Assembly (NCBI GenBank): GCA_963844035.1
Contig: CAWJMT010000004.1
Coordinates: forward strand, 391,566-455,565
Direction of reading: 5' to 3'
DNA from: an uncultured Gemmatimonadales bacterium
GTDB taxonomy: Bacteria; Gemmatimonadota; Gemmatimonadetes; Gemmatimonadales; GWC2-71-9
Length of the DNA stretch: 64,000 nucleotides
In this document: in pieces, positions 1 to 64,000 of the stretch
Numbering within the stretch: position 1 is the stretch's first letter
How the letters are laid out: each line of letters starts with the position of its first letter
Made by a program: the position numbers and the translations under genes
Notes under the pieces: model-generated
What the model was told of the DNA's origin: nothing
Databases searched by the model: none
What the model saw: the letters and a program-made list of their open reading frames with translations, nothing else

Positions 1-732
1 ATGTCGCGCTGGGTGGACATAGCATTGGAGGAGGGCGTCCGCTTCTTCGTGACCTCGCTCGGCAACCCGCGCTGGGTGGTAGAGCGCGTGGGACCGGTGG
101 GGGGCGTGGTGTACCACGACGTGACCGAGCGGAAGTGGGCCGAGAAAGGCCTGGCGGGCGGGGTGCACGGCCTGATCGCCGTGAACGACCGCGCGGGCGG
201 ACATGCCGGCGGACTGAGCGCCGCGGCGCTGCTCGATGAGTTGCGCGACCTGAACGTCCCCGTCGTCTGCGCGGGCGGCATCGGCGACGAGGCCGACTTC
301 GTCGCCGCCCTGAAGCTCGGCTACGCCGGGGTCCAAATGGGGACCCGCTTTATCGCCACCACCGAATGCGGCGCGCACGACGACTACAAGCAGGCCATCG
401 TCGCCGCGTCGGAGAGCGATATCGTGCACACCGAGCGCGTCACCGGCGTCCCACTCGCGGTGATCCGCACGCCCTACGTGGAGCGCGTCGGCACCCGCGC
501 CGGCCCGATCGCCCGCTGGATGCTCCGCGGCCGCAACACCAAGCACCTCATGCGCACCATCTACGCGCTGCGCTCGGTGTGGCAGCTCAAGCGCGCGTCC
601 CTCGCCGGCGGCGCGCGCGAAGCAAGCTCGAAGGACTATTGGCAGGCAGGGAAGAGCGTCGCAGGAATTGAGAGCATCGAGCCCGCCGGTGATATCGTGC
701 GCAGGTTTGCGGAGGCGGCGCTTACCACGTAA
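1..732 (+). CDS. Nitronate monooxygenase/FabK-like flavin oxidoreductase, probably 5'-truncated by the window edge
   Basis: AGGH, VCAGGIGD and GVQMGTRFIAT motifs, plus C-terminal WQAGKSV. Confidence 0.85.
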   Translation: MSRWVDIALEEGVRFFVTSLGNPRWVVERVGPVGGVVYHDVTERKWAEKGLAGGVHGLIAVNDRAGGHAGGLSAAALLDELRDLNVPVVCAGGIGDEADFVAALKLGYAGVQMGTRFIATTECGAHDDYKQAIVAASESDIVHTERVTGVPLAVIRTPYVERVGTRAGPIARWMLRGRNTKHLMRTIYALRSVWQLKRASLAGGAREASSKDYWQAGKSVAGIESIEPAGDIVRRFAEAALTT

Positions 733-736
733 CCAT

Positions 737-771
737 CTGCCCGCCTGCCCGCCCTCCCGCCTTCCCGCCCT
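737..771. repeat. Short 8-bp-period CCCGCC tandem repeat
   Basis: ctgcccgc ctgcccgc cctcccgc cttcccgc, just after the stop codon. Confidence 0.6.
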
Positions 772-786
772 CTTACATTTCCGCCC

Positions 787-1801
787 ATGCAACCATCCAC
801 ATCCGTCGTCACCATTGAACGCTTCATCCTCGACCAGGAACGTCGCTCCCCCAGCGCGCACAGCGGCCTGGCGGATCTGCTCTACGATCTCGCCCTCGCC
901 GCCAAGATCATCTCCCGCCAGGTGCGACGCGCCGGGCTCACCGACATCTTGGGCGCCGCCGGGACGAGCAATTCCTCGGGCGAGCAGCAGCACATGCTCG
1001 ACCTGTTCGCGCGCGATGCGATCCACAGCGCCGTCCAGTACTCCGGCTGCCTCTGCATGATGGCCTCGGAAGAAGACGAGGACCCGATCCACCTGCCGCC
1101 CGACGCCGAGGTCGGGGACTACGTCCTGTTGCACGACCCGCTCGACGGGTCGTCCAACATCGACGTGAACGTCTCCACCGGAACGATCTTCTCGGTCCAT
1201 CGGCGCGTGACCGCACCTGCCGAGCAGCCGTCGCTCGCCGACTGTCTCCAGGTGGGCCGTCGTCAGGTGGCGGCGGGATACATCCTGTACGGGTCGAGCA
1301 CGATGATGGTCTACACGACCGGTCAGGGCGTGCATGGGTTCACGCTCGACCCGACCATCGGCGAGTTCCTGCTCTCGCTTCCCAACATGAAGACGCCAAC
1401 GGTGGGCAAGTACTACAGCATCAACGAGAGTTACCGCGATCGCTGGACCCCGGGGGTGCAGCACGCGGTGACCGCGTTTCGGAACGGCGAAGGCAAAGTG
1501 AAGCCGAAGGGGGCACGCTACATCGGTTCGCTGGTGGCGGACCTGCACCGCAACCTCATCACCGGCGGCGTGTTTCTCTATCCGGCGGACAGCAGCTCGC
1601 CACAAGGCAAGCTGCGGCTCATGTACGAGGCGGCGCCGCTCGCGATGGTCGTAGAGCAAGCGGGCGGAGCGGCGACCGATGGACGGGGCCCGATCCTCGA
1701 TCTTGTCCCCAAGCGCCTGCATCAACGCACGCCGCTCGTGATCGGCAGCAAGGCGAGATGTGGCGTTCGTAACGGAAATCATGTCCGCGGAGCCAAGATG
1801 A
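787..1801 (+). CDS. fbp: Class 1 fructose-1,6-bisphosphatase (apparent frameshift ~1755; true end probably ...EIMSAEPR*)
   Basis: [31 protein letters not shown] and GKLRLMYEA motifs. Confidence 0.92.
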
Positions 1802-1947
1802 CCAGGAACAGCGGTGGAAATCCCGACCCGATGGCGCAGCACAGCGTGGCGATGCCGCTGGTGGAGTAGCGCGCCTTCACGCGGACTTCACCGTGTCTTG
1901 GGCCGCCCGGGGCAAGGTTGGGGTAGTCACTTCAGCCGGAGACCGAG

Positions 1948-2616
1948 ATGCCCCTTACCACGAAGCGAACCCGCAGCGCACGCACGGGTGCTGCGCGGGC
2001 CCGCACCCCCGCCCTGCCGATGCCGGCCGCATTGTACGACGCGACGGAGACCGCCGACATCGTCACCATTCCAGCCCGAACGGTCCTCGCGATCGCGAAC
2101 CACGGCGCACCCGAGTCGAAGCTGTTCGAGCAAAGCGTGGGCGCGGTGTACGGGTTGGCGTATACGCTCAAGTTCGCCCGCAAGAAGGCAGGCGGGCGGG
2201 ACTTCAAGATCGGCCCGCTGGAAGGGCGTTGGTGGGCCGCCGATCTCACCCGCCGCTTGGTGGACGTTCCGCGCGACGAGTGGCATTGGGAGCTGCGGCT
2301 TGCGCTCCCCGATGACGCCACGCCGGCGGAGCTCGCGGCCGTGATCGAAGCGGCCACGACCAAGAAGGGCGGCAAGCTCGAAGGGAGCGCCGCCGCGCGC
2401 CAGGCGAAGCTCGAACACCTCCCGGCAGCTCGATACGGCCGCGTGCTGCACGTGGGACCGTACAAGGAGGAGGGGCGGAGCTTCGGCAGGATAATCGAGG
2501 TGTTGCAGGCCGCAGGGCTGACTCCGCGCAACCGCCATCTCGAGGTGTACCTCAACGACCCCAGGCGCACCAAACCTGAGCGCGTGAAGACGGTGGTGCT
2601 GCTCGAGATCGACTAG
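1948..2616 (+). CDS. GyrI-like small-molecule-binding domain protein
   Basis: PLEGRWW, LHVGPY and HLEVYLNDPRRT motifs. Confidence 0.85.
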   Translation: MPLTTKRTRSARTGAARARTPALPMPAALYDATETADIVTIPARTVLAIANHGAPESKLFEQSVGAVYGLAYTLKFARKKAGGRDFKIGPLEGRWWAADLTRRLVDVPRDEWHWELRLALPDDATPAELAAVIEAATTKKGGKLEGSAAARQAKLEHLPAARYGRVLHVGPYKEEGRSFGRIIEVLQAAGLTPRNRHLEVYLNDPRRTKPERVKTVVLLEID

Positions 2617-2628
2617 CCGCGCGCGGAT

Positions 2629-2689
2629 TGACCCCGGGGCGATGCCCCGGGGTCAGGGCCGAGGGTCGGGGGTGCCCCGGGGTCAGGGC
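2629..2689. repeat. REP-like palindrome between convergent genes (TGACCCCGGGGC-gat-GCCCCGGGGTCA plus a repeated half)
   Basis: Perfect inverted repeat; the right arm resembles the ends of the 17.4 and 18.4 kb elements. Confidence 0.65.
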
Positions 2690-3739
2690 ACCTTCACCAG
2701 GCAACACCCGACCGGACACACATCCTGCCACGCCCCCATCGTGCCCAGCGCCTCGCGCTTACGCCGCTCGGTCATCCGCTCGACGATCAGGTCGCGGATC
2801 ATCCGCACGAACGCCGGCGCCGTGCCCACCGTCGCGGCCCGCACCATGTACAAGCCCAACTCGGCCGCCGTGTCCTTCGCCTCGTGGTCCAGGTCGAACA
2901 GCACTTCCATGTGATCGGAGATGAAGCCCGATCGGCGCGAGCACCACGTCCTTTGCGCCGGCCGCCGCTATTTCCTTGAGGTAGTCCAAGACGTCGGGGC
3001 CGAGCCACGGCATGTGGGGCGCGCCGCTGCGGCTCTGGTACACCAGGTCCCACGCTTTCCGGCCCGCGCCTTCCGCGACGAGCCGGCATGCCTCGGCGAG
3101 CTGCACCTCGTACGCGCTCCCCTTGGCCATCGTGGCCGGAATCGAGTGGGCCGTGAATGCCACGCGGGCCGCGGGCCGCCGCGCCGCGGGAATCTGCTCG
3201 AGCGCCGCTTTCAGGTTCGCGATGCTGGGCTCGATGAAGCCGGGGTGGTTGAAGAACACCCGGATCTTGTCGATCTCGGGCGCGCCCGGGACCGCGTCGA
3301 GCGCGCGGATGATGTCCTCGCGGTACTGCCGGCACCCCGAGTAGGTGCTGAACCCCGACGTGACGAACGCGATCGCCCGCTTGACGCCTGCGTCGCGCAT
3401 CTCGCGCACCGTGTCGGTGATGAACGGCTGCCAGTTGCGGTTGCCGAAATAGACCGGCAGGTGCGGACCGTTGGCCTTGAGCTCGGCTTCCAACGCGCGA
3501 ATCAACGCGCGATTCTGGGCGTTGATCGGGCTCACCCCGCCGAACTGGTCGTAATGGTGCGCCACCTCCAGCAGCCGCTCGCGGGGAATGTTGCGGCCCT
3601 GGGTGACGCGCTCGAGAAACGGCATCACGTCGGCCGGCCCCTCGGGGCCGCCGAACGACATCACGAGCACCGCGTCGTATTCCCTCGCGATGTCGTCAAA
3701 CCGTGATGCATCGGGGGTCAGGGCCCCACGTACCGTCAT
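2683..3739 (-). CDS. hemH: Ferrochelatase (HemH/CpfC family), frameshift ~2925
   Basis: SFGGPE, GGVSPIN, FTAHSIP and YQSRSG..WLGPD motifs; C-terminus (MEVLFDLD) lies in a second frame. Confidence 0.9.
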
Positions 3740-3981
3740 GTCCGCCTCGGCTCCGCGCTTGGGAGCAGGGAATCTAGTCGGGGACGGAAGTCGTTCCGTA
3801 ACCTCCACCGCGCCGCCGTGCGCGAGTGAACTCGCGGCTCGGCATCTGCCCGTAAACGGGCCGGGCCGTACCCGCTTTAGCGGGAGATGCCGAGCCGCGG
3901 CTTTAGCCGCGCGCCGGCGCGAGGAAACGCAGGCCTCACGCCGTTCGCGGCACCGCCCGGGAAACCCACGCTACTGCACCA

Positions 3982-4009
3982 TTGACATATGCCGATATGG
4001 GAATATCTT
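3982..4009 (+). promoter_or_regulatory. Sigma70-like promoter (TTGACA-16 nt-TATCTT) overlapped by an imperfect palindrome; likely leaderless ArsR operon
   Basis: ATATGCCGATATGGGAATAT at 3987-4006; ATG at 4016 lies 7 nt after the -10 box. Confidence 0.7.
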
Positions 4010-4015
4010 TCACCC

Positions 4016-4369
4016 ATGGCACGAGCCGCCACGACGTCCGACGCCTTCAACGCGATCGCCGAGCCGCAACGCCGGCGGATCCTGATGCTCCTCAAGGGGC
4101 GCGAGCGACCGGTGAACGATCTGGCGCGCGCGCTGCGCGTCACTCAGCCTAGGGTCTCCAAGCACCTCCGCGTGCTGCGCGAAGTCGGCCTGGTGCGGGT
4201 GCGGGAGGCGGGACAGCAGCGTCTCTACGCGCTCGACGCGCGCGGGCTGAAGCCGATCCACACGTGGGCCGGGGGCTTCGAGCGGTTCTGGAACGAAAGC
4301 TTCGATCGTCTCAATGAGTACGTGAAACAACTCGGGAGGCAGGACAAGACTCATGGCCAGAGCAACTGA
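4016..4369 (+). CDS. ArsR/SmtB-family transcriptional regulator
   Basis: FNAIAEPQRRRIL and QPRVSKHLRVLRE motifs. Confidence 0.92.
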   Translation: MARAATTSDAFNAIAEPQRRRILMLLKGRERPVNDLARALRVTQPRVSKHLRVLREVGLVRVREAGQQRLYALDARGLKPIHTWAGGFERFWNESFDRLNEYVKQLGRQDKTHGQSN

Positions 4370-4835
4370 CTCGGCGACGGACCGGGAGGTCGTCGTCGCG
4401 CGCACCATTGAGGGCCCCAGGCCCTTGGTGTTCGAGGCGTTCAGCGACGTGAAGCACCTCGCGCACTGGTTCGGCCCCAACGGCTTCACCACCACAACCC
4501 ATCGGTTCGAATTTCGACTGGGTGGCGTGTGGGACTACATAATGCACGGCCCTGACGGTACCGACTATCCCAACTACGTCGTGTACCGCGAGATCGTGCC
4601 CCCCGAGCGGATCGTCTTCGACCACGGCTCGCGCGCCGACGACCCGAAGTCATTCGTCTCAACCGTCACCTTCGTCGAACGCGGCCCCGCTACCGAGGTC
4701 ACGATGCGCGCCGTATTCAAGACCAAGGCGATGCGCGACGAGGTGGTCGACCGATTTGGCGCCATCGAAGGCGGCAAGCAGACGCTGGGGCGCCTCGCCG
4801 GCTACATCGCAACTTTGAAAGCAGGAGGGAAATGA
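4353..4835 (+). CDS. SRPBCC/AHSA1 (START-like) domain protein
   Basis: WFGPNGF, MHGPDG and YREIVPPERIVF motifs; typical ArsR partner. Confidence 0.9.
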   Translation: MARATDSATDREVVVARTIEGPRPLVFEAFSDVKHLAHWFGPNGFTTTTHRFEFRLGGVWDYIMHGPDGTDYPNYVVYREIVPPERIVFDHGSRADDPKSFVSTVTFVERGPATEVTMRAVFKTKAMRDEVVDRFGAIEGGKQTLGRLAGYIATLKAGGK

Positions 4836-5398
4836 ACATGCGGCGCCTCATCATGTGGAACTTGCAGACGCTCGACGGCTACTTCGACGGCGCGAAACCC
4901 TGGGACCTCGCCTTCCACGAGACCGCGTGGGGCCCCGAGTTGGAGCAGCTCTCAATGGAACAGGGCAAGGCGATCGGGACGCTGCTGTACGGCCGCGCCA
5001 CCTACCTGGGGATGGCCGATTACTGGTCGAAGGCCGAGGGCCCGATCGCCGAGTGGATGAACGCCGTGCCGAAGATCGTGTTCTCGAAGACGCTGTCTGA
5101 GGCCACGTGGAATAACACGCGGCTGGTGCGCAGCGATGCGGTTGAAGAGGTCAAGCGACTCAAACGCGAGCCCGGCAAGGATCTGTTCGTGTTCGGCAGC
5201 GCTGGGCTGTCGGACGCGCTCGTGCGCGCGGGCTTGTTCGACGAGTACCGCATCTGCCTGGCGCCGATCGTGCTCGGAACCGGCGTCCCGCTCTTCAAGC
5301 CGGCGAGTGAGAGCCATCGCCTCAAGCTGCTCGAGGCGCGAGCGCTCGCGACGGGGGGCGTCATCCTGCGGTACGCGCCGTTCGAGGCGGCGGCCTAG
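4832..5398 (+). CDS. Dihydrofolate reductase-like (RibD C-terminal) protein
   Basis: TLDGYF, LLYGRATY, PKIVFSKTL and DEYRICLAPIVLG motifs. Confidence 0.9.
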   Translation: MNMRRLIMWNLQTLDGYFDGAKPWDLAFHETAWGPELEQLSMEQGKAIGTLLYGRATYLGMADYWSKAEGPIAEWMNAVPKIVFSKTLSEATWNNTRLVRSDAVEEVKRLKREPGKDLFVFGSAGLSDALVRAGLFDEYRICLAPIVLGTGVPLFKPASESHRLKLLEARALATGGVILRYAPFEAAA

Positions 5399-5408
5399 GG
5401 CAACGAAA

Positions 5409-5436
5409 AGCCCTGCAACGGATTCGTTGCAGGGCT
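5409..5436. terminator. Hairpin between convergent genes
   Basis: AGCCCTGCAACG-gatt-CGTTGCAGGGCT. Confidence 0.65.
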
Positions 5437-5463
5437 GAATCGTCGGGGAGATGCGAGGCACGG

Positions 5464-5960
5464 TTAAGCCGCCACGGGCCGCACCACGAGAAGCTCGCTC
5501 TCGACGCGTTTGACACCAGCCACCCGACTTGCGGCCCGCTCCGCCTCGAGCTTCTCGGGCAAAGTCCTCACCGTACCAGACAGCCGCACAGTGCGAAGAC
5601 GGACATCGACTTTGACGTCAGTCGCATCGAGCAGCGGGTCTCGAGCGAACTGATCGAACACATCAGCTTGCAGCTCTCGCTCAGCGACGGCGATCCCGTC
5701 GTCTTCAGCCCGCCACATCTCGATGGCGAGTCCCCGCCTCTCCGGGAGAACCGCCGGCGATCGAACGCCGCGGGGAGTCCGGCGCGCTTCTGCTTCCCGG
5801 TCTTCGCCACCAACCGGGCCGCGAACCTGCGGGCGAGGGATCGCGCACGCCCTATCACCCGGCGAACCGCCGTCCCGGACTTCCGACTTCCGCTGTTGCG
5901 CGAGCGGCCACCTGACGGCTGGCTCGCGACAAACGGCCGTGAACCTGTAGTGGTTTCCAT
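5464..5960 (-). CDS. BON-domain protein, frameshifted
   Basis: C-terminal BON (V.V......V.LSG.V......AE..A..V.GV..V); GAGG RBS before the ATG at 5960. Confidence 0.7.
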
Positions 5961-6026
5961 ACTTACCTCCTGCCTGAAGGCACGTTTTGACAATGTTTGT
6001 GCCTCCACAACGCCGGCACCCTGGAA

Positions 6027-6449
6027 TCAGTTCCGCGCCTTACGGCGCTTAGCATCGAGACTCCACGGCCCCGCCCCCGCGGCGGAGAAGTAGAGCCACA
6101 CGAAGCAGAACAGCGCCGCCCCCGTCCCCTGGTTCACCACGAGCCAGGGGCTCGCGGGGTAGTGAAACTGGAAGTACGCCACGGCCATCTCGCCCGCGAG
6201 AAGAAATGCGACCGGGCGCGTGAACAGACCCACCAGCAGCAGGAGTCCCCCGACAACTTCGAGTACGCCGCCGATCCAGGCTTGAGTCATCACCGTGGCG
6301 ATGGCGTTGTTCGGCGGCATCCCGATGGGCAGCCCAAAGAGCTTCATCGCTCCGAACTGAATGAACATGATGGCCCCCATGATCCGGAGGAGGCTCAGGA
6401 GCTGCGGGGCAAACGATCGCCACCGCGCGGCAACATTGGACTCGGTCAT
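6027..6449 (-). CDS. DoxX family membrane protein
   Basis: LLRI, GAMKLFG, GLFTRPVAFLLAGEMAVAYF and GAGPWSLD motifs. Confidence 0.9.
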   Translation of the reverse strand: MTESNVAARWRSFAPQLLSLLRIMGAIMFIQFGAMKLFGLPIGMPPNNAIATVMTQAWIGGVLEVVGGLLLLVGLFTRPVAFLLAGEMAVAYFQFHYPASPWLVVNQGTGAALFCFVWLYFSAAGAGPWSLDAKRRKARN

Positions 6450-6499
6450 GTTCGTCGCATCCCTCGTGTGGGGAGCAGGAAAATTAGCCGGGATGCGCG

Positions 6500-7887
6500 C
6501 TACAGCAGCGTCCCCCGCAGGAGCAGCAGCGCCACTCCGAAGTAGATGCACAGGCCCGTGACATCCACGAGGGTCGCGACGAACGGGGCCGACGCAGTCG
6601 CGGGATCGAACCCCAGCCGGCGCAGGATGAACGGCAACATGCTGCCGGTGAGCGTCCCGAACCCGACGACCCCGACCAGCGCTCCGGCACACCGTGGACG
6701 CGACCAACAGGTAGTGCGGGCCGTAGTCGGTGAAGTGCAAGTGCTGCCACAGGACGATGCGGAGAAATCCGATCCCGCCGAGGAACCCACCGAGGGCCAG
6801 GCCGGCCGCGATCTCGCGGCCCATGACCCGCCACCAGTCCCGCAGCCTGAGCTCGTGCAGCGCCAGCGCCCGGATGATCAACGACGTCGCCTGCGACCCC
6901 GAGTTGCCGCCGCTGCTGATGATCAGCGGCACGAACAGCGCCAGCACCACCGCGCGCGCGATTTCGGCTTCGAAGAAGCCCATCGCGGTCGCTGTCAGCA
7001 TCTCGCCCAGAAACAACGCCGCCAGCCAGCCGCCGCGCTTTTGCAGCATGGTTCTGAAGTTCACGTCCACGTACGACGCGCCGAGTGCCTCCGATCCGCC
7101 GAGCCGCTGGATGTCATCCGTGGCCCGCTGCTCAGCGATGTCGAGCACGTCGTCCACGGTGATGATGCCCAGCATGATACCCGTTGTTATCGGTGACGGG
7201 GAGCACGGTGCGGTCATACTTCGCGAAGGCCTTCAAAACGGTGTCACGATCGTCCGTGGCGCGCACCGACACGAACTCGGGATCTTCGATCGCCAGCACG
7301 TTCGTGTCGGCGTGCGCCAGCACCAGGTTGGCGAGCCGGACGTCCTCGATCAACTTGCCGCCGGGGTCGATGATGTACACCCAGTTGAGCGTTTCCTTGC
7401 CGCGCCCCGTTTCGCGGATTTTGTCGAGCGCGGTCGCGGCAGTCATGTCCGGATAGATCCACGCGTACTCGGGCGTCATGTAGCGGCCGGCGGTGTTTTC
7501 CGGGTACCCGAGCAGCGCGCGGGTATCCTGGAGCTGCTGCGGATCGAGCTGCAGCAGCAGCGTTCGCGTCACTTCGGCGGGCAGCTCCTCGAGCAGATGC
7601 GTGCGGTCGTCGGGAGGCATCTCGTCGAGCAGCTTCCGTACCTGCTCGTTCGACAGGGACTCGAGCAGGGTGCGCTGCTCCGCGGGAGGCAGATACGAGA
7701 ACACTCGCGCTGCCTTTTCCTTGGGAAGCAGCCGGAAGATGATGCCCTCGGTTTCGGTCGGGTGGTCGATGATCACGTCCGCGACATCGGACGGGTGCAA
7801 CCCTACCAATGCGTACCGCAGGTCATCCCACTGCCGCGCCGCGACCAGCTCCGCGATCACGTCTCGCTCTTCAGTCAACCGACTCAC
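6500..7887 (-). CDS. mgtE: Magnesium transporter MgtE (two apparent frameshifts)
   Basis: [17 protein letters not shown] pair, [15 protein letters not shown] and [16 protein letters not shown], spread over three frames. Confidence 0.92.
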
Positions 7888-8127
7888 GGTGGTCTGTCCC
7901 TCCGTTGGGTGGTCCGCCCTCGCCCGTGGACGCACACGTTGGGGCACGCGTCCGTTTCTGCCAAGCCCCGAGTCCGGCTAGCGCAGCTCGAGCAGAATCA
8001 AGCGGCGAGATGAGAAGGCCTTCACCTCCACCTCATGGCCCCTTGGCAAGCCACCTCCCTACTTGAATGACAGCCTCCGGGTGAACGCACACCCGGAGCG
8101 CGCCATCGCCACGTCGAGGAGGCTCCC

Positions 8128-9165
8128 ATGGGCAGGACCATCGCTGTCGCATTGCTCTCGCTCGCCACGCTTACCGCCCGCGCCCCGGCGCAGGATTCGC
8201 TCCTGACCCGGGCGCGGCAGCTGTTCCAGCCGATCCCGGCCGCGCCGCCCGCGCTGCCCGGCAACGCCGCGACCGCGGCGAAGGTCGATCTGGGACGGAT
8301 GCTGTACTTCGATCCGCGGCTCTCGGCCAGCCACGCCATCAGCTGCGCCTCCTGCCATAGCATCGGCCTTGGCGGAGCTGATGCGACGGAAACCTCCGTG
8401 GGCCATCGTTGGCAGCGGGGCGGCCGCAACGCACCCACGGTCTTCAATGCGGTCTTCAACACCGCGCAGTTCTGGGACGGGCGGGCCAAGGACCTCGAAC
8501 AACAGGCGGGCGGGCCGGTGCTCAATCCGGTCGAGATGGGATCGCCCGCGAGCCATGTGGCGGAGCAGTTGAAGGGTATCCCGGGCTACTTCGGCCCGTT
8601 CACCCTGGCGTTCCCGGGCCAGTTGGATCCGATCACCCTGGCGAACGTGCAGAAGGCGATTGCGGTGTTCGAGGCGACGTTGATCACACCCAACGCCCCG
8701 TTCGATCGCTATCTCGCCGGCCAAGCCGGCGCGCTGTCGCCGAGCGAGAAGGACGGCCTGCGCCTGTTCATGGACAAGGGGTGCGCCAGCTGCCACGACG
8801 GAAGGAATCTGGGAGGAGGACGATACGCCCCCTTTGGCGTGGTGGAGAAACCGGGTGCCGCCTTGCTGCCGCCGGACGACAAGGGCCGGTTCATGGTCAC
8901 CAAGACGCCAGGCGACGACTACGTGTTCAAGGTTCCAACGCTGCGGAACATCGCCCTCACGGCTCCCTACTTCCACACCGGCAAGGCCTGGGATCTTCGC
9001 CAGTCGGTGGCGGTGATGGGAACGAGCCAGCTCGGCGCTCAACTCAGCGACGACGAAGTGGAGAGAATCACCGAGTTTCTGCGGAGGTTGACCGGCGACC
9101 AGCCGAAGGTGGTCTACCCCGTGCTTCCCCCCAGCGTTGGGACGACGCCGCGGCCGGAGCCCTAG
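8128..9165 (+). CDS. Di-heme cytochrome c peroxidase
   Basis: Signal peptide; CASCH twice; QFWDGRA; FKVPTLRNI..TAPYFH. Confidence 0.93.
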   Translation: MGRTIAVALLSLATLTARAPAQDSLLTRARQLFQPIPAAPPALPGNAATAAKVDLGRMLYFDPRLSASHAISCASCHSIGLGGADATETSVGHRWQRGGRNAPTVFNAVFNTAQFWDGRAKDLEQQAGGPVLNPVEMGSPASHVAEQLKGIPGYFGPFTLAFPGQLDPITLANVQKAIAVFEATLITPNAPFDRYLAGQAGALSPSEKDGLRLFMDKGCASCHDGRNLGGGRYAPFGVVEKPGAALLPPDDKGRFMVTKTPGDDYVFKVPTLRNIALTAPYFHTGKAWDLRQSVAVMGTSQLGAQLSDDEVERITEFLRRLTGDQPKVVYPVLPPSVGTTPRPEP

Positions 9166-9208
9166 TCGAGAGAGGCAAGGGACCGGGCGGCCGTTAGCTT
9201 TCCACCCC

Positions 9209-10672
9209 GTGACGGCCGCCCGATCCCTGCTCTGCACCGCGCTCGCGCTCACCGCATGTCATGCCGCGGGGGGAGAGCGCGTGTTCCGCTGGGGCGGCGA
9301 CGCCGAGGGCGGCGCGCCGTTCGTCGAGGCCGACCCGGCCGATCCCTCCCAGGTGCGCGGCTTCGACGTCGAGGTGGCGGCGACCATCGCCCGGGGGCTC
9401 GGCCGCGAACCCCAGTTCGTTCAGGTGCAGTGGTCCTCGATCGACCAGTCGGTCGAGCGCGGCGACTTCGAGATCGGGATGTCGGGCGTGGAAGACTCGC
9501 CCGCCCGCCGCGCACAGCACGCCGTCACCATCCCCTACTTCGAGTTTCGCGAAGTGCTCGCGGTCCGCGAGGGCGATCGCGACCGCTTCCGCCGGCTCGC
9601 CGATCTGCGCGGCCGCCGCGTCGCCACCCTCGGCGCCACGATGGCGTACGACATCCTGCTCGCGGCGCGCGACTCGTCGGGCATCATCCCCGTCTCATAC
9701 GACGACGACGTCCATCCCTACGGGGACCTGGTCGCGGGACGCGTGGATGCCGTGCTGCTCGATCACATCATCGCCCAGCGCGCTCTCTCCCGCGCTCCCG
9801 GCGGTTTCGTGATCCAGCCCGAGCCCGTAGCCGTCGGCCGCTACGTCGGCGTGCTCGCGCGCGCCAACGCTTCGTTGCGCGACTCGGTGAACACCGCGCT
9901 GACAGAAGCAATGCGCGACGGCACCCTGGAGCGCATCTTCCGCCGCTGGCAGGTGTGGGACGACACCCAGGGTGCCCTGTTCGCGCAGGTGCTGCGCTCG
10001 CCCGGAGCGGAGCGTACGGCGACGGCCACCGCGCCGGTTCAGGCGTTGGCCTACCTCCCCGCCCTGCTCCGCGCCGCTGGCGTGACTGCACTCGTGTCGG
10101 TGCTCGCGATGGCGCTCGCGGTGGTCGTCGGACTCCTGGTCGCGGCGGGGCGCGTGTATGGCAGCGCGCCCGTGCGCTGGCTCACCGCCTGCTACGTCGA
10201 AGTGGTGCGCGGGACCCCGGTGCTGCTGCAGCTGTTCGTCATCTACTACGGGCTGGTGGGGGTCGTCCGGTTGCCGGCGCTGCTCGCGGCCGTGCTCGGC
10301 CTGGGGCTCAACTATGCGGCGTACGAGGCCGAGATCTACCGCGGCGCGCTCGAGGCGGTGGCGCGGTCGCAGCTCGAGGCCGCGCGCACCCTCGGCTTCA
10401 GCGAAGGACAGATCCTCCGTCTCATCCGCGGCCCGCAGGCGTTGCGCTACGCGCTCGCGCCGATGACCAACGACTTCGTGGCGCTGCTCAAGGACTCGTC
10501 GCTCGTGTCGGTGATCACCGTCGTCGAGCTGACCAAGCAGACCGCGATCTACGCCACCAACGTCGGCAGCTGGATCGTCCCCGGGGCGCTGTGCGCCGCC
10601 GTGTACCTCGCGATGTCGCTGCCGCTCACGCACCTGGCGCGCCGGCTGGAGCGGCGCTGGAAGGTGGCATGA
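9209..10672 (+). CDS. Polar amino-acid ABC transporter, fused substrate-binding and permease domains
   Basis: GFDVEVA binding domain; VRGTPVLLQLF, AAYEAEIYR, EAA loop and LKDSSL. Confidence 0.9.
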   Translation: MTAARSLLCTALALTACHAAGGERVFRWGGDAEGGAPFVEADPADPSQVRGFDVEVAATIARGLGREPQFVQVQWSSIDQSVERGDFEIGMSGVEDSPARRAQHAVTIPYFEFREVLAVREGDRDRFRRLADLRGRRVATLGATMAYDILLAARDSSGIIPVSYDDDVHPYGDLVAGRVDAVLLDHIIAQRALSRAPGGFVIQPEPVAVGRYVGVLARANASLRDSVNTALTEAMRDGTLERIFRRWQVWDDTQGALFAQVLRSPGAERTATATAPVQALAYLPALLRAAGVTALVSVLAMALAVVVGLLVAAGRVYGSAPVRWLTACYVEVVRGTPVLLQLFVIYYGLVGVVRLPALLAAVLGLGLNYAAYEAEIYRGALEAVARSQLEAARTLGFSEGQILRLIRGPQALRYALAPMTNDFVALLKDSSLVSVITVVELTKQTAIYATNVGSWIVPGALCAAVYLAMSLPLTHLARRLERRWKVA

Positions 10673-11451
10673 GCGCGCTGCTGTCGATCGAGGAGCTACG
10701 CTTGTGCTTCGCCGAGCGCGTGGTGCTCGAAGACCTGTCGCTCGAGGTGGCGCGTGGCGAAGTGGTCGCGCTGATGGGGCTGTCCGGTGCCGGGAAAACG
10801 TCAGTGCTGCGAGCGGTGGCGGCGTTGCAGCCGTTCGAGACCGGCCGCATCGAGGTGGACGGCGTCGCGCTCGCGCCGGGGCGCGTCCCGCCTGAATCGC
10901 GGCTCTCCGAGCTACGCCGCCGCGTTGGGCTGGTATTCCAGAGCCACGCACTGTTCGAGCACCTGAGCGCGCTCGAGAACGTCACCCTCGCGCTGTGCCA
11001 CGTGTGGGGCCGCCCTACGCCCGAGGCGGAGCGGCTCGCGCTCGACCTGCTGCACGCCCTGGGCGTGGGCGCGCGCGCGCAGGCGTTGCCCGCGCGCCTG
11101 TCGGGCGGCGAGGCGCAGCGCGTGGCGATCGCCCGCGCGCTTGCACCCGATCCTCCGCTCTTGCTCATGGACGAGCCGACTGCGGCGCTCGACCCGGCGC
11201 GCCGTGGCGCACTCGGTCAAACGCTGCGGCGTCTGGCGGCCGATGGACGTGGTTTGTTGGTATCGACGCATGACGTCGCATTTGCGCGGGCGTACGCCGA
11301 TCGCGTCGTCATCCTCGCTCAGGGAGCGGTAGTGGAATCCGGTGAGGCGGACGAGGTGCTCGATCGACCGACCCACGATGCGACGCGGGAGCTGCTGGAG
11401 GTGAAGCGGCGGACGGGCGGTCTGGCGGTCTGGCGGACCTTTCTGACTTGA
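10669..11451 (+). CDS. Amino-acid ABC transporter ATP-binding protein
   Basis: GLSGAGKT, LSGGEAQRVAIARAL and LLMDEPT motifs. Confidence 0.92.
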   Translation: MSALLSIEELRLCFAERVVLEDLSLEVARGEVVALMGLSGAGKTSVLRAVAALQPFETGRIEVDGVALAPGRVPPESRLSELRRRVGLVFQSHALFEHLSALENVTLALCHVWGRPTPEAERLALDLLHALGVGARAQALPARLSGGEAQRVAIARALAPDPPLLLMDEPTAALDPARRGALGQTLRRLAADGRGLLVSTHDVAFARAYADRVVILAQGAVVESGEADEVLDRPTHDATRELLEVKRRTGGLAVWRTFLT

Positions 11452-11466
11452 CCGCCCGACCGCCGT
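11407..11466. repeat. Inverted pair of GGCGGTCT / GACCGCC short-repeat arrays between convergent genes
   Basis: ggcggtctggcggtctggcgg ... gaccgcccgaccgccg; the same unit recurs at 18570-18615. Confidence 0.6.
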
Positions 11467-11469
11467 TGC

Positions 11470-11799
11470 TTCTTGACCGCGACTCCAGTGCCCGTCGACC
11501 CAATACCAGCGGCCGCGCTTGTGATTCCAGTGGCCGGGCACCCACCGGCGGTAACCGCGCTCGAGCGGCACCCAACGGCCCCGCACCCAGCGGTAGTTGT
11601 TGTGCTCCCACTTCCAGTAGCCGGCGACCCACACGTAGTTCGGCCCGGGCGCCGGGACGATCATCTCGACGCGGTCGGGTGGCGGGCGACGCTCGGTGTA
11701 CACCAGGTCCACCGACAGGCCGCTGCCGGCGCAGGCCAGCGCGGCGCAGAGTACCAGGCTCGCTCCGAGTGCTCGGAGATGCGTCGTGAGGTTTTTCAT
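11470..11799 (-). CDS. YXWGXW-repeat secreted protein or lipoprotein (3' end uncertain)
   Basis: Signal peptide with LAC; PPP..., VWVAGYW, WVRGRW, WVPGHW and WVDGHW repeats. Confidence 0.75.
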
Positions 11800-11954
11800 A
11801 GACTCGACTCCTTTCACCCTCCGAGGAGGGTATCGTGCTGCGGAAGGTCCAGACTAAAAGTTTCGCGGCGCGGCAGTTGTGAGATAGCGCACAAACTCGA
11901 TGCGCTGACGATTGCGTTTGCGCGTCACAGTGGCTTTCCGGCTAAACTGTTCCC

Positions 11955-14867
11955 GTGGCCTTCGACCCACTCCCAGAGCAACGTGCCGCCATCGAGGCGC
12001 CACTCGGCCCCGTCCTCGTCATCGCGGGACCGGGCGCCGGCAAGACGTACTGCCTGGTCGCACGGATCAATCATCTGATCGCAGCGGGCACCGTTTCGCC
12101 CGAGCGCATTTGCGCCGTCACGTTCACCAACCGCGCCGCCGAGGAGATCGCGGCGCGCCTGAAGCACACCCTGGGGGACCGCGCCGAGGCGATCACCCGC
12201 GGCACGATCCACGCCCTGTGCCTCGGCCTGCTGCGCGAGCACGCCGAGCTGGCGGGGTTGCGTAAGGGGTTCGGGGTGGCCGACGACCCCTATCAAAAGG
12301 TGATCCTGAAGCGGCTGGGCGTGCCCCTGAGTCATCGCGGGGGGCTGTTGAACCGGTTCAGTCGCCACCGCGCCCAGGACTACGAGCTGACGGCCGACGA
12401 CATGCGGCTGTATCGCGAGTACGCCGCGTGGCTCGCGGGTCGCAACATGGTGGACTTCGACGACCTGGTCACCAAGGCGCGCGAGCTGCTGCGCACGCAT
12501 TCGGGACTAGCCGAGCGCGTCGCCGCACGCTGGGACTATCTCCTGGTGGACGAGTTCCAGGACGTCAATCCCGTGCAGTACGACCTGCTCAAGCGCCTGG
12601 CCACGCCGCACGACAACTTTTTCGCCGTCGGCGACGACGAGCAGTCGATCTTCACGTGGACCGGGGCCGACCCGTACGTCCTCAAGCGCTTCAGCACCGA
12701 GTACGGGATCGAGCGGCCGATCGTACTCGACAAGAACTGCCGCTGCTCGCGGCAGATCTTCGAGACTGCGCGGCGCGTGCTGGCGCAAAATCCCCAATTG
12801 TTCGACAAGCAGCTCACTGCCGAGCGGGAGTCGCGGTATGAAGTCACCGCGGTCGCCTTTCAGGACGAGCAGGACGAGGCGGCGTGGATCCTGGAAGACA
12901 TCCAGAGCGACCGCGCGGCATCGGGATTGAGTTGGGGCGCCTATGCCCTGCTGTACCGCAAGCACAAGGTCGGTGACTACCTGGAAGGGCGTTTGTTAAA
13001 GGAGGGGATTCCCTGCCGCCTGGCGCGCGGCCGCTCGCTGGTCGAGGACGACGTCATCAAGTACGTCGTGGCGGCGTTACGCATCGTGCGCGACCCGGGG
13101 GACCCCGTCGCGCTCGAAGTGTTCGCGCGCTGCGTGCTCTCGGAGAACTTTCTCCAGGAAGTTCAGGGGGCGATCGGCGCCGCGGACGACTTCTTGGCGG
13201 CGGTGCGCGCGTTGGCGGGGCGCCGCCCCGCGACCGACCCCGATACGCGCAAGCTGTGGCGCTTGGTCTTCCAGGTCGAGAACTTCCACGCCTTGAGCCG
13301 CTCCCACGTCGCCCTGGCGCCGCTCGTGGACGAGATCCTGTCGCAGAGTGTCGGGCCCTACAAGAACGTCCTGGAAGAGCGCCACGACGAGCTCAGCGAT
13401 CCCGCCGATAGCCCCGAAGTCAGAGCCCTCGCCGAGCGACTTGCGCCGGCGCTCGCGGGAGAGCGCAGCGTCGCGATCTCACACCGCAGGGTGGGCTCGA
13501 GATCGCGTTGCGAGGCATGCTCGCGGCCGCCGGGTTCCGGCACGTTCGCTCGGACCTGAACGGCGATCTCGTCATTGGAGCGGGGGATGGAGGCGCGCGC
13601 GGGCTGGCGCTCACCCTGTTCAAGGCGCTCCAGCTGTTGCACGCCAAGGATCTGGACACCCCGCTCGAGCGCTACGTCACCTTTGACCTCGAGACCACGG
13701 ACAACGACGTGGCCAGCTGCGGCGTGGTCGAGATCGGCGCTGCGCGCGTGGTGCGCGGTGAGATCGTGGCCCGGTTTCATACGCTGGTGCAGCCACACCG
13801 GCCGATCTCGCCCAAGGCGAGCGCGATCCACGGCTACACCGATCGGGACCTGGCCGACGCACGCTCGTTCGCCGAGGTGTTCCCCGAATTCCGCGCGTTC
13901 GTGGGCGACGATCTCGTCATCGCGCACAACGGCCAGAAGTTCGACGTCCCGGTGCTGCGCCGTTTGGCCGCCGGTGCGGCCGGCGTGGACACCCTGGCCT
14001 TCTATGATACGCTCCCGCTAGCGCGGTCGCTTTCTAAGGACAGCGTCACGCAGGAGAACCTGGCGCATCGCTTCGGGATCGACGGCGGCAGGGCGCATCA
14101 CGCGTTGGACGATGCCGTCACCCTGGCCGGGATCTATCGCGAGCTCGAGCGCCAGCGCGGCGTGCGTGCACGTAAGGCCGTGCTCGTACACATCCTCGAT
14201 TATCTTGGGCTCGCCCTCGCGCTCGAGGGTCCTGACGACCCGAGCAGAAGCGAGCGGGGAGCGAGCGCTGCTGTTCGACATCGCGCGGGTCCGCACGCTG
14301 GGCCGCTATGGCGACGCGTTGCGGTTCTACGAAGTCGAGCGCGACCGCGCCGGCGCATCCTCCGGGCCAACACTAGACGAAGTGATCGAGCGGTTGGGTG
14401 GAGCCGCCATGATGACTCGCCTGCGCGCCGACCCGGCAGAGCGCTATCCGGCGGCGCTCGCTCGCCTGCGCGCCCTCATGGAGAGCAGCACCGAACGGAC
14501 GTTAGCCGAGAGCATCGATCGCCTGCTCGAACGCATCGCGCTCTCGACGTCTGATGGGGTCGAGGTCGCGCCCGACCGGGTCAATTTGCTCACACTGCAT
14601 TCGACCAAGGGATTGGAGTTCTCGCGCGTCTACGTCGTTGGGGTGGAGGACTATCAGATCCCGGGATTCCACGAGACCAGGGAGCAGCGGGAGACTGATA
14701 TCCAGGAGGCGCGCCGTCTCTTGTACGTCGGCATGACTCGGGCGCGGGAGCGCCTGGTGTTGACCCGCGTCGAGCGGCGGTTCGGCATGGACTCAGGAGG
14801 CAGCGCGTTTCTCGAGGAGATGGGGCTCGAGGTTTCCACAGCCGACGCTTCATACAAGGAGAGTTGA
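11955..14867 (+). CDS. UvrD/PcrA-family helicase with inserted DEDDh 3'-5' exonuclease domain (two apparent frameshifts)
   Basis: AGPGAGKT, LVDEFQD and VGDDEQSIF; FDLETT, AHN..FD and AHHALDD; LTLHSTKGLEF and EARRLLYVGMTRA. Confidence 0.88.
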
Positions 14868-15914
14868 TGAAGCGGCGGGATTTCATTCGGTCGGCGAGCA
14901 TCGTCTCGGCGGGCTTGGCGCTCGGGAAGAAGGGGCAGCTCCTCGCCCGGCCCAAGAAGGCGAGCGGGTGGCGCACCTTCGAGGTCACGACGAACATCGA
15001 GGTTCTTAGCCCCAAGGGAACGACCCGCGTGTGGGTTCCGACCGGCCTCGTCGGCGACACCCCCTATCAGCGCACGCTCGCCAACCACTTCGATGCAGGG
15101 AATGGCTCGGCGCGCCTGGTTCAGCGTACTGCGGATGCGCTAGGCCTGGTCGCCGCGGAGTTCCCCGAGGGCACGAAGCCCGCCCTGACCGTCACGAGCC
15201 GCATCGCGACCCGCGATCACGCGGTCGATCTCAACGGCGCCGCGCGGCACCCAAGGCGAGAGTCGCGCGGACCTGGAGCACTTCCTGCGCCCCACCAAGC
15301 TCATACCCACCGACGGCATCGTGAGGATGACGGCGGGCGATATCACCAGGGGTGCGCGCACCGATCTCGACAAGGCGCGCGTGATCTACGAGTGGATCAT
15401 CGACAACACCGCTCGCAATCCCAAGACGCGCGGCTGCGGACTGGGCGACATCCGGTTCATGCTCGAGACCGGGGACCTGACCGGCAAGTGCGCCGACCTG
15501 AATGCGTTGTTCGTGGGACTCGCGCGCGCGTCCGGCCTGCCGGCGCGCGATGTGTACGGCATCCGCGTCGCCAAGTCGGAGCTGGGCTACGCGAGCCTCG
15601 GACCCGCGACCGGGAAGATCACCAAGTCCCAGCACTGCCGCGCCGAGGTGCACCTCGAGCAGTACGGCTGGGTCCCCGTCGATCCCGCCGATGTCCGCAA
15701 GGTGGTGCTCGAGGAGCCGCCCGGACACCGGCCGCTCGACGACGAGCTCGTGAAGCAGGCTCGCGCGCGGCTGTTCGGGTCGTGGGAGATGAACTGGATC
15801 GCCTACAACTTCGCGCACGACGTGGAACTGCCGGGCTCCTCGGGCAAGCCGGTCGGGTTCCTGATGTATCCGCAGGCCGAACGGCGGGCGGCGACGCTGA
15901 TCCGTACGCATTAG
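14867..15914 (+). CDS. Tat-exported transglutaminase-like protein (frameshift ~15260)
   Basis: KRRDFI twin-Arg signal; GKCADLN, QHCRAEV and GWVPVDP (C-H-D triad). Confidence 0.85.
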
Positions 15915-15950
15915 ATCACCTGAAGTCGATGCCTTCACCTGAGGACTCAT

Positions 15951-16478
15951 ATGCGTTCAATCAGACAGTTCGCCCTGGCGCTGCTCCCGTTGCCTATGCT
16001 ACTCACCGTCGCCCCGCGCACGGTGAGCGACCTCCACGAGGACGTCGTCGAGACGATCGCCGAGTTCAAGAAGAAGGATCCGGGGATGGAGAAGTTCTTT
16101 GCCGGCTCAGCCGGGTACGCGGTGTTCCCCACGGTGGGGAAGGGTGCGATCGGCATCGGCGGAGCGCACGGCACTGGCGAGCTGCTGGTGGGCGGCAAGG
16201 CGATCGGCAAGGTGACGCTCTCGCAGGTGACCGTCGGCTTCCAGCTCGGCGGACAGTCGTACTCGGAGGTCATCTTCTTCGAAAAGGAATCCCCGCTCCA
16301 CGGCTTCAAGAAGGGCGACTTCGCCTTCGCGGCCGAGGCTTCGGCGGTTGCTCTGACCTCGGGCGTGTCGGCGAATGCCGCCTACCGCAACGGTGTCGCG
16401 GTGTTCACGATGGCGAAGGGCGGCCTGATGTACGAGGCGAGCATCGGCGGCCAGAAGTTTGACTACAAGCCGTACTAG
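15951..16478 (+). CDS. Ysc84/SYLF lipid-binding domain protein
   Basis: YAVFPTVGKG, GGAHG.G, GFQLGGQ and GGLMYEASIGGQKF motifs. Confidence 0.85.
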   Translation: MRSIRQFALALLPLPMLLTVAPRTVSDLHEDVVETIAEFKKKDPGMEKFFAGSAGYAVFPTVGKGAIGIGGAHGTGELLVGGKAIGKVTLSQVTVGFQLGGQSYSEVIFFEKESPLHGFKKGDFAFAAEASAVALTSGVSANAAYRNGVAVFTMAKGGLMYEASIGGQKFDYKPY

Positions 16479-16487
16479 CCAGTCGCC

Positions 16488-16737
16488 CTATTTCAGAACC
16501 TTCAGCCCCTTGAGTATCAGGATGAGCAGAACGGCCCCTGCCACCGCGATGAGCCAGCCCGCGATCGCACCCGACGTTCTCAGTCCGAGGAGCCCAGCCA
16601 CCCAGAAGCCGAGAAACGACCCGATGATGCCGACGACCACGTTGGCGACGATGCCCCATCTGGGCATTCGTCTTCATCACGATACTCGCCAACCACCCCA
16701 CTACCCCGCCGATGATCAACGTTATGATGATACCCAT
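16488..16737 (-). CDS. GlsB/YeaQ/YmgE transglycosylase-associated membrane protein (frameshift ~16655)
   Basis: IIGGVVGWLASIVMKTNAQMG, then ANVVVGIIGSFLG...GAVLLILILK in the next frame. Confidence 0.8.
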
Positions 16738-16884
16738 GTTGTTCCTCCCTTTCGCGTACCTGCGGTCCGGGCGTGCGGGAACATCTGGGGTCAAACCTTC
16801 CCGCGAGCCGAGTGGGAGGTATTGGCCTTTAGGGAGGGAGGGCCTCATGATATCGAGCAATCACACTCATTCTCAAAGGGTCAT

Positions 16885-17412
16885 ATGAAGAGACTTGCCA
16901 TCAGTGCCGTCGCGCTGCTCGTCGTGCTCTCGAGCGGAGCCCAGGGCCAGGACACGACCGGAGCTAAGGCTCACGGGACTCGACCGCAGCGAAGGCCCAT
17001 CAGGACTCGAGCCGAGCCCCGACCGGGGCCGCGGCTACGGCCCCAGCGGGGAATCCGCTCAGCGCCACGTACTCGGTCCAGCTTGGCGATGTCGCCGCCG
17101 GCGTCTCTCTCCGAGATGCTCAAGCTGCGGACGGACTTCGACCCCGCCATCATCAACTACGATCCGACAACTGGAACCGTAGACGTCGGGGTGTTCGGAG
17201 CACCGGCGGCCGGCAGCAAGACCGACCACGCGCGCACGACCCTGGGCAAGTACTGGGATTTCATTCAAGCCGCGCATATCGCTTATGTCCAACGGCGTTA
17301 CGGCGTGAAGCTGACGGTCAAGAACTACAAGCTCATGTACTACGACCGCAGCGTTAAGGAGGGGCCGAAGCTGATTCTGCAGTTCGTGAATGGGCAATAT
17401 TTGATACCGTAG
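16885..17412 (+). CDS. Secreted hypothetical protein
   Basis: Signal peptide MKRLAISAVALLVVLSSGAQG; protein-like C-terminal half. Confidence 0.6.
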   Translation: MKRLAISAVALLVVLSSGAQGQDTTGAKAHGTRPQRRPIRTRAEPRPGPRLRPQRGIRSAPRTRSSLAMSPPASLSEMLKLRTDFDPAIINYDPTTGTVDVGVFGAPAAGSKTDHARTTLGKYWDFIQAAHIAYVQRRYGVKLTVKNYKLMYYDRSVKEGPKLILQFVNGQYLIP

Positions 17413-17416
17413 CGGT

Positions 17417-17567
17417 TTTTCCCCGGGCTGACAGCCCGGGCTCGGCGCAAGAGTGCGCCCTGTAAGGGCGCACCCCGGGCCGAGCGCGCCCTCTTAGGGC
17501 GCGGGTTCACGAAACCCAGGATCCCACCGAAGTCATCCGTGAACCCCGGGCTTGTGCCCGGGGTCAG
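17417..17567. repeat. ~150-bp multi-hairpin REP/REPIN-like element, copy 1
   Basis: Several palindromic stems; highly similar direct copy at 18394-18544. Confidence 0.85.
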
Positions 17568-17594
17568 TAGAGGCTCCTCCGTCTTTTACCAGCC

Positions 17595-17618
17595 GGGCGC
17601 GACATGTCGCGCCCCTAC
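17595..17618 (-). repeat. GTAG-type REP-like palindrome
   Basis: Minus strand reads GTAG-GGGCGCGACATGTCGCGCCC. Confidence 0.65.
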
Positions 17619-17762
17619 ACCCGGCGTGGTTTCGTCCCCCCTCGCGTGTTTCGGGCACCTCAACCCTTCGGTATGGCTTGCATGGTCTCGACGTGGGCGG
17701 CAGCACGTATGGGATCACGCGTCTCGGCCTTCGGGATTGCCTGGGTTCGCAGCCGGAAAGGT

Positions 17763-17846
17763 GCTGGTGTGGCGAAACAGGTAAACGCGGAGACCTCACA
17801 CGTCTCTGGGCGAAAGCCCTTGTGGGTTCGAATCCCACCACCAGCA
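17763..17846 (+). tRNA. Type II tRNA with a tRNA-Leu body but a CAC (Val) anticodon; CCA not encoded
   Basis: Acceptor GCTGGTG/CACCAGC with A73; D arm GCGAAACAGGTAAACGC; anticodon stem GAGAC/GTCTC with loop CT-CAC-AC; variable arm GGGC-GAAA-GCCC; T arm GTGGG-TTCGAAT-CCCAC. Confidence 0.93.
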
Positions 17847-17863
17847 CCCTCCCCGCACCACTC

Positions 17864-17892
17864 TTGACTCGGCGATGAGCCGAGATGAAGTT
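17864..17892 (+). promoter_or_regulatory. Putative sigma70 promoter of sRNA1 (TTGACT-17 nt-GAAGTT)
   Basis: Same -35 box, spacing and GAnGTT -10 box recur at 18669-18697, although most of the spacer differs. Confidence 0.6.
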
Positions 17893-17898
17893 GTCACT

Positions 17899-17970
17899 AC
17901 GTGTGAGGTCTCCGCGTAGTGCGCCGTTCGCTACGCTGCTGAAGGCCGGAGGGGCAACCCTCCGGCTTTC
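17899..17970 (+). ncRNA. Putative sRNA antisense to the anticodon arm of the upstream tRNA (copy 1)
   Basis: 17899-17917 is the exact reverse complement of 17785-17803; followed by a GCGTAG/CTACGC hairpin and a terminator. Confidence 0.7.
17941..17970 (+). terminator. Intrinsic terminator
   Basis: GCCGGAGGG-GCAA-CCCTCCGGC-TTTC. Confidence 0.75.
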
Positions 17971-18002
17971 GCATTTCCGGGACGGAGGGAGTGCCTTCGT
18001 GA

Positions 18003-18027
18003 TACCGCGGGGCATGGCCCCGCGGTA
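18003..18027. repeat. REP-like palindrome
   Basis: TACCGCGGGGC-atg-GCCCCGCGGTA. Confidence 0.55.
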
Positions 18028-18047
18028 AACCCACCCGGACCAGGCTC

Positions 18048-18383
18048 GTCCGCGCGCACTTTGCGACCGTCAGCGAGCATCTTCCAATTGTCCGCGCGCA
18101 CGTTGTGATCGTCAGCGGGCATCTTCCGACTGTCCGTGCACACTTTGCGACCGTCAGCGAGCATCTTGCAACTGTCCGCGCACGTCTTTCCGCTGTCAGC
18201 GCACACTTTGCGACTGTCCGCAGGCACTGGGGGACTGTCCGCGCGTTCTTGGGCGTGATCCGGGGACACTTTGCAAACGACAGAGCGCACTGGGCGATTG
18301 TCCGAGCGCTTTGGGGGACGGTCCGGGGACATCGGGGGATCGTCAGCGCGTCTCTTGCAACAATCCGAGCATTCCTCGGGCCG
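18048..18383. repeat. Degenerate 21-bp tandem array, 16 units, no indels, open on both strands
   Basis: Consensus ~GTCCGCGCGCACTTTGCGACT; the first 8 units alternate GTCCG/GTCAG. Confidence 0.85.
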
Positions 18384-18393
18384 AACCGCGTCC

Positions 18394-18544
18394 TTTTCCC
18401 GGGCTCATAGCCCGGGCTCGGCGCGAATGTGCGCCCTGTAAGGGCGCACCCCAGGCCGAGCGCGCCCTCTCAGGGCGCGGGTTCACGAAACCCAAGATCC
18501 CGCAGAAGTCATCCCGTGAACCCCGGGCTTGCGCCCGGGGTCAG
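18394..18544. repeat. ~150-bp multi-hairpin REP/REPIN-like element, copy 2
   Basis: Direct copy of 17417-17567, with differences mostly in loops and linkers. Confidence 0.85.
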
Positions 18545-18621
18545 CACAGACGGCGACGACGTGACAACCCGACCGCCCGACCGCCGCCTTTGTGGTTTGA
18601 CCGCCTGACCGCCGCATCACA

Positions 18622-18651
18622 TTGTGGGTTCGAGTCCCACCACCAGCACCC
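18622..18651 (+). pseudogene. 3' fragment (T arm plus acceptor strand) of the same tRNA
   Basis: TTGTGGGTTCGAGTCCCACCACCAGCACCC matches 17820-17849 at 29 of 30 positions. Confidence 0.85.
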
Positions 18652-18668
18652 CCACTCTTAGGTGTCCA

Positions 18669-18697
18669 TTGACTCGGCCGCGGCAATTCACGATGTT
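18669..18697 (+). promoter_or_regulatory. Putative promoter of sRNA2 (TTGACT-17 nt-GATGTT)
   Basis: Same architecture as 17864-17892. Confidence 0.6.
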
Positions 18698-18703
18698 TTC
18701 ACT

Positions 18704-18773
18704 GTGTGAGATCTCTGCGTAGCCAGTTTCGCTACGCCAAGAAAGCCGGGGAGCGTAACGCTCTCCGGCTTTT
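18704..18773 (+). ncRNA. Putative anti-tRNA sRNA, diverged copy 2
   Basis: GTGTGAGATCTCTGCGT, then GCGTAGC/GCTACGC hairpin, then AAAGCCGGGGAGCG-taa-CGCTCTCCGGCTTTT terminator (possibly bidirectional). Confidence 0.65.
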
Positions 18774-18782
18774 GAGGCGTGT

Positions 18783-20262
18783 CTATGCCCGCCAACTCCG
18801 CGCAGCTCTCTCCACCAGCTTGCACCATCGCCCAGGTGTCGCGCTCGCAGTAGTCGAGCAGGTCCTGCCGCACGCGATCGCGCTCGTGCTGCGGGATCTT
18901 GTCCGCGACAAACAGGAGCCGCGCGATCTCGACGCTCGCGACGCCGGCCGTCCACGATCACGAGATCGTTGTAGGTCAGCTCGGGGACGAGGGGCGTGAG
19001 GATGTCCTTCAAGCTGAAGCTGCCCCTGAAATCGGGGTGGTAGACGCAGTTCTTCACGACCGGGATGCAGGTCGATCAGCTTCGCCTCGAGCGCCGTGAG
19101 CTCGGCGGCGAGGTCGGGCACCGCCCGTTGCAGCTCCCGGATGCGGGTCCTCTCGAATGGCGTGTACGTCGCCACCCGCTCGGCGTTGGCGGTCGCTCGC
19201 ACCATCGCTTCAGCGAGCGGCGGGCGCGCGTCCTTCGGTCCTTCGGCGAGGAACGCCGCGTGAGTGTAGGTGCCGTCGGGCTGACGTTCGTGGTAGCTGA
19301 ACTGAGCGGCGGCCTGCTGCCAGGGGGCCATGCCGGGCCAGACGGGGATCGCACGAGCGATGGTTTCGAAGTCGAGGAAGCCCAGGCGCCCCGCAAATGG
19401 CTCCAGCTCACTTCGCGAGCGTCGGCTCGACGATGACGCGGTTCTCGGCCATCGCCTTGAGCTGGCGTTTCTGCGTGAAGTTGAGCTTCTCCTTCGCCGG
19501 CAACTGGCCGATCGAGGTGATGCCGCGCTCGAGATAGGCCGACGGTCTTTTTCGGTCCCGACGCCGGCGAGGTTCCCGATATGGTCCGGCCCGTCGGGCC
19601 AGCAGCGCTTCAAGAACGGGCAGTCCCGCGGCTCGAAGCAGTGCGCGCCGATCGATACGTCGGGGAGCGGCCCGACGAGCATCGCCCGCTGCGCCGCGAT
19701 CTCGTCCGGAACCGTGGGGAGCAGCGCGACTACCGCCCCGGTCACGTCGGTGCGGGCGAAGAGGTCGCCCGTGTCGGGATGCCGGAACTCCTTGTTGAGG
19801 TGCATCACCTCCGCGCTCGTGACGTTCACGCCGCAGGCCGCGGCGACGCGGGCCTGGATGGCGACGTCCGGGATGTGCTCGTCCTTCTGTGAGGTGGATG
19901 ATTTCACCTCGGTCAGCCGGTAGCCGTCGTCCTGCTTCTCGAGCACGTCGATGGCGACGAACATGCCGTCGGCGATGAACGTCGCTTCGAAGACCGCGGG
20001 GGCGCCCGCATCAAGCGCCTTCTTCGTCGCCGCGACGCGCTCGGCGCCCGCGTTGTGCGGCAGGTCGATCAGCACGCCACCCGGATATCGCGCGCGGGCC
20101 GCTTCGCCCACCTGGCGGCCCTGGTCGAAGAGGTCCTGTAGCACCTTGTCGGGCTGGAGCTCGAGCGGCGTCGGGCTCGTGCACTTCCCACCACAATTTC
20201 TTGTGGCATTGGAGGCCGGAGGTGAAGCGGGATTTGGAGAGGCGGGGGAGGGGCTGGGTCAT
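18783..20262 (-). CDS. DUF2779-type protein: Cas4-like PD-(D/E)XK nuclease plus C-terminal RNase H-like exonuclease domain (several frameshifts)
   Basis: LSKSRF..GLQC.KKLW; IDVL...LTEVKSST; C.....C.....C; FLDFET; GSFSLK; LLDYCERDT. Confidence 0.8.
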
Positions 20263-20873
20263 GGCTCAAAGGTTAGCACCTGGGTGCGACAGGCGACAGG
20301 AGCGCGAGGAGGACATGTTGCGGCAGGACTCGTCGCTGCGGGCCTTGTTCTACCGCACCTGGGGGCTGGCGATCGTCACGGGGCATATCCCGCCCCACCC
20401 CCCCCCGGTGTCGGTCACGATCGATTGGGTGCCGAGGGTGCTGGTGGAACACCGCGATGGATCGAACCAGGACTCTCCTGATCCAGAGCCGAGCCAGCGG
20501 GTTTGTTTGGAGGACACCATGTCCGTAAGTGGTTGCCCGCCAAGCATCGGCGCCCGCGGGCTCGGGGGGCAATGTCCGGATTGGTCCGGAGAAACGCTTA
20601 CGAAACAGTTGTAGAGAGTTCTGGTCGAAAACGACTCTGCCTGAACCGAGGGCTCTCCTATCGCCTGATCAGGAGAGTGATCGCGTTTGCGGTCTTACAA
20701 AGGTTTCTGGCGAGCCTGCTGAACCCACTGTTTGACCTGGGTCAGGAGGGTGCTGACTCCCTTGGGCAATGCAAGCGTCCGTTCAGGTATGCGCTCGCAG
20801 CATTGCGCCTGAGGTTGAAGGTCGTCCGTCGGGGCTCTAGTTGGCCGCTGCAGCCGCTCGTTATGTTTCCACG

Positions 20874-21701
20874 ATGACTCGACTCCGTCCCTCGGATCGA
20901 ATTCGGCTAGTCAGCGATATCGGCAGAGCTGTTCAGGCAGCCATGAAGGTGGCGGATATCCCGGGCTATCTCAGGGCGTTTGGTGTCCAAGCCGACATTA
21001 CGGGACCAGTAAGTAGCAAATGGGTACTCATCCGTGAGCTGCTCGGCGGACGAATCGGAAGAGACTATCCTCGCTATAGCGCGTGACCTGCATGTATCAG
21101 TGCCCGGAGAGGTCGCCCAGGGCGCTCTCGATTTGGCCCGTTTATTGTAGGACCGAGGCATGCAGGTCTGCCAGGAAGACTTTGCGCGCGCCCTTGAGAC
21201 TGTGGAGGCCGATCCGGCCCAGGCGATCGGTCACGCCTGCGCGTCCTTGGAAAGCATCTGCAAGGCCATTCTGGATGCACTCTCGATTCCGTTTCCGAAG
21301 GACCAAACCCTGAAGCCGCTGGTTAGGGCGGTCGCTGATGAACTACAGCTTTCCCCGAAAGACACGCGGATGTCGACCTAAAGCAACTACTAGGGGGTCT
21401 TGCAAATGCCGCCGCGGGTATCGCTGTTATTCGGACCAAGTACAGTACTTTTCACGGCAAGAGCCCAACCCAGCGGCGCCTTGTAGGGCGTCACGCGCGG
21501 CTGGCAGTTAATTCAGCCGCGGCCGTCAGACTATTCTTCGTGGAGACTTATCTGGCACGGTCCAAAGGCACGTCGAAGGATGATTTGGCAGAGATAGAGG
21601 AGCACATTGCTGACGTCGAAGAGATGCAGAACGCGCCATTCACCGAGGAAGGCAGACCTCGCATCCGAAGAATGTTTCGCCCACCACCCCGTCGAGACTA
21701 G
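20874..21701 (+). pseudogene. Abortive-infection family (Abi_C-like HEPN) protein, with two frameshifts and an in-frame TAG at 21148
   Basis: AIGHACASLESICKAIL; RTKYSTFHG (R-x6-H); RHARLAVNSA; GC lower than the core genes. Confidence 0.72.
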
Positions 21702-21774
21702 GATCTCATTTGCGCCGGCCTGAGAAGCGCTCAAGCTGGCGGCGCGGTGTGTTCAAGGTAGAAATCCATTTGTA

Positions 21775-22541
21775 TTACATTTTATTTTATTTTGGATTAT
21801 CTTTTTTACTGCTTTGATGCTGTCATATGTGTCTATTAATAAAAAACCTCCAGGAAATATTTTTATAAATTCTTTAAATGCTAATTCTTCTTCATTAAAG
21901 CTCATAATAAATGAATGCGCCATGGTTCCACTGCTCGGAATCCCAAACTTGTATGATGCTAATGTATTGGAGGTTCCAGCACAGCCAGCTATGAAACTTG
22001 ATCTGCTCGCTAAAAATGCTGCAAGTGGTCCGTGAGCTCTTCTAAAACCAAATTCTATTATTGGAATTCCCGCAGCTGCATTAACTATTCGTGATGCCTT
22101 AGAAGCAATGAGGGTTTGAAAATTTATTATTGATAAAATAAAAGTTTCGACTAGTTGTGCCTCCACTATTGGTGCCTCTATTCGTAGTAACGGTTCATTG
22201 GCAAAAATTATAGATCCCTCAGGTACTGCCCACATATTACCTGTAAACTTTAAATTTAAAAGAAAATCAAAAAATTTATCATCTGTTCTTTTGAAAATAT
22301 CGTTACTTTTTAAAAAGATAATATGTTCAGGTTCAAATTTTAAATTTAAGAGAAATTCTATAACCTGTTTTAATCCTGCTGCAACTAAATATTTTCTATT
22401 CTTTGGAAGTGTTCTTACAAACATTTCAAATGTAGCTAGTTTATCACTTTGACATGCAGAAAAATATGCAGCTGCCATAGTTAGTTCATAAAAGTCAGTA
22501 CTCAAAGAAGCATCATTGTAAAATTGGTCTAATTCAAACAA
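21775..22541 (-). CDS. pncB: Nicotinate phosphoribosyltransferase, 3'-truncated at the junction
   Basis: TDFYELTM, EFGFRRAH, GTSN, GTMAHSF and LIDTYD motifs; ends before the expected RLDSGD motif. Confidence 0.9.
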
Positions 22542-23090
22542 ATTTATTTATACTATTATATGAATAGATTAAACATTAAAATATTTTGATAACAAGAAAT
22601 TCAATTAGTAAGCTTCTCAATTGCTAAAAGAATGAAAAATCTTTATAATAGGATTTGAGGATATGATAATTAATAATTAATTATATCAATTAAAATAATA
22701 CAATAAAATATTAATGTCACTAATCTAAATATAATAAATTCTTGTTCAGTACAACTATTTTACATCATAAATGTTAGTTTGTATATCGGAGGAGATATTC
22801 TGTTATGTTGAATTTAATTTACTAGTTTTGCAATAAAAAATTGTCATTTTATTTTCAAAGATGTATATAATTAGCAATATATTGTACTTACATTGTTGTT
22901 TGACACATCTTCAAGTTAAAAAAATTTTGTAAAATTCACAAATATTCTATTTTTAAATTATTAGTAGTTTCATTAGAATTGATCTGTAATTTGGGAAATG
23001 TTTATTACATGATAACTTCTAAATGATATATGATTTGATCTTAAGGTAAATCCAATCCCTTAAAGAGATTTAGGAATATAAGGTTCATCA

Positions 23091-24066
23091 CTAATCACTA
23101 ATTGTATCTTTCATGATATACTCAATTAGTTCATTAAGATTGGCGCTAGCTATGCAACATACCTTATCTGCTCCTCCATAATACAACAAAATTTTTTTAT
23201 CAATTACAACTGCACCAGTTGGAAAAACCACATTATTAACATCGCCAATTTTCTCGTACTTTTCTACTGGTGCTAAAAGAGGCTGTTTTGTTCTTGCAAT
23301 AACTTGCTTAGGATCTTTAAGGTCTAAAAGTGCCGCCCCAACACTGTAAATTCTATCTATGCTTACACCATGATAAAATAAGAGCCATCCCTTACTTGTT
23401 TTAATTGGTGAGGGGCCTGTCCCAATTTTGAGGTTCTCCCAAGGTTGTTCTGGCTTTAAAAGTATTATAGAATTATTTAAGGCATAGACTGAATTAGTTA
23501 TACTTAAGCATATATCACGTCCTATTGTTTTAAGATTAAGATCAGGTACTAATATCAGGCCTATGTAAAATGAGATAATACGTATTATTATTAGAAGATA
23601 AATTGTAATCTAAATTAAATTTTCCGGGAAAGAATGTTATCCCTTTGTTATAATTAAAATTTTTAGTGATTATACCTAATTTATTAAATTCTTTATAGTC
23701 TTTTGTTACCGCTAAAGCAGAGAAAACTTTAGGATAACTTTTTACATAATCAGAGAGAACTACATATGTAATAAAAATTTTGTCACCAATCTGTGTTGCA
23801 CGTGGATCTTCCATTCCATATATTTCATATTCTTCTGTTGGAAAAATTGCAGGATTGTTACGTCTACTAAAATTAAAACCATCAGTGCTACTGGCATAAC
23901 CTATTCGTGAAATATAAAGATCATATTCTCCAATTGCTCTATATAGCATATGAACATTCCTCCCATCATAAGATGCAGTACAATTAAAGACTGCCTTAGA
24001 TTCCCACGAATTATTTTTATTGGGAGTAAGAATAGGATTCTTTGAATATCTCTTGAATATAGTCAA
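23091..24066 (-). CDS. GH130-like (DUF377) glycosidase/phosphorylase, frameshift ~23545
   Basis: NPIL, AVFN, MLYRA, MEDPR and LHRP; then KIGTGPSPIKT, FYHGV and YYGGAD in the next frame. Confidence 0.85.
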
Positions 24067-24408
24067 ATTCAGCCTAATTGTTATTAGAAGTAGTATTTAA
24101 TTACTGTTAAAAAACTGCATTGATATAATATTCAAAAATGTATATATTTACTACGACATTTTTTCAATGGGGACGGTAAAATAATACTTCTATCTTGTAT
24201 CATTATATACAAATACAATAAATTGTATTCATGTATGTAGATAGCATATTGAAGGCCATTTAAATAACCTAATACTAACCATCAGAATATTCATTACTTT
24301 GTAATTTTTTGAATAATAAATTTGTTTTAAAAATAAATACATATCGTTGTTATTGGAATCAAAAAAAGGATTAAAAAAGGGAGTAATAATTTGTTAATAG
24401 CCAAAAAA

Positions 24409-25059
24409 TTATTCTACATTTATTTGTCTACCTTGGAGTTTTGGTTGTTCTTTCTTTTTGAAGTTTATTTCAAGAATTCCGTTGTTATAATTTGATTTTG
24501 CACTATCTATATCAATATCTTCAGGAACCTCTATTTTTTTGTGATATTTCCTATTGGGATCTTCACTTATAATTTCTACATATTGGTCATAGGCATTAAC
24601 TTTAATCTTGTCTTTACTTATTCCAGGCATCTCTGCAACAATTTTAACTTCGTTATCTGTAGACGAAATATCGATTAATGGTTCTCTTTCTGAAGAAATT
24701 GATGGTTGCTCAAAGGATCCCATTCCACTAATAGGAGATTTTATGTTACCGAATTGTCTTATTTTTGGTTTTCCATCAGGTCCTATGGTCATCGAATATC
24801 CATATACTATTGGACCTACTTGTCTAACTTTTCCACCTTCTGGTGTTTCATATTCCTTAATTAGATCTTTTGGTACTTTATTTTCAATATTCTTAAATTG
24901 TTCTGAAAATGCTCTTTCTGCTTCTTTCCTCATTTCATCAAATTCTCTGAACATGTCGTCAAAGGTCCAACCACCACCAAAACCTTTTCCTTCACGTCTT
25001 ACACGAGTTCCTCCACCACCAAACAAATTTCTGAAGAAATTGTATGGATCTAGAATCAC
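24409..25059 (-). CDS. hsp20: Archaeal small heat shock protein Hsp20
   Basis: GPIVYGYSMTIGPDGKP.IRQFGN, REPLID, AEMPG and YNNGILE motifs. Confidence 0.92.
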   Translation of the reverse strand: MILDPYNFFRNLFGGGGTRVRREGKGFGGGWTFDDMFREFDEMRKEAERAFSEQFKNIENKVPKDLIKEYETPEGGKVRQVGPIVYGYSMTIGPDGKPKIRQFGNIKSPISGMGSFEQPSISSEREPLIDISSTDNEVKIVAEMPGISKDKIKVNAYDQYVEIISEDPNRKYHKKIEVPEDIDIDSAKSNYNNGILEINFKKKEQPKLQGRQINVE

Positions 25060-25160
25060 TTGGAAAGCTCATATTACAAATAACATAACCATATGTTCTA
25101 TATTAGGATGTCGTAATTTTTGACTTTTGAACGTTATTTTTTAAAACATTATTTCAAAAA

Positions 25161-25361
25161 GTCCTGTTAATTTAAGGAAGTAGATTTTGTTTTATTTTTA
25201 ATCTGTTGGTCATTAGATTATTTGAAAGAAATAGGATATCCACTATTATAGTTATGTACTCTTTGTATTTGTATTTTCTTGGCTTGAGTTTAAGAAATAC
25301 ATCTAATGTATTGGAACCTTTCAAGAATCAACGAAGTCATGTTGCTATATGGGATTGGATA
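25161..25361 (+). mobile_element. Truncated IS6-family left end and transposase start
   Basis: YSLYLYFLGLSLRNTS...SHVAIWDWI, homologous to the 27231 and 62774 ORFs. Confidence 0.75.
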
Positions 25362-26084
25362 CGTATGTGTGGTATGTATCCCATTTTGATAATTTCTTGT
25401 TCTCCTTCTTTGGAATGATATGCTTTGTCAAGACATATACTCTGTTTCGTATTCTTATTTCTGTTTGTTGTTGTCGTTAATGATGATGATCTTTCAATAA
25501 TTATGCTGTCAACTGTCAACTGCATCAATTGCAATAGTAACATCATGAGTATTTGCAGATGTTATAACAACAAATAAAGGTATTCCATTTTTAGCTGTAA
25601 GTATATGTCTTTTGGTTCCTTATTTGCCTCTATCAGTTGGATTATTTCCAGTCATCCCCCTAAAGGTGATTTTACAGATATATTATCAAGAGATTGTCAT
25701 GACCATTTGATTCCTCTTCTATGATCGTATATTTTTAATAATCTGGTCCAGATTCTATCTAAAATATCTGATTCTCTTCATTCCTGAAATCTTCTATGAC
25801 ATGTAGAACCAGAACCATACTCTTTGGGTAACATTTTCCATTGACATCCAGTTCTCAAGACATAGATTATTTCGTCTAGTACTTTTCTATATGGAACAAT
25901 GGGACGTCCTATCATATTCTCTGGTTTTTCATCTGGCAAAATATTTTTAATTTCATTTCATGGATCATTGGAATGCGTGTAATTGTTCTAATAACATGTT
26001 TATGATGTTACTTTTGTTCAATTGTAGTAAAAAAAAGAAGATAAAAACAATGAGCTATATTCCTATCTATTTTTGGGATAGGCT
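25362..26084 (-). mobile_element. Degenerate IS5-family transposase remnant
   Basis: VLRTGCQWKMLPKEYGSGSTCHRRFQE, NPTDRGK, GTKRHILT, ANTHD and LDKAY, with stops and frameshifts. Confidence 0.8.
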
Positions 26085-26107
26085 ATTAATACTTATTTTA
26101 ATTTAGT

Positions 26108-26938
26108 TCATATTTCTATATCTTTATAGGTTTCAAATCTCTGATATTTTACTGCCTCTTTTATTATAGTAAATGAAACCTGTTCCGCCATTTTACTTAA
26201 TATGCCCACATCATCTTTATAGTCATCAAAAGAAGAATGATCTTTATTTCCAAGATACACTTCTTTAATTCTAGAACCAGATACTATTGCTTCGATTAGA
26301 AACCAAACGTCTATTCCCCATCCATCAGGAGGACCACTTTTTAACATTTTTTTCCACAGCGAAATATTGGAGCAAACCTCTCCACTTAGTGGTTGTTCAA
26401 TGTGAGATAGTTCAGGAAAGAAAATCCGTAACATAGGTTTTGCGATAAGTTTTGTCACAGCAGCATCCCTTGGATGTCTTTGATAGAATCCTCTTGTCAT
26501 ATCAAATCCTCCGCCTTCCAGCACAGGCTTTGCCAAATCATCCACCCACTCGGGTGTAATATTTTTTATATCAGCATCCAAAAAAAGTATAGCTTTGTAA
26601 GTATTGACAAAGTCATTAGAGTTTGTATTACTATTTATTACTTCAATCAAACCAGTTTTCATAGCTATTCCTTTACCCGGGAACTTTTTCAAAGATTGTT
26701 GAATTACTTTAACTCCTCCCACATTATTTGTAATTTTAACTGTATCATCAGTAGAAAAACCATCAACTAATATAATATCCGGTTTAAAAGAACTTTGTTT
26801 TATATTTAATAAGAGATTTTTAATTGTACTTCCAGAATTTTTGGTACAGACAATAACAGCTAAGTCAGAAGAATTATGTGCCGTGGAATTATTCTTAGGT
26901 TCATTATTATAAGTATTATTATTTGATGAATTGTCCAA
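26108..26938 (-). CDS. Family-2-like glycosyltransferase resembling glucosyl-3-phosphoglycerate synthase
   Basis: VDGFSTD, GKG.AM, FLDADI, VTKLIAKP, QPLSGE and WGIDV motifs. Confidence 0.75.
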   Translation of the reverse strand: MDNSSNNNTYNNEPKNNSTAHNSSDLAVIVCTKNSGSTIKNLLLNIKQSSFKPDIILVDGFSTDDTVKITNNVGGVKVIQQSLKKFPGKGIAMKTGLIEVINSNTNSNDFVNTYKAILFLDADIKNITPEWVDDLAKPVLEGGGFDMTRGFYQRHPRDAAVTKLIAKPMLRIFFPELSHIEQPLSGEVCSNISLWKKMLKSGPPDGWGIDVWFLIEAIVSGSRIKEVYLGNKDHSSFDDYKDDVGILSKMAEQVSFTIIKEAVKYQRFETYKDIEI

Positions 26939-27173
26939 TTTGTCTAAGTTAAGATTAAGTTATATTTAGGTATTGATTCTAATGCTTTGATATAAAATAA
27001 CTATTTTTATAAAATCTAAAATTAAAATAATTGTGAAATATACTAAACATATAGAGCAAGGACTTTCATTTTCTGTTCTCAATTAAAACATTAATAATTA
27101 TATGACCAACTAAAATTATATTTATATTATTATTTGACGGTCTTATAAACTAATTTAAATTTACAATTCTATG

Positions 27174-27898
27174 GGCTGTGTTAAGTTAACGATCTAGATT
27201 TAGCTATGAACATTCTATTTCTAATCTAGTATGCAAATTCGATTTGAAAGAAACAGAACATCCACAATTGTAATTAAGTATTCTTTGTATTTGTACTTCC
27301 TTGGTTTGAGTTTAAGAAATACATCCAAGGCATTAGTCATCTTCAAGGACAATAAAAGAAGTCATGTTTCTGTATGGAACTGGATTCAAAGGTTTGTAGA
27401 ATATCCAATTTACAAACGTAAAAGAATATCTGCATTCATAATAGATGAAACTGTTATTCAAATTGGTAGTCAACATTTCTGGTTATGGTTCTGTATAGAA
27501 CCAATACATAGTTCTGTGCTGGGAATTTACATATCCGAAGAGAGAAATATGCTTGTTGCTGAAAAATTTATTAGATCATTATTGGAAAGTATGGAAGACA
27601 TCCTGTTTATACTGATGGTGGTACATGGTATGATGAAGCATGTAATATACTGAAATTGAAACACTATTTACATTTACCATTAGAAAAAAGTCTAATGAAA
27701 AGGGTCAATCAATATTTCAAAGACAGGATTGAGAATTTTGATGACTACTATCCATGTGTCAAAAATGAATGTAATCTATTTAATGTACATAACTGGATAC
27801 AATTCTTTGTATCTATGTATAATAATACAACTTCCAACAAGAATGCTTTCATTATTCAGTTGCAAGAAGAGGTGAATATATCTTAAGTTAACAGAGCC
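27174..27898 (+). mobile_element. Complete IS6-family element (transposase frameshifted)
   Basis: 16-bp TIRs GGCTGTGTTAAGTTAA / TTAAGTTAACAGAGCC; 8-bp target duplication ATTCTATG; IDET and TDGG..Y motifs. Confidence 0.92.
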
Positions 27899-28196
27899 AT
27901 TCTATGGATACAATTTATTTGAATTTTATATGGACTCTCTTCTCTTCTGTCTAAACACCTATATAACAAAGACAAATAGGCTGTCTGAATGGAGTTTTAG
28001 ATAAAATGTATTGTTTTAAATGAGATTAAGTGTCATACATTTACTAATACTATGAAGTAGATAGAATTAAAATATTTTATATTAATATGTTTATTATCTA
28101 AATAATGGTTACATAATTAAGCAAAACTCATTCTCCATATACTAGTCAACAGATAGTAATACTTAATAGAGAATCTATAATATTGTTAATAATAAT

Positions 28197-28676
28197 TTGA
28201 TTAACATTAACGAAAAAGAGGCCGAAACGATATTAATTGATAAAATTATGACTCCTCTTCCGTTAGTAGTGGCTAATTCTTTCGACACTATTTTCATGAT
28301 ATCCAATTTAATGAAAAACAGAAAAGTAGGTTCAATCATAATTATTAATCACAATGACAAAAACTATCCTATTGGAATAATAACTGAAAGAGATATTGTA
28401 AGAAGAGTAATATCTGATAATAAAGATCCCAAATATACGAAAGCAAATGAAATTATGTCAAAGCCATTAATTACTATTGAGACAAATACTTTTGTATATG
28501 ATGTATCTGTAAAAATGGTAAAAAATAAAATTAGGCGATTGCCTGTAGTTAAAGATAAGACATTGTCTGGAATCGTAACTATAACAGACATAATTAAATA
28601 CTTCCATGAAAAAAATAAAGATGACAATTATCTTTCAAAAGCTATGATCAGATATGGTAAGTACTGGGAAGAATAA
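28197..28676 (+). CDS. CBS-pair domain protein
   Basis: IMT, GIITERDI, IRRLPVV and GIVTITDI motifs. Confidence 0.9.
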   Translation: MININEKEAETILIDKIMTPLPLVVANSFDTIFMISNLMKNRKVGSIIIINHNDKNYPIGIITERDIVRRVISDNKDPKYTKANEIMSKPLITIETNTFVYDVSVKMVKNKIRRLPVVKDKTLSGIVTITDIIKYFHEKNKDDNYLSKAMIRYGKYWEE

Positions 28677-28711
28677 CATAATAAATATAATAATATAAAA
28701 TTTATTATAAA

Positions 28712-29215
28712 TTGATTATATTGATTTGTGGTTTTCCTGGGGTTGGAAAAACAACATTAGCTCATGAACTTGCTCCTTTGATTAATGCTGTAGTTTTGTC
28801 TACAGATAAAATTAGAAAGGAATTTATTGACAAACCGAATTATGGAGAAGAAGAAAAAAGAACAGTTTATAAAATATTCATATTGATAGCTAAATATCTT
28901 CATAAAGCTAGAGTACATTGTATTCTTGATGCTACATTTTATAATCAAAAATCAAGAGAAGATGTTAAAATTAAACTGAACTTAAGAAATGACGAATACA
29001 AAATTATTGAATGCATTTGCCCTGAAGAATTAGTGATTTCCAGACTAACCGATAGAAGAAACGATTATTATTCGGACGCAGATATATCTATTTATCAAAA
29101 AATAAGAAAAATTTATGAACCAATTAAAGCAAGACATATAACTGTAGATACAAGTCAGTGTTTAAAGAAGACTATACCAGAAGTTGTAAATAGATTACAA
29201 AATCATGAATCATGA
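28712..29215 (+). CDS. AAA_33-type P-loop kinase
   Basis: GFPGVGKTT, STDKIRK, ILDATF and SDAD motifs. Confidence 0.85.
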   Translation: MIILICGFPGVGKTTLAHELAPLINAVVLSTDKIRKEFIDKPNYGEEEKRTVYKIFILIAKYLHKARVHCILDATFYNQKSREDVKIKLNLRNDEYKIIECICPEELVISRLTDRRNDYYSDADISIYQKIRKIYEPIKARHITVDTSQCLKKTIPEVVNRLQNHES

Positions 29216-30216
29216 TCAACAAAATATCATCCTTCAATTAAAAAAAAGTACTGCTTATTCTCATTCTGTATATAGAATTAAAGTATTAGAGACTCATGTT
29301 TCATGGATATTACTTACAGGGCCATTCGTCTATAAAATTAAGAAAAAAGTAAAATTTGGTAAAATTCTCGATTTTTCCACACTTGGCTCAAGAAAAAAAT
29401 TCTGTGAAAAGGAATACAAGTTAAACAGACCATTGTGTGGCGATATGTATCAAAGTGTTGTAAAAATTATTCACAAAAATGGTATTATTAGATTTGCTGA
29501 CTTGGAGGAAAAAGGAAAACCTTTAGAATATGCTGTTAAAATGATAGAAATTCCACAAAGGTTTAGGATGGACAATTTACTTAAATCAGGAAGCATAAAT
29601 AAAAAAACAATAAAGTCCTTAGTAGGTATTCTTGTAAAATTTCATAATAATGCTGTAACAAATAACAAAATTTCCAAATTTGCTCTTCCACAACTTTTGA
29701 AAAAAAAATTTGATGAGAATTTCAAAACACTTGCCAAGCTTGGCAAAATTGATCCGATCTTTGAATTTAAATTGAATTCATTTTTAAAAGATAATTACCA
29801 TTTATTTGATCTCTCGTATAAAAGAATCGAAAATCCGTGACATTCACGGAGATCTTTATCTAAAGAATATTTTCATTATTGGGAAAAAGTTTTACTTATA
29901 TGATAGAATAGAATTTAACGATTCTTTAAGATATGCTGATGTCGTAGAAGATGTAGCACATCTAGCAATGGATCTTGATTATCATCAACAAACAGACTTA
30001 CGAGATTATTTCATTTTACAATACATTAAAAAGAGCGAGGACAAAAATATTATCAATCTGGTTTATTTTATGATGTGTTACAAGGCATGTGTTAGAACTA
30101 AGGTATCACTCTTTCGTGCAAGAGAAGCTAATATTAATCCTAAAAAGAGACTTCCTTTTGAAAGAGAAGCAAAAAAACATTTAAGACTAGCAAGAACATA
30201 TTTTGAATTATTTTAA
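29205..30216 (+). CDS. Aminoglycoside phosphotransferase-like kinase (Rv2004c N-terminal type), frameshift ~29810
   Basis: ETHVSW, YKIKK.V....LDFST, E..LNR, DIHGDL, IEFN and Y.D...DVA.LAMDL motifs. Confidence 0.85.
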
Positions 30217-30634
30217 AGTTCCTGAGATGTATAATATTAATATGCAATCCATATTCATATTTTGAACAAGATCTATATTATCGTGGTAACATGTTTATAT
30301 ACAAATAATGGTAACATAATAATAATCAAACATATAATTACCATTACCATTATTAAAAGTCATCTCAAAAGCTTTTTCATATTCAATTTTTTATTTATTT
30401 TATTTACATATTGTGGATTTACAAATAGAGCTTAAAAAGTCATTCCAATTCTTTAACTTCTACTATATAGATACGGTCATTCTTCTAAATAAGTTTAAAA
30501 GTAGAAATAAACAAACAAATAATATAATCCCATTTGGTTGGGCAATTGGCATTTTGAAACAATAATAATATACTTGAATTTACAAATTATATCAGATTAA
30601 AGTTTTTATCATTTTATATTTACTCTATTATTCT

Positions 30635-32170
30635 ATGGGTTTAGAAGAACTAGAAAAAAAAAGGAAAGAACATAGTCTAGGAGGAGGAATGGAAAAACAG
30701 AAACAACGAAAACAAAAAGGTAAATTGAATGCATTTGAACGAATGAATTTATTATTTGATTCAGAATCGTTTGTAGAAATAGATCCTTTTGTTACACATG
30801 AGTGTTTTGATTTTGGAATGGATAGTAAAAAGATTTTAGGAGATGGAGTTGTTACAGGATATGGTTTAATTAATAGTAGATTGGCTTACGCTTTTTCTCA
30901 TGATTTTACCGTATTTGGTGGATCTTTAAGTCTGTCATTTGCACATAAAGTATGTAAAATCATGGATTTAGCATTAAAACAAGGAGTTCCGATAATAGGA
31001 ATAAATGATTCAGGTGGAGCTAGGATTCAAGAAGGAGTAGCAAGTCTTGGGGGATACGCTGATATTTTTCATAGAAACGTAAAAGCATCTGGTGTTGTTC
31101 CACAAATCTCCCTTATTATGGGCCCATGTGCTGGTGGAGCTGTATATTCTCCAGCAATAACGGATTTTATAATTATGAATCGATCATCATTTATGTTTGT
31201 GACAGGACCTGAGGTTGTTAAAGAGGTAACTAATGAAAAGGTTAGTTTCGATGATTTAGGTGGTGCACAAATTCATAATGAAAAGAGCGGTATTGCTCAT
31301 TTTTTAGCAGAAGATGAACAAGGATGCTTTAGAATACTTCATAAACTTTTATCATATATTCCCTCCAATAACTTGGAAATTCCACCAATAATGGATACTA
31401 AAGACAACCCTACAAGAGAAAATGAGGAGCTAAATTATATTCTTCCGTCTAGTTCTACTAAACCATATGATATGGAATCACTCATTAAAAAATTTATAGA
31501 TAATGGTGAATTTTTGGAAGTTCAGAAATATTGGGCAAGAAATATAATTATAGGTTTTGCTAGACTTGATGGAAATTCAGTAGGAATAGTTGCAAATAAT
31601 CCAGAAGTATTAGCGGGAGTTTTAGATATCAATGCTTGTGACAAAGCAACTAGATTTGTAAGATTTTGTGACTGTTTTAATATTCCATTAATAGCCTTGG
31701 TAGATGTACCTGGTTTTTTACCTGGTACTAATCAGGAATGGGGAGGTATTATTAGACATGGAGCAAAACTTCTATATGCATTTTCAGAGGCAACGGTAGC
31801 CAAACTCACTGTAATTATTAGAAAAGCATATGGTGGGGCATATGATGTAATGAATAGCAAACATATTGGAGCTGACTATAATTTTGCTTGGCCAAACGCA
31901 GAGATAGCAGTTATGGGTCCTGAAGGAGCATGTGATATAATATTCAAAACAGAAATTGCTACTTCCCTCAAACCTAATGAAAAAAAAACAGAATTAGTAG
32001 AACAATATAGAAAAAAATTTTCAAACCCCTACATTGCGGCTTCAAAAGGATATATTGATGATGTAATAGAACCAAAAGACACCAGAAGAAGGTTAATTTC
32101 TGCTCTTAAATCAATAAATAGAAAAAGAGAAGAAGGTCCTAAAAGGAAGCATGGTAATATACCAGTATAA
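30635..32170 (+). CDS. Acyl-CoA carboxylase carboxyltransferase subunit (PccB-like)
   Basis: GDGVVTG, DSGGARIQEG, GPCAGGAVYSPA, RKAYGGAY and KRKHGNIP motifs. Confidence 0.93.
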   Translation: MGLEELEKKRKEHSLGGGMEKQKQRKQKGKLNAFERMNLLFDSESFVEIDPFVTHECFDFGMDSKKILGDGVVTGYGLINSRLAYAFSHDFTVFGGSLSLSFAHKVCKIMDLALKQGVPIIGINDSGGARIQEGVASLGGYADIFHRNVKASGVVPQISLIMGPCAGGAVYSPAITDFIIMNRSSFMFVTGPEVVKEVTNEKVSFDDLGGAQIHNEKSGIAHFLAEDEQGCFRILHKLLSYIPSNNLEIPPIMDTKDNPTRENEELNYILPSSSTKPYDMESLIKKFIDNGEFLEVQKYWARNIIIGFARLDGNSVGIVANNPEVLAGVLDINACDKATRFVRFCDCFNIPLIALVDVPGFLPGTNQEWGGIIRHGAKLLYAFSEATVAKLTVIIRKAYGGAYDVMNSKHIGADYNFAWPNAEIAVMGPEGACDIIFKTEIATSLKPNEKKTELVEQYRKKFSNPYIAASKGYIDDVIEPKDTRRRLISALKSINRKREEGPKRKHGNIPV

Positions 32171-32553
32171 TTTTAGCTTTCTTTATAAACTTGTAGAAAA
32201 GAATAAATGTGATTATCCAAATTGTATATTTATTGTTATAGTAAAATTATTTATTTCTTTTCATAAATAAATTTGAGACTAATTAATTTTGTAATGTTTG
32301 AATGTAATTAGTATTTCATATTAATAGATATATTAATTGAATATTTTTAAATTATTAATTAAAGATTTTTATTTTCAAACTGTATATCAAGAGAAGATGT
32401 GATATATCAAAGTATTTACAATTTAGATAGTAAAATTAATTTTATTTCATATTTTGACTTTATTATTAACTATTGAAGCAATATTGCATAGATTTGAAAG
32501 TAATAAAAAAAATCTATTTATTGAATATTTAAAGATTTTTAATTATTGCTTAT

Positions 32554-33025
32554 TTATTTTGTAACTAAAACAGGACAATTTGCGTATGTGACTACGCCAG
32601 AAGCAGTACTTCCTAATAGTAGTTTTTTAATTCCTGATCTTCCTCTAGTACCTATTACTATTAAATCAATACTTTCTTGTTGGGCGTATTGTATTACTTC
32701 ACCATAAACGGCTACTCCTGTTAATATAACTTTCAGTAGATATTTTGATATTTGAATTTTCCTCCTTAACCATATCTTCTATTCGTTTAAACCAATTTTT
32801 AGACTCTTTTTTTGCATTCTCGATAATCATATCAATTTGTTTAGGTGTTACTAAGCCTGTCAAATTAGCATATTCAGATTTAGAAGGAGAGACTACGACA
32901 TACAGAACAATAATTTCTGACTGAAATTTATCAGCAATGTTACTTGCTATACGAGCTGCATGAAAAGAGGGTTCAGAGCCATCTATAGGAACAAGTATTT
33001 TTGAAAATAATGGATTGATTGACAT
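32554..33025 (-). CDS. Universal stress protein (frameshift ~32720)
   Basis: KILVPIDGS; IVIGTRGRSGIKKLLLGSTASGVVTYANCPVLV. Confidence 0.88.
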
Positions 33026-33321
33026 GAGAATTGTTTAAGATTCTCAGTTAAATAAGTCTATATAGGAGTAAAAGAAGGATTTGTGATTAAATATTTTATA
33101 TATTATCAATCTTAATGTTTATAAATAAACTTATAAATTAAATCGACTAGACTACAAACAAAAATCCATTCATTGCTATGTCAGACAAAATTATCATGAA
33201 ATATTTATTTGGATTATGAACACTTATCAATTACTATTACCTAACACTATTTTATCTTCTTATTTCCTTTATTTTGATAATAATATAAAAAGATTTAAGT
33301 TCATTATCTCATAACTCAATA

Positions 33322-34805
33322 TTGCAAAAAATTCTAATAGCTAATAGGGGAGAGATCGTAATAAGAATTGCCAAAACTTGCAAAAAACTAAATTTATGTC
33401 CATATGGGATTTATTCTGATGTAAATCGAAATTCTCTACATATAAAACATTGTAAAGATGCAATTAATATAGGAGGTCGTCTTCCACAGGAAAGTTATCT
33501 TGATATTGTCAAAATTATTGAAGCTGCTAAAAAATTAGATTGTGATTCAATTCATCCCGGCTATGGATTTCTTTCGGAGAATCAGAATTTTGCAAAGATT
33601 TGCAAACGAGAAGGAATTATTTTTATAGGTCCTTCAATAGAAGCGATGGGCTTGACAGGAGACAAAGTAAAAGCAAAAAAAATAGCGTCAACGGTGGCGC
33701 CAGTGATTGAGGGACGAGAGGTATCAAATGAAAGAGATGCTTTGAGTTTATCTACAAATATAGGATTTCCAGTAATATTAAAAGCGGTAGAAGGAGGTGG
33801 AGGACGAGGATTAAGAGTAGTCAAAACAATTGATGAGTTAAAACAAGCATTTGTGTCTGCTAAAAAGGAATCTCTATTAGGTTTTGGTTCAGATAGAATT
33901 TATATTGAAAAATATATTGAAAACCCTAGACATATTGAAGTACAAATACTATCAGATAAGTCAACCATTTTACATCTTGGAGAGCGAGAGTGTTCTATTC
34001 AACGACGTCATCAAAAACTAATTGAAGAGACACCTTCTCCTGCATTATCGGATGATAAACGAAATCAGATAACAGAAATTGCGAAAAATATAATCAAAGA
34101 ATTGGAATACGATAACGCAGGAACAGTAGAATTCCTATTTAAAAATGGTGAATTCTATTTTATGGAGGTCAATGCCAGAATTCAAGTAGAACATCCAATC
34201 ACAGAGGTAGTAACTGGAATAGATATAGTAGAACAACAAATTCACATAGCAACAGGCGATGGACTATTAATAAATCAAAATGATATAAGTTTTAAAGGAC
34301 ATGCAATAGAATGTAGAATAAATGCAGAACATCCTCTAAGCTTGTTCCTTATCCAGGAATTGTTAAAAAATTTATCCCTCCGGAAGGAACAAATATCAGA
34401 GTGGATACAGCATTATATACAGGTTATTCCATACCTATTTTTTATGATTCCCTTATTTCAAAATTAATATGCTTTGGTAGTAGTAGAAATGAAGCAATTG
34501 AAAAAATGAAGAATTCACTTTTAACATTTAGGATTTCCGGAATTCCATCAACTATACCATTCCATATATCTGCGTTGAACGATAAACGTTTTATCGATGG
34601 AAAATACGATACCTCTTTTATTGACAAAATGAAAACTTTTTCAGATAAAAAAGGAGAGATTGCAGCCGCGATTTTTGCTGAGGTACCAAAGAAACTTCAA
34701 TTTTTAAAAACTGATGAAAAAATTAACGAAGACAAATGGCTGAAAAATAGATTAGATTGGATTTCTAAATATGATATCGAGAGAAATCTATCAGTATGGG
34801 GATAG
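33322..34805 (+). CDS. accC: Biotin carboxylase subunit (frameshift ~34340)
   Basis: ILIANRGEI, HPGYGFLSEN, GGGGRG, CSIQRRHQK, EVNARIQVEHP and YDSLISKLI motifs. Confidence 0.92.
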
Positions 34806-34809
34806 TAAT

Positions 34810-35241
34810 ATGAAAATACAAGTTAACGATACTACTTATGACGTTGAGGTTAACGGTGAGATCATAATACTGGATGGAAAAGAGATCGACGTAAATTTAA
34901 GTGATGATAAAATTACAATTGAAGGACATATTTTTAACATTGATTTTACTGAAGAGGGTAACCCTTCTACAATGATTATAAATGGAATGTTATATTTAGT
35001 TTCTAGGGAAAATTCAATATATTCATTAGTTAATGAAATAAAGACACCTATGCATGGAAAAATTATAGAAATTTTGGTAAATGAAGGAGATTTGGTTAAT
35101 TATGATCAAATTCTGGTAGTCTTAGAAGCAATGAAAATGCAAAATCAAATAAGATCACCAAGGAAAGGAACAATAAGAAGTATTAAAATTGTTAAAGATC
35201 AATCTGTAAAGTTAGGTGATATTCTGTTAACCTTTGAATAG
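34810..35241 (+). CDS. Biotin carboxyl carrier protein
   Basis: PMHGKI and EAMKM biotinylation motif. Confidence 0.92.
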   Translation: MKIQVNDTTYDVEVNGEIIILDGKEIDVNLSDDKITIEGHIFNIDFTEEGNPSTMIINGMLYLVSRENSIYSLVNEIKTPMHGKIIEILVNEGDLVNYDQILVVLEAMKMQNQIRSPRKGTIRSIKIVKDQSVKLGDILLTFE

Positions 35242-35566
35242 ATAGAGATAAGAGGTAACTGAGAATTACCTCCTTCTAAAAATACTATTTATTTTAAATT
35301 ATATTTATTAATATCTATAAATAGATTCTTGAAAGAAATGTAGAATATTCTTCCATATTTTTTTTAAAATTATTCTCTCAATATTTGAGGTTTTTAAATA
35401 TCTATTATATTGAATATTTATATTTCGCTAGTATTTACAGTATCATTTATTGATAGATTTTTTATATAGTCAAAATACATATAGATATATTAATAATTAT
35501 AATTCGAGGTCAATTTATTATTTTATGGTTTCCTCTCTTATTAAGAATGATACTTTCTAATTTTTT

Positions 35567-35983
35567 TTATTTTACAATTATTACAGTACATTTTGAGTAA
35601 TGTGCAACCTTGTAAGAAGTACTACCTAATAGAAATTGTTCTAATGGTTTTCGTCCTTTAGTACCAACTATAATTATATCTACTTTTTCTGTTTCTGCAA
35701 TATCTAAGATTTTTTCCGCGGGACTATTTCCTTGATCTTCCATAATTCTTATTGAAGATTTTAATCCCTTAGTCTCTGCATTTGTTATATATTTTTGTAA
35801 GATTATCTGACTATCTTGTTTTAACTGGTTGATATTAGAATATCCTATATTACCAAAATTCTCAATAATATGTACTATAAGTAATTGTTGTTTAGGATTC
35901 TGAATCATATTGGCTGCAAATTCAAATGCCCTGTCACTATATTTAGAACCGTCCACACCAACAAGGATTTTTGATATTTTCAA
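35567..35983 (-). CDS. Universal stress protein
   Basis: KILVGVDGS, IIVGTKG and LLGSTS motifs. Confidence 0.9.
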   Translation of the reverse strand: MKISKILVGVDGSKYSDRAFEFAANMIQNPKQQLLIVHIIENFGNIGYSNINQLKQDSQIILQKYITNAETKGLKSSIRIMEDQGNSPAEKILDIAETEKVDIIIVGTKGRKPLEQFLLGSTSYKVAHYSKCTVIIVK

Positions 35984-36159
35984 TATTTGTTATATTAAAT
36001 ATGATCCTTTTATTTTTTTATTTTGGAAAAAATTTAACAAATCATAGTTGCTAAATCTATTGCTAGATAGTTCAAAACATATTTTGAGTTATTCTTATAA
36101 CATAAGTATATTATGAATTTTTAAAAAGAATAATACTATATAAAATTTTAGGCAATTTA

Positions 36160-36321
36160 TTGAATTATTGATGCTTTAGAAGTATTACGTAGACTTAAAC
36201 CAATAAAATATGGATAAAGAGAGTACATTACAAGAACAGTAGGTTTTTTCTTAAATCTAATTTTCATAACATGAATGGAATATTCCTAGCTATAGCTTTT
36301 ACTGCTTAACTTAACAGAGCC
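36160..36321 (-). mobile_element. IS6-family left-end remnant
   Basis: TIR GGCTCTGTTAAGTTAA on the minus strand, followed by degenerate MKIRF...MYSLY.YF.GLSLRNTSKA. Confidence 0.8.
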
Positions 36322-36560
36322 ATACATATATTTTAAGGCAATTCCTATTATTGAATTCAATTTCTCAATCATTTGAGATATAATTAATACTAAATAAAAA
36401 ATATCCAATATAGCCAAAAAACCAAGATATTGATTTCATGATAGTTTTTTGTAATTAGATACTATGCTATTCTGACTTATTTACTCTATAAGAATAACAT
36501 GTAATGAATAATTAATAATGGATACATTTTCTATAAGAAATTCTATTTATAGTACTTGAA

Positions 36561-37949
36561 TTACTCAACTTTATTCAATACTTCTATTCCAGGCATTTCA
36601 TCACCTGCCAAGAACCTAAGTGTTGCGCCTCCTCCTGTGGATACATGTGTCACTTCCAATTCTGAAACTTCTGCTTTTTTTAATGCATCAAGTGTATCTC
36701 CTCCTCCAATTATCGTCTTTGATCCCCTCCAAAAAGCCAAAGCCATACTTTTAGCAATATTATTAGTTCCATTTCTAAAAAGTCCAATTTCAAACATGCC
36801 CATTGGTCCAATCCAGACAATCATCCCATGTCTATTTTGACTTATCATTGATGAATATTGTTGTACTGTTTCAATTCCTATATCTACCCCTAATAAGCCA
36901 TCTTGTATGTTACCTTTATTGAGAGATACTGAGGATGAAGGTGATGATGCTAAAGATAGTGATGGTGTCGGAGCGGATAGGGGATCGACTTTAGAATTGT
37001 CATTTCCTTCCTTCTTCTTTTCTTTGATACTTGATTCTTCTTCTTTGAGTTTTAAAAAAGATTGTGATGTAACTATATGATCAGTAGGAAGAAATATTTT
37101 ATCACGATACATCAATAATGCTTTTTTTACCCATTGAAAATGATCATTATCTATTGGTGATTCTCCAGTCCTAACTCCATTAGCATTTAAAAATGTATAT
37201 GCCATTGCTCCACCGACAAGTACTTTGTCTACTTTTGGAAGTAAATTCTCTAAAGCATCTATCTTGTCTTTGATTTTTGACCCACCGATTACTAATATAA
37301 ACGGTTTTAGAGGATCTTCTTTTACCATTGAGAGATACTCCAATTCTTTCTTGAGATTTAATCCAGCCAATTTTTTATCAAAAAGTCTTGCTGCCCCATA
37401 GATAGAGGCATGTTTTCTATGCGATACACTAAAAGCATCGTTTACATAAATATCTGCTAATGATGCCAACTCTTTTGAAAAATTATAATCATTTAATTCC
37501 TCTCCACTATGGAATCGAAGATTTTCAAGTAAAAGAATGTCACTTCTTTCCATTTTAGCAATTTCTTTCTGAACCGATGGACCAATACAATTGTCAATAA
37601 ATGATACGTTATAGATCTCTATAAGTTCAGATAGTCTTTTTGCTACAGGGGCCAATGAAAACTCCTTTATAATATCCATATCCATATCTGTACATGATGT
37701 AGAGTATTGTTGAATTTTACCATCTTTTTTGTACTCTTCTCTTTTATTTGGTCTTCCTAAATGAGATATCAATATCAATTTCGCACTTCTTTTTACAAGG
37801 TATTCAATAGTTGGAATTGTCATCCTTATTCTGTAATCTTCACCAATTTCATTGTCTTTTCCAATGGTAACGTTAAAGTCAACTCTCATCAATACTTTTT
37901 TACCATAATAATCTAAATCATCTAAATTTGAAAGGGTTTTTAATAACAA
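36561..37949 (-). CDS. pgk: Phosphoglycerate kinase with low-complexity insertions
   Basis: RVDFNV, SHLGRP, LLENLRF, YVNDAF, GGSKIKDKI, GGGDT and HVSTGGGA motifs. Confidence 0.93.
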   Translation of the reverse strand: MLLKTLSNLDDLDYYGKKVLMRVDFNVTIGKDNEIGEDYRIRMTIPTIEYLVKRSAKLILISHLGRPNKREEYKKDGKIQQYSTSCTDMDMDIIKEFSLAPVAKRLSELIEIYNVSFIDNCIGPSVQKEIAKMERSDILLLENLRFHSGEELNDYNFSKELASLADIYVNDAFSVSHRKHASIYGAARLFDKKLAGLNLKKELEYLSMVKEDPLKPFILVIGGSKIKDKIDALENLLPKVDKVLVGGAMAYTFLNANGVRTGESPIDNDHFQWVKKALLMYRDKIFLPTDHIVTSQSFLKLKEEESSIKEKKKEGNDNSKVDPLSAPTPSLSLASSPSSSVSLNKGNIQDGLLGVDIGIETVQQYSSMISQNRHGMIVWIGPMGMFEIGLFRNGTNNIAKSMALAFWRGSKTIIGGGDTLDALKKAEVSELEVTHVSTGGGATLRFLAGDEMPGIEVLNKVE

Positions 37950-38276
37950 GTGTATATCTCTTCCTACTTATTACTGATTTTTAGATTAAATAAGTTATGT
38001 TTTGTGATACTGAAAATGATTGTTATAGTCATTATTCATATCATCAGTACGAATCACCAATTTGGTCGTCTTATTTGATACAACTTGATTAAATTTTTAA
38101 CTAAATCTTTAGTATTTATATGTACTAAAGCAAATCATCAACCAAAGTTTGTAAAATCATGCACCACTTAACTAAGTAAAAAAGTAAACAAGAGTTTTAA
38201 AAGTAAATCGTATTCAACCTCATATTGAAGTATCTTTTATATCATATCAAATGGATTAAAAGTGGATCTATCTACA

Positions 38277-38546
38277 ATGAAGTTTGTTACAAAAGCAGAT
38301 GGAAGTAAAGTGCCTCTAGATTTAGAAAAAGTCAAAAAAACATGTATTAGAGCAGGATGTAGTATTAAATTAGCTAATGAAATTGTAAAAATAATTTTAG
38401 AAAAAATCTATAATGAAATAAGTACTAGAAAAATATATAATATGATACTAGAAACATTATCAAAACGAGGTCTTACTAAAGTAAAATATAGATATCACTT
38501 AGAAGAAGTTCGTGACCATATTTTTGAAACTATTTATAAATCTTAA
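38277..38546 (+). CDS. Stand-alone ATP-cone domain protein
   Basis: VTKADGSKVPLD..KV...C.RAG and ISTRKI motifs. Confidence 0.8.
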   Translation: MKFVTKADGSKVPLDLEKVKKTCIRAGCSIKLANEIVKIILEKIYNEISTRKIYNMILETLSKRGLTKVKYRYHLEEVRDHIFETIYKS

Positions 38547-38661
38547 TTATTTTTTCTTTTGATTTTATACTACAAACAACTATTCAATACTTTTATAAAA
38601 AATTATAGCTTAATCTATTTTACAATAAAAAGAAAATGATATTACTTGTAGTAATCTCTAT

Positions 38662-39024
38662 TTATTTATTAAGTTCATTCAAACTTTTAATGGCTTCATT
38701 TGTATGGTCCAGTGCAGCTTGAAAGTTGCCTTCATTCACCATTTTAATTGCAGCTTCTATTCGTTTTTCTGCATTGACTGCTCCTGGATTATCTTTTAGT
38801 TTATCTTCCATTATCTCCTCAGCATCAAATAATGTCTTTTTTGCATTTTTATCCTGATTTTCTAAGGCCGGTATAGCTTGGTTTAAGAACTTTAATTCCT
38901 CTGTAAATCCATTCTGTTGAGCAAATACATTGGTTTTTGCCATTGTAAAAATGGACAATCCAATTACAGTTATTATTACAAACACAAATTGTTGGGTTGT
39001 AAATGATTTCATAATTATCTGCAA
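38662..39024 (-). CDS. Secreted helical hypothetical protein
   Basis: Signal-like N-terminus ending VFAQ. Confidence 0.6.
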   Translation of the reverse strand: MQIIMKSFTTQQFVFVIITVIGLSIFTMAKTNVFAQQNGFTEELKFLNQAIPALENQDKNAKKTLFDAEEIMEDKLKDNPGAVNAEKRIEAAIKMVNEGNFQAALDHTNEAIKSLNELNK

Positions 39025-39124
39025 AAATAGATGATATAAAAAGAGTGATGTAACATAGTTATCAGTGTTCGTAATATTGTTACATCAATAGTTTTATGCT
39101 ATTTTTTTTATACTAGTTCAACAA

Positions 39125-39574
39125 ATGAAAATACAACATATTATAGTATTTATTCTTGCAGGAATAGTCCTATCGACTTCAATAATATACTTTATATTGG
39201 CAACAAATGAATATCAATCTTTGGTTGAATTTGCTGCAGAAGGATTGGACGGCGAAATATCTGAACTTCAAATTGAGATTGCATTGTTTACCGGATCAGG
39301 CATAATTTATTTAATATTATTAGGATGGATTTTAGTTAAAAAATTAAATACCATTGTGCCTTATACGCTTCTAATAGCCATTTCTACGGTATTAATAATT
39401 ACCTATGCATCATCTCGAACGATAGGAGTTCCTATAATTGGTATAGAATTCTATATTGGTAAATATGATATGATAACTAAAGTATTACAGGGGGTCATAA
39501 TTGCTATATCAGGATATTTGATATACAAAATAAAGACAGGTAACAAACAGGAGGAGATTCTAAGTAAGGCCTAA
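39125..39574 (+). CDS. Four-TM membrane protein
   Basis: Hydrophobic segments; SRTIGVP motif. Confidence 0.65.
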   Translation: MKIQHIIVFILAGIVLSTSIIYFILATNEYQSLVEFAAEGLDGEISELQIEIALFTGSGIIYLILLGWILVKKLNTIVPYTLLIAISTVLIITYASSRTIGVPIIGIEFYIGKYDMITKVLQGVIIAISGYLIYKIKTGNKQEEILSKA

Positions 39575-39669
39575 ACAGTAGATTAAACATCTCTTAAAAA
39601 TAATGTCCATATATTGTATATTGTAAAATATATAATACTTTATTTACCTAAAAAAATTAGGAATAATGA

Positions 39670-39981
39670 TTGGAAAAAGCAAAGAGATTCTCATCGGAAT
39701 ATACTATGTTATCCATAATAGAATATCTTTGCTTGTATTACAGAAGAACACCAATAACCAAATACCACATAATGACAAAAATTAGTGAAATCAAACAGCA
39801 ACGTCCAGATAGAATTTCTTTGATTCTAAATAAATTAGAACAAAATGGATATATCAAATCAATCGATACACCAAATGCGAAATTCTATCTTATCACAGAT
39901 AAAGGACTAGATGCTTATTTGAAATGGATAAAAGAATTTTTGACTTTTGTAAGAATGATAAATAATGAAGATGTCGATTAA
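39670..39981 (+). CDS. Winged-helix DNA-binding protein
   Basis: L..LE..GYI...YLITDKG. Confidence 0.7.
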   Translation: MEKAKRFSSEYTMLSIIEYLCLYYRRTPITKYHIMTKISEIKQQRPDRISLILNKLEQNGYIKSIDTPNAKFYLITDKGLDAYLKWIKEFLTFVRMINNEDVD

Positions 39982-40814
39982 GTTAACACATTATTCAAAT
40001 TCATTAAATCAGGATCTGTGGTAGGTTTTTCTATCAATATTAGATTTTCATTAATAATTTTATCTTTAGTTTTATTGATTAAATCATAGCTCTCCTGAGC
40101 GATACTTTCACCGATAATCAAAGCTAGTCCAACTTTATTTCCTTGTTGTTTCCTATACTTTTGCAATGAGTCCATAAAACTTCGAGTGACATCTTTATCA
40201 ATAACTCCTTCTGTGATTTTGATTAGTATGCTTCCATAGTCTTGAATGGTCGTTATTAACGAATTTGCATCTAATGGTTTGATTGTTGATTTATCGATTA
40301 TGATGTCAAAAGTAGCTCCTTCAATATTAACATCGTAAAATTCTCTATGATCTGATTTTGAAAGATAATCTTGTAATGGGATCGCAATTTGTTCAATTGT
40401 TTCTGATAATGCTATCAAAACTTCTTCTTTACTCTTGTTGTTGATTGAAAGAATTATGCCTGTCCTAATTGCATTTTTATCAAATAGATTTGACCATTTC
40501 TCCAATATTTTTTGGGACCTAAAGACTGGTCTCAATATTAAAATAGTAAATGCAATAAGAAATAAAGATGTACCAATTATAATTGCATCAATCGTTTCAT
40601 CAGATAAAATATTGATAAATCCAAGATCCATTGATAAATCAAAAATTGTCATTGTGGCAATAACAAATAGAATGATTAAAACGAATGCAATATTATTTGT
40701 AAATGATTTTATTAATCGTGCTGCCTCTGAGCTATAATGAGTAAGTAATAGAGGTGAATCATTATTGTTTATACTATCATCAGTTTTATCTCTTCTTGAT
40801 TCATTTTTTTTCAT
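39978..40814 (-). CDS. Two-TM-anchored hypothetical protein with a soluble C-terminal domain
   Basis: Two hydrophobic helices followed by an alpha/beta-like domain. Confidence 0.6.
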   Translation of the reverse strand: MKKNESRRDKTDDSINNNDSPLLLTHYSSEAARLIKSFTNNIAFVLIILFVIATMTIFDLSMDLGFINILSDETIDAIIIGTSLFLIAFTILILRPVFRSQKILEKWSNLFDKNAIRTGIILSINNKSKEEVLIALSETIEQIAIPLQDYLSKSDHREFYDVNIEGATFDIIIDKSTIKPLDANSLITTIQDYGSILIKITEGVIDKDVTRSFMDSLQKYRKQQGNKVGLALIIGESIAQESYDLINKTKDKIINENLILIEKPTTDPDLMNLNNVLT

Positions 40815-41192
40815 GAATATGATAAAATTTTATGTAACCAAATATATAAACAATGATATAACTATCTTATATAATTATACAACCTATCAAAAGATTTGAT
40901 TCAGATTGTTCTCTGTCTCTAACTGTTCAGGTGAATATTAGTCAGTAAACTATGGTGCTTCTATTATAAAATAATATAATTATTCTGAAGCAAAGGATAA
41001 ATGCAAACAAATAAAGTAAATTTTATACAATCTAAGTTATCAAAGACCGATTTATTTGACGCATTCTCAATGCTATTGGTTTAAGTTGAACTAATAATTA
41101 AAATTTTTAAGATTAGCATTGTCACTAAATTACGTGGTATGTTTCTTTAAAGATATAATGATTAATAACCTTAATATTATATTATTTCACTT

Positions 41193-41882
41193 ATGCGTTG
41201 GTCAATTGAAGATTTTGTTTATGGGGGTACAGATGGAGCAGTAACCACATTTGCGATTGTATCAGGGGCATATGGTGCCTCTTTATCTATACCAATTATA
41301 TTGATACTAGGGTTTGCTAATCTGTTTGCAGATGGTTTTTCTATGTCTATAGGAAATTACCTTTCAGGAAAGACACATAAAGAATATATTGAAAAAGAAA
41401 GAAAAAAAGAAGAATGGTCTATAGATAATCTTACTAGTGAAGAAAAAGAAGAGATAAGAGAAATTTACAAAAATAAAGGATTTAAAGATGATTTATTAGA
41501 TGATTTAGTGAAAGTTATAACTTCAAAAAGAAAAGTATGGGTAGATACTATGATGAAAGAAGAATTAGGACTGATATATGATAAAAGAGAACCAAAAGAT
41601 ACTGCTATTACTACTTTTATTGCCTTTAATCTTCTTGGAATAATCCCATTAAGTCCATTCGTAGTTATAAATATTATAGGAATTACCGATATCTCATCAA
41701 ATCATGCATTTATAATTTCTAGCGTATTTACTGCAATTTCATTTTTTTTGATTGGAATAATCAAAGGCAAAATTGTAAAAAAGTCATGGATCAAGTCAGG
41801 ATTACATACACTAGCTATTGGAGGAGTAGCTTCTGCAGTAGCTTATACAATAGGATATATTTTAAGTATCTATATTAAATAA
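41193..41882 (+). CDS. VIT1/CCC1 iron/manganese transporter
   Basis: DFVYGGTDGAVTTFA, NLFADGFSM.IGNYLS and MMKEELG motifs. Confidence 0.92.
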   Translation: MRWSIEDFVYGGTDGAVTTFAIVSGAYGASLSIPIILILGFANLFADGFSMSIGNYLSGKTHKEYIEKERKKEEWSIDNLTSEEKEEIREIYKNKGFKDDLLDDLVKVITSKRKVWVDTMMKEELGLIYDKREPKDTAITTFIAFNLLGIIPLSPFVVINIIGITDISSNHAFIISSVFTAISFFLIGIIKGKIVKKSWIKSGLHTLAIGGVASAVAYTIGYILSIYIK

Positions 41883-42008
41883 CCAATATCCATACAAACT
41901 TTTAATCCATCTTTTATTTTTATTTTTAAAGATCACTTTCGATTCAATAAATTTAAGTAACTTTCCATATAAAATGATCTTTATATTGTAGAGTTTGGTA
42001 GTAATCAA

Positions 42009-42473
42009 ATGGAAAAAAAATTATCTAAGATACTTGTTCCACTAGATGGTTCTCCTACATCGATGGAAGCAGCTGATTATGCAATTATGTTATCTACTCT
42101 ACATCACGCTCAAATAGTTTTGCTACATGTCCTAAATGTTGCAGAATATTATTCATCTTTACAATTTTTTGAAGTTAAGCAAACTATAGAATCCAAAGAG
42201 ATAATAGAGGATGCTAAAAAAGAAGCAAATAAATGGTTTAATATAGTAAAGAAAAAGATAGATGAGAAATTAGGTAAACAAATAGAACTAGAAACTTATA
42301 TTACTATTTCTCAGTCAACAGTTAAAAGTATCCTAGATTTTGCAGAAGAAAAAAATGTAGATTTAATTGTAGTAGGAACAAGAGGTCATTCGGGTATAAA
42401 AAAACTGTTGCTAGGAAGTACCGCTTCTGGAATTGTAACTTATTCTTCATGTCCTGTAATAGTTGTAAAATAA
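42009..42473 (+). CDS. Universal stress protein
   Basis: KILVPLDGS and VGTRGHSGIKKLLLGS motifs. Confidence 0.92.
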   Translation: MEKKLSKILVPLDGSPTSMEAADYAIMLSTLHHAQIVLLHVLNVAEYYSSLQFFEVKQTIESKEIIEDAKKEANKWFNIVKKKIDEKLGKQIELETYITISQSTVKSILDFAEEKNVDLIVVGTRGHSGIKKLLLGSTASGIVTYSSCPVIVVK

Positions 42474-42681
42474 ATTTGTTAAAGGAAAGAAAGCCAAGTA
42501 ATTTTTGGCTTTTCTACATAGTTGTGTATGTAAATCATCAATAAAAATTTATCAGTTATTTTCGATCTTTTATTGAATATATAGCTGAACGGTCTTTTAA
42601 AGTATATTTTTAAAACCTATTAATATTTTATTATACTATTAAAATAAAAATAATAATAACTAGTAATAACATATCTTTATT

Positions 42682-43719
42682 ATGAAATTAAATTTAGCAA
42701 TTAATGGTTTTGGACGAATAGGAAGAAGTTTTCTTCGTGTCTCTCTTAAAGACAAAGAATTTATGGATATGATAAATATTGTCGCAATAAACGATTTGAC
42801 AGACTTAAAAAATATTGCACATCTCTTAAAATTTGATTCAACATTTGGAAGATTTGATGGAGAAATAAATATTGATGAAAATAATAAGTTATTAATAATT
42901 AACAACGAATTGAAAATTAAAATATTTTCAGAAAAGGATCCCTTAAACTTGCCCTGGAAAGATCTTGACATTTATTTTGTAATCGAATCATCTGGTAAAT
43001 TTACCGATGCAAATAATACCAAAAAACATATTCAAGCCGGAGCAAAAAAAGTAATTATTTCTGCTCCTGCTAAAGGTGTAGACATTACCATGCTTTTAGG
43101 AGTGAATGATTTCAAATATACAGATGAAAAACATAACATAATATCCATGGCTTCATGTACAACCAATTCTCTTGCTCCTGTTATCAAAGTATTAAATGAC
43201 AAATTTGGTATACAAAATGGATACATGACTACTACACATGCGTATACCAATGATCAAAGATTACTTGATTCTTTTCATAAAGATCCACGCAGATCGCGCT
43301 CAGCATTGATGTCTATAATACCGACAACCACTGGTGCCGCCAAAGCTATAGGTGAGATAATTCCAGAATTAAAAGGAAAGATTGATGGTCTTGCATTACG
43401 TGTACCAGTAAGTAATGGGTCAATTGCTGATATTGTTTTAACACTTAACAATGAAGTTACAAAAGAAGAAGTTAACAAAGTGCTCAAAGATGCCTCAGAA
43501 AGTTACTTAAAAGGAATTCTATCATATACAGAAGAACCAATAGTATCATCAGATATTATTGGAGATTCACATTCATCTATAGTAGATGGTTTAAGTACCA
43601 TGGTTTTAGGTGATAAGGGAAAAAATGTGAAAATATTGTCATGGTATGACAATGAATGGAGTTTTGTATGTAGACTGGTCGATCTAATAAAGTTTATTTA
43701 TAAAAATAAGAGTCATTGA
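42682..43719 (+). CDS. gap: Type I (bacterial-type) glyceraldehyde-3-phosphate dehydrogenase
   Basis: INGFGRIGR, ASCTTNSL, HAYTNDQ, TGAAKA, RVP and WYDNEW motifs. Confidence 0.95.
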   Translation: MKLNLAINGFGRIGRSFLRVSLKDKEFMDMINIVAINDLTDLKNIAHLLKFDSTFGRFDGEINIDENNKLLIINNELKIKIFSEKDPLNLPWKDLDIYFVIESSGKFTDANNTKKHIQAGAKKVIISAPAKGVDITMLLGVNDFKYTDEKHNIISMASCTTNSLAPVIKVLNDKFGIQNGYMTTTHAYTNDQRLLDSFHKDPRRSRSALMSIIPTTTGAAKAIGEIIPELKGKIDGLALRVPVSNGSIADIVLTLNNEVTKEEVNKVLKDASESYLKGILSYTEEPIVSSDIIGDSHSSIVDGLSTMVLGDKGKNVKILSWYDNEWSFVCRLVDLIKFIYKNKSH

Positions 43720-43893
43720 TATAATAATATTATATTATTATGGATTTAATAGGTCCGTCAAAGATTATACCTATTCTATATCTCTTCCATTTAAAGAATT
43801 CAAGAATTTTTGTAAGTAAAATATATGAGGTGTAATTGACAACAGATAGAATTTAACGAAAAGGTAATATTCGGAAGAGTATAATCAAATTAA

Positions 43894-44332
43894 ATGATAC
43901 GATATTCGGAGAAATTTTTTCTAGTTACGGCGACTTTAATTTTTATATCCGCATTAACTTTTCAATCAGCCAATGCCCAAACAAATACTACTGGTACTAG
44001 GTCCTGTTCACTCAGATATAGATTCTACTCCTGTAGCTGCAATAATTACAATCACTCAAGATAAAAATGGAAATTTAATATTTAATCCATCTGTCACAAC
44101 AGTCAAGCAAGATGAGGAAATATTAGTATTAAATAATGATACCATAGCTCATTCTTTCACAAATGGTAAAAATCCTGAAGATCCAATGGCAGGAAAAATG
44201 TTTGATTCTGGAACAATTCAACCTAAAGGATTTATAGAATATGTTGCCGCTAACCTATCGCCAGGTAATTATACCTTTTATACAACAACTGATCCAACTA
44301 TAACTGCACAAATCGTAATACTAGAAAAATAA
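43894..44332 (+). CDS. Secreted cupredoxin-fold protein (N-terminus frameshifted)
   Basis: FNPS..TVK, N.D...HS, FDSG.I.P and PG.Y.FY motifs. Confidence 0.7.
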
Positions 44333-44581
44333 CATTTTTCTTTTTTTCTACTATTACAATGTCATATCAAAAATATTTTTTATTAATTCTTAGTTATTTT
44401 GGTAGTCATTAATCTAATCTAATCTGTTTAAGGTGTAGAAACTGTTTAGCCTTTATTGAACTGATTGTAAGATAACCGATTTGTTTTTTATAATTTATCA
44501 TTTAATAATAATATATTATAATTCTTGTTATCGATTAATTGAGCAATGTTTATTTATTTTCGTGTGATATCTATATATTTA

Positions 44582-45100
44582 ATGAGGAAACTTTCCTTGT
44601 TAGCTTTAATAGCAATCATCACCACAGTTTTTTCATTATCAGTAATCACTTCGTTCAATCCAAAGCAGAATGCATTTGATGCATATGCTACAGTAGCAGA
44701 ATTTAGAGTTCAACTGTCAGGTAGCGAAGAGGTGCCTCCAGTTGACACTAAAGCTACCGGATCTGCTGAATTTACAGCCCCCCATTTCGATAGTATCGTC
44801 TATTCTGTAAATGTATCAAATATGGATAATGTCACGGCAGCGCATATACATAGTGGTAAAACAGGTGCAAATGGACCTATACTGGTAACGTTATTTAAGA
44901 CAGAGTCGCCATCGTCAAAACCTATAAATGGGATCCTAACGAGTGGCAACATCACTAATGCTGATCTTGAAGGTCCAATGGCTGGAAAAACACTAATTGA
45001 TCTAACGAAAGCGATGGAATTGGGCGAAACATATGTTAATGTCCATTCAGAAGAATATCCAAACGGTGAAATAAGAGGACAAATTCAAGGAGGAGGCTAA
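44582..45100 (+). CDS. CHRD-domain secreted protein
   Basis: LSGSEEVPPV, AAHIH and YVNVHS..YP.GEIRGQI motifs. Confidence 0.9.
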   Translation: MRKLSLLALIAIITTVFSLSVITSFNPKQNAFDAYATVAEFRVQLSGSEEVPPVDTKATGSAEFTAPHFDSIVYSVNVSNMDNVTAAHIHSGKTGANGPILVTLFKTESPSSKPINGILTSGNITNADLEGPMAGKTLIDLTKAMELGETYVNVHSEEYPNGEIRGQIQGGG

Positions 45101-45353
45101 TCTCCTTATTTTTTTACCACAAATAAATTCTAGAATTCAATTTTTTTTATGTTCTTCCACAACGAATAATAACAGCCCATCAAACCTTTTAAAAGATGCT
45201 CAATACTAAAATAATGGGATATTATTTCAATAGTTTAAAAACACATAATAAAAATAGGAAATGCAATTAATTTAATATAATTATATTCAAAATACTGTTT
45301 TATAGAATTTTTCAACAATAAAAATACATATACTTGGCGGCACAATTAAAAAT

Positions 45354-45950
45354 ATGAATAATTCCAATAATAATACTGTTCTTCCTCCTCATAAAAAAAG
45401 CAGGAGTATAACTTTCCGTTTAGATTCTTTTATAGTCGATGAACTACAACGTGATGCTAATCAAAATGAAATTTCATTAAATGTGCTCATAAATAAAATT
45501 TTAAGAATGTATGTTGAATGGGGAAGATATGAGAATAAATTGGGAATGATGCCTGTCCCTAAAAATTTTATTTCATCTTTAATTCAGGAAACTATCAGAT
45601 TAACAGAGTCTAATGGAATTTCAGTCGATCCATATAAAGAACAATTAATAAAATATTCTGCAGAGATTGCATTCTATAACATCAAAGAATCCGTAATATT
45701 AATGAAAAAAAAATTTGACTTATGGTCTGTTCTATCAGTATTACAAGAATATATGAAAGTTTCTGGTATAACTGCTGATCATATAATTGAGGCAAGAAAA
45801 AAACATATTTTTGTAATACAGCATGAGTTGGGTGAATATTGGTCACTTTTTGCAAAAGAACTTTTAAATCTTATTTTTTATAACTTAGCTAACGTAAGAG
45901 CAGAAATACATATAACCCAAAAATCTATTATTGCAGAAGTTATTATTTAA
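45354..45950 (+). CDS. Ribbon-helix-helix-containing putative regulator
   Basis: SITFRLD...L...A....ISLNVLINKIL. Confidence 0.65.
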   Translation: MNNSNNNTVLPPHKKSRSITFRLDSFIVDELQRDANQNEISLNVLINKILRMYVEWGRYENKLGMMPVPKNFISSLIQETIRLTESNGISVDPYKEQLIKYSAEIAFYNIKESVILMKKKFDLWSVLSVLQEYMKVSGITADHIIEARKKHIFVIQHELGEYWSLFAKELLNLIFYNLANVRAEIHITQKSIIAEVII

Positions 45951-46013
45951 AATGAAATGCCGAATGACTCATTATATTTAGCTATAACTCAAACACCATT
46001 TACTGTTTTAAAT

Positions 46014-47072
46014 TTATTGTTCATCTATTGCTTTAATTAACTCAGAGAAGTTAAATGGCTTTAGAAAAACATCTTTAGGCTTTATACCAATCGAATCTAT
46101 TATGTCACTTATACTATTCAACGTATATGTTGTAGTTAATATAATTCTTTTATCCGGTAAATTGTTACGAATTTTTCTTGCAACTTCAAAGCCTGAAATA
46201 TCCCTAAGATGAGTATCTATTATAATTATGTCATAGTCATTGTTGTTATCAATATTATCAGAAAATATAACTTCTAAACATTTGTTACCATTTTCTACAA
46301 TATTCACATCAGATTCTTTAAAGCCATGTTGTCTTGTAAAAAGAGAAAACATGTATTGAATATCTGGTTCTGGTTCAACTATAAGGAGTCTTTTAGTTTT
46401 TCTCTTATTTTGAAACTCCTGGTATTTAGAAATTTTTTGAAGATTATAGTTATAATGTTTTTTGTTATTCGTATTCATATTATAATTAAATTCGATAGTT
46501 ATTGTATGCATGGAACTAATACGTAGTTTGGTGTCTGATAATAAAGAATTGTTAAGGATTTGACTAGAATGGGGACAGATCACTGTAATATTTTGATTAT
46601 TTTTCTTCCATTCAGTATTTGTTTCACACCACCACCATTCTAATATTTCACATTCATCAAAGCATTTATTTAGGGATAAGAAACATGCTGCATCTGCAAT
46701 GATTAATATTACATCTTTTTTGCCTCTATCTTTACGATGCTTCAGAGTTTTTTCCAATTCCTTCTTCAGTTTTTTAAAAGGAGACAAATCTACGTTAAGT
46801 GCTGACTCGTAATAGGGTTTAAAATCAACAATACGTAATTCGCCGCTTTCAATATTTTCTTTATAATTGTCAATATTAGAAGTTAAATTTGAAATATTTG
46901 AGCTACTTTCACTATCGTATGCACCAACGGATGCATAAATGCAATGGAATCCATTTTTTAACCCCTCATTGATATAATTGACTACCGCATTATTACGAGC
47001 ATCATCGTTATTGTATAGGAACATGACATGCTCATTTGATGGAACGTTGATTAAATTGGAATTTGAGGACAT
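46014..47072 (-). CDS. MEDS-like sensory domain fused to an atypical receiver domain
   Basis: EHVMFLY, YINEGL and ITVICP; DIIIID, SGFEVAR.IR and KPF. Confidence 0.8.
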   Translation of the reverse strand: MSSNSNLINVPSNEHVMFLYNNDDARNNAVVNYINEGLKNGFHCIYASVGAYDSESSSNISNLTSNIDNYKENIESGELRIVDFKPYYESALNVDLSPFKKLKKELEKTLKHRKDRGKKDVILIIADAACFLSLNKCFDECEILEWWWCETNTEWKKNNQNITVICPHSSQILNNSLLSDTKLRISSMHTITIEFNYNMNTNNKKHYNYNLQKISKYQEFQNKRKTKRLLIVEPEPDIQYMFSLFTRQHGFKESDVNIVENGNKCLEVIFSDNIDNNNDYDIIIIDTHLRDISGFEVARKIRNNLPDKRIILTTTYTLNSISDIIDSIGIKPKDVFLKPFNFSELIKAIDEQ

Positions 47073-47117
47073 TGGAAAATTATCTTCCTAAGCATACTAT
47101 CTATTAAGCAGAATTAC

Positions 47118-47160
47118 TTTCTGGATGTTTCTGAATACAGAAATATTTTCTGGATGTTTC
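47118..47160. promoter_or_regulatory. 14-bp direct repeat upstream of the MEDS-receiver gene
   Basis: TTTCTGGATGTTTC at 47118 and 47147. Confidence 0.5.
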
Positions 47161-47346
47161 GGTCCTATTACCTGACATTTTAATGACTATGATGAAAACT
47201 TCTTTTTAAGGATAAAGTGTACACTGCATGCCAGAGCAATAGTTTTAAGTATTTTTAGATTTTTCGAATTAATATAAAAATAAATCGTTTAAATGATGGG
47301 AAACTAATTAACGATAGAACATATCTGTGATGAACAAAATAGATAA

Positions 47347-47793
47347 TTAGATCATCACTACTAGTAATTTATCGATTGTCTCAATGATATGGTCGTCAGA
47401 ATCGGAAAATATACAAATAAATTTATCTCCTTTATTCGTAATGGGAAAAATTACTAGATTCTGAGCATTCTTTTCCATTAAAAGATAATTATACAATTTT
47501 GATTTGAAAATAGTATGATAATCATATGCAATAATGGAATTAAAATAATCTATAGCCGGTGAAATTTTATCAAATAAATGGGGATGGGAAAATGAATTAT
47601 TAATTAGAGTTAGCATATGATCATTTTTACACAAACCAGTTATTAATTTGCCGTAATTATCTATTACTCCAACGTATTTTATATATGGTGAAAATAGAAG
47701 AATATTTTTACAGATGCTATTCATCAATATCTTCTCTTGCAATATATACCTGTTTGTTATTTTTTCTATAAATAAATTAAGAATGCTGTGCAA
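47347..47793 (-). CDS. Hypothetical protein (possibly roadblock-like)
   Basis: IKYVGVIDNYGKLI motif. Confidence 0.4.
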   Translation of the reverse strand: MHSILNLFIEKITNRYILQEKILMNSICKNILLFSPYIKYVGVIDNYGKLITGLCKNDHMLTLINNSFSHPHLFDKISPAIDYFNSIIAYDYHTIFKSKLYNYLLMEKNAQNLVIFPITNKGDKFICIFSDSDDHIIETIDKLLVVMI

Positions 47794-48350
47794 TATAGTG
47801 CAATTATTTCCGTTATACTAATCTCTATCAAGTTGTATGCATATAAATTGTAGATATACAGTATTTATGGAAATAATCAATATTAGATGTAGATGATGTA
47901 TACAATTAGTTAAGAATATTAAATTTGGTTACTTTTTTATATTGAGTTTTCTGCTCATAACAGAAATATTCAAGAATCAAATGTTTGTGTACATATACAT
48001 GTATAATATTTTTACTATAAGCAATTATAGATACTATAATCAGTTGGTCGATATACAATAAGCTAATGAAAATTTAAAATAGGATAATCTACTAATACAT
48101 ATAAAAGTATTAGAAAAACATATGAAAAAATTTTCAAAATGTTACAAATATGTAACCTAAATTGCAAAAAACTATTAAAAATATTTTAGCATTAGAGAGA
48201 TATATGGATGTAATATTAGAAAGTAAAAAACAAATATGACAACGATATTTAAAGACTATTAATTATTATATATAAATGAAGACAATCTAATTTTTATTAT
48301 TATAATATCATAAAATTTTTCCAAAGATCACGTATAAATGACTTTATTCA

Positions 48351-48972
48351 TCAACCAATGGTCCTAAAATTAGATAAAGATTTCCACAAATACCATGTAG
48401 CAATACTTCTATAAGGCCTCCAAGGTTCAGCTATTTCTATCATTGTATGTGGTTTTGGAAGTTCTGATAAAGAATAAACTTTCTCCATGACTTTTCTTAC
48501 TCCTAAATCCGTAACGGGTAATACATCTTGTCTACCAAGAGAAAATATCAAAAACATTTCTGACGTCCATCGACCAATCCCTTTTACATTTATTAATTTA
48601 TTGATAATCTCTTCATCACTCATATTTGATAATTCCTCTAGATTTATTCGACCATCATAGACATGCGATGCTAGATCCTTTAAATACTCTATTTTTCTAT
48701 TAGACAGACCAACTTTTTTTAAATTGTCGATAGGTGAATTTAAAATTCCAGTGGGAGTTACTTGATGATTATCATAGTAACTGATAAACCTATTATAAAT
48801 GGCGTTTGCAGCTCTCCGCAGCTAGTTGTTGATAAATAATTGATTCTACCAGAGATTGAAAAGGATCGTTTCGAATCTTTATAGAATATTCGCCAACTAT
48901 TTTGATTATTTTTTCTAGATTACTATCTACTTTACGAAGGTATTGTATAGCATCAATGTTACGTGTTTCCAT
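48351..48972 (-). CDS. DNA-3-methyladenine glycosylase (AlkA family), frameshift ~48820
   Basis: ESIIYQQL, VKGIGRWTSEM, DVLPVTDLG and WRPYRS motifs. Confidence 0.88.
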
Positions 48973-49292
48973 CGTATTACGAGTGGTTTAATATCAACCC
49001 ATTAATGAAATATTCGTAATATTGCAATTTCTTTTAATTAAATAGAACTCTTTTTCAGTATAATTATTATTTAATTATTAGAAAAATTTTTTTGAGAATA
49101 TATTGGTTAGGCTAAATTACTAGTGAAATTGGATAAAAGAATTATAATATTCTAAGTCATTTTGAAATTAATACATATTTATGTGATAATTAATAATTGG
49201 AGGTAAGATAATTAACTTTTCTCAAATAAAATAAATATGAAGATATTTTTATATGAATTTATTATTGCTAATTTTTAGTAACATTTTATATA

Positions 49293-50423
49293 TTATCTCT
49301 TAACATTTGTATTTTCATTATATTTAGTTTCTAAAAATTGCTTCCTCATCAACAATGTTTTGAGCTTATGAATTCCATATCCTGTATTAGATGATATGGC
49401 TATTACATCACTATTTATTTCTAGTTTCTCCACAATTTCATTAATCATTCTTGTATCAATTTTATCAACTTTAGTTAATATTGTAAATAATTTAGATTTA
49501 TCAACATTTAATTCTTCTAAAATATCCATACAATTTGAATATTTTATTCTCATATCTTCGATTTTCTCTGCTGAATCTATTAAAAGGAGTATAGGATCAG
49601 CACCAAGAGATTCTTCTAAAGTCGATTTAAATGCATCAATCATATAAGTTGGAAGTCTACTGATAAAACCTACTGTATCTACAATTAATACTCCTCCTTC
49701 TCTTTCTTTATTTTTGTTATTATGTGGAACTTTAAAGGATCTTGTAGTAGTCGAAAGAGTAGTGAATAAATTTGTTGATGTCTCTTTATATTCATTTGTA
49801 AGAAGATTAAAGAGAGTTGTTTTTCCTGAACTAGTATAGCCTACTAAAGAAACAACAGGTATTCCAGTTTTCTGTCTTTGATGCTGATAGATATTGCGTT
49901 TTATTTTAGCATCATTTATCTTTTCTTTGATAAAAGACATTTGTCGTTTGAGATCACGAAACTGTACATCTACTATATACTCTCCCATACCTCCTTTTCC
50001 AGCTCTTTCATTGCTATTACTTAACAATTTTGCATGTTCACGTACTCGTGGCATCTCATATTCGATTTCAGCCAGTTGTATCTGTAATTTTGCTTCAACT
50101 GTAGTAGCTCTTGTATAAAATATATCTAAAATTAGTCTTTCACGGTCTTTAACAGGAATTCCTATCAATTTCTCAAGGTTATAGATCTGTTTTGAACTCA
50201 AATGTTCATCAACAATTATTTCTTCTATTTCGTTAGTTTCTTTTACAAATTTTTCTATTTCTTCTGCTTTGCCTGAACCCATTCCATATTTTGAATGATT
50301 AAGATATTTTTGTGTAAAAACTTTCACAATTTCATATTCTGGAATTGACAGTATAAGCTGCTTACCTTCATTTATGATAAAATCATCAGGGTATGTTACT
50401 AAAATTACCTTAGATGATTTCAA
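49293..50423 (-). CDS. hflX: GTPase HflX
   Basis: LILDIF, EAKLQ, GYTSSGKTT, DTVGFI, AFKSTLEE and TKVD motifs. Confidence 0.92.
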   Translation of the reverse strand: MKSSKVILVTYPDDFIINEGKQLILSIPEYEIVKVFTQKYLNHSKYGMGSGKAEEIEKFVKETNEIEEIIVDEHLSSKQIYNLEKLIGIPVKDRERLILDIFYTRATTVEAKLQIQLAEIEYEMPRVREHAKLLSNSNERAGKGGMGEYIVDVQFRDLKRQMSFIKEKINDAKIKRNIYQHQRQKTGIPVVSLVGYTSSGKTTLFNLLTNEYKETSTNLFTTLSTTTRSFKVPHNNKNKEREGGVLIVDTVGFISRLPTYMIDAFKSTLEESLGADPILLLIDSAEKIEDMRIKYSNCMDILEELNVDKSKLFTILTKVDKIDTRMINEIVEKLEINSDVIAISSNTGYGIHKLKTLLMRKQFLETKYNENTNVKR

Positions 50424-50607
50424 TCTTCGACCAATCCATATAATCTTCTATACTATATTCATTTTGGTGTCCTCTAGAACAACCATGTACAATGTTATTT
50501 TTAGTAATAGATGATTTAAATTCATCATCATTAGTGCTTTCTTCAACGATATATATTCCTGGGAAAACCTCACCACAGGTTTTACATTTTAACATCAGCA
50601 TTGGCAT
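50410..50607 (-). CDS. Small putative Zn-binding protein
   Basis: CKTC and CSRGH; overlaps the hflX start. Confidence 0.6.
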   Translation of the reverse strand: MPMLMLKCKTCGEVFPGIYIVEESTNDDEFKSSITKNNIVHGCSRGHQNEYSIEDYMDWSKIEII

Positions 50608-52709
50608 TATATTATTATCTCTATACTCTATACGACGAAGTTATTATTATACTAGCTTATCCGTTTATTATTAACATTAAAAATAACAATTGTATCCTGT
50701 TTTTGTTAAAAGTATCTGTTGTACAAGTATTATTGGTATTGATCTCAATGTTTGTAGATTTTCAATATTAAAATAATATAATGTATAAAACTTACATATT
50801 TTGTTCTAATAGTATAGAAATAAACACCTTTTTCTATTTCTAAAAATATTTCCGATTACTGCTTGTATATCCTTCAAGGTTGTTATCTATTATTTTTATA
50901 TAGGTCGACTCATTATAATTATGATCTTAACTGTTGATAGAGTTAGGTCGATTGTAGTATAGCATTAAAAATAACATTTGGTCAAAGAAATAAAATTATT
51001 AGTTTTCAATGTGGTATTTATATTTAGTATAATGGAGAAATGTTATCTTTTCTTAGATCTAATTCCAAATTTAGTATGATTTTACAACATTTCCAACGTT
51101 TCTAGTTGATATATAATTTTGCTAGTATGTTATATCTTCATTGATATTTGTATTCATTCTCTAACCTTTTAAATTGAATTTAATATTTCTTTTAAAGATT
51201 CCAAACTATTCTTTTTGCTTATTTAGAACCCATTATAATGTTTCAATTTGTACTTGGAACATTTTGTTTACAATTGGATAATTAAGTCTATATGGCATTT
51301 TACAGACCTGGTATCGCCATCAATATTCCCTTCTAGGTTTTTTTAATTAATATGTCATAAATCAACAATCGATTGTGCATTATATAAGAAAAAAATCATT
51401 TTACAGAACCATAGAAAAAGGAATTAATCGCTTGTGTATGATTCCAATCTGTAATTTATGATTTGGCGAATTCGAGGAATCGAAAGGAAGAACTAGGAAA
51501 CAGAAAGAATTATTCATGAACGACAATTACAAACATAGAAAATGCTTGTAACTATTTTCATATCTGTCAAAACAGGCACTATCTAAAGTTAATAAACTAT
51601 ATCAAGATACTTGTCAGGATTTTCTTGAAAATTAAGTTTAATATATAATCTTTTCATTCATGATAAAATAAAAATAAGATATATAACGAACAGTTGTAAC
51701 ATATTCATGCAAGAAAAGGTTATCTGCCCTATTTGTAAAAACCTTGGGTTTAAAAGTCTCGTATATGAGATTGATTGGAAAAGCCATTTTCAAAAATTTG
51801 GAGGATATTATGATGAAACTGGTAACTATATAGTATCTGATATTATACCTCCAGTAAGTAAAGCTTTTGGTGCACCTATGGTCATTCTTGGATACAAACT
51901 TAATATACTTAGTTCTCCAGAAAAAGTAAAAAAGAATTAGCAAGTCAATTTGTATTCATAGTCTGGACTTTTACAATATTGCTTGCAGCAAGAGCATCTT
52001 CGGTCTATGACACTTTGTTAGTCGGTCAGTCAGTTAGTTAACATTGTTAATCAAATAATAAATATTTTCTAAATAATGAAAAAATACACTAGAATAAGTG
52101 AAAAACTAGATATGTTATAGTATACCACTACTTGTAGGATGCCCATTTCTGTTCGCTCCTCATCTCTGGTAATATCTCAAGTAGTGGGCTATGACATTTA
52201 TCTAATAATTAAATTATTATCTTCAACTTTTAAGTATTATAATACCGACTTGATCATGCAAACTATATGCAAGTTGTAATGTTTCATACAGCCACAGCTT
52301 TCTATTGGTCTCATTCCCTCAGTTGTGAGTTTTTCATTATCAAATTACTGATTTAATTGACTAGTATAGCCCGGAAGTGATACATAGATAAAATATCCTT
52401 GTATCCGGCCAAAACATGACAGAATATTCATCATCTTAATTCTATATTTATATCTCTGAAGAAGAAAAAATTAAGTCTTAATAATGAGAAATAAACAGAT
52501 CTATGAGATATAAAAAATATTACCTACTGTCTATTATATCAGAGAAACTTTCATTAAATGAAATAACCTATGCAATTAAAGATGACTCTTAGGTTGGAAT
52601 GGACTGTATGTGTTAGAAATAAAATATTACTTATCACATAGAAAAATCTTGTAGTTGGTATGATCTGTTAAATTTAATGTATCAATTAACAGAATCAAAA
52701 TAACTAAAA

Positions 52710-53336
52710 TTATTTTGAGTGTTTATACTTCTGTTTGATAATTATATTTATTGGAACCATTACCAACCAAAAAATTTCAGCAATATCCAAATTAATAAAT
52801 GATATGAATATTGATACTGTAAAAACTAGAGGAATGGATAAAAGGGTTAACATGACGCCTTTTATATATAACGGGTGCAAATTTTTATCTATTAAAAGTT
52901 TATCCTTTGTTGCGTGCCACCATATCAGTGTAAGTAACGAGCTTGTCAAGATTACAATAAAAGAGTAGATTACATAAGGAATATGATAATCTCCATAGTT
53001 TATAACAAGAGAAGTAGAAAGTGATAAAAGAGTTATTAATAAAAGAAATAGTAAATTTAGATACACCATAACAATATGTGATCCTTTAATATGATTAAAG
53101 ACCTGATGATAAGATACCCAGAATATTGCGATTACAGCAAAACTTATAATATAACTTTCAAATTGTGGAAATAGGTCATATAGTTTATCTAATAATTCAG
53201 CTTGTGTTAAGTTAGATGGTAGATCTGGTATATCAATGGATAAGGCCATAAGAGTTATTGCGAATGCAAAGACTGCATCACTAAAAGATATTACATGTTC
53301 TACTTTTATAAAAGGAGTAAATGATCCTGAAGACAT
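52710..53336 (-). CDS. TMEM175/DUF1211 family channel
   Basis: FSDAVFAFAITL and SF..IAIFWVSYH motifs. Confidence 0.9.
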   Translation of the reverse strand: MSSGSFTPFIKVEHVISFSDAVFAFAITLMALSIDIPDLPSNLTQAELLDKLYDLFPQFESYIISFAVIAIFWVSYHQVFNHIKGSHIVMVYLNLLFLLLITLLSLSTSLVINYGDYHIPYVIYSFIVILTSSLLTLIWWHATKDKLLIDKNLHPLYIKGVMLTLLSIPLVFTVSIFISFINLDIAEIFWLVMVPINIIIKQKYKHSK

Positions 53337-54108
53337 ATTTAAAATCTAGTAGATAATAATAAATATAAATAATTTTTATAAGAATATTTCACTCGTCCTT
53401 TTTGTATCCTGCCATGAAGTGGTGTTAAAATTGTTTTTGAACTTTAGGCGTATAACGAGGTAGACTTTGCTTTAATGTATATCGCTATTAAATTTTTATT
53501 TAATACTGAAAAAATTGCATATTAAATTATATAAAAATTTTATGTTATATTTTTATGTATTTATTAGTTATATTCATATGTAACGATAACAAATATTAAA
53601 TTAGCAGGTAATTCTATAATTAATACATTTGCTAAGAAAAATGACGTTTCTAATCCAGATGACATCAGATACAAGTAATAATGTTAATGATCAATGAAAA
53701 TATGAATGCTACATGAATGGTCCTAGTAATAACTGTTCTAGTAAAAATAGATAATTAAATTTAGTTATGATAAAATGAGTATTTTGTTTATTATATCTAT
53801 TAAGTTGTATAATTTTCACAACTATAAAGTAATTAGAATAGGTACATGAATTTTTGGGTGAAGAATTACAAATCAATATATTTCAGGATAAAATATATTC
53901 AAAAGTACTTATAATTACTAATTTCATTCAACTGATGCAATATTTGAGTATTGCTTATAAAATAACTTTTATTCGAATCACTCAAATAAGATAATGAACT
54001 TTGTATATTTTCTTATTATTATTTCATTAAAGAATTATCATTCTATTAGATGCTTTATATAATACTAAAAACAAAAATCCATATACTTGGTAGATTTTAA
54101 AAATTTTA

Positions 54109-54775
54109 TTGAGAAAGGTTGTAATTTTTGGCACAGGTAACTTTGCAGAAATTATCTATATCTATCTAAAACAGTCTTCAGAATTTGAAGTTGTAGCTTT
54201 TACAGTTAATGAATGGGCTCTAAAAGACAATAAAGTATTTTGTAGCTTACCTGTAGTTGCATTTGAAACAGTTGAAAATATTTATCCTTGTGCTAAATTT
54301 GATATGTTTATAGCAATAGGATATACTAATATGAATAAGAAAAGAGCAAAGATATTTGATGAAGCAAAAACAAAAGGGTATAAACTGATAAGTTACGTAC
54401 ATCCTACTACTTCTATTAGTGAAGAATTTCATATGGGTGAAAATTGCTTTATTTTTGAAAAAAATGTTATTCAACCTTTTGTTACGTTAGGTAACAATAT
54501 CATAATTTGGACAGGGAACGTAATAAGTCATCATACAACGATAAAGAGATCATTGTTTTATTGTTTCACATTCTGCAATAGCAGGAAATGTGACCATAAA
54601 TTCATTTTGTTTTATAGGGATGAATGCGACCATAAGAAATGGTATAAAAATCGCTAAAGAGACTGTAATTGGGGCAGGAGCCATTATACTAAATGATACT
54701 GAAGAAAAAGGGGTCTATACAAATAAATCTACCATTAAATTAGATATTACGAGTGATAAGTTAAAATCAATATAG
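54109..54775 (+). CDS. NeuD/PglD-like hexapeptide acetyltransferase (frameshift ~54545)
   Basis: VIFGTG, FIAIGY, SYVHP and hexapeptide repeats. Confidence 0.85.
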
Positions 54776-54794
54776 TTTCCTTAGAATAACTAAT

Positions 54795-55597
54795 ATGATA
54801 TTATATATCTTTTTATCTCATGACGTTGATTGGAGAAAACAAGGACCAGAAAAAGAACATATTATTGCTAGGAAAGATAGATTTGAAGATTCAGTATTCA
54901 AGAGAGTTAATCAAGAAAATTTGTATTATAATTTTTTAGAGATAATGGATTTGGAAGAGAAATTTGGTGTTAGGTCCACCTTTTTTTCAGAACTCATTAT
55001 GAAAATGGAAATTATTTAGATTATGAAAAAGAAATTACTTCTCTTATGGATGGGAATTGGGAGATAGGATTACATTCGGATGGTAATTCCATCAAAAATA
55101 TAGACTTGCTTCAAAAAGAAAAAACCAATTTAGAAATCCTTACTAGAAAACCGATTTTTGGCAATAGAGTTCATTATCTTACTTTTGATAACAAATTACT
55201 ATCAAAACTACATCAAATTGGTTTTACTTACGATTCAACTATGAAAAAATATAAGAATCGTATTAGTATTGATGATATGAATTATAGAAAAATTGATGGT
55301 GTCATAGAATTCCCTATAACTATAATGGACACATACTTATTTTCCTATCTAGGAGTAACAGAAGAAAATATCTTAAATATTTTTGAAGAAACTATATCTA
55401 CCGCAATGTGCAAAAACGAGTCTGATACTATCAAAATTATAACTCTACTTTGGCATGACAATGTTTTGAAAATGAAAGGAGGGCGAATGTATAAAAATAT
55501 ACTAGAATATTTGACATCACAAAATAATATCAAAATTATGAAAGGTATTGACCTCGTTAATATCATCAATAAATTTGATAAAAATTTAAATAAATAA
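54795..55597 (+). CDS. Polysaccharide deacetylase family protein (frameshift in the T-run ~54985)
   Basis: LSHDVD, STFF, EIGLH, GNRVHYL, YDST and LLWH motifs. Confidence 0.85.
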
Positions 55598-55915
55598 GAA
55601 GATTGGGAAGCAGATGATTTCAAATTAAGGTATTTATATTAAGAATATGATATTAGTAGTTTATCTAGACATCATATAATAACATATTATAAAATATTCC
55701 AAGAATGTATTTTCAATTTAATTGGTGCATAACATAAAAATTGATGATAATAGTGTTTATATTTGGTTTAAATTATAATTGTTCATAAATTCAAATATCT
55801 CAATATATATATATCATTAATGAGAAATTAAATAAGTGATCCTATCCTGAATGAGAATTATTTTTTTCAAAATAAAATAGAAGTAATTCAAGGTTCAGGA
55901 GATATTTTAGGAAGA

Positions 55916-58247
55916 GTGAATAGAATACTTGATAATGCAGAAAGCGTTGTAAATGTTTGTTTAATTCCATCTTTTCTACAAAGTTATGTAAATAATTTTG
56001 AAATACAGAATAGTCATAGAAATGCTCAAAGTCGAGGCGTAAAACTCAGATGTATTACAGAAATCAAGGAAGATAATATAGAAAAGTGTAGACAGTTGAT
56101 GTCTACAGCAGAAATTAGGCATTTACCAAATGTCATTGGTATTCTATTAGTAACTGAGAAGGAATTTTTCAGTGATATAGACCCATTACCATTTTCTAGT
56201 TCTTCTCAACTACTATATGGTTATCTCGAAGAAGTAGTAAAACAACATCTTGACATATTTGAAAATTTATGGAATAATGGAATAACTGTAGAAGAAAGAA
56301 TTCAACAAATAGAAAAAGAAAAAGATCAAGTAGAAACCAGACTTATTGAAACTAGTACTCAATTCCATAATTTTATGATAAATTGTTTGCAAGATGCCAT
56401 TGAAAAAGATTGGTATTTTCAAGATGAGATATTAAGAAAAATTTATGAAAAATATTTTGTATTATTTAAAGAGAATATGACAAAAACATTGTTGTTAAAA
56501 AGGGTGAATCAAAATAATAAATCGAAATCGTCTTTAAACAAAAAAGATATTGGTTTAAGATGTATTTTGAAAATCAATCGACAAAATATGGAAATAGTAG
56601 CAAAATTTCTTGAAATAGAAGGTGTTCACATACGACATACCAGTAATCCTCTACCAATCAATTTTGAAGTATCAGATAAAAATTTCAATCTATCTATTCG
56701 TACATCTGAAAAAATAGATACTTCTTATCTACTTTCTATTCCAAATCCATCGCTTATAAAATATTATAAATCTACATTTGAACAGGCTATGGAATGAGAG
56801 TTTGGATGCTAAAATAAAAATTAATGATTTAAGATCAAATCTTAGTAGAGAAGAAGGATTCACAGAATTAATTGAAAATCCTTATAAAACTCAACAGCTT
56901 TTAATCCGTCATGTACAAGAAGCAACTGAAGAAATCTTAATCATCCTTCCATCAGTAAATGCTTTCTTTAGATATGGAAAAATAGATATATTCAATATCT
57001 TAGAAAAAAAATTATTACATAATAGTTATAATAATACTAATAGTTACGATAAAAACAGAAACAAATTATTAGTTAAAATATTGACTCCTGCTAACAATAA
57101 ATTAGAGAAAGATATTACAAGTATATACAATAGAATAAAAAACACAAAGAAACAAAAAGGAAATATTGAATTTAGAAGAATAGAATCATTATCGGCAATC
57201 AATACTGGATGTATAATCATAGATAAAAAAGATTTATTGGTTATTGAATTAAAAGATGATTCCAAAGATAATTTTTTAGAAGCGGTTGGATTGTCAATAT
57301 ATTCTAATACTCCAACTACTGTTTTTTCCTATATCTCAATTTTTGATACTCTTTGGACACAAACAGAACTATATGAAACTATTAGAACCGCAAATGATGA
57401 GCTACAGAGTACTACAGAAGAATTGAGAGAATCGCTACAAATATTAGCAAATGTAAATCAAGAACTTACAGTAACCAATGAAATATTAGATAAACAAGAT
57501 AGAATGCAAAAAGAATTCATAAATGTCGCAGCCCATGAATTAAGAACACCTACTCAGTCTATTGTTGGATATTGTGAAATGATAGATGTTTTCCCTGAAA
57601 ATACACAAAAATATTTAGAACCTGTAAAAAGAAATGCTGAAAAATTGTATAGATTAACAGAAGATATCTTGGATGTATCGAGGATAGAAAGTGGTACCTT
57701 AAGACTTGAAAAAAGCAAATTTGATTTAAGAGAAATAATACTAAATTTAATTGAAGACCTAACAACAAAGATGAAAAAAGAAGATAGCGTAATAAAATCA
57801 AACAAAGAAGACAGAGATAAAAATACTCATATTCAGCTAATATATCCAGAGTTATCTGCCGAGCCATTATTTGTGTATGCTGATAAAAATAGAATACAGC
57901 AAGTACTTTCTAATTTGTTAGGAAATGCTTTAAAGTTTACTGAGTATGGAGTAATTACAATCAATACAGAAAAATTCATAGATACTATTAATAATAATGA
58001 AAATACTGAAGAAAAAGAATTTGTGTCTATCAAAATAAAAGATACAGGAAAAGGAATTGATCCTGAGGTATTGCCACGACTATTTGAAAAATTTGCAACA
58101 AAATCTGATAAAGGAACAGGTTTAGGTTTATACATTTCAAAAAATATTATAGATGCTCATGGGGGAAAAATATGGGGAGGGGATAATAATAAATATAAAA
58201 AGAATGGAGCAGAATTTGGTTTTACTTTACCTTTATACAACATATAA
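55916..58247 (+). CDS. Cytoplasmic sensor histidine kinase with repeated N-terminal sensory modules (frameshift ~56780)
   Basis: AAHELRTP, QVLSNLLGNALKFT, DTGKGI and GTGLGL motifs. Confidence 0.88.
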
Positions 58248-58630
58248 ATAAGTTCTCATATAAGATTTAAATACCATAAATTTTTTATAGTTCTATTGAT
58301 GTAACTCTTAATTTTACGGATAAAAAGGGGTATGTTCTATTATGTTCTGTGACTAGTTAGTATAATTCTTGTTTATTCATAAATTTCCCTTAACTTAATA
58401 GAGTCTTTAATGCTATTTATCTATCTATTTCCAGGAATGTAATATTACTTTAGGTATAAAAAATCTTGTTAACATGAGAAGCTAGCTAAAGAAAATATCA
58501 ATATTTGTTGTTGATATATTTCATTGAAACGAATGTCTTATTAAATTCTAATTTGTCTTTTATCATACTAATTATGTTATTCTCTAACAAAATAAAATAT
58601 TTTTGTTAATTTTAATTTATTGAGAACTTA

Positions 58631-58984
58631 TTATTGGTGTTTGTCATCATCATCATTATTATCAAGTTTGTCAACAGTTTTTTCCTTTATCGATTTTGTT
58701 TTATCTTTAATATATCCTGCAAGAGATTCTAAAATTCCTTTATTCTTGTCTTTGTCCTCATAGTTTTTTAATTCATCATATGAAATGTTTAATGTTAATT
58801 CAGCCCCATTGTAGATTCCTACAGCTGATTTGGGAAGCGTGTAAAAGTGTTGATGCACTGCACCATCTTCGATTATTATATTTTCTTCCTCATCTCCAAT
58901 TATATTTCCACATGATTGGTTATCTTTAGTTATGACTCCTTTTCTATCTTTAATTAATTCAATCCAGTTAATTTGGGTCGACAT
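58631..58984 (-). CDS. Small hypothetical protein (PRC-barrel-like, tentative)
   Basis: KGVITKD...G.I and Y.LPKS.V..YNG..L motifs. Confidence 0.55.
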   Translation of the reverse strand: MSTQINWIELIKDRKGVITKDNQSCGNIIGDEEENIIIEDGAVHQHFYTLPKSAVGIYNGAELTLNISYDELKNYEDKDKNKGILESLAGYIKDKTKSIKEKTVDKLDNNDDDDKHQ

Positions 58985-59249
58985 AATCTGAATTACATTA
59001 TATTATATATAGCCATTACATCTTAGTATAACTAGTCAAATCTTTTTTTCTGCAAGTATTAAAAAATATATTAATTATTAATAAAAAAACGATATCTTAA
59101 TTCCTAAAATTATGGAATTGTTCATATAATTATATTCTTAATTTTTTATGAGCAGGGGATTCTTCATAAGAAGTATTTTAAAGAAATCATTATTGAAATG
59201 GTTTAAACTAATTCATTTAGTAAAATAAAATAAATTCTATATTAAGAAT

Positions 59250-59339
59250 TTGGTAGAATTATGGAAAACTATTAGAAATGACCGTCACAAGCATGTGGAT
59301 ATGTTAAAAGATGCTTTAGAGAAAGAATTTCATTCATAA
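59250..59339 (+). pseudogene. Probable 3' remnant of a small helical protein gene
   Basis: LVELWKTIRNDRHKHVDMLKDALEKEFHS*, with no intact upstream frame. Confidence 0.35.
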
Positions 59340-59883
59340 TACTTTATTGCTATGTAACCAATTTTTACAGATAGAATTGAAAGGATTTCATAGCCTAAAA
59401 TTAGAAAAAAAACAGAATCGAAAATTTTTTTAAAAAATTAATTCTAAAATAATTCACCTATATTTGTATGTTTGATGATATAACATAATAATTATTCTTT
59501 ATATATTGTGAGATTCTTTTCTTCTAAATTATGAAATCATATACTTTGTCTAGTCCCTATAAAAATACTTTCTACTTGCAACAAAATTATAACTTTTTAT
59601 TGGATGCTTAATGATTAGGAAATTGTTCGCCAACTTTTCAAAACTAGCATTATTCAGTTTTACTCTTTTATTTTATATGTACTATTTATTTTCATTTACA
59701 ATCCATTCTTTTAACATTTAAACATAATGGTGATATTATGGCTTCTAATTTAACACCCATTCTAAACACTCGTAGAATCAACAGAAAAAAATTAGGTTAA
59801 ATATTCCTAAAAATTGCAATAAAATTTATTATTAGTCTTAATTATACGATAGAATTGTTGTATAATTTTTGATTAGTGCTGGT

Positions 59884-60492
59884 CTATTTCTTTCTACTAT
59901 TGTTATTGTTATAACTCTTTACAGTAGAGTAATGATTACTATTACTATTATTCCAATATTTTTGAAAAGATTTCATTACATTTTCCTTATGTGAAGATAC
60001 TCTATACACTTCTTCAGACCATTGTACTTTATCGACTCCTTGAATTTGTTTGATTAATGCTATTATATCTACCAAATCTTCACTATTATCATATACAAAT
60101 TCAGCCACTACATCTGAATTTCCAACGTGTATGGTTACTGCTAATATACCTTCCATTTCTGATATCTTTTCTGCTGTTTTTTTTAATTGGCCATCACGTA
60201 TATAGACATGCAACAATCCTTTTTTGATGCCTAATATTTTAAAATTGGGTTGATAATCCAGATTTACAAGTCTAGAGTGAAGTATTATTCTGGTTCTTCT
60301 TTGAACAGTGCTAAGAGGTATTTTTAATGTTGAAGATATTTTCTTATTATCATATCCAAGTACAAGCAATGATATTATTTTAAAAGTTGTATTGTCCATT
60401 TGAGAGGAAATATTGTTGTCACTAGTGGTTCCTACATTTGTAATCTCCAAGTTAGTTAAATACTCCATAAAAAACAATACATTGCTATTCAA
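59884..60492 (-). CDS. Lrp/AsnC-family regulator
   Basis: IS..LKIPLSTVQRR HTH; HVGNSDVV; paralog of 61648-62220. Confidence 0.85.
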   Translation of the reverse strand: MNSNVLFFMEYLTNLEITNVGTTSDNNISSQMDNTTFKIISLLVLGYDNKKISSTLKIPLSTVQRRTRIILHSRLVNLDYQPNFKILGIKKGLLHVYIRDGQLKKTAEKISEMEGILAVTIHVGNSDVVAEFVYDNSEDLVDIIALIKQIQGVDKVQWSEEVYRVSSHKENVMKSFQKYWNNSNSNHYSTVKSYNNNNSRKK

Positions 60493-60665
60493 TGATATAT
60501 AAACATCAATATATATAACATTTGCTATCTTAGAACATTATAATAGTCAACAAATGACGTGTAGGATTTAGATTTTTTATTATTGTGATGCTAAAAATCA
60601 CTCGTAGAAGTATAACTTGTATTTTACTAAACTTGCTTTTTATTTGTGAATGATCGATTGTTAGT

Positions 60666-61415
60666 CTATGAGGAATCTATCATCATTATACTTCTACTAT
60701 GCAAATCAAGCAATTCCTTTTGTTGTTGCCTTGTAAATTTATTAAAGAAATTATTCTGACGGTATAAACAAATCTGTTTAATCTTTATACTATCAAAAAA
60801 AAGGGGTATTGATTTTTCTAATTCTAACAATTCTTCGTATTCTTTTTTCTCAGAAATAAGTCCATAATCTGCTAAAATTGTTATACCTTCTTTTTTCAAT
60901 TTTTTTGCATGATATAAGGACATTCTTACAAGAGATGCAAAATTGTTATTACTCTGTATGATTCTATCATATTTATTACCCCGATAATTTATTGTTCTTT
61001 CTTCTTCACTCGAAAAGGTCTTGTCTGAATCAATAATTACTAAAGAACCATTGTTAATGTATCTTTTTACTTCTATCGTTACATCTTTTTTGTTATTATT
61101 ATTTTTCTCTTCATTAGCATCAGTATTCTTAATACTATTACTACTTTTATTAATTGTGGATGATGATAATACATTTTTTACTGAATCTGCAGTTTCATAA
61201 TATGGAAAAAATATTACTATTTCGTTATTATCTTCTAAAAGTTTTTTAATATAGTGAAAATACATTTCTCTTAACATGTCAATATTATTAGGATATACAA
61301 CTATTTGATGAATTCCGATAGGAGTTTGTAATAATGCTTTTAAAATCTCTTTAACCCCTTTATGTTGATATATGATGTTATTTATTGCATCATTTACATC
61401 ATCATCAACATTCAT
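60666..61415 (-). CDS. MEDS-like domain protein
   Basis: H.IVVY, YYET, GSLVIID, LELE and ICLY motifs. Confidence 0.6.
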   Translation of the reverse strand: MNVDDDVNDAINNIIYQHKGVKEILKALLQTPIGIHQIVVYPNNIDMLREMYFHYIKKLLEDNNEIVIFFPYYETADSVKNVLSSSTINKSSNSIKNTDANEEKNNNNKKDVTIEVKRYINNGSLVIIDSDKTFSSEEERTINYRGNKYDRIIQSNNNFASLVRMSLYHAKKLKKEGITILADYGLISEKKEYEELLELEKSIPLFFDSIKIKQICLYRQNNFFNKFTRQQQKELLDLHSRSIMMIDSS

Positions 61416-61647
61416 GTAAATATAATTATTGTTTTTATATTATTTATATATATTCTCATTTTTAGATAATAAATGGATGTATGATCTAAATTAGTTTAGA
61501 ATATTACTTTTTAGATATTATTGGAAAAATTGGTATTCATAGCTATTGAGGTAATATTATTATGATGTTAAATTTCAGTATGTTGAGGAAAAACAGATAA
61601 ATAGATAAAGAAAAATTATACTAAGATATTATTGCGAATGCATATTG

Positions 61648-62220
61648 TTAAAGAAAAAGATTACTTTGTGGAAGTTGAGATATAAAATAAACTTCTTCTG
61701 ACCATAATACCTTTTCAACACCTTCAATCTGTTTTATTTCACTCATTGTTTCTATCAAATCTTTGCTATCTCTATAAACGAATAATGCAACTAAATCAGA
61801 ATTTCCAACATGAACTGAAACAGATATTATACCTCTCTTTTCTACTACATTTTTGCCAATTTGATTAAGTAAACCTTTTGTGAGATATATGTGTAGTAAT
61901 CCTCTTTTGTATCCTAATTTCTCGTAATTTAATTCAACTTTTATAGAAACTAATTCTTTCTCAAATAACTTTCTTGTTCTTCTCTGAATAGTAGGTAATG
62001 GTATGTTTAATTTTTTTGAGATAGAAGAATTGTCATGATTAGCAATTAACAATTCAATAATTCTTCTATCTATCTCATCAATATTAATAGATATATGTGT
62101 TGTTGTATTACTTTTAGAAGATTTAATTTTATGATTATGATTATTATTACTTGTATGATTTAATTTTGAATTAATTCTCTTTCTAATATAGTTATTATTT
62201 TTACTTCCACTTTTACTCAT
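61648..62220 (-). CDS. Lrp/AsnC-family regulator
   Basis: IDEIDRRIIELL, TIQRR and HVGNSDLV motifs. Confidence 0.87.
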   Translation of the reverse strand: MSKSGSKNNNYIRKRINSKLNHTSNNNHNHKIKSSKSNTTTHISINIDEIDRRIIELLIANHDNSSISKKLNIPLPTIQRRTRKLFEKELVSIKVELNYEKLGYKRGLLHIYLTKGLLNQIGKNVVEKRGIISVSVHVGNSDLVALFVYRDSKDLIETMSEIKQIEGVEKVLWSEEVYFISQLPQSNLFL

Positions 62221-62717
62221 TCATAACACACTAATATTATATTTATAGTAAGTTTATTATTTAAAGATTAGGTAAAATATGATTTTATATATCATTTATC
62301 TCTACCTAAATTATTAGTTATATCATAATAATTATAAAAATACAATATAATTTAATATAATTATGGATAGATTCGTATTATGTGTAATTTATTCAAATAA
62401 TTTTAATAATAATAAATTAAATAATTTGAACTATATTATTACAAAGTATAAATTTAGTCGGAAAGAAATAAAAATACAAAATTTGTCTTATTGTTATCCT
62501 ATTTATGATTTATTCCCTTACGAATTATATTAAATCAATCTATAATATTATTTTAATTAACAATATTATAATTACAAAATGTATACTGAGAAAAGTAACT
62601 ACTAATAGAATTAAATATTAATAGTCCATGATTTTTTAACAAAAAAATTAAGCTTTATTTTTAACATCAAATCCACTATTATTATGAGATTTGGCATAAT
62701 TTAAATACTCTTAAATT

Positions 62718-63442
62718 GGCCCTGTTAAGTTAACGATAAATCTATACTGTGAATGTCCTATTTCTAACCTAGTATGCAAATTATATTTGAAAGAAACAGG
62801 ACATCCACTTTTGTAATTATGTATTCTTTGTATTTGTACTTTCTTGGTCTCAGTCTACGTAATACTTCTAAAGCACTAACAATTTTCAAAGATGAAAAAA
62901 GAAGTTACGTGTCTGTCTGGAACTGGATTCAGAGATTTGCAGAGTATCCGATTTACAAAAGAAAAAGAGTATCTGCATTTATAATAGATGAAACAATCAT
63001 CCAAGTTGGCAGTCAGCATTTCTGGTTATGGTTTTGTATAGAACCCATTGACAACTTCTGTGCTTGGAATCTACATTTCAGAAGAAAGAAACATGCTTGT
63101 TGCTGAAAAATTCATTCGATCTCTTGTTGAGAATTATGGAAAACATAGTGTATATTCTGATGGAGGTACATGGTATGATGAAGCCTGCAATGTCTTGAGA
63201 TTGAAACACTATCTACATTCTCCATTAGAGAAGAGTTTGATGGAAAGAGTTAATCAATATTTTAAGGATAGAATCGAGAGTTTTGATGACTACTATCCAT
63301 GTATGCAGATTGAATGTAATTTATTACATGTAAATAACTGGATACAATTCTTTGTTTCTATGTATAACGATACAATATCTAGAGAATTATTTTATTAATG
63401 AATTGAATGATAGAGGTGAATATATCTTAACTTAACAGAGCC
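62718..63442 (+). mobile_element. Complete IS6-family element (transposase frameshifted)
   Basis: TIRs GGCCCTGTTAAGTTAA / TTAACTTAACAGAGCC; 8-bp target duplication CTTAAATT. Confidence 0.92.
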
Positions 63443-63522
63443 CTTAAATTTGATAAAAAATTAATTATACTTAATATTAATAAATGATGCGGACTATAAT
63501 AAGTTGGTCAGAGATAATTGAT

Positions 63523-63919
63523 ATGGTTATATCTATAACGAAAATACTGATAATAGATGATGATGAAGATATTAATAATCTATTTAAAGGATATCTTGAA
63601 CGGAATGGCTTTAAAGTAGACACTTATACTGACCCTTTGAATGCTTTTATGTCACTTTAAAAAGGATAGATATGATTTAATTCTTTTAGATTTAAAAATG
63701 CCATTGCTAGATGGCATTTCTATGTATAAAGAATTGAAAAAAATAGATAAAAAAATAACTATTTGCTTGATTACTGCAGATATCATGTACCTAGAACAGT
63801 TAAAAGAAAAAATCCCTAGTATTGAGAAATTCATAATTTACAAACCTATCTTGCTACGAAATCTGAAAGATAAAATTGACTTACTAATTTTAGAAAAGAA
63901 TAGCATGTATATTAGTTAG
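63523..63919 (+). CDS. Single-domain response regulator receiver (frameshift ~63645)
   Basis: ILIIDDDED, DLILLDLKMPLLDG, ITA and KP motifs. Confidence 0.85.
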
Positions 63920-64000
63920 CGACAATGAGGCTATATCTTGTTTAACTCTTTTGTTGAGAAATAGAAATAGGTATTATACTTTCCTTCACAACTTTAATCA

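Follow-up and report, generated by a model that had tools for sequence, protein, structure and literature searches.

Transfer RNAs in which the body points to one amino acid and the anticodon to another are known from a few sources. The nematode nev-tRNAs, which are eukaryotic, place non-leucine anticodons on a leucine-type body with a long variable arm, and we know of no antisense partner of theirs. They are not mentioned in PMC7609411. In soil bacteria (Acidobacteria, Clostridia and Proteobacteria), allo-tRNAs combine a long variable arm and diverse non-cognate anticodons with an 8/4 or 9/3 fold and a serine (G73/U73) or alanine (G3:U70) identity, and a link to toxin-antitoxin systems has been proposed for them (PMC5389517). 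Likewise, the tRNAProX of Streptomyces and Kitasatospora is a proline body with the anticodons of other amino acids, in some cases with an odd position 33, and is served by a co-encoded special synthetase, ProRSx (PMC10404621, PMC11415595). Hybrid-identity tRNAs of both classes are toxic in E. coli, tRNAProX through mistranslation (PMC5389517, PMC10404621). The words 'antisense', 'complementary' and 'Gemmatimonad' occur nowhere in the text or supplement of PMC5389517, and the review PMC11415595, on tRNAProX, makes no mention of antisense.

RNA-based toxin-antitoxin systems are the second point of reference. In type I systems, a protein toxin is countered by an antitoxin encoded on the opposite strand (PMC10767807). 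The hok/Sok and aapA/IsoA systems, which have several chromosomal copies, rely on transient 5' hairpins, long-distance pairing of the 3' end and 3' trimming, and a small antisense RNA acts on the active form (PMC6733600). Type VIII is defined by an RNA toxin and an RNA antitoxin and has two described members: CreTA, in which CreT sequesters a tRNA and CreA represses transcription through CRISPR-Cas, and SdsR-RyeA, a pair of overlapping RNAs from opposite strands (PMC10767807).

The window analysed here is a 64,000-nucleotide stretch of one contig from an uncultured Gemmatimonadales bacterium (assembly G000 below). In it, a leucine-bodied tRNA carrying a valine anticodon is followed, on the same strand, by an inverted copy of its own anticodon arm.

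The window locus and its host genome

The tRNA is intact (Rfam RF00005, 59 bits), and ARAGORN labels it tRNA-Val(CAC). By sequence it folds as a 7/5 cloverleaf with a 7-bp acceptor stem, a 3-bp Leu-type D stem and a 15-nt variable region containing a 4-bp stem; the anticodon loop reads CU-CAC-AC, with U33 and the anticodon at 17797-17799. The leucine set is complete (A73, A15:U48, G18G19, A20a, U8:A14, G18:U55, G19:C56, U54:A58 and C2:G71). The valine determinants A35, C36 and A73 are present as well, and the other features of a canonical tRNA-Val are missing: a short variable loop, G3:C70, U4:A69 and G20, the last three positions being occupied by U3:A70, G4:C69 and U20. These identity determinants are those of E. 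coli tRNAs (PMC9976931) and may not be those of Gemmatimonadota. In the host genome, Leu(TAA) and Leu(CAG) come closest among the canonical tRNAs, at 70% identity, and no canonical Val tRNA is found among the top 22 canonical matches in G000. With its cloverleaf, its leucine elements and its leucine relatives, the gene bears out the initial annotation of a leucine-identity tRNA with a valine CAC anticodon. CCA is not encoded, as in most G000 tRNAs.

A sequencing error for CAG or CAA, which had been judged unlikely from the start, is excluded: contigs from two studies keep CAC, one without any difference (possibly from the source sample) and one with a single difference at 17779, and near-identical CAC tRNAs with a GTG antisense recur in other metagenome contigs. 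The one run labelled as RNA that was compared is probably DNA and contained only relatives. The GTG that had been noticed in both downstream antisense segments is there too, the second segment fitting a slightly different anticodon stem. Cited at first just as a check against error, these segments have become the main finding as a probable, separately transcribed antisense RNA.

Table 1. Features of the window locus (positions are those of the window unless a G000 contig is named)
Feature	Positions	Strand	Basis or remark
REP-like palindromic repeat, ~155 nt, upstream of unit 1	17418..17572	+	second copy (18394-18549) precedes unit 2
Predicted -10 element CATGGT of the leader-tRNA promoter	17681..17686	+	A and T are invariant columns in the 20-member alignment
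5' leader, ~70 nt, imperfect antisense to tRNA 5' acceptor strand, D arm and anticodon arm	17693..17762	+	start inferred
tRNA, leucine body, Val anticodon CAC; predicted toxin	17763..17846	+	
Predicted sigma70-type antisense promoter, TTGACT-17 nt-GAAGTT	17864..17892	+	family motif conservation
Predicted antisense RNA (antitoxin), ~78 nt	17899..17976	+	inverted repeat, fold (z -4.33), family covariation
REP-like palindrome	18006..18040; G000 C4:390240, C4:390651, C27:109062, C27:110191		
Degenerate tandem repeats between the two units, 21-nt period, ~15 periods	18048..18370	+	
Copy of tRNA 3' end (T arm, acceptor 3' strand), 30 nt	18622..18651	+	97% direct repeat of 17820-17849
Second antisense unit without intact tRNA: promoter TTGACT-17-GATGTT, antisense, hairpin, terminator-like hairpin	18669..18773	+	

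The first 19 nt of the predicted antisense RNA (17899-17917) are a perfect inverted repeat of 17785-17803, so that its 5' end is complementary to tRNA nucleotides 40-22 and presents the codon GTG at 17903-17905. In the predicted fold, a 15-nt unpaired 5' end holding this codon is followed by two hairpins, one at 17914-17936 and a terminator-like one with a weak U tract at 17941-17970. The promoter copy in the window is among the weaker ones of the family; a strict consensus scan of 17400-18900 called no promoter and did not call the terminators of the unit, and an Rfam scan of the same interval down to E 1 found only the tRNA above threshold and nothing for the antisense RNA. The second unit is recognised by a profile (E 7.3e-12) and a covariance model (E 9.7e-15), and the 30-nt copy in front of it reads as the remnant of a second tRNA gene. 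Relatives of the 155-nt repeat also lie elsewhere in G000. The second unit is adjoined by a DUF2779 gene (18786-20144, minus strand), apparently frameshifted near its end; DUF2779 also flanks another unit, L205.

The host genome does not need this tRNA. Canonical Leu tRNAs (CAA, TAG, GAG, TAA, CAG) and canonical short-arm Val tRNAs (TAC, CAC, GAC) form complete sets in G000, which has one LeuRS above the family cut-off, at C36:89755-92142, and three further Leu-body genes, two CAC and one TGC. An RpoB alignment with 25 relatives places GTG on Val in 39/39 conserved columns and GCG on Ala in 20/20, which, by this one protein, indicates a standard code. The codons GCG, GCC, GTG, GAG and GAC (62, 47, 44, 42 and 39 per 1000) are among the most used. 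Farther along, the GC content of the contig drops abruptly from ~67% to ~27% at ~21750 and stays low to the contig end (~21750-64000), the first ORFs past the switch encoding NAPRTase, GH130 and Hsp20; this is probably a chimeric join to other, possibly archaeal, DNA. The tRNA/antisense unit lies in the host-like part, 3.9 kb upstream of the join, and recurs on another contig. Elsewhere in the window, genes that appear split across frames at 11955-14867 (a UvrD-like helicase/exonuclease) and 14864-15914 suggest assembly indel errors, and a tRNA-Glu(TTC) at C22:5514-5589 of G000, unlike the other Glu tRNAs of that genome, possibly sits on a contaminating contig.

A family in which anticodon and antisense change together

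The window tRNA belongs to a family: at least 104 distinct Gemmatimonadota Leu-body tRNAs with non-leucine anticodons came out of searches that covered relatives, GTDB genomes and the phylum, family size and range being lower bounds drawn from the matches listed. Among those with at least 110 nt downstream, 92 of the 102 listed carry an antisense directed at the anticodon arm of the tRNA itself; the exact codon matching the anticodon stands in 91 of the 92 antisense stretches, against a permutation mean of 19 and maximum of 34; since the antisense score includes the anticodon, the match is partly conditioned on selection, and the counts run over related genomes and are hence not independent. 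Among the ten listed tRNAs that have no antisense are broken genes, longer-bodied types and tRNAs with Pro, Ser or Ile anticodons. None of the 22 canonical Leu tRNAs has a downstream antisense. Of 62 look-alikes from other phyla, 3 reach the antisense score, two of them with the matching codon (possibly misbinned), and viral contigs gave 44 pattern matches and 32 parsed non-leucine tRNAs, with an antisense in 0/32. A replicate on new metagenome loci, run with unchanged program code and with a search pattern that forced C36, found the antisense in 103 of the 108 matches listed and the matching codon in 102 of these 103.

At least 12 kinds of anticodon, mostly for Ala, Val, Asp and Glu, are represented in the 93 matched units among the matches listed: CGC in 32, CAC in 22, GGC in 14, GAC in 7, GTC in 5, CTC in 4, AGC in 3, GCC in 2, and GGT, TTC, GCG and TGC in one each. 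The antisense is specific to its neighbour, with a score of 17.0 for its own tRNA, 8.0 for members with a different anticodon and 9.2 for members with the same anticodon. In G000, every antisense binds its own tRNA best. The duplex of the first window antisense with its own tRNA is predicted at -39.8 kcal/mol, against -17.0 kcal/mol with canonical Val(CAC), and that of the second antisense (18702-18720, GTG) with the window tRNA reaches -28.4 kcal/mol.

In an alignment of 20 members, the helix between tRNA and trailer is 97.2% paired (31-50% in slid controls), with changes on both sides in 12 of its 18 pairs, including anticodon positions 34 and 35. The cloverleaf is 99.2% paired in the same members, again with compensatory changes. 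As both are kept with compensatory changes, both folds are under selection. At the level of sequence, anticodon and antisense are shown to change together, each copy with a specificity of its own.

The family is patchy and multicopy: matches occur in 30 of 401 genomes, with up to 6 in each, and are patchy even within a genus. Anticodons switch rapidly among near-identical bodies, and a tree built with masked anticodons from 46 family members and 22 Leu tRNAs is poorly resolved. C36 is present in 53 of the 56 matches of the 401-genome search; anticodons with a purine at 36 and a base other than A at 35 were found in only 5 of the 401 genomes, and of those only GCG (Arg) has an antisense (the anticodon searches ran over anticodons other than those of Phe). 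In two units, L237 (G101:C10) and L385, anticodon and antisense are off by one base (GGT vs GCC; CTC vs GGG), and these are possibly snapshots of specificity switching.

Two further groups of tRNAs with a Leu-type D arm came up in the searches. One consists of 97-102 nt tRNAs in which a very long variable arm goes with Ala, Gly, Asp, Val or Ser anticodons (L078, L079, L088, L091, L092, L106, L165, L180, L182, L189 and others) from Gamma- and Alphaproteobacteria, Chloroflexota, Acidimicrobiia and Cyanobacteria, with no adjacent antisense and some tandem pairs. The other consists of 97-100 nt phage tRNAs with a long variable arm, G73 and the Asn anticodon GTT (L032-L069, many IMG/VR contigs), which recur in more than 20 viral contigs.

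A vehicle was sought in the neighbourhood and in databases. Among the 140 nearest ORFs, scanned out of 203 predicted flanking ones, kinases, TPR proteins and peptidases recur (raw counts without a background set), and there are single RelE, PIN and Phd and two transposase matches. The same 140 ORFs contain no integrase or recurring mobility gene and no recurring synthetase (one ArgRS), and neither they nor the alignment revealed a conserved protein partner of the ~300-nt unit. BLAST against plasmids and phages gave no match to the unit. That no vehicle or mobile-element context was found counts against an addiction module. Of the 7 copies of a REP-like palindrome in G000, 5 lie within 1.5 kb of antisense units; the palindrome occurs in only 3 of the 78 family loci among the matches listed and was rejected as a general vehicle.

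Predicted antisense RNA, leader and competing folds

Between tRNA and antisense lies a motif, TTG(A/C)-17-TAnnnT, that resembles the motif upstream of canonical Leu tRNAs in the same genomes. By a weight matrix set by hand, 92 of 93 members (among the matches listed) and 100 of 103 in the replicate score above the 95th percentile of shuffles; none of 22 canonical Leu trailers exceeds the shuffle level. The -10 box mostly ends 10-11 nt before the antisense codon. Watson-Crick pairing rises from 0.23 through 0.83 to 0.98 at positions 6, 7 and 8 after the box (from 0.20 to 0.87 in the replicate), and a sigma70 transcript is expected to start about 7 nt after the -10 box, where the pairing begins. 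Among the matches listed, position 6 is a pyrimidine in 76/88 and position 7 a purine in 77/88, the latter being partly dictated by the pairing with the tRNA. The antisense is probably a separate gene with its own transcript, whose 5' end is predicted to be only about half unpaired over the family.

Antisense units also occur by themselves. G000 has 7 of them for 4 intact Leu-body tRNAs: four lie behind these tRNAs, one behind the 30-nt remnant and two without a tRNA. The last two aim at GTC and CGC anticodons, and no Leu-body gene with either anticodon was found in the 84%-complete assembly. Of 30 pattern-positive genomes, 27 contain units according to a covariance model, and so do 8 of 50 pattern-negative ones. 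In 40 regions around unlinked matches, excluding a few weak ones and earlier loci, 43 further antisense matches have no tRNA upstream (23), a partial one (9, some of which may be complete divergent genes), a full one missed by the pattern (10) or a contig edge (1); some of the orphans in metagenome assemblies may result from misassembly. In these assemblies, loss is shown to be asymmetric, with the antisense often alone and the tRNA rarely so.

Upstream of the tRNA, a conserved leader of ~70-80 nt follows a -10-like element in the alignment. RNAalifold pairs it with the D arm and the 5' acceptor strand, with compensatory changes; these pairs are 92.6% kept, which 0 of 500 shuffles equalled and slid controls (30-52%) did not approach, the structure being drawn from the same alignment. 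The window sequence folds likewise, the leader pairing with the D arm at a z of -0.48 that is weak alone. Tracking of the anticodon by the leader is looser, at 86.8% paired in the alignment from which the structure was itself drawn, and an automated test of leader-anticodon matching gave 4/34 against 3.9 expected.

The predicted ensembles differ sharply with context. Among the matches listed, the anticodon stem has a probability above 0.5 in 54 of 92 tRNAs folded alone and in 0 of 92 folded with their trailer; Leu controls folded with their flanks retain it in 14 of 22. With the leader in front of the tRNA, the stem still forms in 29 of the 92 listed folds, as expected of a transient leader structure. 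In these models, the trailer helix and the cloverleaf are mutually exclusive, and the leader is a second lock on the tRNA.

Charging, proposed mechanism and comparison with known systems

Leucine identity is retained over the family. Among the 93 listed members, A73 is found in 89, A15:U48 in 88 and C2:G71 in 89, and the elements of the leucine set in 85-93 each, G18G19, A20a and U8:A14 being partly forced by the search pattern. U33 is near-universal in tRNAs; here it is replaced by C33 in 27/93 members and in 25/103 of the replicate (among the matches listed), which may weaken or abolish decoding. U4:A69 is absent from all 29 listed members with Val anticodons, which keep their antisense like other members, and G3:U70 from all 93, including the 50 with Ala anticodons (1/103 in the replicate). 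AlaRS, AspRS and GlyRS need G3:U70, G73 and U73, respectively (PMC9976931). With Ala anticodons in 50 of the 93 members listed and G3:U70 in none, only leucine charging is predicted for most members, which narrows the suggestion of dual charging made in the initial annotation. The window copy, having A35, C36 and A73, may be partly or wholly valylated by ValRS. Leucylation and mistranslation by the Leu-body tRNAs are likely on these identity elements. The choice of anticodons would fit a toxin, given C36 in 53/56, target codons among the most used and bodies that miss the determinants of AlaRS, AspRS and GlyRS.

We regard it as fairly probable that a Leu-body tRNA and its antisense form a toxin-antitoxin module made of RNA alone, with leucine mistranslation as what would make the tRNA a toxin. 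The leader-tRNA-trailer precursor would be born inactive, the leader holding the D arm and the 5' acceptor strand during transcription and the trailer next pairing with the anticodon arm, in a folding order proposed from a pairing potential seen in covariation. From an internal promoter behind the tRNA, a separate RNA of ~78 nt would be made; its unpaired 5' end, beginning opposite nucleotide 40 of the tRNA, could invade the anticodon loop in trans, promoter and start being placed by conservation. By analogy with type I systems, slow 3' trimming would free a foldable tRNA for maturation by RNase P and the CCA enzyme, and under E. coli identity rules the single housekeeping LeuRS would charge it. 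Decay of the antisense after gene loss or transcription shut-off (stress, phage) would free the tRNA, and leucine would then enter very common codons (GUG here; GCG, GCC, GAC and GAG in relatives), presumably causing arrest or death. In its wider form, to which we lean with just over even confidence, this would be a selfish all-RNA module of ~300 nt and a new class: a code-corrupting tRNA toxin, held by an anticodon-loop antisense, that diversifies in lock step with it into several specificities per genome and possibly serves abortive-infection defence when phages shut off transcription.

The same anatomy would also suit a regulated, beneficial mistranslation, in which leucine at GNN codons is a stress device of the host that the antisense switches off. 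Ala-to-Leu and Val-to-Leu changes, which are comparatively mild, dominate, no mobile-element context is seen, and decoding could be damped by the C33 that about a quarter of members carry, as described for G33 (PMC11415595); in addition, proline mistranslation by tRNAProX raised carbenicillin tolerance (PMC10404621). This explanation is nonetheless unlikely, as the patchiness even within a genus, the variable copy number, the rapid anticodon switching and the many leftover antisense units fit a selfish module better. Toxicity or regulation without mistranslation is a distinctly doubtful alternative. An uncharged or poorly decoding tRNA would block the A site, trigger the stringent response or titrate LeuRS, ValRS or EF-Tu, and the antisense would still be its antidote; the 27 C33 members suit this, as do the allo-tRNAs that kill E. 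coli with no amino acid inserted (PMC5389517). Against it stand the conservation of A73 and of every leucine tertiary determinant tested, a cloverleaf preserved through compensatory changes, and anticodons that favour abundant codons whose synthetases need determinants missing from the body.

Could the antisense be just a part of the precursor, a folding switch for maturation with no separate small RNA? The trailer abolishes the cloverleaf in 92/92 listed folds, as such a switch would; but the -35/-10 motif is conserved at a fixed spacing, the pairing begins exactly at the expected start, and units with promoter and terminator persist without a tRNA, which makes this account very improbable. 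The reverse polarity, in which the small RNA is a toxin that, like CreT, sequesters host tRNAs by the codon exposed in its predicted single-stranded 5' end and the tRNA-like gene a decoy antitoxin, is barely plausible: the small RNA is often alone and the tRNA rarely, and its predicted duplex with the partner tRNA is much stronger than the one with canonical Val(CAC). Next to no credence is due to codon reassignment, to a pseudogene or sequencing artefact, or to the gene being an ordinary extra tRNA for Val, despite A35, C36 and A73 in the window copy and the chimeric join 3.9 kb downstream, given the RpoB columns (39/39 Val for GTG, 20/20 Ala for GCG), the complete canonical Val and Leu sets, a single body shared by at least 12 anticodons and the independent contigs that confirm the sequence.

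On sequence evidence, the covarying tRNA-antisense architecture is real even if non-toxic, and it is undescribed in the literature searched, in which, with few subscription papers covered, no published report of a tRNA toxin or of a bacterial sRNA on a tRNA anticodon loop was found. If the toxin-antitoxin reading is true, this would be the first tRNA found there as the toxin of such a system, and a bacterial small RNA would regulate a tRNA by pairing with its anticodon loop. It would offer a testable reason for mismatched-identity tRNAs such as allo-tRNAs and tRNAProX, whose native role is reported as unknown, show a safe way of keeping intermediates of genetic-code change, and provide naturally occurring orthogonal tRNA/antisense pairs that could serve biocontainment or a mistranslation that can be switched. 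Anticodon-based annotation labels such genes as ordinary Val, Ala, Asp or Glu tRNAs.

Compared with the described mismatched tRNAs, the family shares the long variable arm, the diverse non-cognate anticodons and the soil-bacterial setting of allo-tRNAs, which are known from other phyla, but membership was rejected on its 7/5 fold, A73 in 89/93 and G3:U70 in 0/93 of the members listed (PMC5389517). With tRNAProX it has in common a one-amino-acid body under the anticodons of others and, in some members, an odd position 33; it was likewise rejected, as the body is that of leucine, no synthetase recurs in the 140 nearest ORFs, G000 has one housekeeping LeuRS above the cut-off, and the tRNA has a dedicated antisense partner (PMC10404621, PMC11415595).

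Among toxin-antitoxin systems, the predicted logic of the Leu-body unit is that of hok/Sok and aapA/IsoA, from the transient 5' structure, the 3' long-distance pairing and the 3' trimming to the small antisense RNA on the active form and the several chromosomal copies (PMC6733600). By definition, however, type I was rejected: the unit has no toxin ORF, what the antisense pairs with is a tRNA, and the two lie on one strand as inverted copies (PMC10767807). The likeness to type VIII is that both parts would be RNA, with translation as the predicted target. The tRNA sequestration and CRISPR-Cas repression of CreTA have no counterpart in the unit, its same-strand inverted copy differs from the overlapping opposite-strand RNAs of SdsR-RyeA, and neither of these two, by their descriptions, has a tRNA toxin or an anticodon-arm antisense (PMC10767807). 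The Leu-body unit would thus fit the broad definition of type VIII while sharing the mechanism of neither CreTA nor SdsR-RyeA.

Follow-up and report, generated by a model that had tools for sequence, protein, structure and literature searches.

The window, by which we mean the whole stretch of 64,000 nucleotides of DNA that was analysed, contains a single tRNA gene (ARAGORN; Rfam RF00005, 59 bits), and this gene is anomalous in that a body of the leucine type bears the valine anticodon CAC. The mismatch had been claimed in an earlier note on this DNA and is borne out by ARAGORN, by Rfam RF00005 and by the fold. The gene is preceded by a conserved leader and followed, on the same strand, by a predicted promoter and a predicted small RNA complementary to the tRNA (Table 1). 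The leader and a second, orphan antisense unit (18704-18774) had been overlooked in the earlier note. No Rfam match besides the tRNA was found at or near the gathering threshold.

Table 1. Features of the locus, in window coordinates
Feature	Position	Strand	Basis and remarks
Predicted weak -10 (nAnnnT) of the tRNA precursor	17681-17686	+	Predicted; no canonical -35 at 17 nt
Conserved ~70-nt 5′ leader, predicted cis lock	17693-17762	+	Alignments, covariation, nascent folds; start predicted
Type II (Leu-body) tRNA, Val anticodon CAC at 17797-17799	17763-17846	+	ARAGORN, Rfam; predicted effector
Predicted sigma-70-type promoter, TTGACT-17-GAAGTT	17864-17892 (TTGACT 17864-17869; GAAGTT 17887-17892)	+	
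Predicted ~75-nt antisense sRNA	17899-17975	+	Complementarity, folds, covariation; ends predicted
Exact 19-nt complement of tRNA nt 22-40 (17785-17803)	17899-17917	+	Inverted-repeat listing
sRNA hairpin, 3′ side pairing with tRNA nt 3-14	17914-17936	+	
Terminator-like stem	17941-17970	+	
Remnant of a second tRNA, 3′ 30 nt (T arm, acceptor 3′ strand)	18622-18651	+	97% direct repeat of 17820-17849
Orphan second promoter and antisense unit, predicted RNA from ~18704	18669-18774	+	Alignment

The surroundings of the module are repetitive. Two copies, 91% identical, of a 155-bp multi-palindromic REP-like repeat flank it (17418-17572 and 18394-18549), and partial copies of this repeat are present on host contigs C5, C21 and C31. 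At 18048-18370 lies a degenerate tandem array (period 21 nt) that recurs nowhere else in the genome; the ORF overlapping it has no Pfam match. The orphan unit is followed by an apparently frameshifted DUF2779 gene (18783-20144, minus strand); DUF2779 genes also lie directly beyond the module in loci L053 and L054. The fragments of a broken reading frame at 20860-21700 on the plus strand have no Pfam match, and its translation resembles what we take to be an abortive-infection C-terminal domain. From about 21760 onward to the contig end the G+C content drops abruptly from ~65% to 21-35%; this part, whose genes include NAPRTase and Hsp20, is probably a chimeric join of foreign DNA in the contig. 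One identical contig (X1) covers 17663-17891 and another (X2), with one difference, covers 17860-18010; neither spans the two arms, and the one or the other may not be independent. X20, probably DNA, contains relatives only.

The fold of the window tRNA is a 7/5 cloverleaf (acceptor stem 7 bp, T stem 5 bp) whose variable arm is long, and the tRNA body resembles the leucine tRNAs of the host. It carries A73, A15-U48, A20a and G18G19, which together with the long variable arm make up the E. coli tRNA-Leu rule set; CCA is not encoded. G18G19 and A20a were read off the sequence, and both were also demanded by the family search patterns. The ordinary Val-CAC tRNA of the host is a 74-nt gene at another locus. 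Codon reassignment is unlikely, since canonical Val and Ala tRNAs are both present in the host genome and none of three same-genus genomes matches the pattern. Across the 138 listed copies with a readable T arm (13 copies were excluded), A73 is present in 136 and A15-U48 in all, the acceptor stem has 7 bp in 133 and the variable region 15 nt in 132, the alanine determinant G3·U70 is found in none and CCA is encoded in one.

AlaRS identity resides in G3·U70 and AspRS identity in G73. Leucylation is the default prediction for Leu-body tRNAs with non-Leu anticodons; by established identity rules it is firmly predicted for the copies with Ala, Asp and Glu anticodons, and less surely for the CAC copies, including the window tRNA. 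CAC is the commonest anticodon (53 of 151 copies among the matches listed), and these copies bear A35, C36 and A73 and could be valylated and harmless. The available text of PMC9976931 names A35, C36, A73, G20, G45 and acceptor pairs as ValRS determinants, and has E. coli LeuRS requiring A73 and hinge elements while leaving the anticodon unread. The Val determinants accord with a reading, quite unlikely in our judgement, by which the tRNA does not mistranslate and is either a cognately charged spare decoder (charged by ValRS in the case of CAC) or an uncharged decoy for anticodon nucleases or tRNA-binding toxins, reserved by the sRNA. Common C33 and the protein toxin-antitoxin and nuclease genes that are often adjacent (Phd/YefM, RelE, HicB, Fic, HNH, Uma2) would also suit a spare or decoy. 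However, cognate charging cannot be general, because the Ala-anticodon copies (CGC, GGC, TGC and AGC) lack G3·U70, a pair found in none of the 138 copies listed, and the Asp-anticodon copies bear A73; moreover, the body is uniformly of the Leu type, and a harmless spare would need no two-layer locking.

The main target codons GCG, GCC, GTG, GAG and GAC hold ranks 1, 2, 7, 8 and 9 in host usage, computed over 1001 long host ORFs. Identity elements and codon rank taken together suggest that a mistranslating tRNA of this kind would be toxic. U33 is replaced by C33 in 13 of 51 genome copies and 32 of 97 metagenome copies among the matches listed, and decoding by these variants may be weaker. The prevalence of C36 may reflect tRNAs that do without elaborate modification of position 37.

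The 19-nt complement that the earlier note described downstream of the tRNA is exact and is the longest perfect inverted repeat listed between 16000 and 22000. The TTGACT element, the 17-nt spacer, GAAGTT and the 7-nt distance from there to the complement were all confirmed in the sequence. The stem described there as a strong terminator is present; its strength was not upheld, the U-tract being short and a consensus promoter and terminator scanner calling neither the terminator nor the promoter of the antisense unit. The -10 (GAAGTT) is weak, with 3 of 6 consensus matches, and the promoter is predicted because the motif is conserved across the family: among the matches listed, 48 of 51 genome copies (random-position control: mean 0.31, maximum 2) and 93 of 97 metagenome copies have TTGnnn-16/18-nAnnnT with its end 3-9 nt ahead of the complement. 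The motif sits 5-9 nt ahead of where pairing begins, and since pairing falls sharply from ~90% at position 40 to ~40% at position 41, the complement starts at the predicted start site. In the homologues inspected a hairpin and then a terminator-like stem follow, and the antisense unit has a promoter and terminator of its own as sequence motifs.

Complementarity exceeds what was first described. Nucleotides ~20-45 of the unit also pair with tRNA nt 3-19, and the whole downstream unit is complementary to tRNA nt 3-40, that is, to the 5′ half. The 3′ side of the sRNA hairpin forms at least 10 bp with tRNA nt 3-19 in 143 of the 148 copies listed, with an energy of -22.7 kcal/mol versus -11.9 kcal/mol for shuffled sequences, and in the alignment 89% is paired, with modest covariation. 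The mean unpaired probability of sRNA nt 1-15 is 0.43-0.86, a partly open 5′ end that would form a putative toehold.

The absence of a terminator between tRNA and complement and the very stable fold-back of the two (z -5.8) could also mean that the complement acts in cis only, as a fold-back trailer of the tRNA precursor, with no separate sRNA. We find this hardly credible in view of the promoter motif that stands directly ahead of the complement in 48 of 51 and 93 of 97 listed copies. Orphan units in the host likewise start at the promoter, and in L070 and L119 promoter and complement have been displaced from the tRNA together as one block.

Homologues are numerous, and the arrangement that the earlier note had proposed to look for, a mismatched type II tRNA followed by the complement of its anticodon arm, recurs in other genomes. 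The best matches in 61 related genomes are the same module with anticodons CAC, CGC, GGC and GCC; the 15 canonical Leu tRNAs in the related-genome loci have no complement longer than 10 nt. A pattern scan of species genomes, requiring a Leu-type D arm and an anticodon ending in C or T, gave at least 120 matches at at least 118 loci. Among the matches listed, 40 are titled Gemmatimonadota, including bacterium HR33, which we take to belong to that phylum, and a downstream-complement score of 11 or more was reached by 38 of these 40 and by 4 of the other 80. Of the two exceptions, L135 has an antisense unit with a 1-nt gap, and in L089 the tRNA is interrupted and the complement decayed. Within 401 Gemmatimonadota genomes, 28 carry the pattern, with 46 matches of which 43 end in C, and there are six with a non-Leu anticodon ending in a purine. 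A strict rule that the anticodons end in C was refuted by three GCG-anticodon copies with cognate units. Thirteen of 20 further tRNAs scored at least 8, and of these the anticodon matched in 13 and the promoter was found in 12; two more, scoring 6.5 and 7, had a matched anticodon and a promoter, the register in this set being that of the best pairing.

An anticodon-blind scan of metagenomes, with a pattern made of the leader and the first tRNA bases, found at least 120 loci, reduced to 100 distinct copies by removal of 11 truncated or irregular ones and of duplicates. The anticodons among these listed matches are CAC (38), CGC (26), CTC (13), GTC (13), TTC (3) and GGT (2), plus five singletons, two of which are probably numbering artefacts. 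No Leu anticodon occurs in the 100 listed copies or among the legible anticodons of the 11 dropped. The antisense unit is present in 97 of the 100 listed copies. Decayed copies mostly lose the tRNA and not the antisense unit: the tRNA is deleted in L295, where the downstream sequence is kept, and in L244 and L296, and L273 has an intact tRNA without an antisense unit. The distribution of the module is patchy and multi-copy.

The anticodon and its complement change together. Among the matches listed, anticodon and anti-anticodon are Watson-Crick matched in all 51 genome copies, which comprise 12 anticodons (permutation control: mean 10.9, maximum 21), and in 95 of 97 metagenome copies. These registers were chosen by pairing, and hence the comparison was repeated on listed matches with a loop-blind register, which matched 41 of 53 copies (37 of 41 where the register was good), and with a pairing-independent register anchored on the sRNA hairpin motif, which matched 51 of 54 metagenome copies. 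In a helix test on 29 rows picked from the nearer clade, 91% is paired and 14 of 19 pairs are compensatory; shuffles gave 0 of 500 and slid controls 28-48%. The covariation across homologues on which the earlier note had staked its proposal also holds when 145 copies are placed on a tree from which the anticodon arm and the complement of that arm were left out, with at least 62 anticodon changes and 64 joint pair changes, counts that are rough because the sequences are short. Independent tree pairs agree for CAC (7 of 7) and CGC (6 of 6); there are too few pairs for CTC and GTC.

G·U pairs outnumber A·C at positions 29-38 by 35:3 and 21:2 in two sets, and this excess in the core points to RNA pairing on the tRNA strand. 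Over positions 27-40 of the listed metagenome copies the bias is gone (40:34), because an A39·C mismatch is frequent at the duplex end. A role as editing guide was ruled out, the anticodon being fully paired with no target mismatch. The G·U bias also makes it very improbable that the complement is a DNA-level feature, such as the arm or attachment site of a site-directed mobile element, an invertible segment or an inverted repeat kept by template switching. The 30-nt duplicate of the tRNA 3′ end ahead of the second unit in the window resembles what is left after integration, and palindromic repeats flank the locus, but pairing begins at the predicted transcription start, none of the 15 canonical Leu tRNAs in related-genome loci has a unit, no recombinase is linked among the neighbour ORFs, and an exact 16-nt duplicate of the tRNA 3′ end is found in only one of 33 loci, where it belongs to a second full module (the exact test misses the window's own duplicate, which has one mismatch).

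The leader is imperfectly complementary to the 5′ half of the tRNA, with 17705-17722 facing the D-stem/anticodon arm and 17738-17756 facing the D loop and the acceptor 5′ strand. In the leader-tRNA helix 86.8% of alignment cells are paired, covariation is 0.297 versus 0.208 for shuffled and at most 0.122 for slid controls, and D-loop changes are mirrored in the leader, including A17 of the window copy. Among the matches listed, 20 of 41 copies have the anticodon loop masked by the leader in their minimum-energy structure, the controls being an average of 0.5 nt for shuffled leaders and 2 of 15 canonical Leu tRNAs. For listed metagenome copies, 23 of 60 full-length and 51 of 60 nascent folds have at least 15 nt engaged by the leader, against 9.3 and 26.7 of 60 with shuffled leaders, the nascent control being high. 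In the window copy the D arm is caught in the nascent folds; with the 3′ flank added the cloverleaf becomes the favoured structure, and for the read-through transcript a form locked from both sides is predicted. The A and T of the precursor -10 occur at matching offsets in 63 and 60, respectively, of 88 anchored homologues among the matches listed. A conserved TTG(G/A)T(A/T)C-like motif ~24 nt upstream of this -10, ~45 nt before the leader anchor, is a possible regulator site.

The host genome contains several copies. Of its 67 ARAGORN calls, four are Leu-body tRNAs, with anticodons CAC, CAC, CAC and TGC, and each is followed by an exact complement of its own distinct arm (19, 19, 19 and 12 nt); the downstream complement of the other 63 is at most 10 nt. 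Because only the four Leu-body tRNAs with non-Leu anticodons exceed 10 nt, the 19-nt complement is not due to chance. A profile search found seven downstream units, four beside a tRNA and three orphans that begin at the antisense promoter, and no orphan tRNA, a lopsided pattern of decay. The orphan unit in the window has 81% column identity to the first copy and fits a different tRNA allele; the 5′ part of its own tRNA and its leader are missing. For each of the four mismatched tRNAs the most stable cofold is the one formed with the unit that belongs to it (-24.5 to -38.3 kcal/mol), the window tRNA reaching -24.9 kcal/mol with its cognate unit versus -18.9 with the orphan unit. Canonical host tRNAs attain at most -15.7 kcal/mol with any unit and -6.4 with the window unit.

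The neighbourhood of the module was surveyed in 136 flanking ORFs at 36 loci, after 6 of 142 ORFs were dropped as overlapping the RNA locus or as short end fragments. No partner protein (synthetase, editor or recombinase) common to the loci was found among the 136, and no Cas family among these or the host-locus ORFs. Amid housekeeping genes, the flanks hold Phd/YefM, RelE with HTH, HicB, Fic, HNH (3), Uma2 (3), WYL, DUF2779 (2) and IS genes (2 loci), families that are given as plain tallies and imply no enrichment. No conserved toxin ORF was found, the ORFs of the locus being interrupted or strand-variable in homologues. The two IS loci aside, no tyrosine or serine integrase family occurs in the flanks of the 36 loci, and the integrase with duplicated tRNA 3′ end of a tRNA-integrated island was not found. 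Viral contigs gave no match with two family patterns and, with a generic Leu-body pattern, one locus without same-strand antisense; plasmids gave no match covering the module and two weak tRNA-only matches. With no viral copy and no adjacent integrase, the element loss that the earlier note had suggested as a trigger is left without direct support.

Related arrangements occur outside the Gemmatimonadota. Same-strand units with promoters were found in Planctomycetota (L062, L115 and L116) and in a Gammaproteobacteria bin (L081). In L115, L116 and L062 promoter and antisense unit follow Leu-body GTC tRNAs, and the units of L115 and L116 target the variable arm and the 3′ side of the anticodon, with 21 and 12 nt exact. 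A different layout is seen in 16 of 55 other listed Leu-body C36 tRNAs, which have an opposite-strand terminator directly upstream (controls: shuffled 2.95, maximum 6; neighbouring tRNAs 2 of 87; Gemmatimonadota copies 0 of 39), and 3 of the 55 also have an opposite-strand promoter within 70 nt. This suggests, as a lead, an overlapping antisense transcript for non-Gemmatimonadota Leu-body C36 tRNAs.

Several other groups of unusual tRNAs were observed. Loci L047, L055, L057, L064, L080, L082, L092, L094, L100, L121, L127 and L149 encode ~98-nt Leu-body tRNAs with non-Leu anticodons and an extra variable-arm helix, and directly against their 5′ ends lies an opposite-strand terminator; in L092 and L057 an opposite-strand promoter motif is present just downstream as well. 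Leu-type D arms with non-Leu anticodons and broken acceptor ends occur in Bacteroidota, Patescibacteria and Chloroflexota (L066, L072, L076, L102, L105, L114, L120, L122, L126, L138 and L151), and no antisense was found at these loci. L152 and L157 are Leu-type tRNAs with the Pro anticodon TGG and no antisense unit, one with a very long variable arm. The GTT tRNAs of L049, L058, L073, L074, L084 and L108, which lie in tRNA arrays and whose D loops are Leu-like and extra arms short, are probably a different class.

The family combines a leader-tRNA-antisense anatomy with complementarity that covaries, promoter motifs that are conserved and Leu identity elements that have been retained. We consider it likely that the locus is a type-I-like, protein-free toxin-antitoxin module, in which the toxin would be the predicted mistranslating Leu-body tRNA and the antitoxin the predicted antisense sRNA. 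The interpretation in the earlier note stood in all the parts that sequence can address (homologues, covariation, a promoter at fixed distance, RNA-level pairing and Leu identity). It is also fairly probable that the module represents a widespread, undescribed all-RNA toxin-antitoxin class: a code-breaking tRNA, built on a Leu chassis whose anticodon can be exchanged freely, would be locked by its self-complementary leader and kept silent by an anti-tRNA sRNA that originated as an inverted copy of the tRNA 5′ half, with new specificities arising through paired anticodon/anti-anticodon changes. The same toxin would occur in other phyla, accompanied either by a same-strand sRNA that targets the variable arm (Planctomycetota) or by an overlapping opposite-strand transcript.

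In the model we propose, a tRNA with a non-Leu anticodon would insert leucine at a frequently used codon, which for the window copy is Val GUG; a separately promoted sRNA would keep that tRNA inactive. A weak promoter would produce the leader and tRNA, with read-through to the sRNA terminator in the absence of a terminator after the tRNA. The precursor would be locked, with the leader zipped to the D arm and to the 5′ strand of the acceptor, and the trailing antisense copy paired with the anticodon arm; slow 3′ trimming and refolding would then allow RNase P and the CCA enzyme to yield mature tRNA. The short sRNA would seed on the anticodon loop through its largely unpaired 5′ end and unzip the 5′ half, and its binding would block charging or decoding or invite RNase III. 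If transcription stopped or the locus were lost, the sRNA would decay first, the locked precursor would mature, and LeuRS would charge the tRNA, leading to proteome-wide misincorporation of leucine and growth arrest. Such a module might act in addiction, in dormancy or against phages. Natural missense tRNAs kill E. coli, as reported in the available text of PMC5389517, and locked precursors are described as a type I feature in that of PMC5416894. Weighing against the toxin-antitoxin reading, CAC copies may be valylated, C33 may weaken decoding and the -10 is weak; among the matches listed, no more than 20 of 41 and 23 of 60 copies favour leader pairing when folded at full length; and viral contigs, plasmids and neighbour ORFs give no link to mobile elements.

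All the covariation data would also be consistent with a tunable, non-lethal switch, in which stress lowers the sRNA and limited Leu misincorporation diversifies or slows the proteome to the benefit of the cell. Scattered chromosomal sites, one of them between ruvB and queA (L069), and C33 variants that would decode weakly fit such a switch. It is nevertheless unlikely, in that the free and frequent switching of the anticodon (62 changes on 145 rows) and the four different alleles in one genome are better explained by escape from cross-neutralisation than by a finely tuned function of the host, and only 28 of 401 Gemmatimonadota genomes carry the module.

If the toxin-antitoxin reading is true, the code-corrupting tRNA would be a toxin of a new kind and the antisense RNA, within reach of our literature search, the first one dedicated to the control of a tRNA. 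The module would also explain mismatched-anticodon tRNAs that are annotated as ordinary Val or Ala tRNAs. At ~300 nt, with a need for host enzymes only, the module would be a natural design for switchable tRNAs. The earlier note had not recognised the arrangement as a described family, and we found no paper describing it; in the open full-text literature no tRNA with a dedicated antisense RNA came to light, the nearest systems being allo-tRNAs and type VIII toxin-antitoxin systems.

Type I systems such as hok/Sok and tisB/IstR have locked precursors. The likeness of the module to type I extends to a predicted loop-seeded duplex and to an antisense RNA with promoter and terminator, here present as motifs; its leader covaries and rules the full fold in only about half of the listed copies. 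In aapA1/IsoA1 the antisense antitoxin has its own promoter and the full-length toxin transcript is inactive until processed (available text of PMC5416894). Type I toxins, however, are small proteins made from mRNA, whereas the controlled RNA here is a tRNA and there is no toxin ORF.

Allo-tRNAs, in the accessible parts of PMC5389517, are likewise surplus tRNAs with long variable arms and mismatched, diverse anticodons; they mistranslate, kill E. coli and lie near toxin-antitoxin genes in soil bacteria. They have 8/4 or 9/3 acceptor branches, mostly Ser identity (G73/U73) and a Sec-like D arm, unlike the Leu-body family, which has a 7/5 branch (7-bp acceptor, 5-bp T stem), A73 (136 of 138 listed copies) and Leu hinge elements. 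The long variable arm (132 of 138) and an anticodon unrelated to identity (no Leu anticodon in 100), among the matches listed, are common to both. In that source Mukai et al. found such mismatched tRNAs toxic and named no antidote, and the words "antisense" and "complementary" have no occurrence in its text and supplement as available.

Type VIII systems have an adjacent RNA as cognate antitoxin; our locus has a cognate complement with a promoter motif and covariation, from which a putative antitoxin RNA would be made. SdsR is a regulatory sRNA. The accessible part of the TADB 3.0 paper (PMC10767807) gives two validated RNA-RNA systems, CreTA and SdsR-RyeA, and in both, as predicted for our module, the partners are adjacently encoded RNAs, whether from one strand or from opposite ones. 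The action of CreT likewise involves tRNAs, but CreT itself is a mini-mRNA by which rare host tRNAs are sequestered, and its transcription is repressed by CreA through CRISPR-Cas (PMC8501985, as far as its text is available). The CRISPR-repeat-derived antitoxin linked to type I cas genes that characterises CreTA was not found here: no Cas family occurs among the 136 neighbour ORFs or the host-locus ORFs, and Rfam matches only the tRNA. In neither known system, as far as these sources describe them, is the toxin a tRNA or the antitoxin directed against one. In the TADB scheme the module would, if the reading is true, become the third member of type VIII and would differ in mechanism from the other two.

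Follow-up and report, generated by a model that had tools for sequence, protein, structure and literature searches.

The element at positions 18622-18773 of the window, by which we mean the whole 64,000-nucleotide stretch of DNA analysed here, consists of a 30-nt tRNA 3' stub, a sigma-70-like promoter and a small RNA (sRNA) gene, hereafter copy 2. Our analysis indicates that copy 2 is probably the orphan antitoxin gene of an all-RNA toxin-antitoxin family, in which a mistranslating tRNA would be held in check by an antisense sRNA. This reading is based on the observed tRNA bodies, the anticodon spectrum, the position-by-position complementarity between tRNA and sRNA, the promoter- and terminator-like frame of the sRNA genes and the excess of lone sRNAs. 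In such a family, LeuRS would charge the tRNAs because it ignores the anticodon, and the charged tRNAs would insert Leu at Ala, Val, Arg, Asp, Glu, Ser, Thr or Gly codons, poisoning the proteome. Natural mistranslating tRNAs have been described as toxic in E. coli, arresting or killing the cells (main texts of PMC5389517 and PMC10404621). The free 5' end of the sRNA would seed on the anticodon loop and invade the stem through to the D arm, and the duplex would block decoding and probably trigger its own decay. The sRNA would be shorter-lived than the tRNA, and loss of the locus or a shut-off of transcription would free the toxin. New anticodon-arm sequences would escape resident antitoxins; diversification would thus be driven and the keeping of old antitoxins favoured. 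At the copy 2 locus, a resident tRNA with the stem GAGAT/ATCTC and the loop CTCACAC would have lost its leader and 5' part, while its sRNA remained. We see about even chances for a fuller version, a protein-free addiction module of ~300 bp whose Leu-charged tRNA reads an abundant non-Leu codon and is held by a leader in cis and the sRNA in trans, with modules competing by changes of the arm and orphan antitoxins banked as immunity.

Layout of the locus and its assembly

The stub (18622..18651, plus strand) is a remnant of a family tRNA comprising the end of the variable arm, the T arm and the 3' acceptor strand, with A73 at 18648. It is identical at 29 of 30 positions to the 3' end of an intact tRNA upstream (17820-17849, spacing 802) and, at the same 29/30, to two other family tRNAs; in a leader-plus-tRNA profile of 162 positions it matches positions 133-161. 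Downstream follow the predicted sigma-70-type promoter of copy 2 (18669..18697, plus strand; -35 TTGACT, 17 nt, -10 GATGTT) and the sRNA itself (18704..18773, plus strand), which reaches 77.8 bits with our family model R1, copy 2 being one of the 50 training sequences behind that score. Its 5' part is the antisense box (18704-18720), followed by the GCGTAG/CTACGC hairpin (18717-18737) and a terminator-like hairpin (18742-18773), all on the plus strand.

The intact unit, likewise on the plus strand, begins with a conserved leader of ~70 nt (17693..17762; start approximate, function presumptive) that contains a degenerate box against the anticodon arm (17705-17722) and ends in GGT at -3 to -1 of the tRNA (17760-17762). 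The predicted toxin is a leucine-bodied tRNA with the Val anticodon CAC (17763..17846, anticodon at 17797-17799), called by ARAGORN and matched by the Rfam tRNA model at 59 bits; it forms a cloverleaf with a long variable arm and has Leu identity elements. Behind it lie the promoter (17864-17892) and sRNA (from about 17899) of copy 1, the predicted cognate antitoxin (17864..17972). The -35 boxes start at 17864 and 18669 (spacing 805), and both promoters read TTGACT-17-GAnGTT; the GATGTT variant is common to a subfamily, and the -10 box of copy 2 is weak. The original prediction that the unit recurs ~805 bp downstream was thus borne out, with the 29/30 stub, both -35 boxes and the hairpins all in place. 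One of its proposed shared elements, CCACTCTT, did not hold up: it occurs in both copies but out of register, since it overlaps the -35 box in copy 1 and lies 10 nt before that box in copy 2; nor is it a conserved element of the family.

The space between the units is taken up by a degenerate array of ~15 21-nt tandem repeats (18048..18370), a filler unique in the genome, and by a REP-like palindromic element with GACCGCC repeats (18394..18615) that stands in place of the 5' part of the unit 2 tRNA. The REP-like element, ~155 bp long, is present at 17418-17572 and 18394-18549, and copies at about 90% lie on four other contigs. Downstream of copy 2, a DUF2779 gene on the minus strand (18783..20262; Pfam PF11074, E 1.8e-23), frameshifted in the assembly, serves as a synteny marker. 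The UvrD helicase (11955-14867), transglutaminase-like (15321-15914) and DUF2779 (18783-20262) genes are all split by frameshifts, which are probably assembly errors. Fold z-scores range from -4.5 to -5.7, placing the locus far beyond chance, and tRNA is the sole Rfam family matched in the window. A generic promoter and terminator scanner called neither promoter and neither terminator at copies 1 and 2, so that the promoter assignment rests on conservation across the family.

The GC content of the window's contig falls from ~0.65 to 0.22-0.35 after 21.7 kb and stays there to position 64000, the genome as a whole having 0.67. By base composition, contig C4 appears to be a chimera in which 42 kb (21700-64000 of the window) are foreign DNA; contig C22 has a similar low-GC end. 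Because of this drop, the assembly of both units was checked. For unit 1, one independent contig covers 17663-17891 without a difference and another covers 17860-18010 with one. An independent contig from a rhizosphere run, X6 (251 nt, depth 2), bridges 18460-18685, which shows that the stub junction is not an assembly artefact; in the other seven of the eight sequencing runs examined, no contig bridged it.

Pairing, relatives and origin of copy 2

Copy 1 is complementary to tRNA positions 17785-17803 at 19/19. Copy 2 had been predicted to pair with the intact tRNA at 15 of 17 positions plus one G-U, and a hand count over its first 17 nt against 17785-17801 agrees, the remaining position being an A-C mismatch. 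The first 8 nt of copy 2 are predicted to be unpaired. Predicted duplex energies with the window tRNA are -30.0 kcal/mol for copy 2 versus -39.8 kcal/mol for copy 1. Cofolding of copy 2 gives predicted gains of -23.5 kcal/mol with the window tRNA and -25.1 kcal/mol with a CAC tRNA on contig C27, as against 0 to -8.4 kcal/mol with ten host tRNAs. These values make cross-neutralisation plausible, and host tRNAs should be largely spared; copy 2 is thus predicted by modelling to still neutralise both the upstream tRNA and the C27 CAC tRNA.

The idea that copy 2 had diverged from copy 1 found no support, and a tandem duplication of unit 1 was rejected on the same grounds. Copy 2 is 71-72% identical to copy 1, but two sRNAs of contig C27 match it at 89-91% over 56-57 nt, and locus L062, the best match of copy 2 among the loci compared, at 80% over 157 nt. 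The two copies also fall into different tree groups with weak support, trees of such short sequences being mostly unresolved. The stem that copy 2 predicts, GAGAT/ATCTC, is present in the intact tRNA of L062, and the locus is syntenic, with a DUF2779 gene downstream that matches the window's at 76% over 1108 nt. This tRNA now has the anticodon CGC, to which the sRNA of L062 corresponds, while the leader box of the locus is still directed against the older CTCACAC (CAC) loop.

A search for tRNAs bearing the perfect target predicted for copy 2 established it as a real family anticodon arm: the exact arm, followed by ATCTC, stands behind a family leader in metagenome contig L295. That copy lacks the 5' acceptor strand and is truncated by the end of the contig. 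A second metagenome match (L296) was discarded as an unrelated AT-rich chance match, and the perfect target is absent from the host genome, which is 84% complete. The proposal of purifying selection on the sRNA fared only in part. The gene is conserved in the family, but the pattern of kept and diverged parts is a family-wide constraint and is therefore no proof of selection on copy 2 after the truncation.

As to how copy 2 came to lie behind a stub, and irrespective of its function, the original prediction had named an attR-like scar as the alternative to the loss of the tRNA 5' part. DNA carrying copy 1 and the repeats would have recombined at the variable-arm/T-arm border of a resident tRNA, displacing the old 3' end and its sRNA. 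A whole tRNA followed at a distance by a 3' stub is the classic signature of integration, and the 30-nt duplicate of the tRNA 3' end downstream of the intact tRNA resembles attL/attR scars. The leader and tRNA of unit 1 are moreover most similar to those of L089 and L062, that is, to copy 2's own subfamily. The X6 contig (a single 251-nt contig at depth 2) carries a near-identical left flank and the same join point, yet its stub has 4/30 differences, including a compensatory T-stem pair, and the start of its sRNA is complementary to a Glu (CTC) loop. This short contig suggests a reused or recombining junction; should the module reading be true, units of stub, promoter and sRNA would be exchanged as cassettes.

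Five observations nonetheless weaken the scar. A crossover in the T arm would have left an anticodon arm matching copy 2, yet the arm matches copy 1 at 19/19, which is the reverse of a simple attL/attR arrangement. The five stubs in the family have five different break positions (104, 116, 129, 130 and 133 of the profile), and three further sRNAs are accompanied by no more than the 5' part of a tRNA. A downstream stub accompanies only 1 of 49 intact units, and the junction is absent from 400 other genomes of the bacterial family. Finally, in a search for tyrosine recombinases the nearest one lies ~270 kb off, and the 770 bp between tRNA and stub contain no ORF accepted by a coding-bias caller. 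Unlike in attL/attR scars, then, break points vary, there is no integrase nearby and the displaced DNA has a conserved sRNA gene. We consider the scar rather unlikely and favour the origin of the stub by loss of the tRNA 5' part, as had been originally proposed; family loci have often lost the tRNA and kept the sRNA (40 of 119 sRNAs, see below).

The tRNA-sRNA family

Further homologs of copy 2 had been anticipated and were found in number. Judged by sequence, they form a family, belonging to Gemmatimonadales bacteria, of leucine-bodied tRNAs with non-leucine anticodons, each with a cognate antisense sRNA downstream. The family was collected by a DNA search of 60 relatives, from 20 regions and by a tRNA-first pattern scan of GTDB (at least 119 loci), the latter blind to the sRNA and excluding A35 anticodons. 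It comprises 14 anticodons for 8 amino acids in 101 distinct anticodon arms (Ala 55, Val 25, Arg 5, Asp 5, Glu 5, Ser 3, Thr 2, Gly 1), a spectrum biased by the choice of queries. Gemmatimonadota contain at least 61 distinct tRNAs of this kind, including one on a 4.4-kb contig labelled Zixiibacteriota. Among the matches listed, 60 of the 61 have an antisense partner 40-91 nt downstream scoring 13-21, the exception having a Pro anticodon. By comparison, the highest score is 10.5 among 16 canonical Leu tRNAs (0/16 with a partner) and 12 among 39 well-formed look-alikes of other phyla. When whole loci of the 28 look-alikes with A73 were searched on both strands, four scores of 14-16.5 appeared at scattered distances.

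The complementarity is confined to tRNA positions 22-40, fading past 40 and before 22. Positions 34-38 are Watson-Crick paired in 60/60 units, and all four pair types occur at each of positions 34, 35 and 36, in a register set by best complementarity with which the promoter anchor agrees in 53/60. Cognate partners score 16.5 of 18 compared with 10.7 +/- 2.5 for swapped partners, and the cognate is the top scorer in 51/59 cases. The anticodon stems are hypervariable (40 types in 60). A TTG lies 33-37 nt before the antisense start in 53/60 units, versus a mean of 2.3 in shifted windows, and 17 nt on, a -10 box (nAnnnT) has its A and its T each in 43/53; the antisense box thus starts close to the predicted +1. 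Across 50 members, both helices of the sRNA covary, with two-sided changes in 15/18 pairs (0 of 500 shuffles). The seed is only moderately open across the family (mean unpaired probability 0.47). It is very improbable that the antisense box stems from a local inverted duplication and copy 2 is a drifting, functionless duplicate: the perfect target of copy 2 is indeed missing from the incomplete host genome and the region is repeat-rich, but the confinement of the complementarity to positions 22-40, its tracking of 14 anticodons, the fixed promoter distance and the two covarying helices rule out neutrality for the family, although for copy 2 alone a recent loss of function is conceivable.

Besides the window's unit, the host genome has three further long-arm tRNAs (two CAC, one TGC), each with a matching antisense box, so that it holds 4 intact units and 3 orphan sRNAs, namely copy 2 and two more lone sRNAs. 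The sRNA covariance model found matches in 58 of 150 genomes of the bacterial family, with up to 13 per genome. In a sample of the phylum it found matches in 22/120 genomes, all of the same order, and in 0/36 genomes from other families. Among the matches listed, 43 of 44 Gemmatimonadota tRNA loci have the sRNA (8 of these being duplicates of scored units), and 40 of 119 distinct sRNAs lack an adjacent whole tRNA directly upstream. The 119 sRNAs score at least 20 bits, come from the DNA around most of 150 listed matches (30 loci and 95 regions; a further 61 matches lie outside these 150) and were partly classified by hand; some of them trained the model, and related genomes are not independent. 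Intact tRNAs precede 67 of them, a tRNA cut by the contig end precedes one, tRNAs with a T-loop insertion precede nine and a tRNA without a variable arm precedes one. The rest comprise 5 behind 3' stubs, 3 with 5' remnants, 2 extra tandem copies, 30 without trace of a tRNA within 330 nt and 1 at the edge of a contig. In no case among the 119 does the sRNA stand behind a tRNA with a Leu anticodon. Such an asymmetry, with more lone sRNAs than lone tRNAs, is typical of toxin-antitoxin systems. At four loci (L233, L272, L190 and L294), tandem or clustered sRNAs of different specificities lie behind one tRNA, rather like small immunity arrays.

The neighbourhoods vary: the 191 proteins predicted with our own ORF caller around 52 loci include one transposase and no integrase. 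No family match was found in viral contigs (with a pattern limited to C36), phages or plasmids. These data bear on the possibility that tRNA and sRNA together form a switch serving the host, for regulated adaptive mistranslation or phage defence, with copy 2 as an extra off-switch. The sRNA would keep the tRNA off until stress or a phage-induced shut-off of transcription freed it to the host's benefit. Mistranslation can be beneficial, according to the main text of PMC10404621; type II toxin-antitoxin-type genes lie within 2.6 kb at 7 of the 52 loci (a raw count, given without a background rate); and two genomes (L072 and L127) keep an Asp-type unit at the ruvB-queA site, conserved sites being otherwise rare. 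On the other hand, the patchy distribution, the up to 13 copies, the variable sites, the frequent decay and the 14 interchangeable anticodons fit addiction or conflict better. We therefore consider a host switch improbable, although it shares its molecular mechanism with the orphan-antitoxin reading and the two are not mutually exclusive.

The identity of the tRNA bodies bears on a further possibility, namely that the tRNA is harmful or active without inserting Leu. Uncharged, it could stall ribosomes; it could also titrate LeuRS or EF-Tu, serve anticodon nucleases as a decoy or carry Val, with the sRNA still in control. The window tRNA is called Val (CAC) by ARAGORN, but in its body it agrees with the five kinds of Leu tRNA in the host, with a Leu-type D loop, a 15-nt variable region, A15:U48 and A73; a canonical Val-CAC tRNA is found elsewhere in the genome. 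In E. coli, Leu identity is described as resting on A73, A15-U48, G18G19 and A20a, the anticodon being unused (PMC9976931). The family tRNAs belong to the bacterial tRNA-Leu identity class by A73, A15:U48, G18G19, A20a and the long variable arm, of which the D-loop motif and the arm length were partly required by our search pattern, whereas A73 and A15:U48 were not. Among 60 units, A73 is present in 59 (the other being a one-base misparse), A14-A15 in 59, A15:U48 in 58 and G3:U70 in none. G3:U70 is the determinant of AlaRS, and the Ala-anticodon members are thus without it.

A 7-bp acceptor stem and a 5-bp T stem are each kept in 57/60 units and A37 in 60/60 (a purine was required by the search pattern), while C replaces U33 in 15/60, which may weaken decoding. 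The anticodons match abundant codons, the targeted ones averaging 48 per 1000 versus 16 for the average codon, with the same query bias. Together with the LeuRS determinants, these features argue against activity without Leu insertion. Pointing the other way, CCA is encoded in only 1/60 units, and in 36/60, compared with 0/16 canonical Leu tRNAs, a GGT at -3 to -1 can lengthen the acceptor stem to 10 bp by pairing with A73-C74-C75, which may slow cleavage by RNase P. The Val-anticodon members, the window's included, have A35, C36 and A73; given its determinants as described in PMC9976931, ValRS could account for part or all of their charging, and such charging would make them harmless. Some allo-tRNAs killed cells without suppressing, as stated in the main text of PMC5389517. 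Furthermore, nine family tRNAs carry a structured insertion of ~45 nt at T-loop position 55 (L186, L202, L206, L213, L263, L273, L277, L278 and L285), of at least three sequence types, and eight of the nine keep a loop-matched sRNA. No Rfam family matches the insertions of these nine loci; they could be tiny self-removing elements or conditional switches. On balance, we give little credit to a tRNA that acts without Leu insertion.

With respect to control in cis, a degenerate box complementary to the anticodon arm lies in the leader ~55-60 nt upstream of the tRNA and, together with the GGT, may delay maturation. Covariation between the box and the tRNA of the same unit is weak (the cognate ranks first in 4/32, mean 8.75 versus 6.8), and in folded precursors the leader pairs with the anticodon arm in only 4/10, the window precursor not being among them. 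Inhibition in cis is consequently a lead rather than a result.

Relation to known systems

We use the toxin-antitoxin label as a functional analogy with type VIII systems, the RNA-RNA toxin-antitoxin pairs represented by SdsR-RyeA (PMC8610362). At the sequence level, the sRNAs agree with the definition of the type VIII antitoxin as a small RNA complementary to a toxin RNA. As in SdsR-RyeA, both partners are RNA, and antisense pairing would allow the antitoxin to mask the toxin; but SdsR is described there as an mRNA-targeting sRNA with the antitoxin on the opposite strand of the same locus (PMC8610362), whereas in our family a whole tRNA is predicted to be the toxin, with the antitoxin as a separate gene on the same strand with at least 14 anticodon specificities. 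CreTA, likewise an all-RNA addiction module acting on translation via tRNA-codon pairing, works by other means: according to PMC8501985, CreT ties up a host tRNA that is rare, and CreA relies on Cas proteins to repress transcription. In our family, the role of toxin is predicted for the tRNA itself, and the Pfam matches of the 191 neighbouring proteins include no Cas family. Membership in either system was rejected, since tRNA is the only Rfam match, the sRNA lies downstream on the same strand and no Cas family neighbours it. The hok/sok type I systems also have an antisense RNA antitoxin with its own promoter, and perhaps share a self-inhibiting primary toxin transcript, which the leader box would correspond to here; their toxin, unlike ours, is a protein, and the family has no ORF.

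Two groups of natural tRNAs come closer on the toxin side. The allo-tRNAs of Mukai et al. also show a natural disagreement between identity and anticodon, are lethal in E. coli and often lie near toxin-antitoxin systems, but their folds are 8/4 or 9/3, their identity is Ser or Ala and they occur in Acidobacteria, as given in the main text of PMC5389517, in contrast to the canonical 7/5 Leu bodies found here. We rejected an assignment to them because of the 7-bp acceptor and 5-bp T stems (57/60 each), A73 and the lack of G3:U70. The main text of PMC5389517 contains neither 'antisense' nor 'complementary', and its supplements may show partners of allo-tRNAs. tRNA-ProX of Streptomycetaceae is likewise a dual-identity family with several anticodons that mistranslates and slows growth; it differs in its Pro identity and its position beside ProRSx, and the main text describes no antisense partner (PMC10404621). 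In the literature searched, mostly outside subscription journals, we found no report of the family, of an antisense RNA against an anticodon arm or of a toxin-antitoxin system that corrupts the genetic code; the family is apparently undescribed.

If our reading is right, the family would be a natural case in which a tRNA is silenced at its anticodon arm by a small RNA dedicated to it, and a toxin-antitoxin system with a toxin that corrupts the genetic code. It would also account for odd tRNA genes that are mis-annotated as 'Ala' and 'Val' across an abundant soil lineage. The more than 100 naturally evolved and largely orthogonal tRNA/anti-tRNA pairs would make a test set for the retention of orphan antitoxins, and the family could serve synthetic biology as a ready on/off switch for suppressor tRNAs. 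Two Blastocatellia records (L148:284-367 and L165, minus strand) hold related Leu-bodied tRNAs with Asp and Gly anticodons. Neither has an antisense partner within 650 bp, and both have a similar small gene downstream; they possibly represent another mistranslating family.
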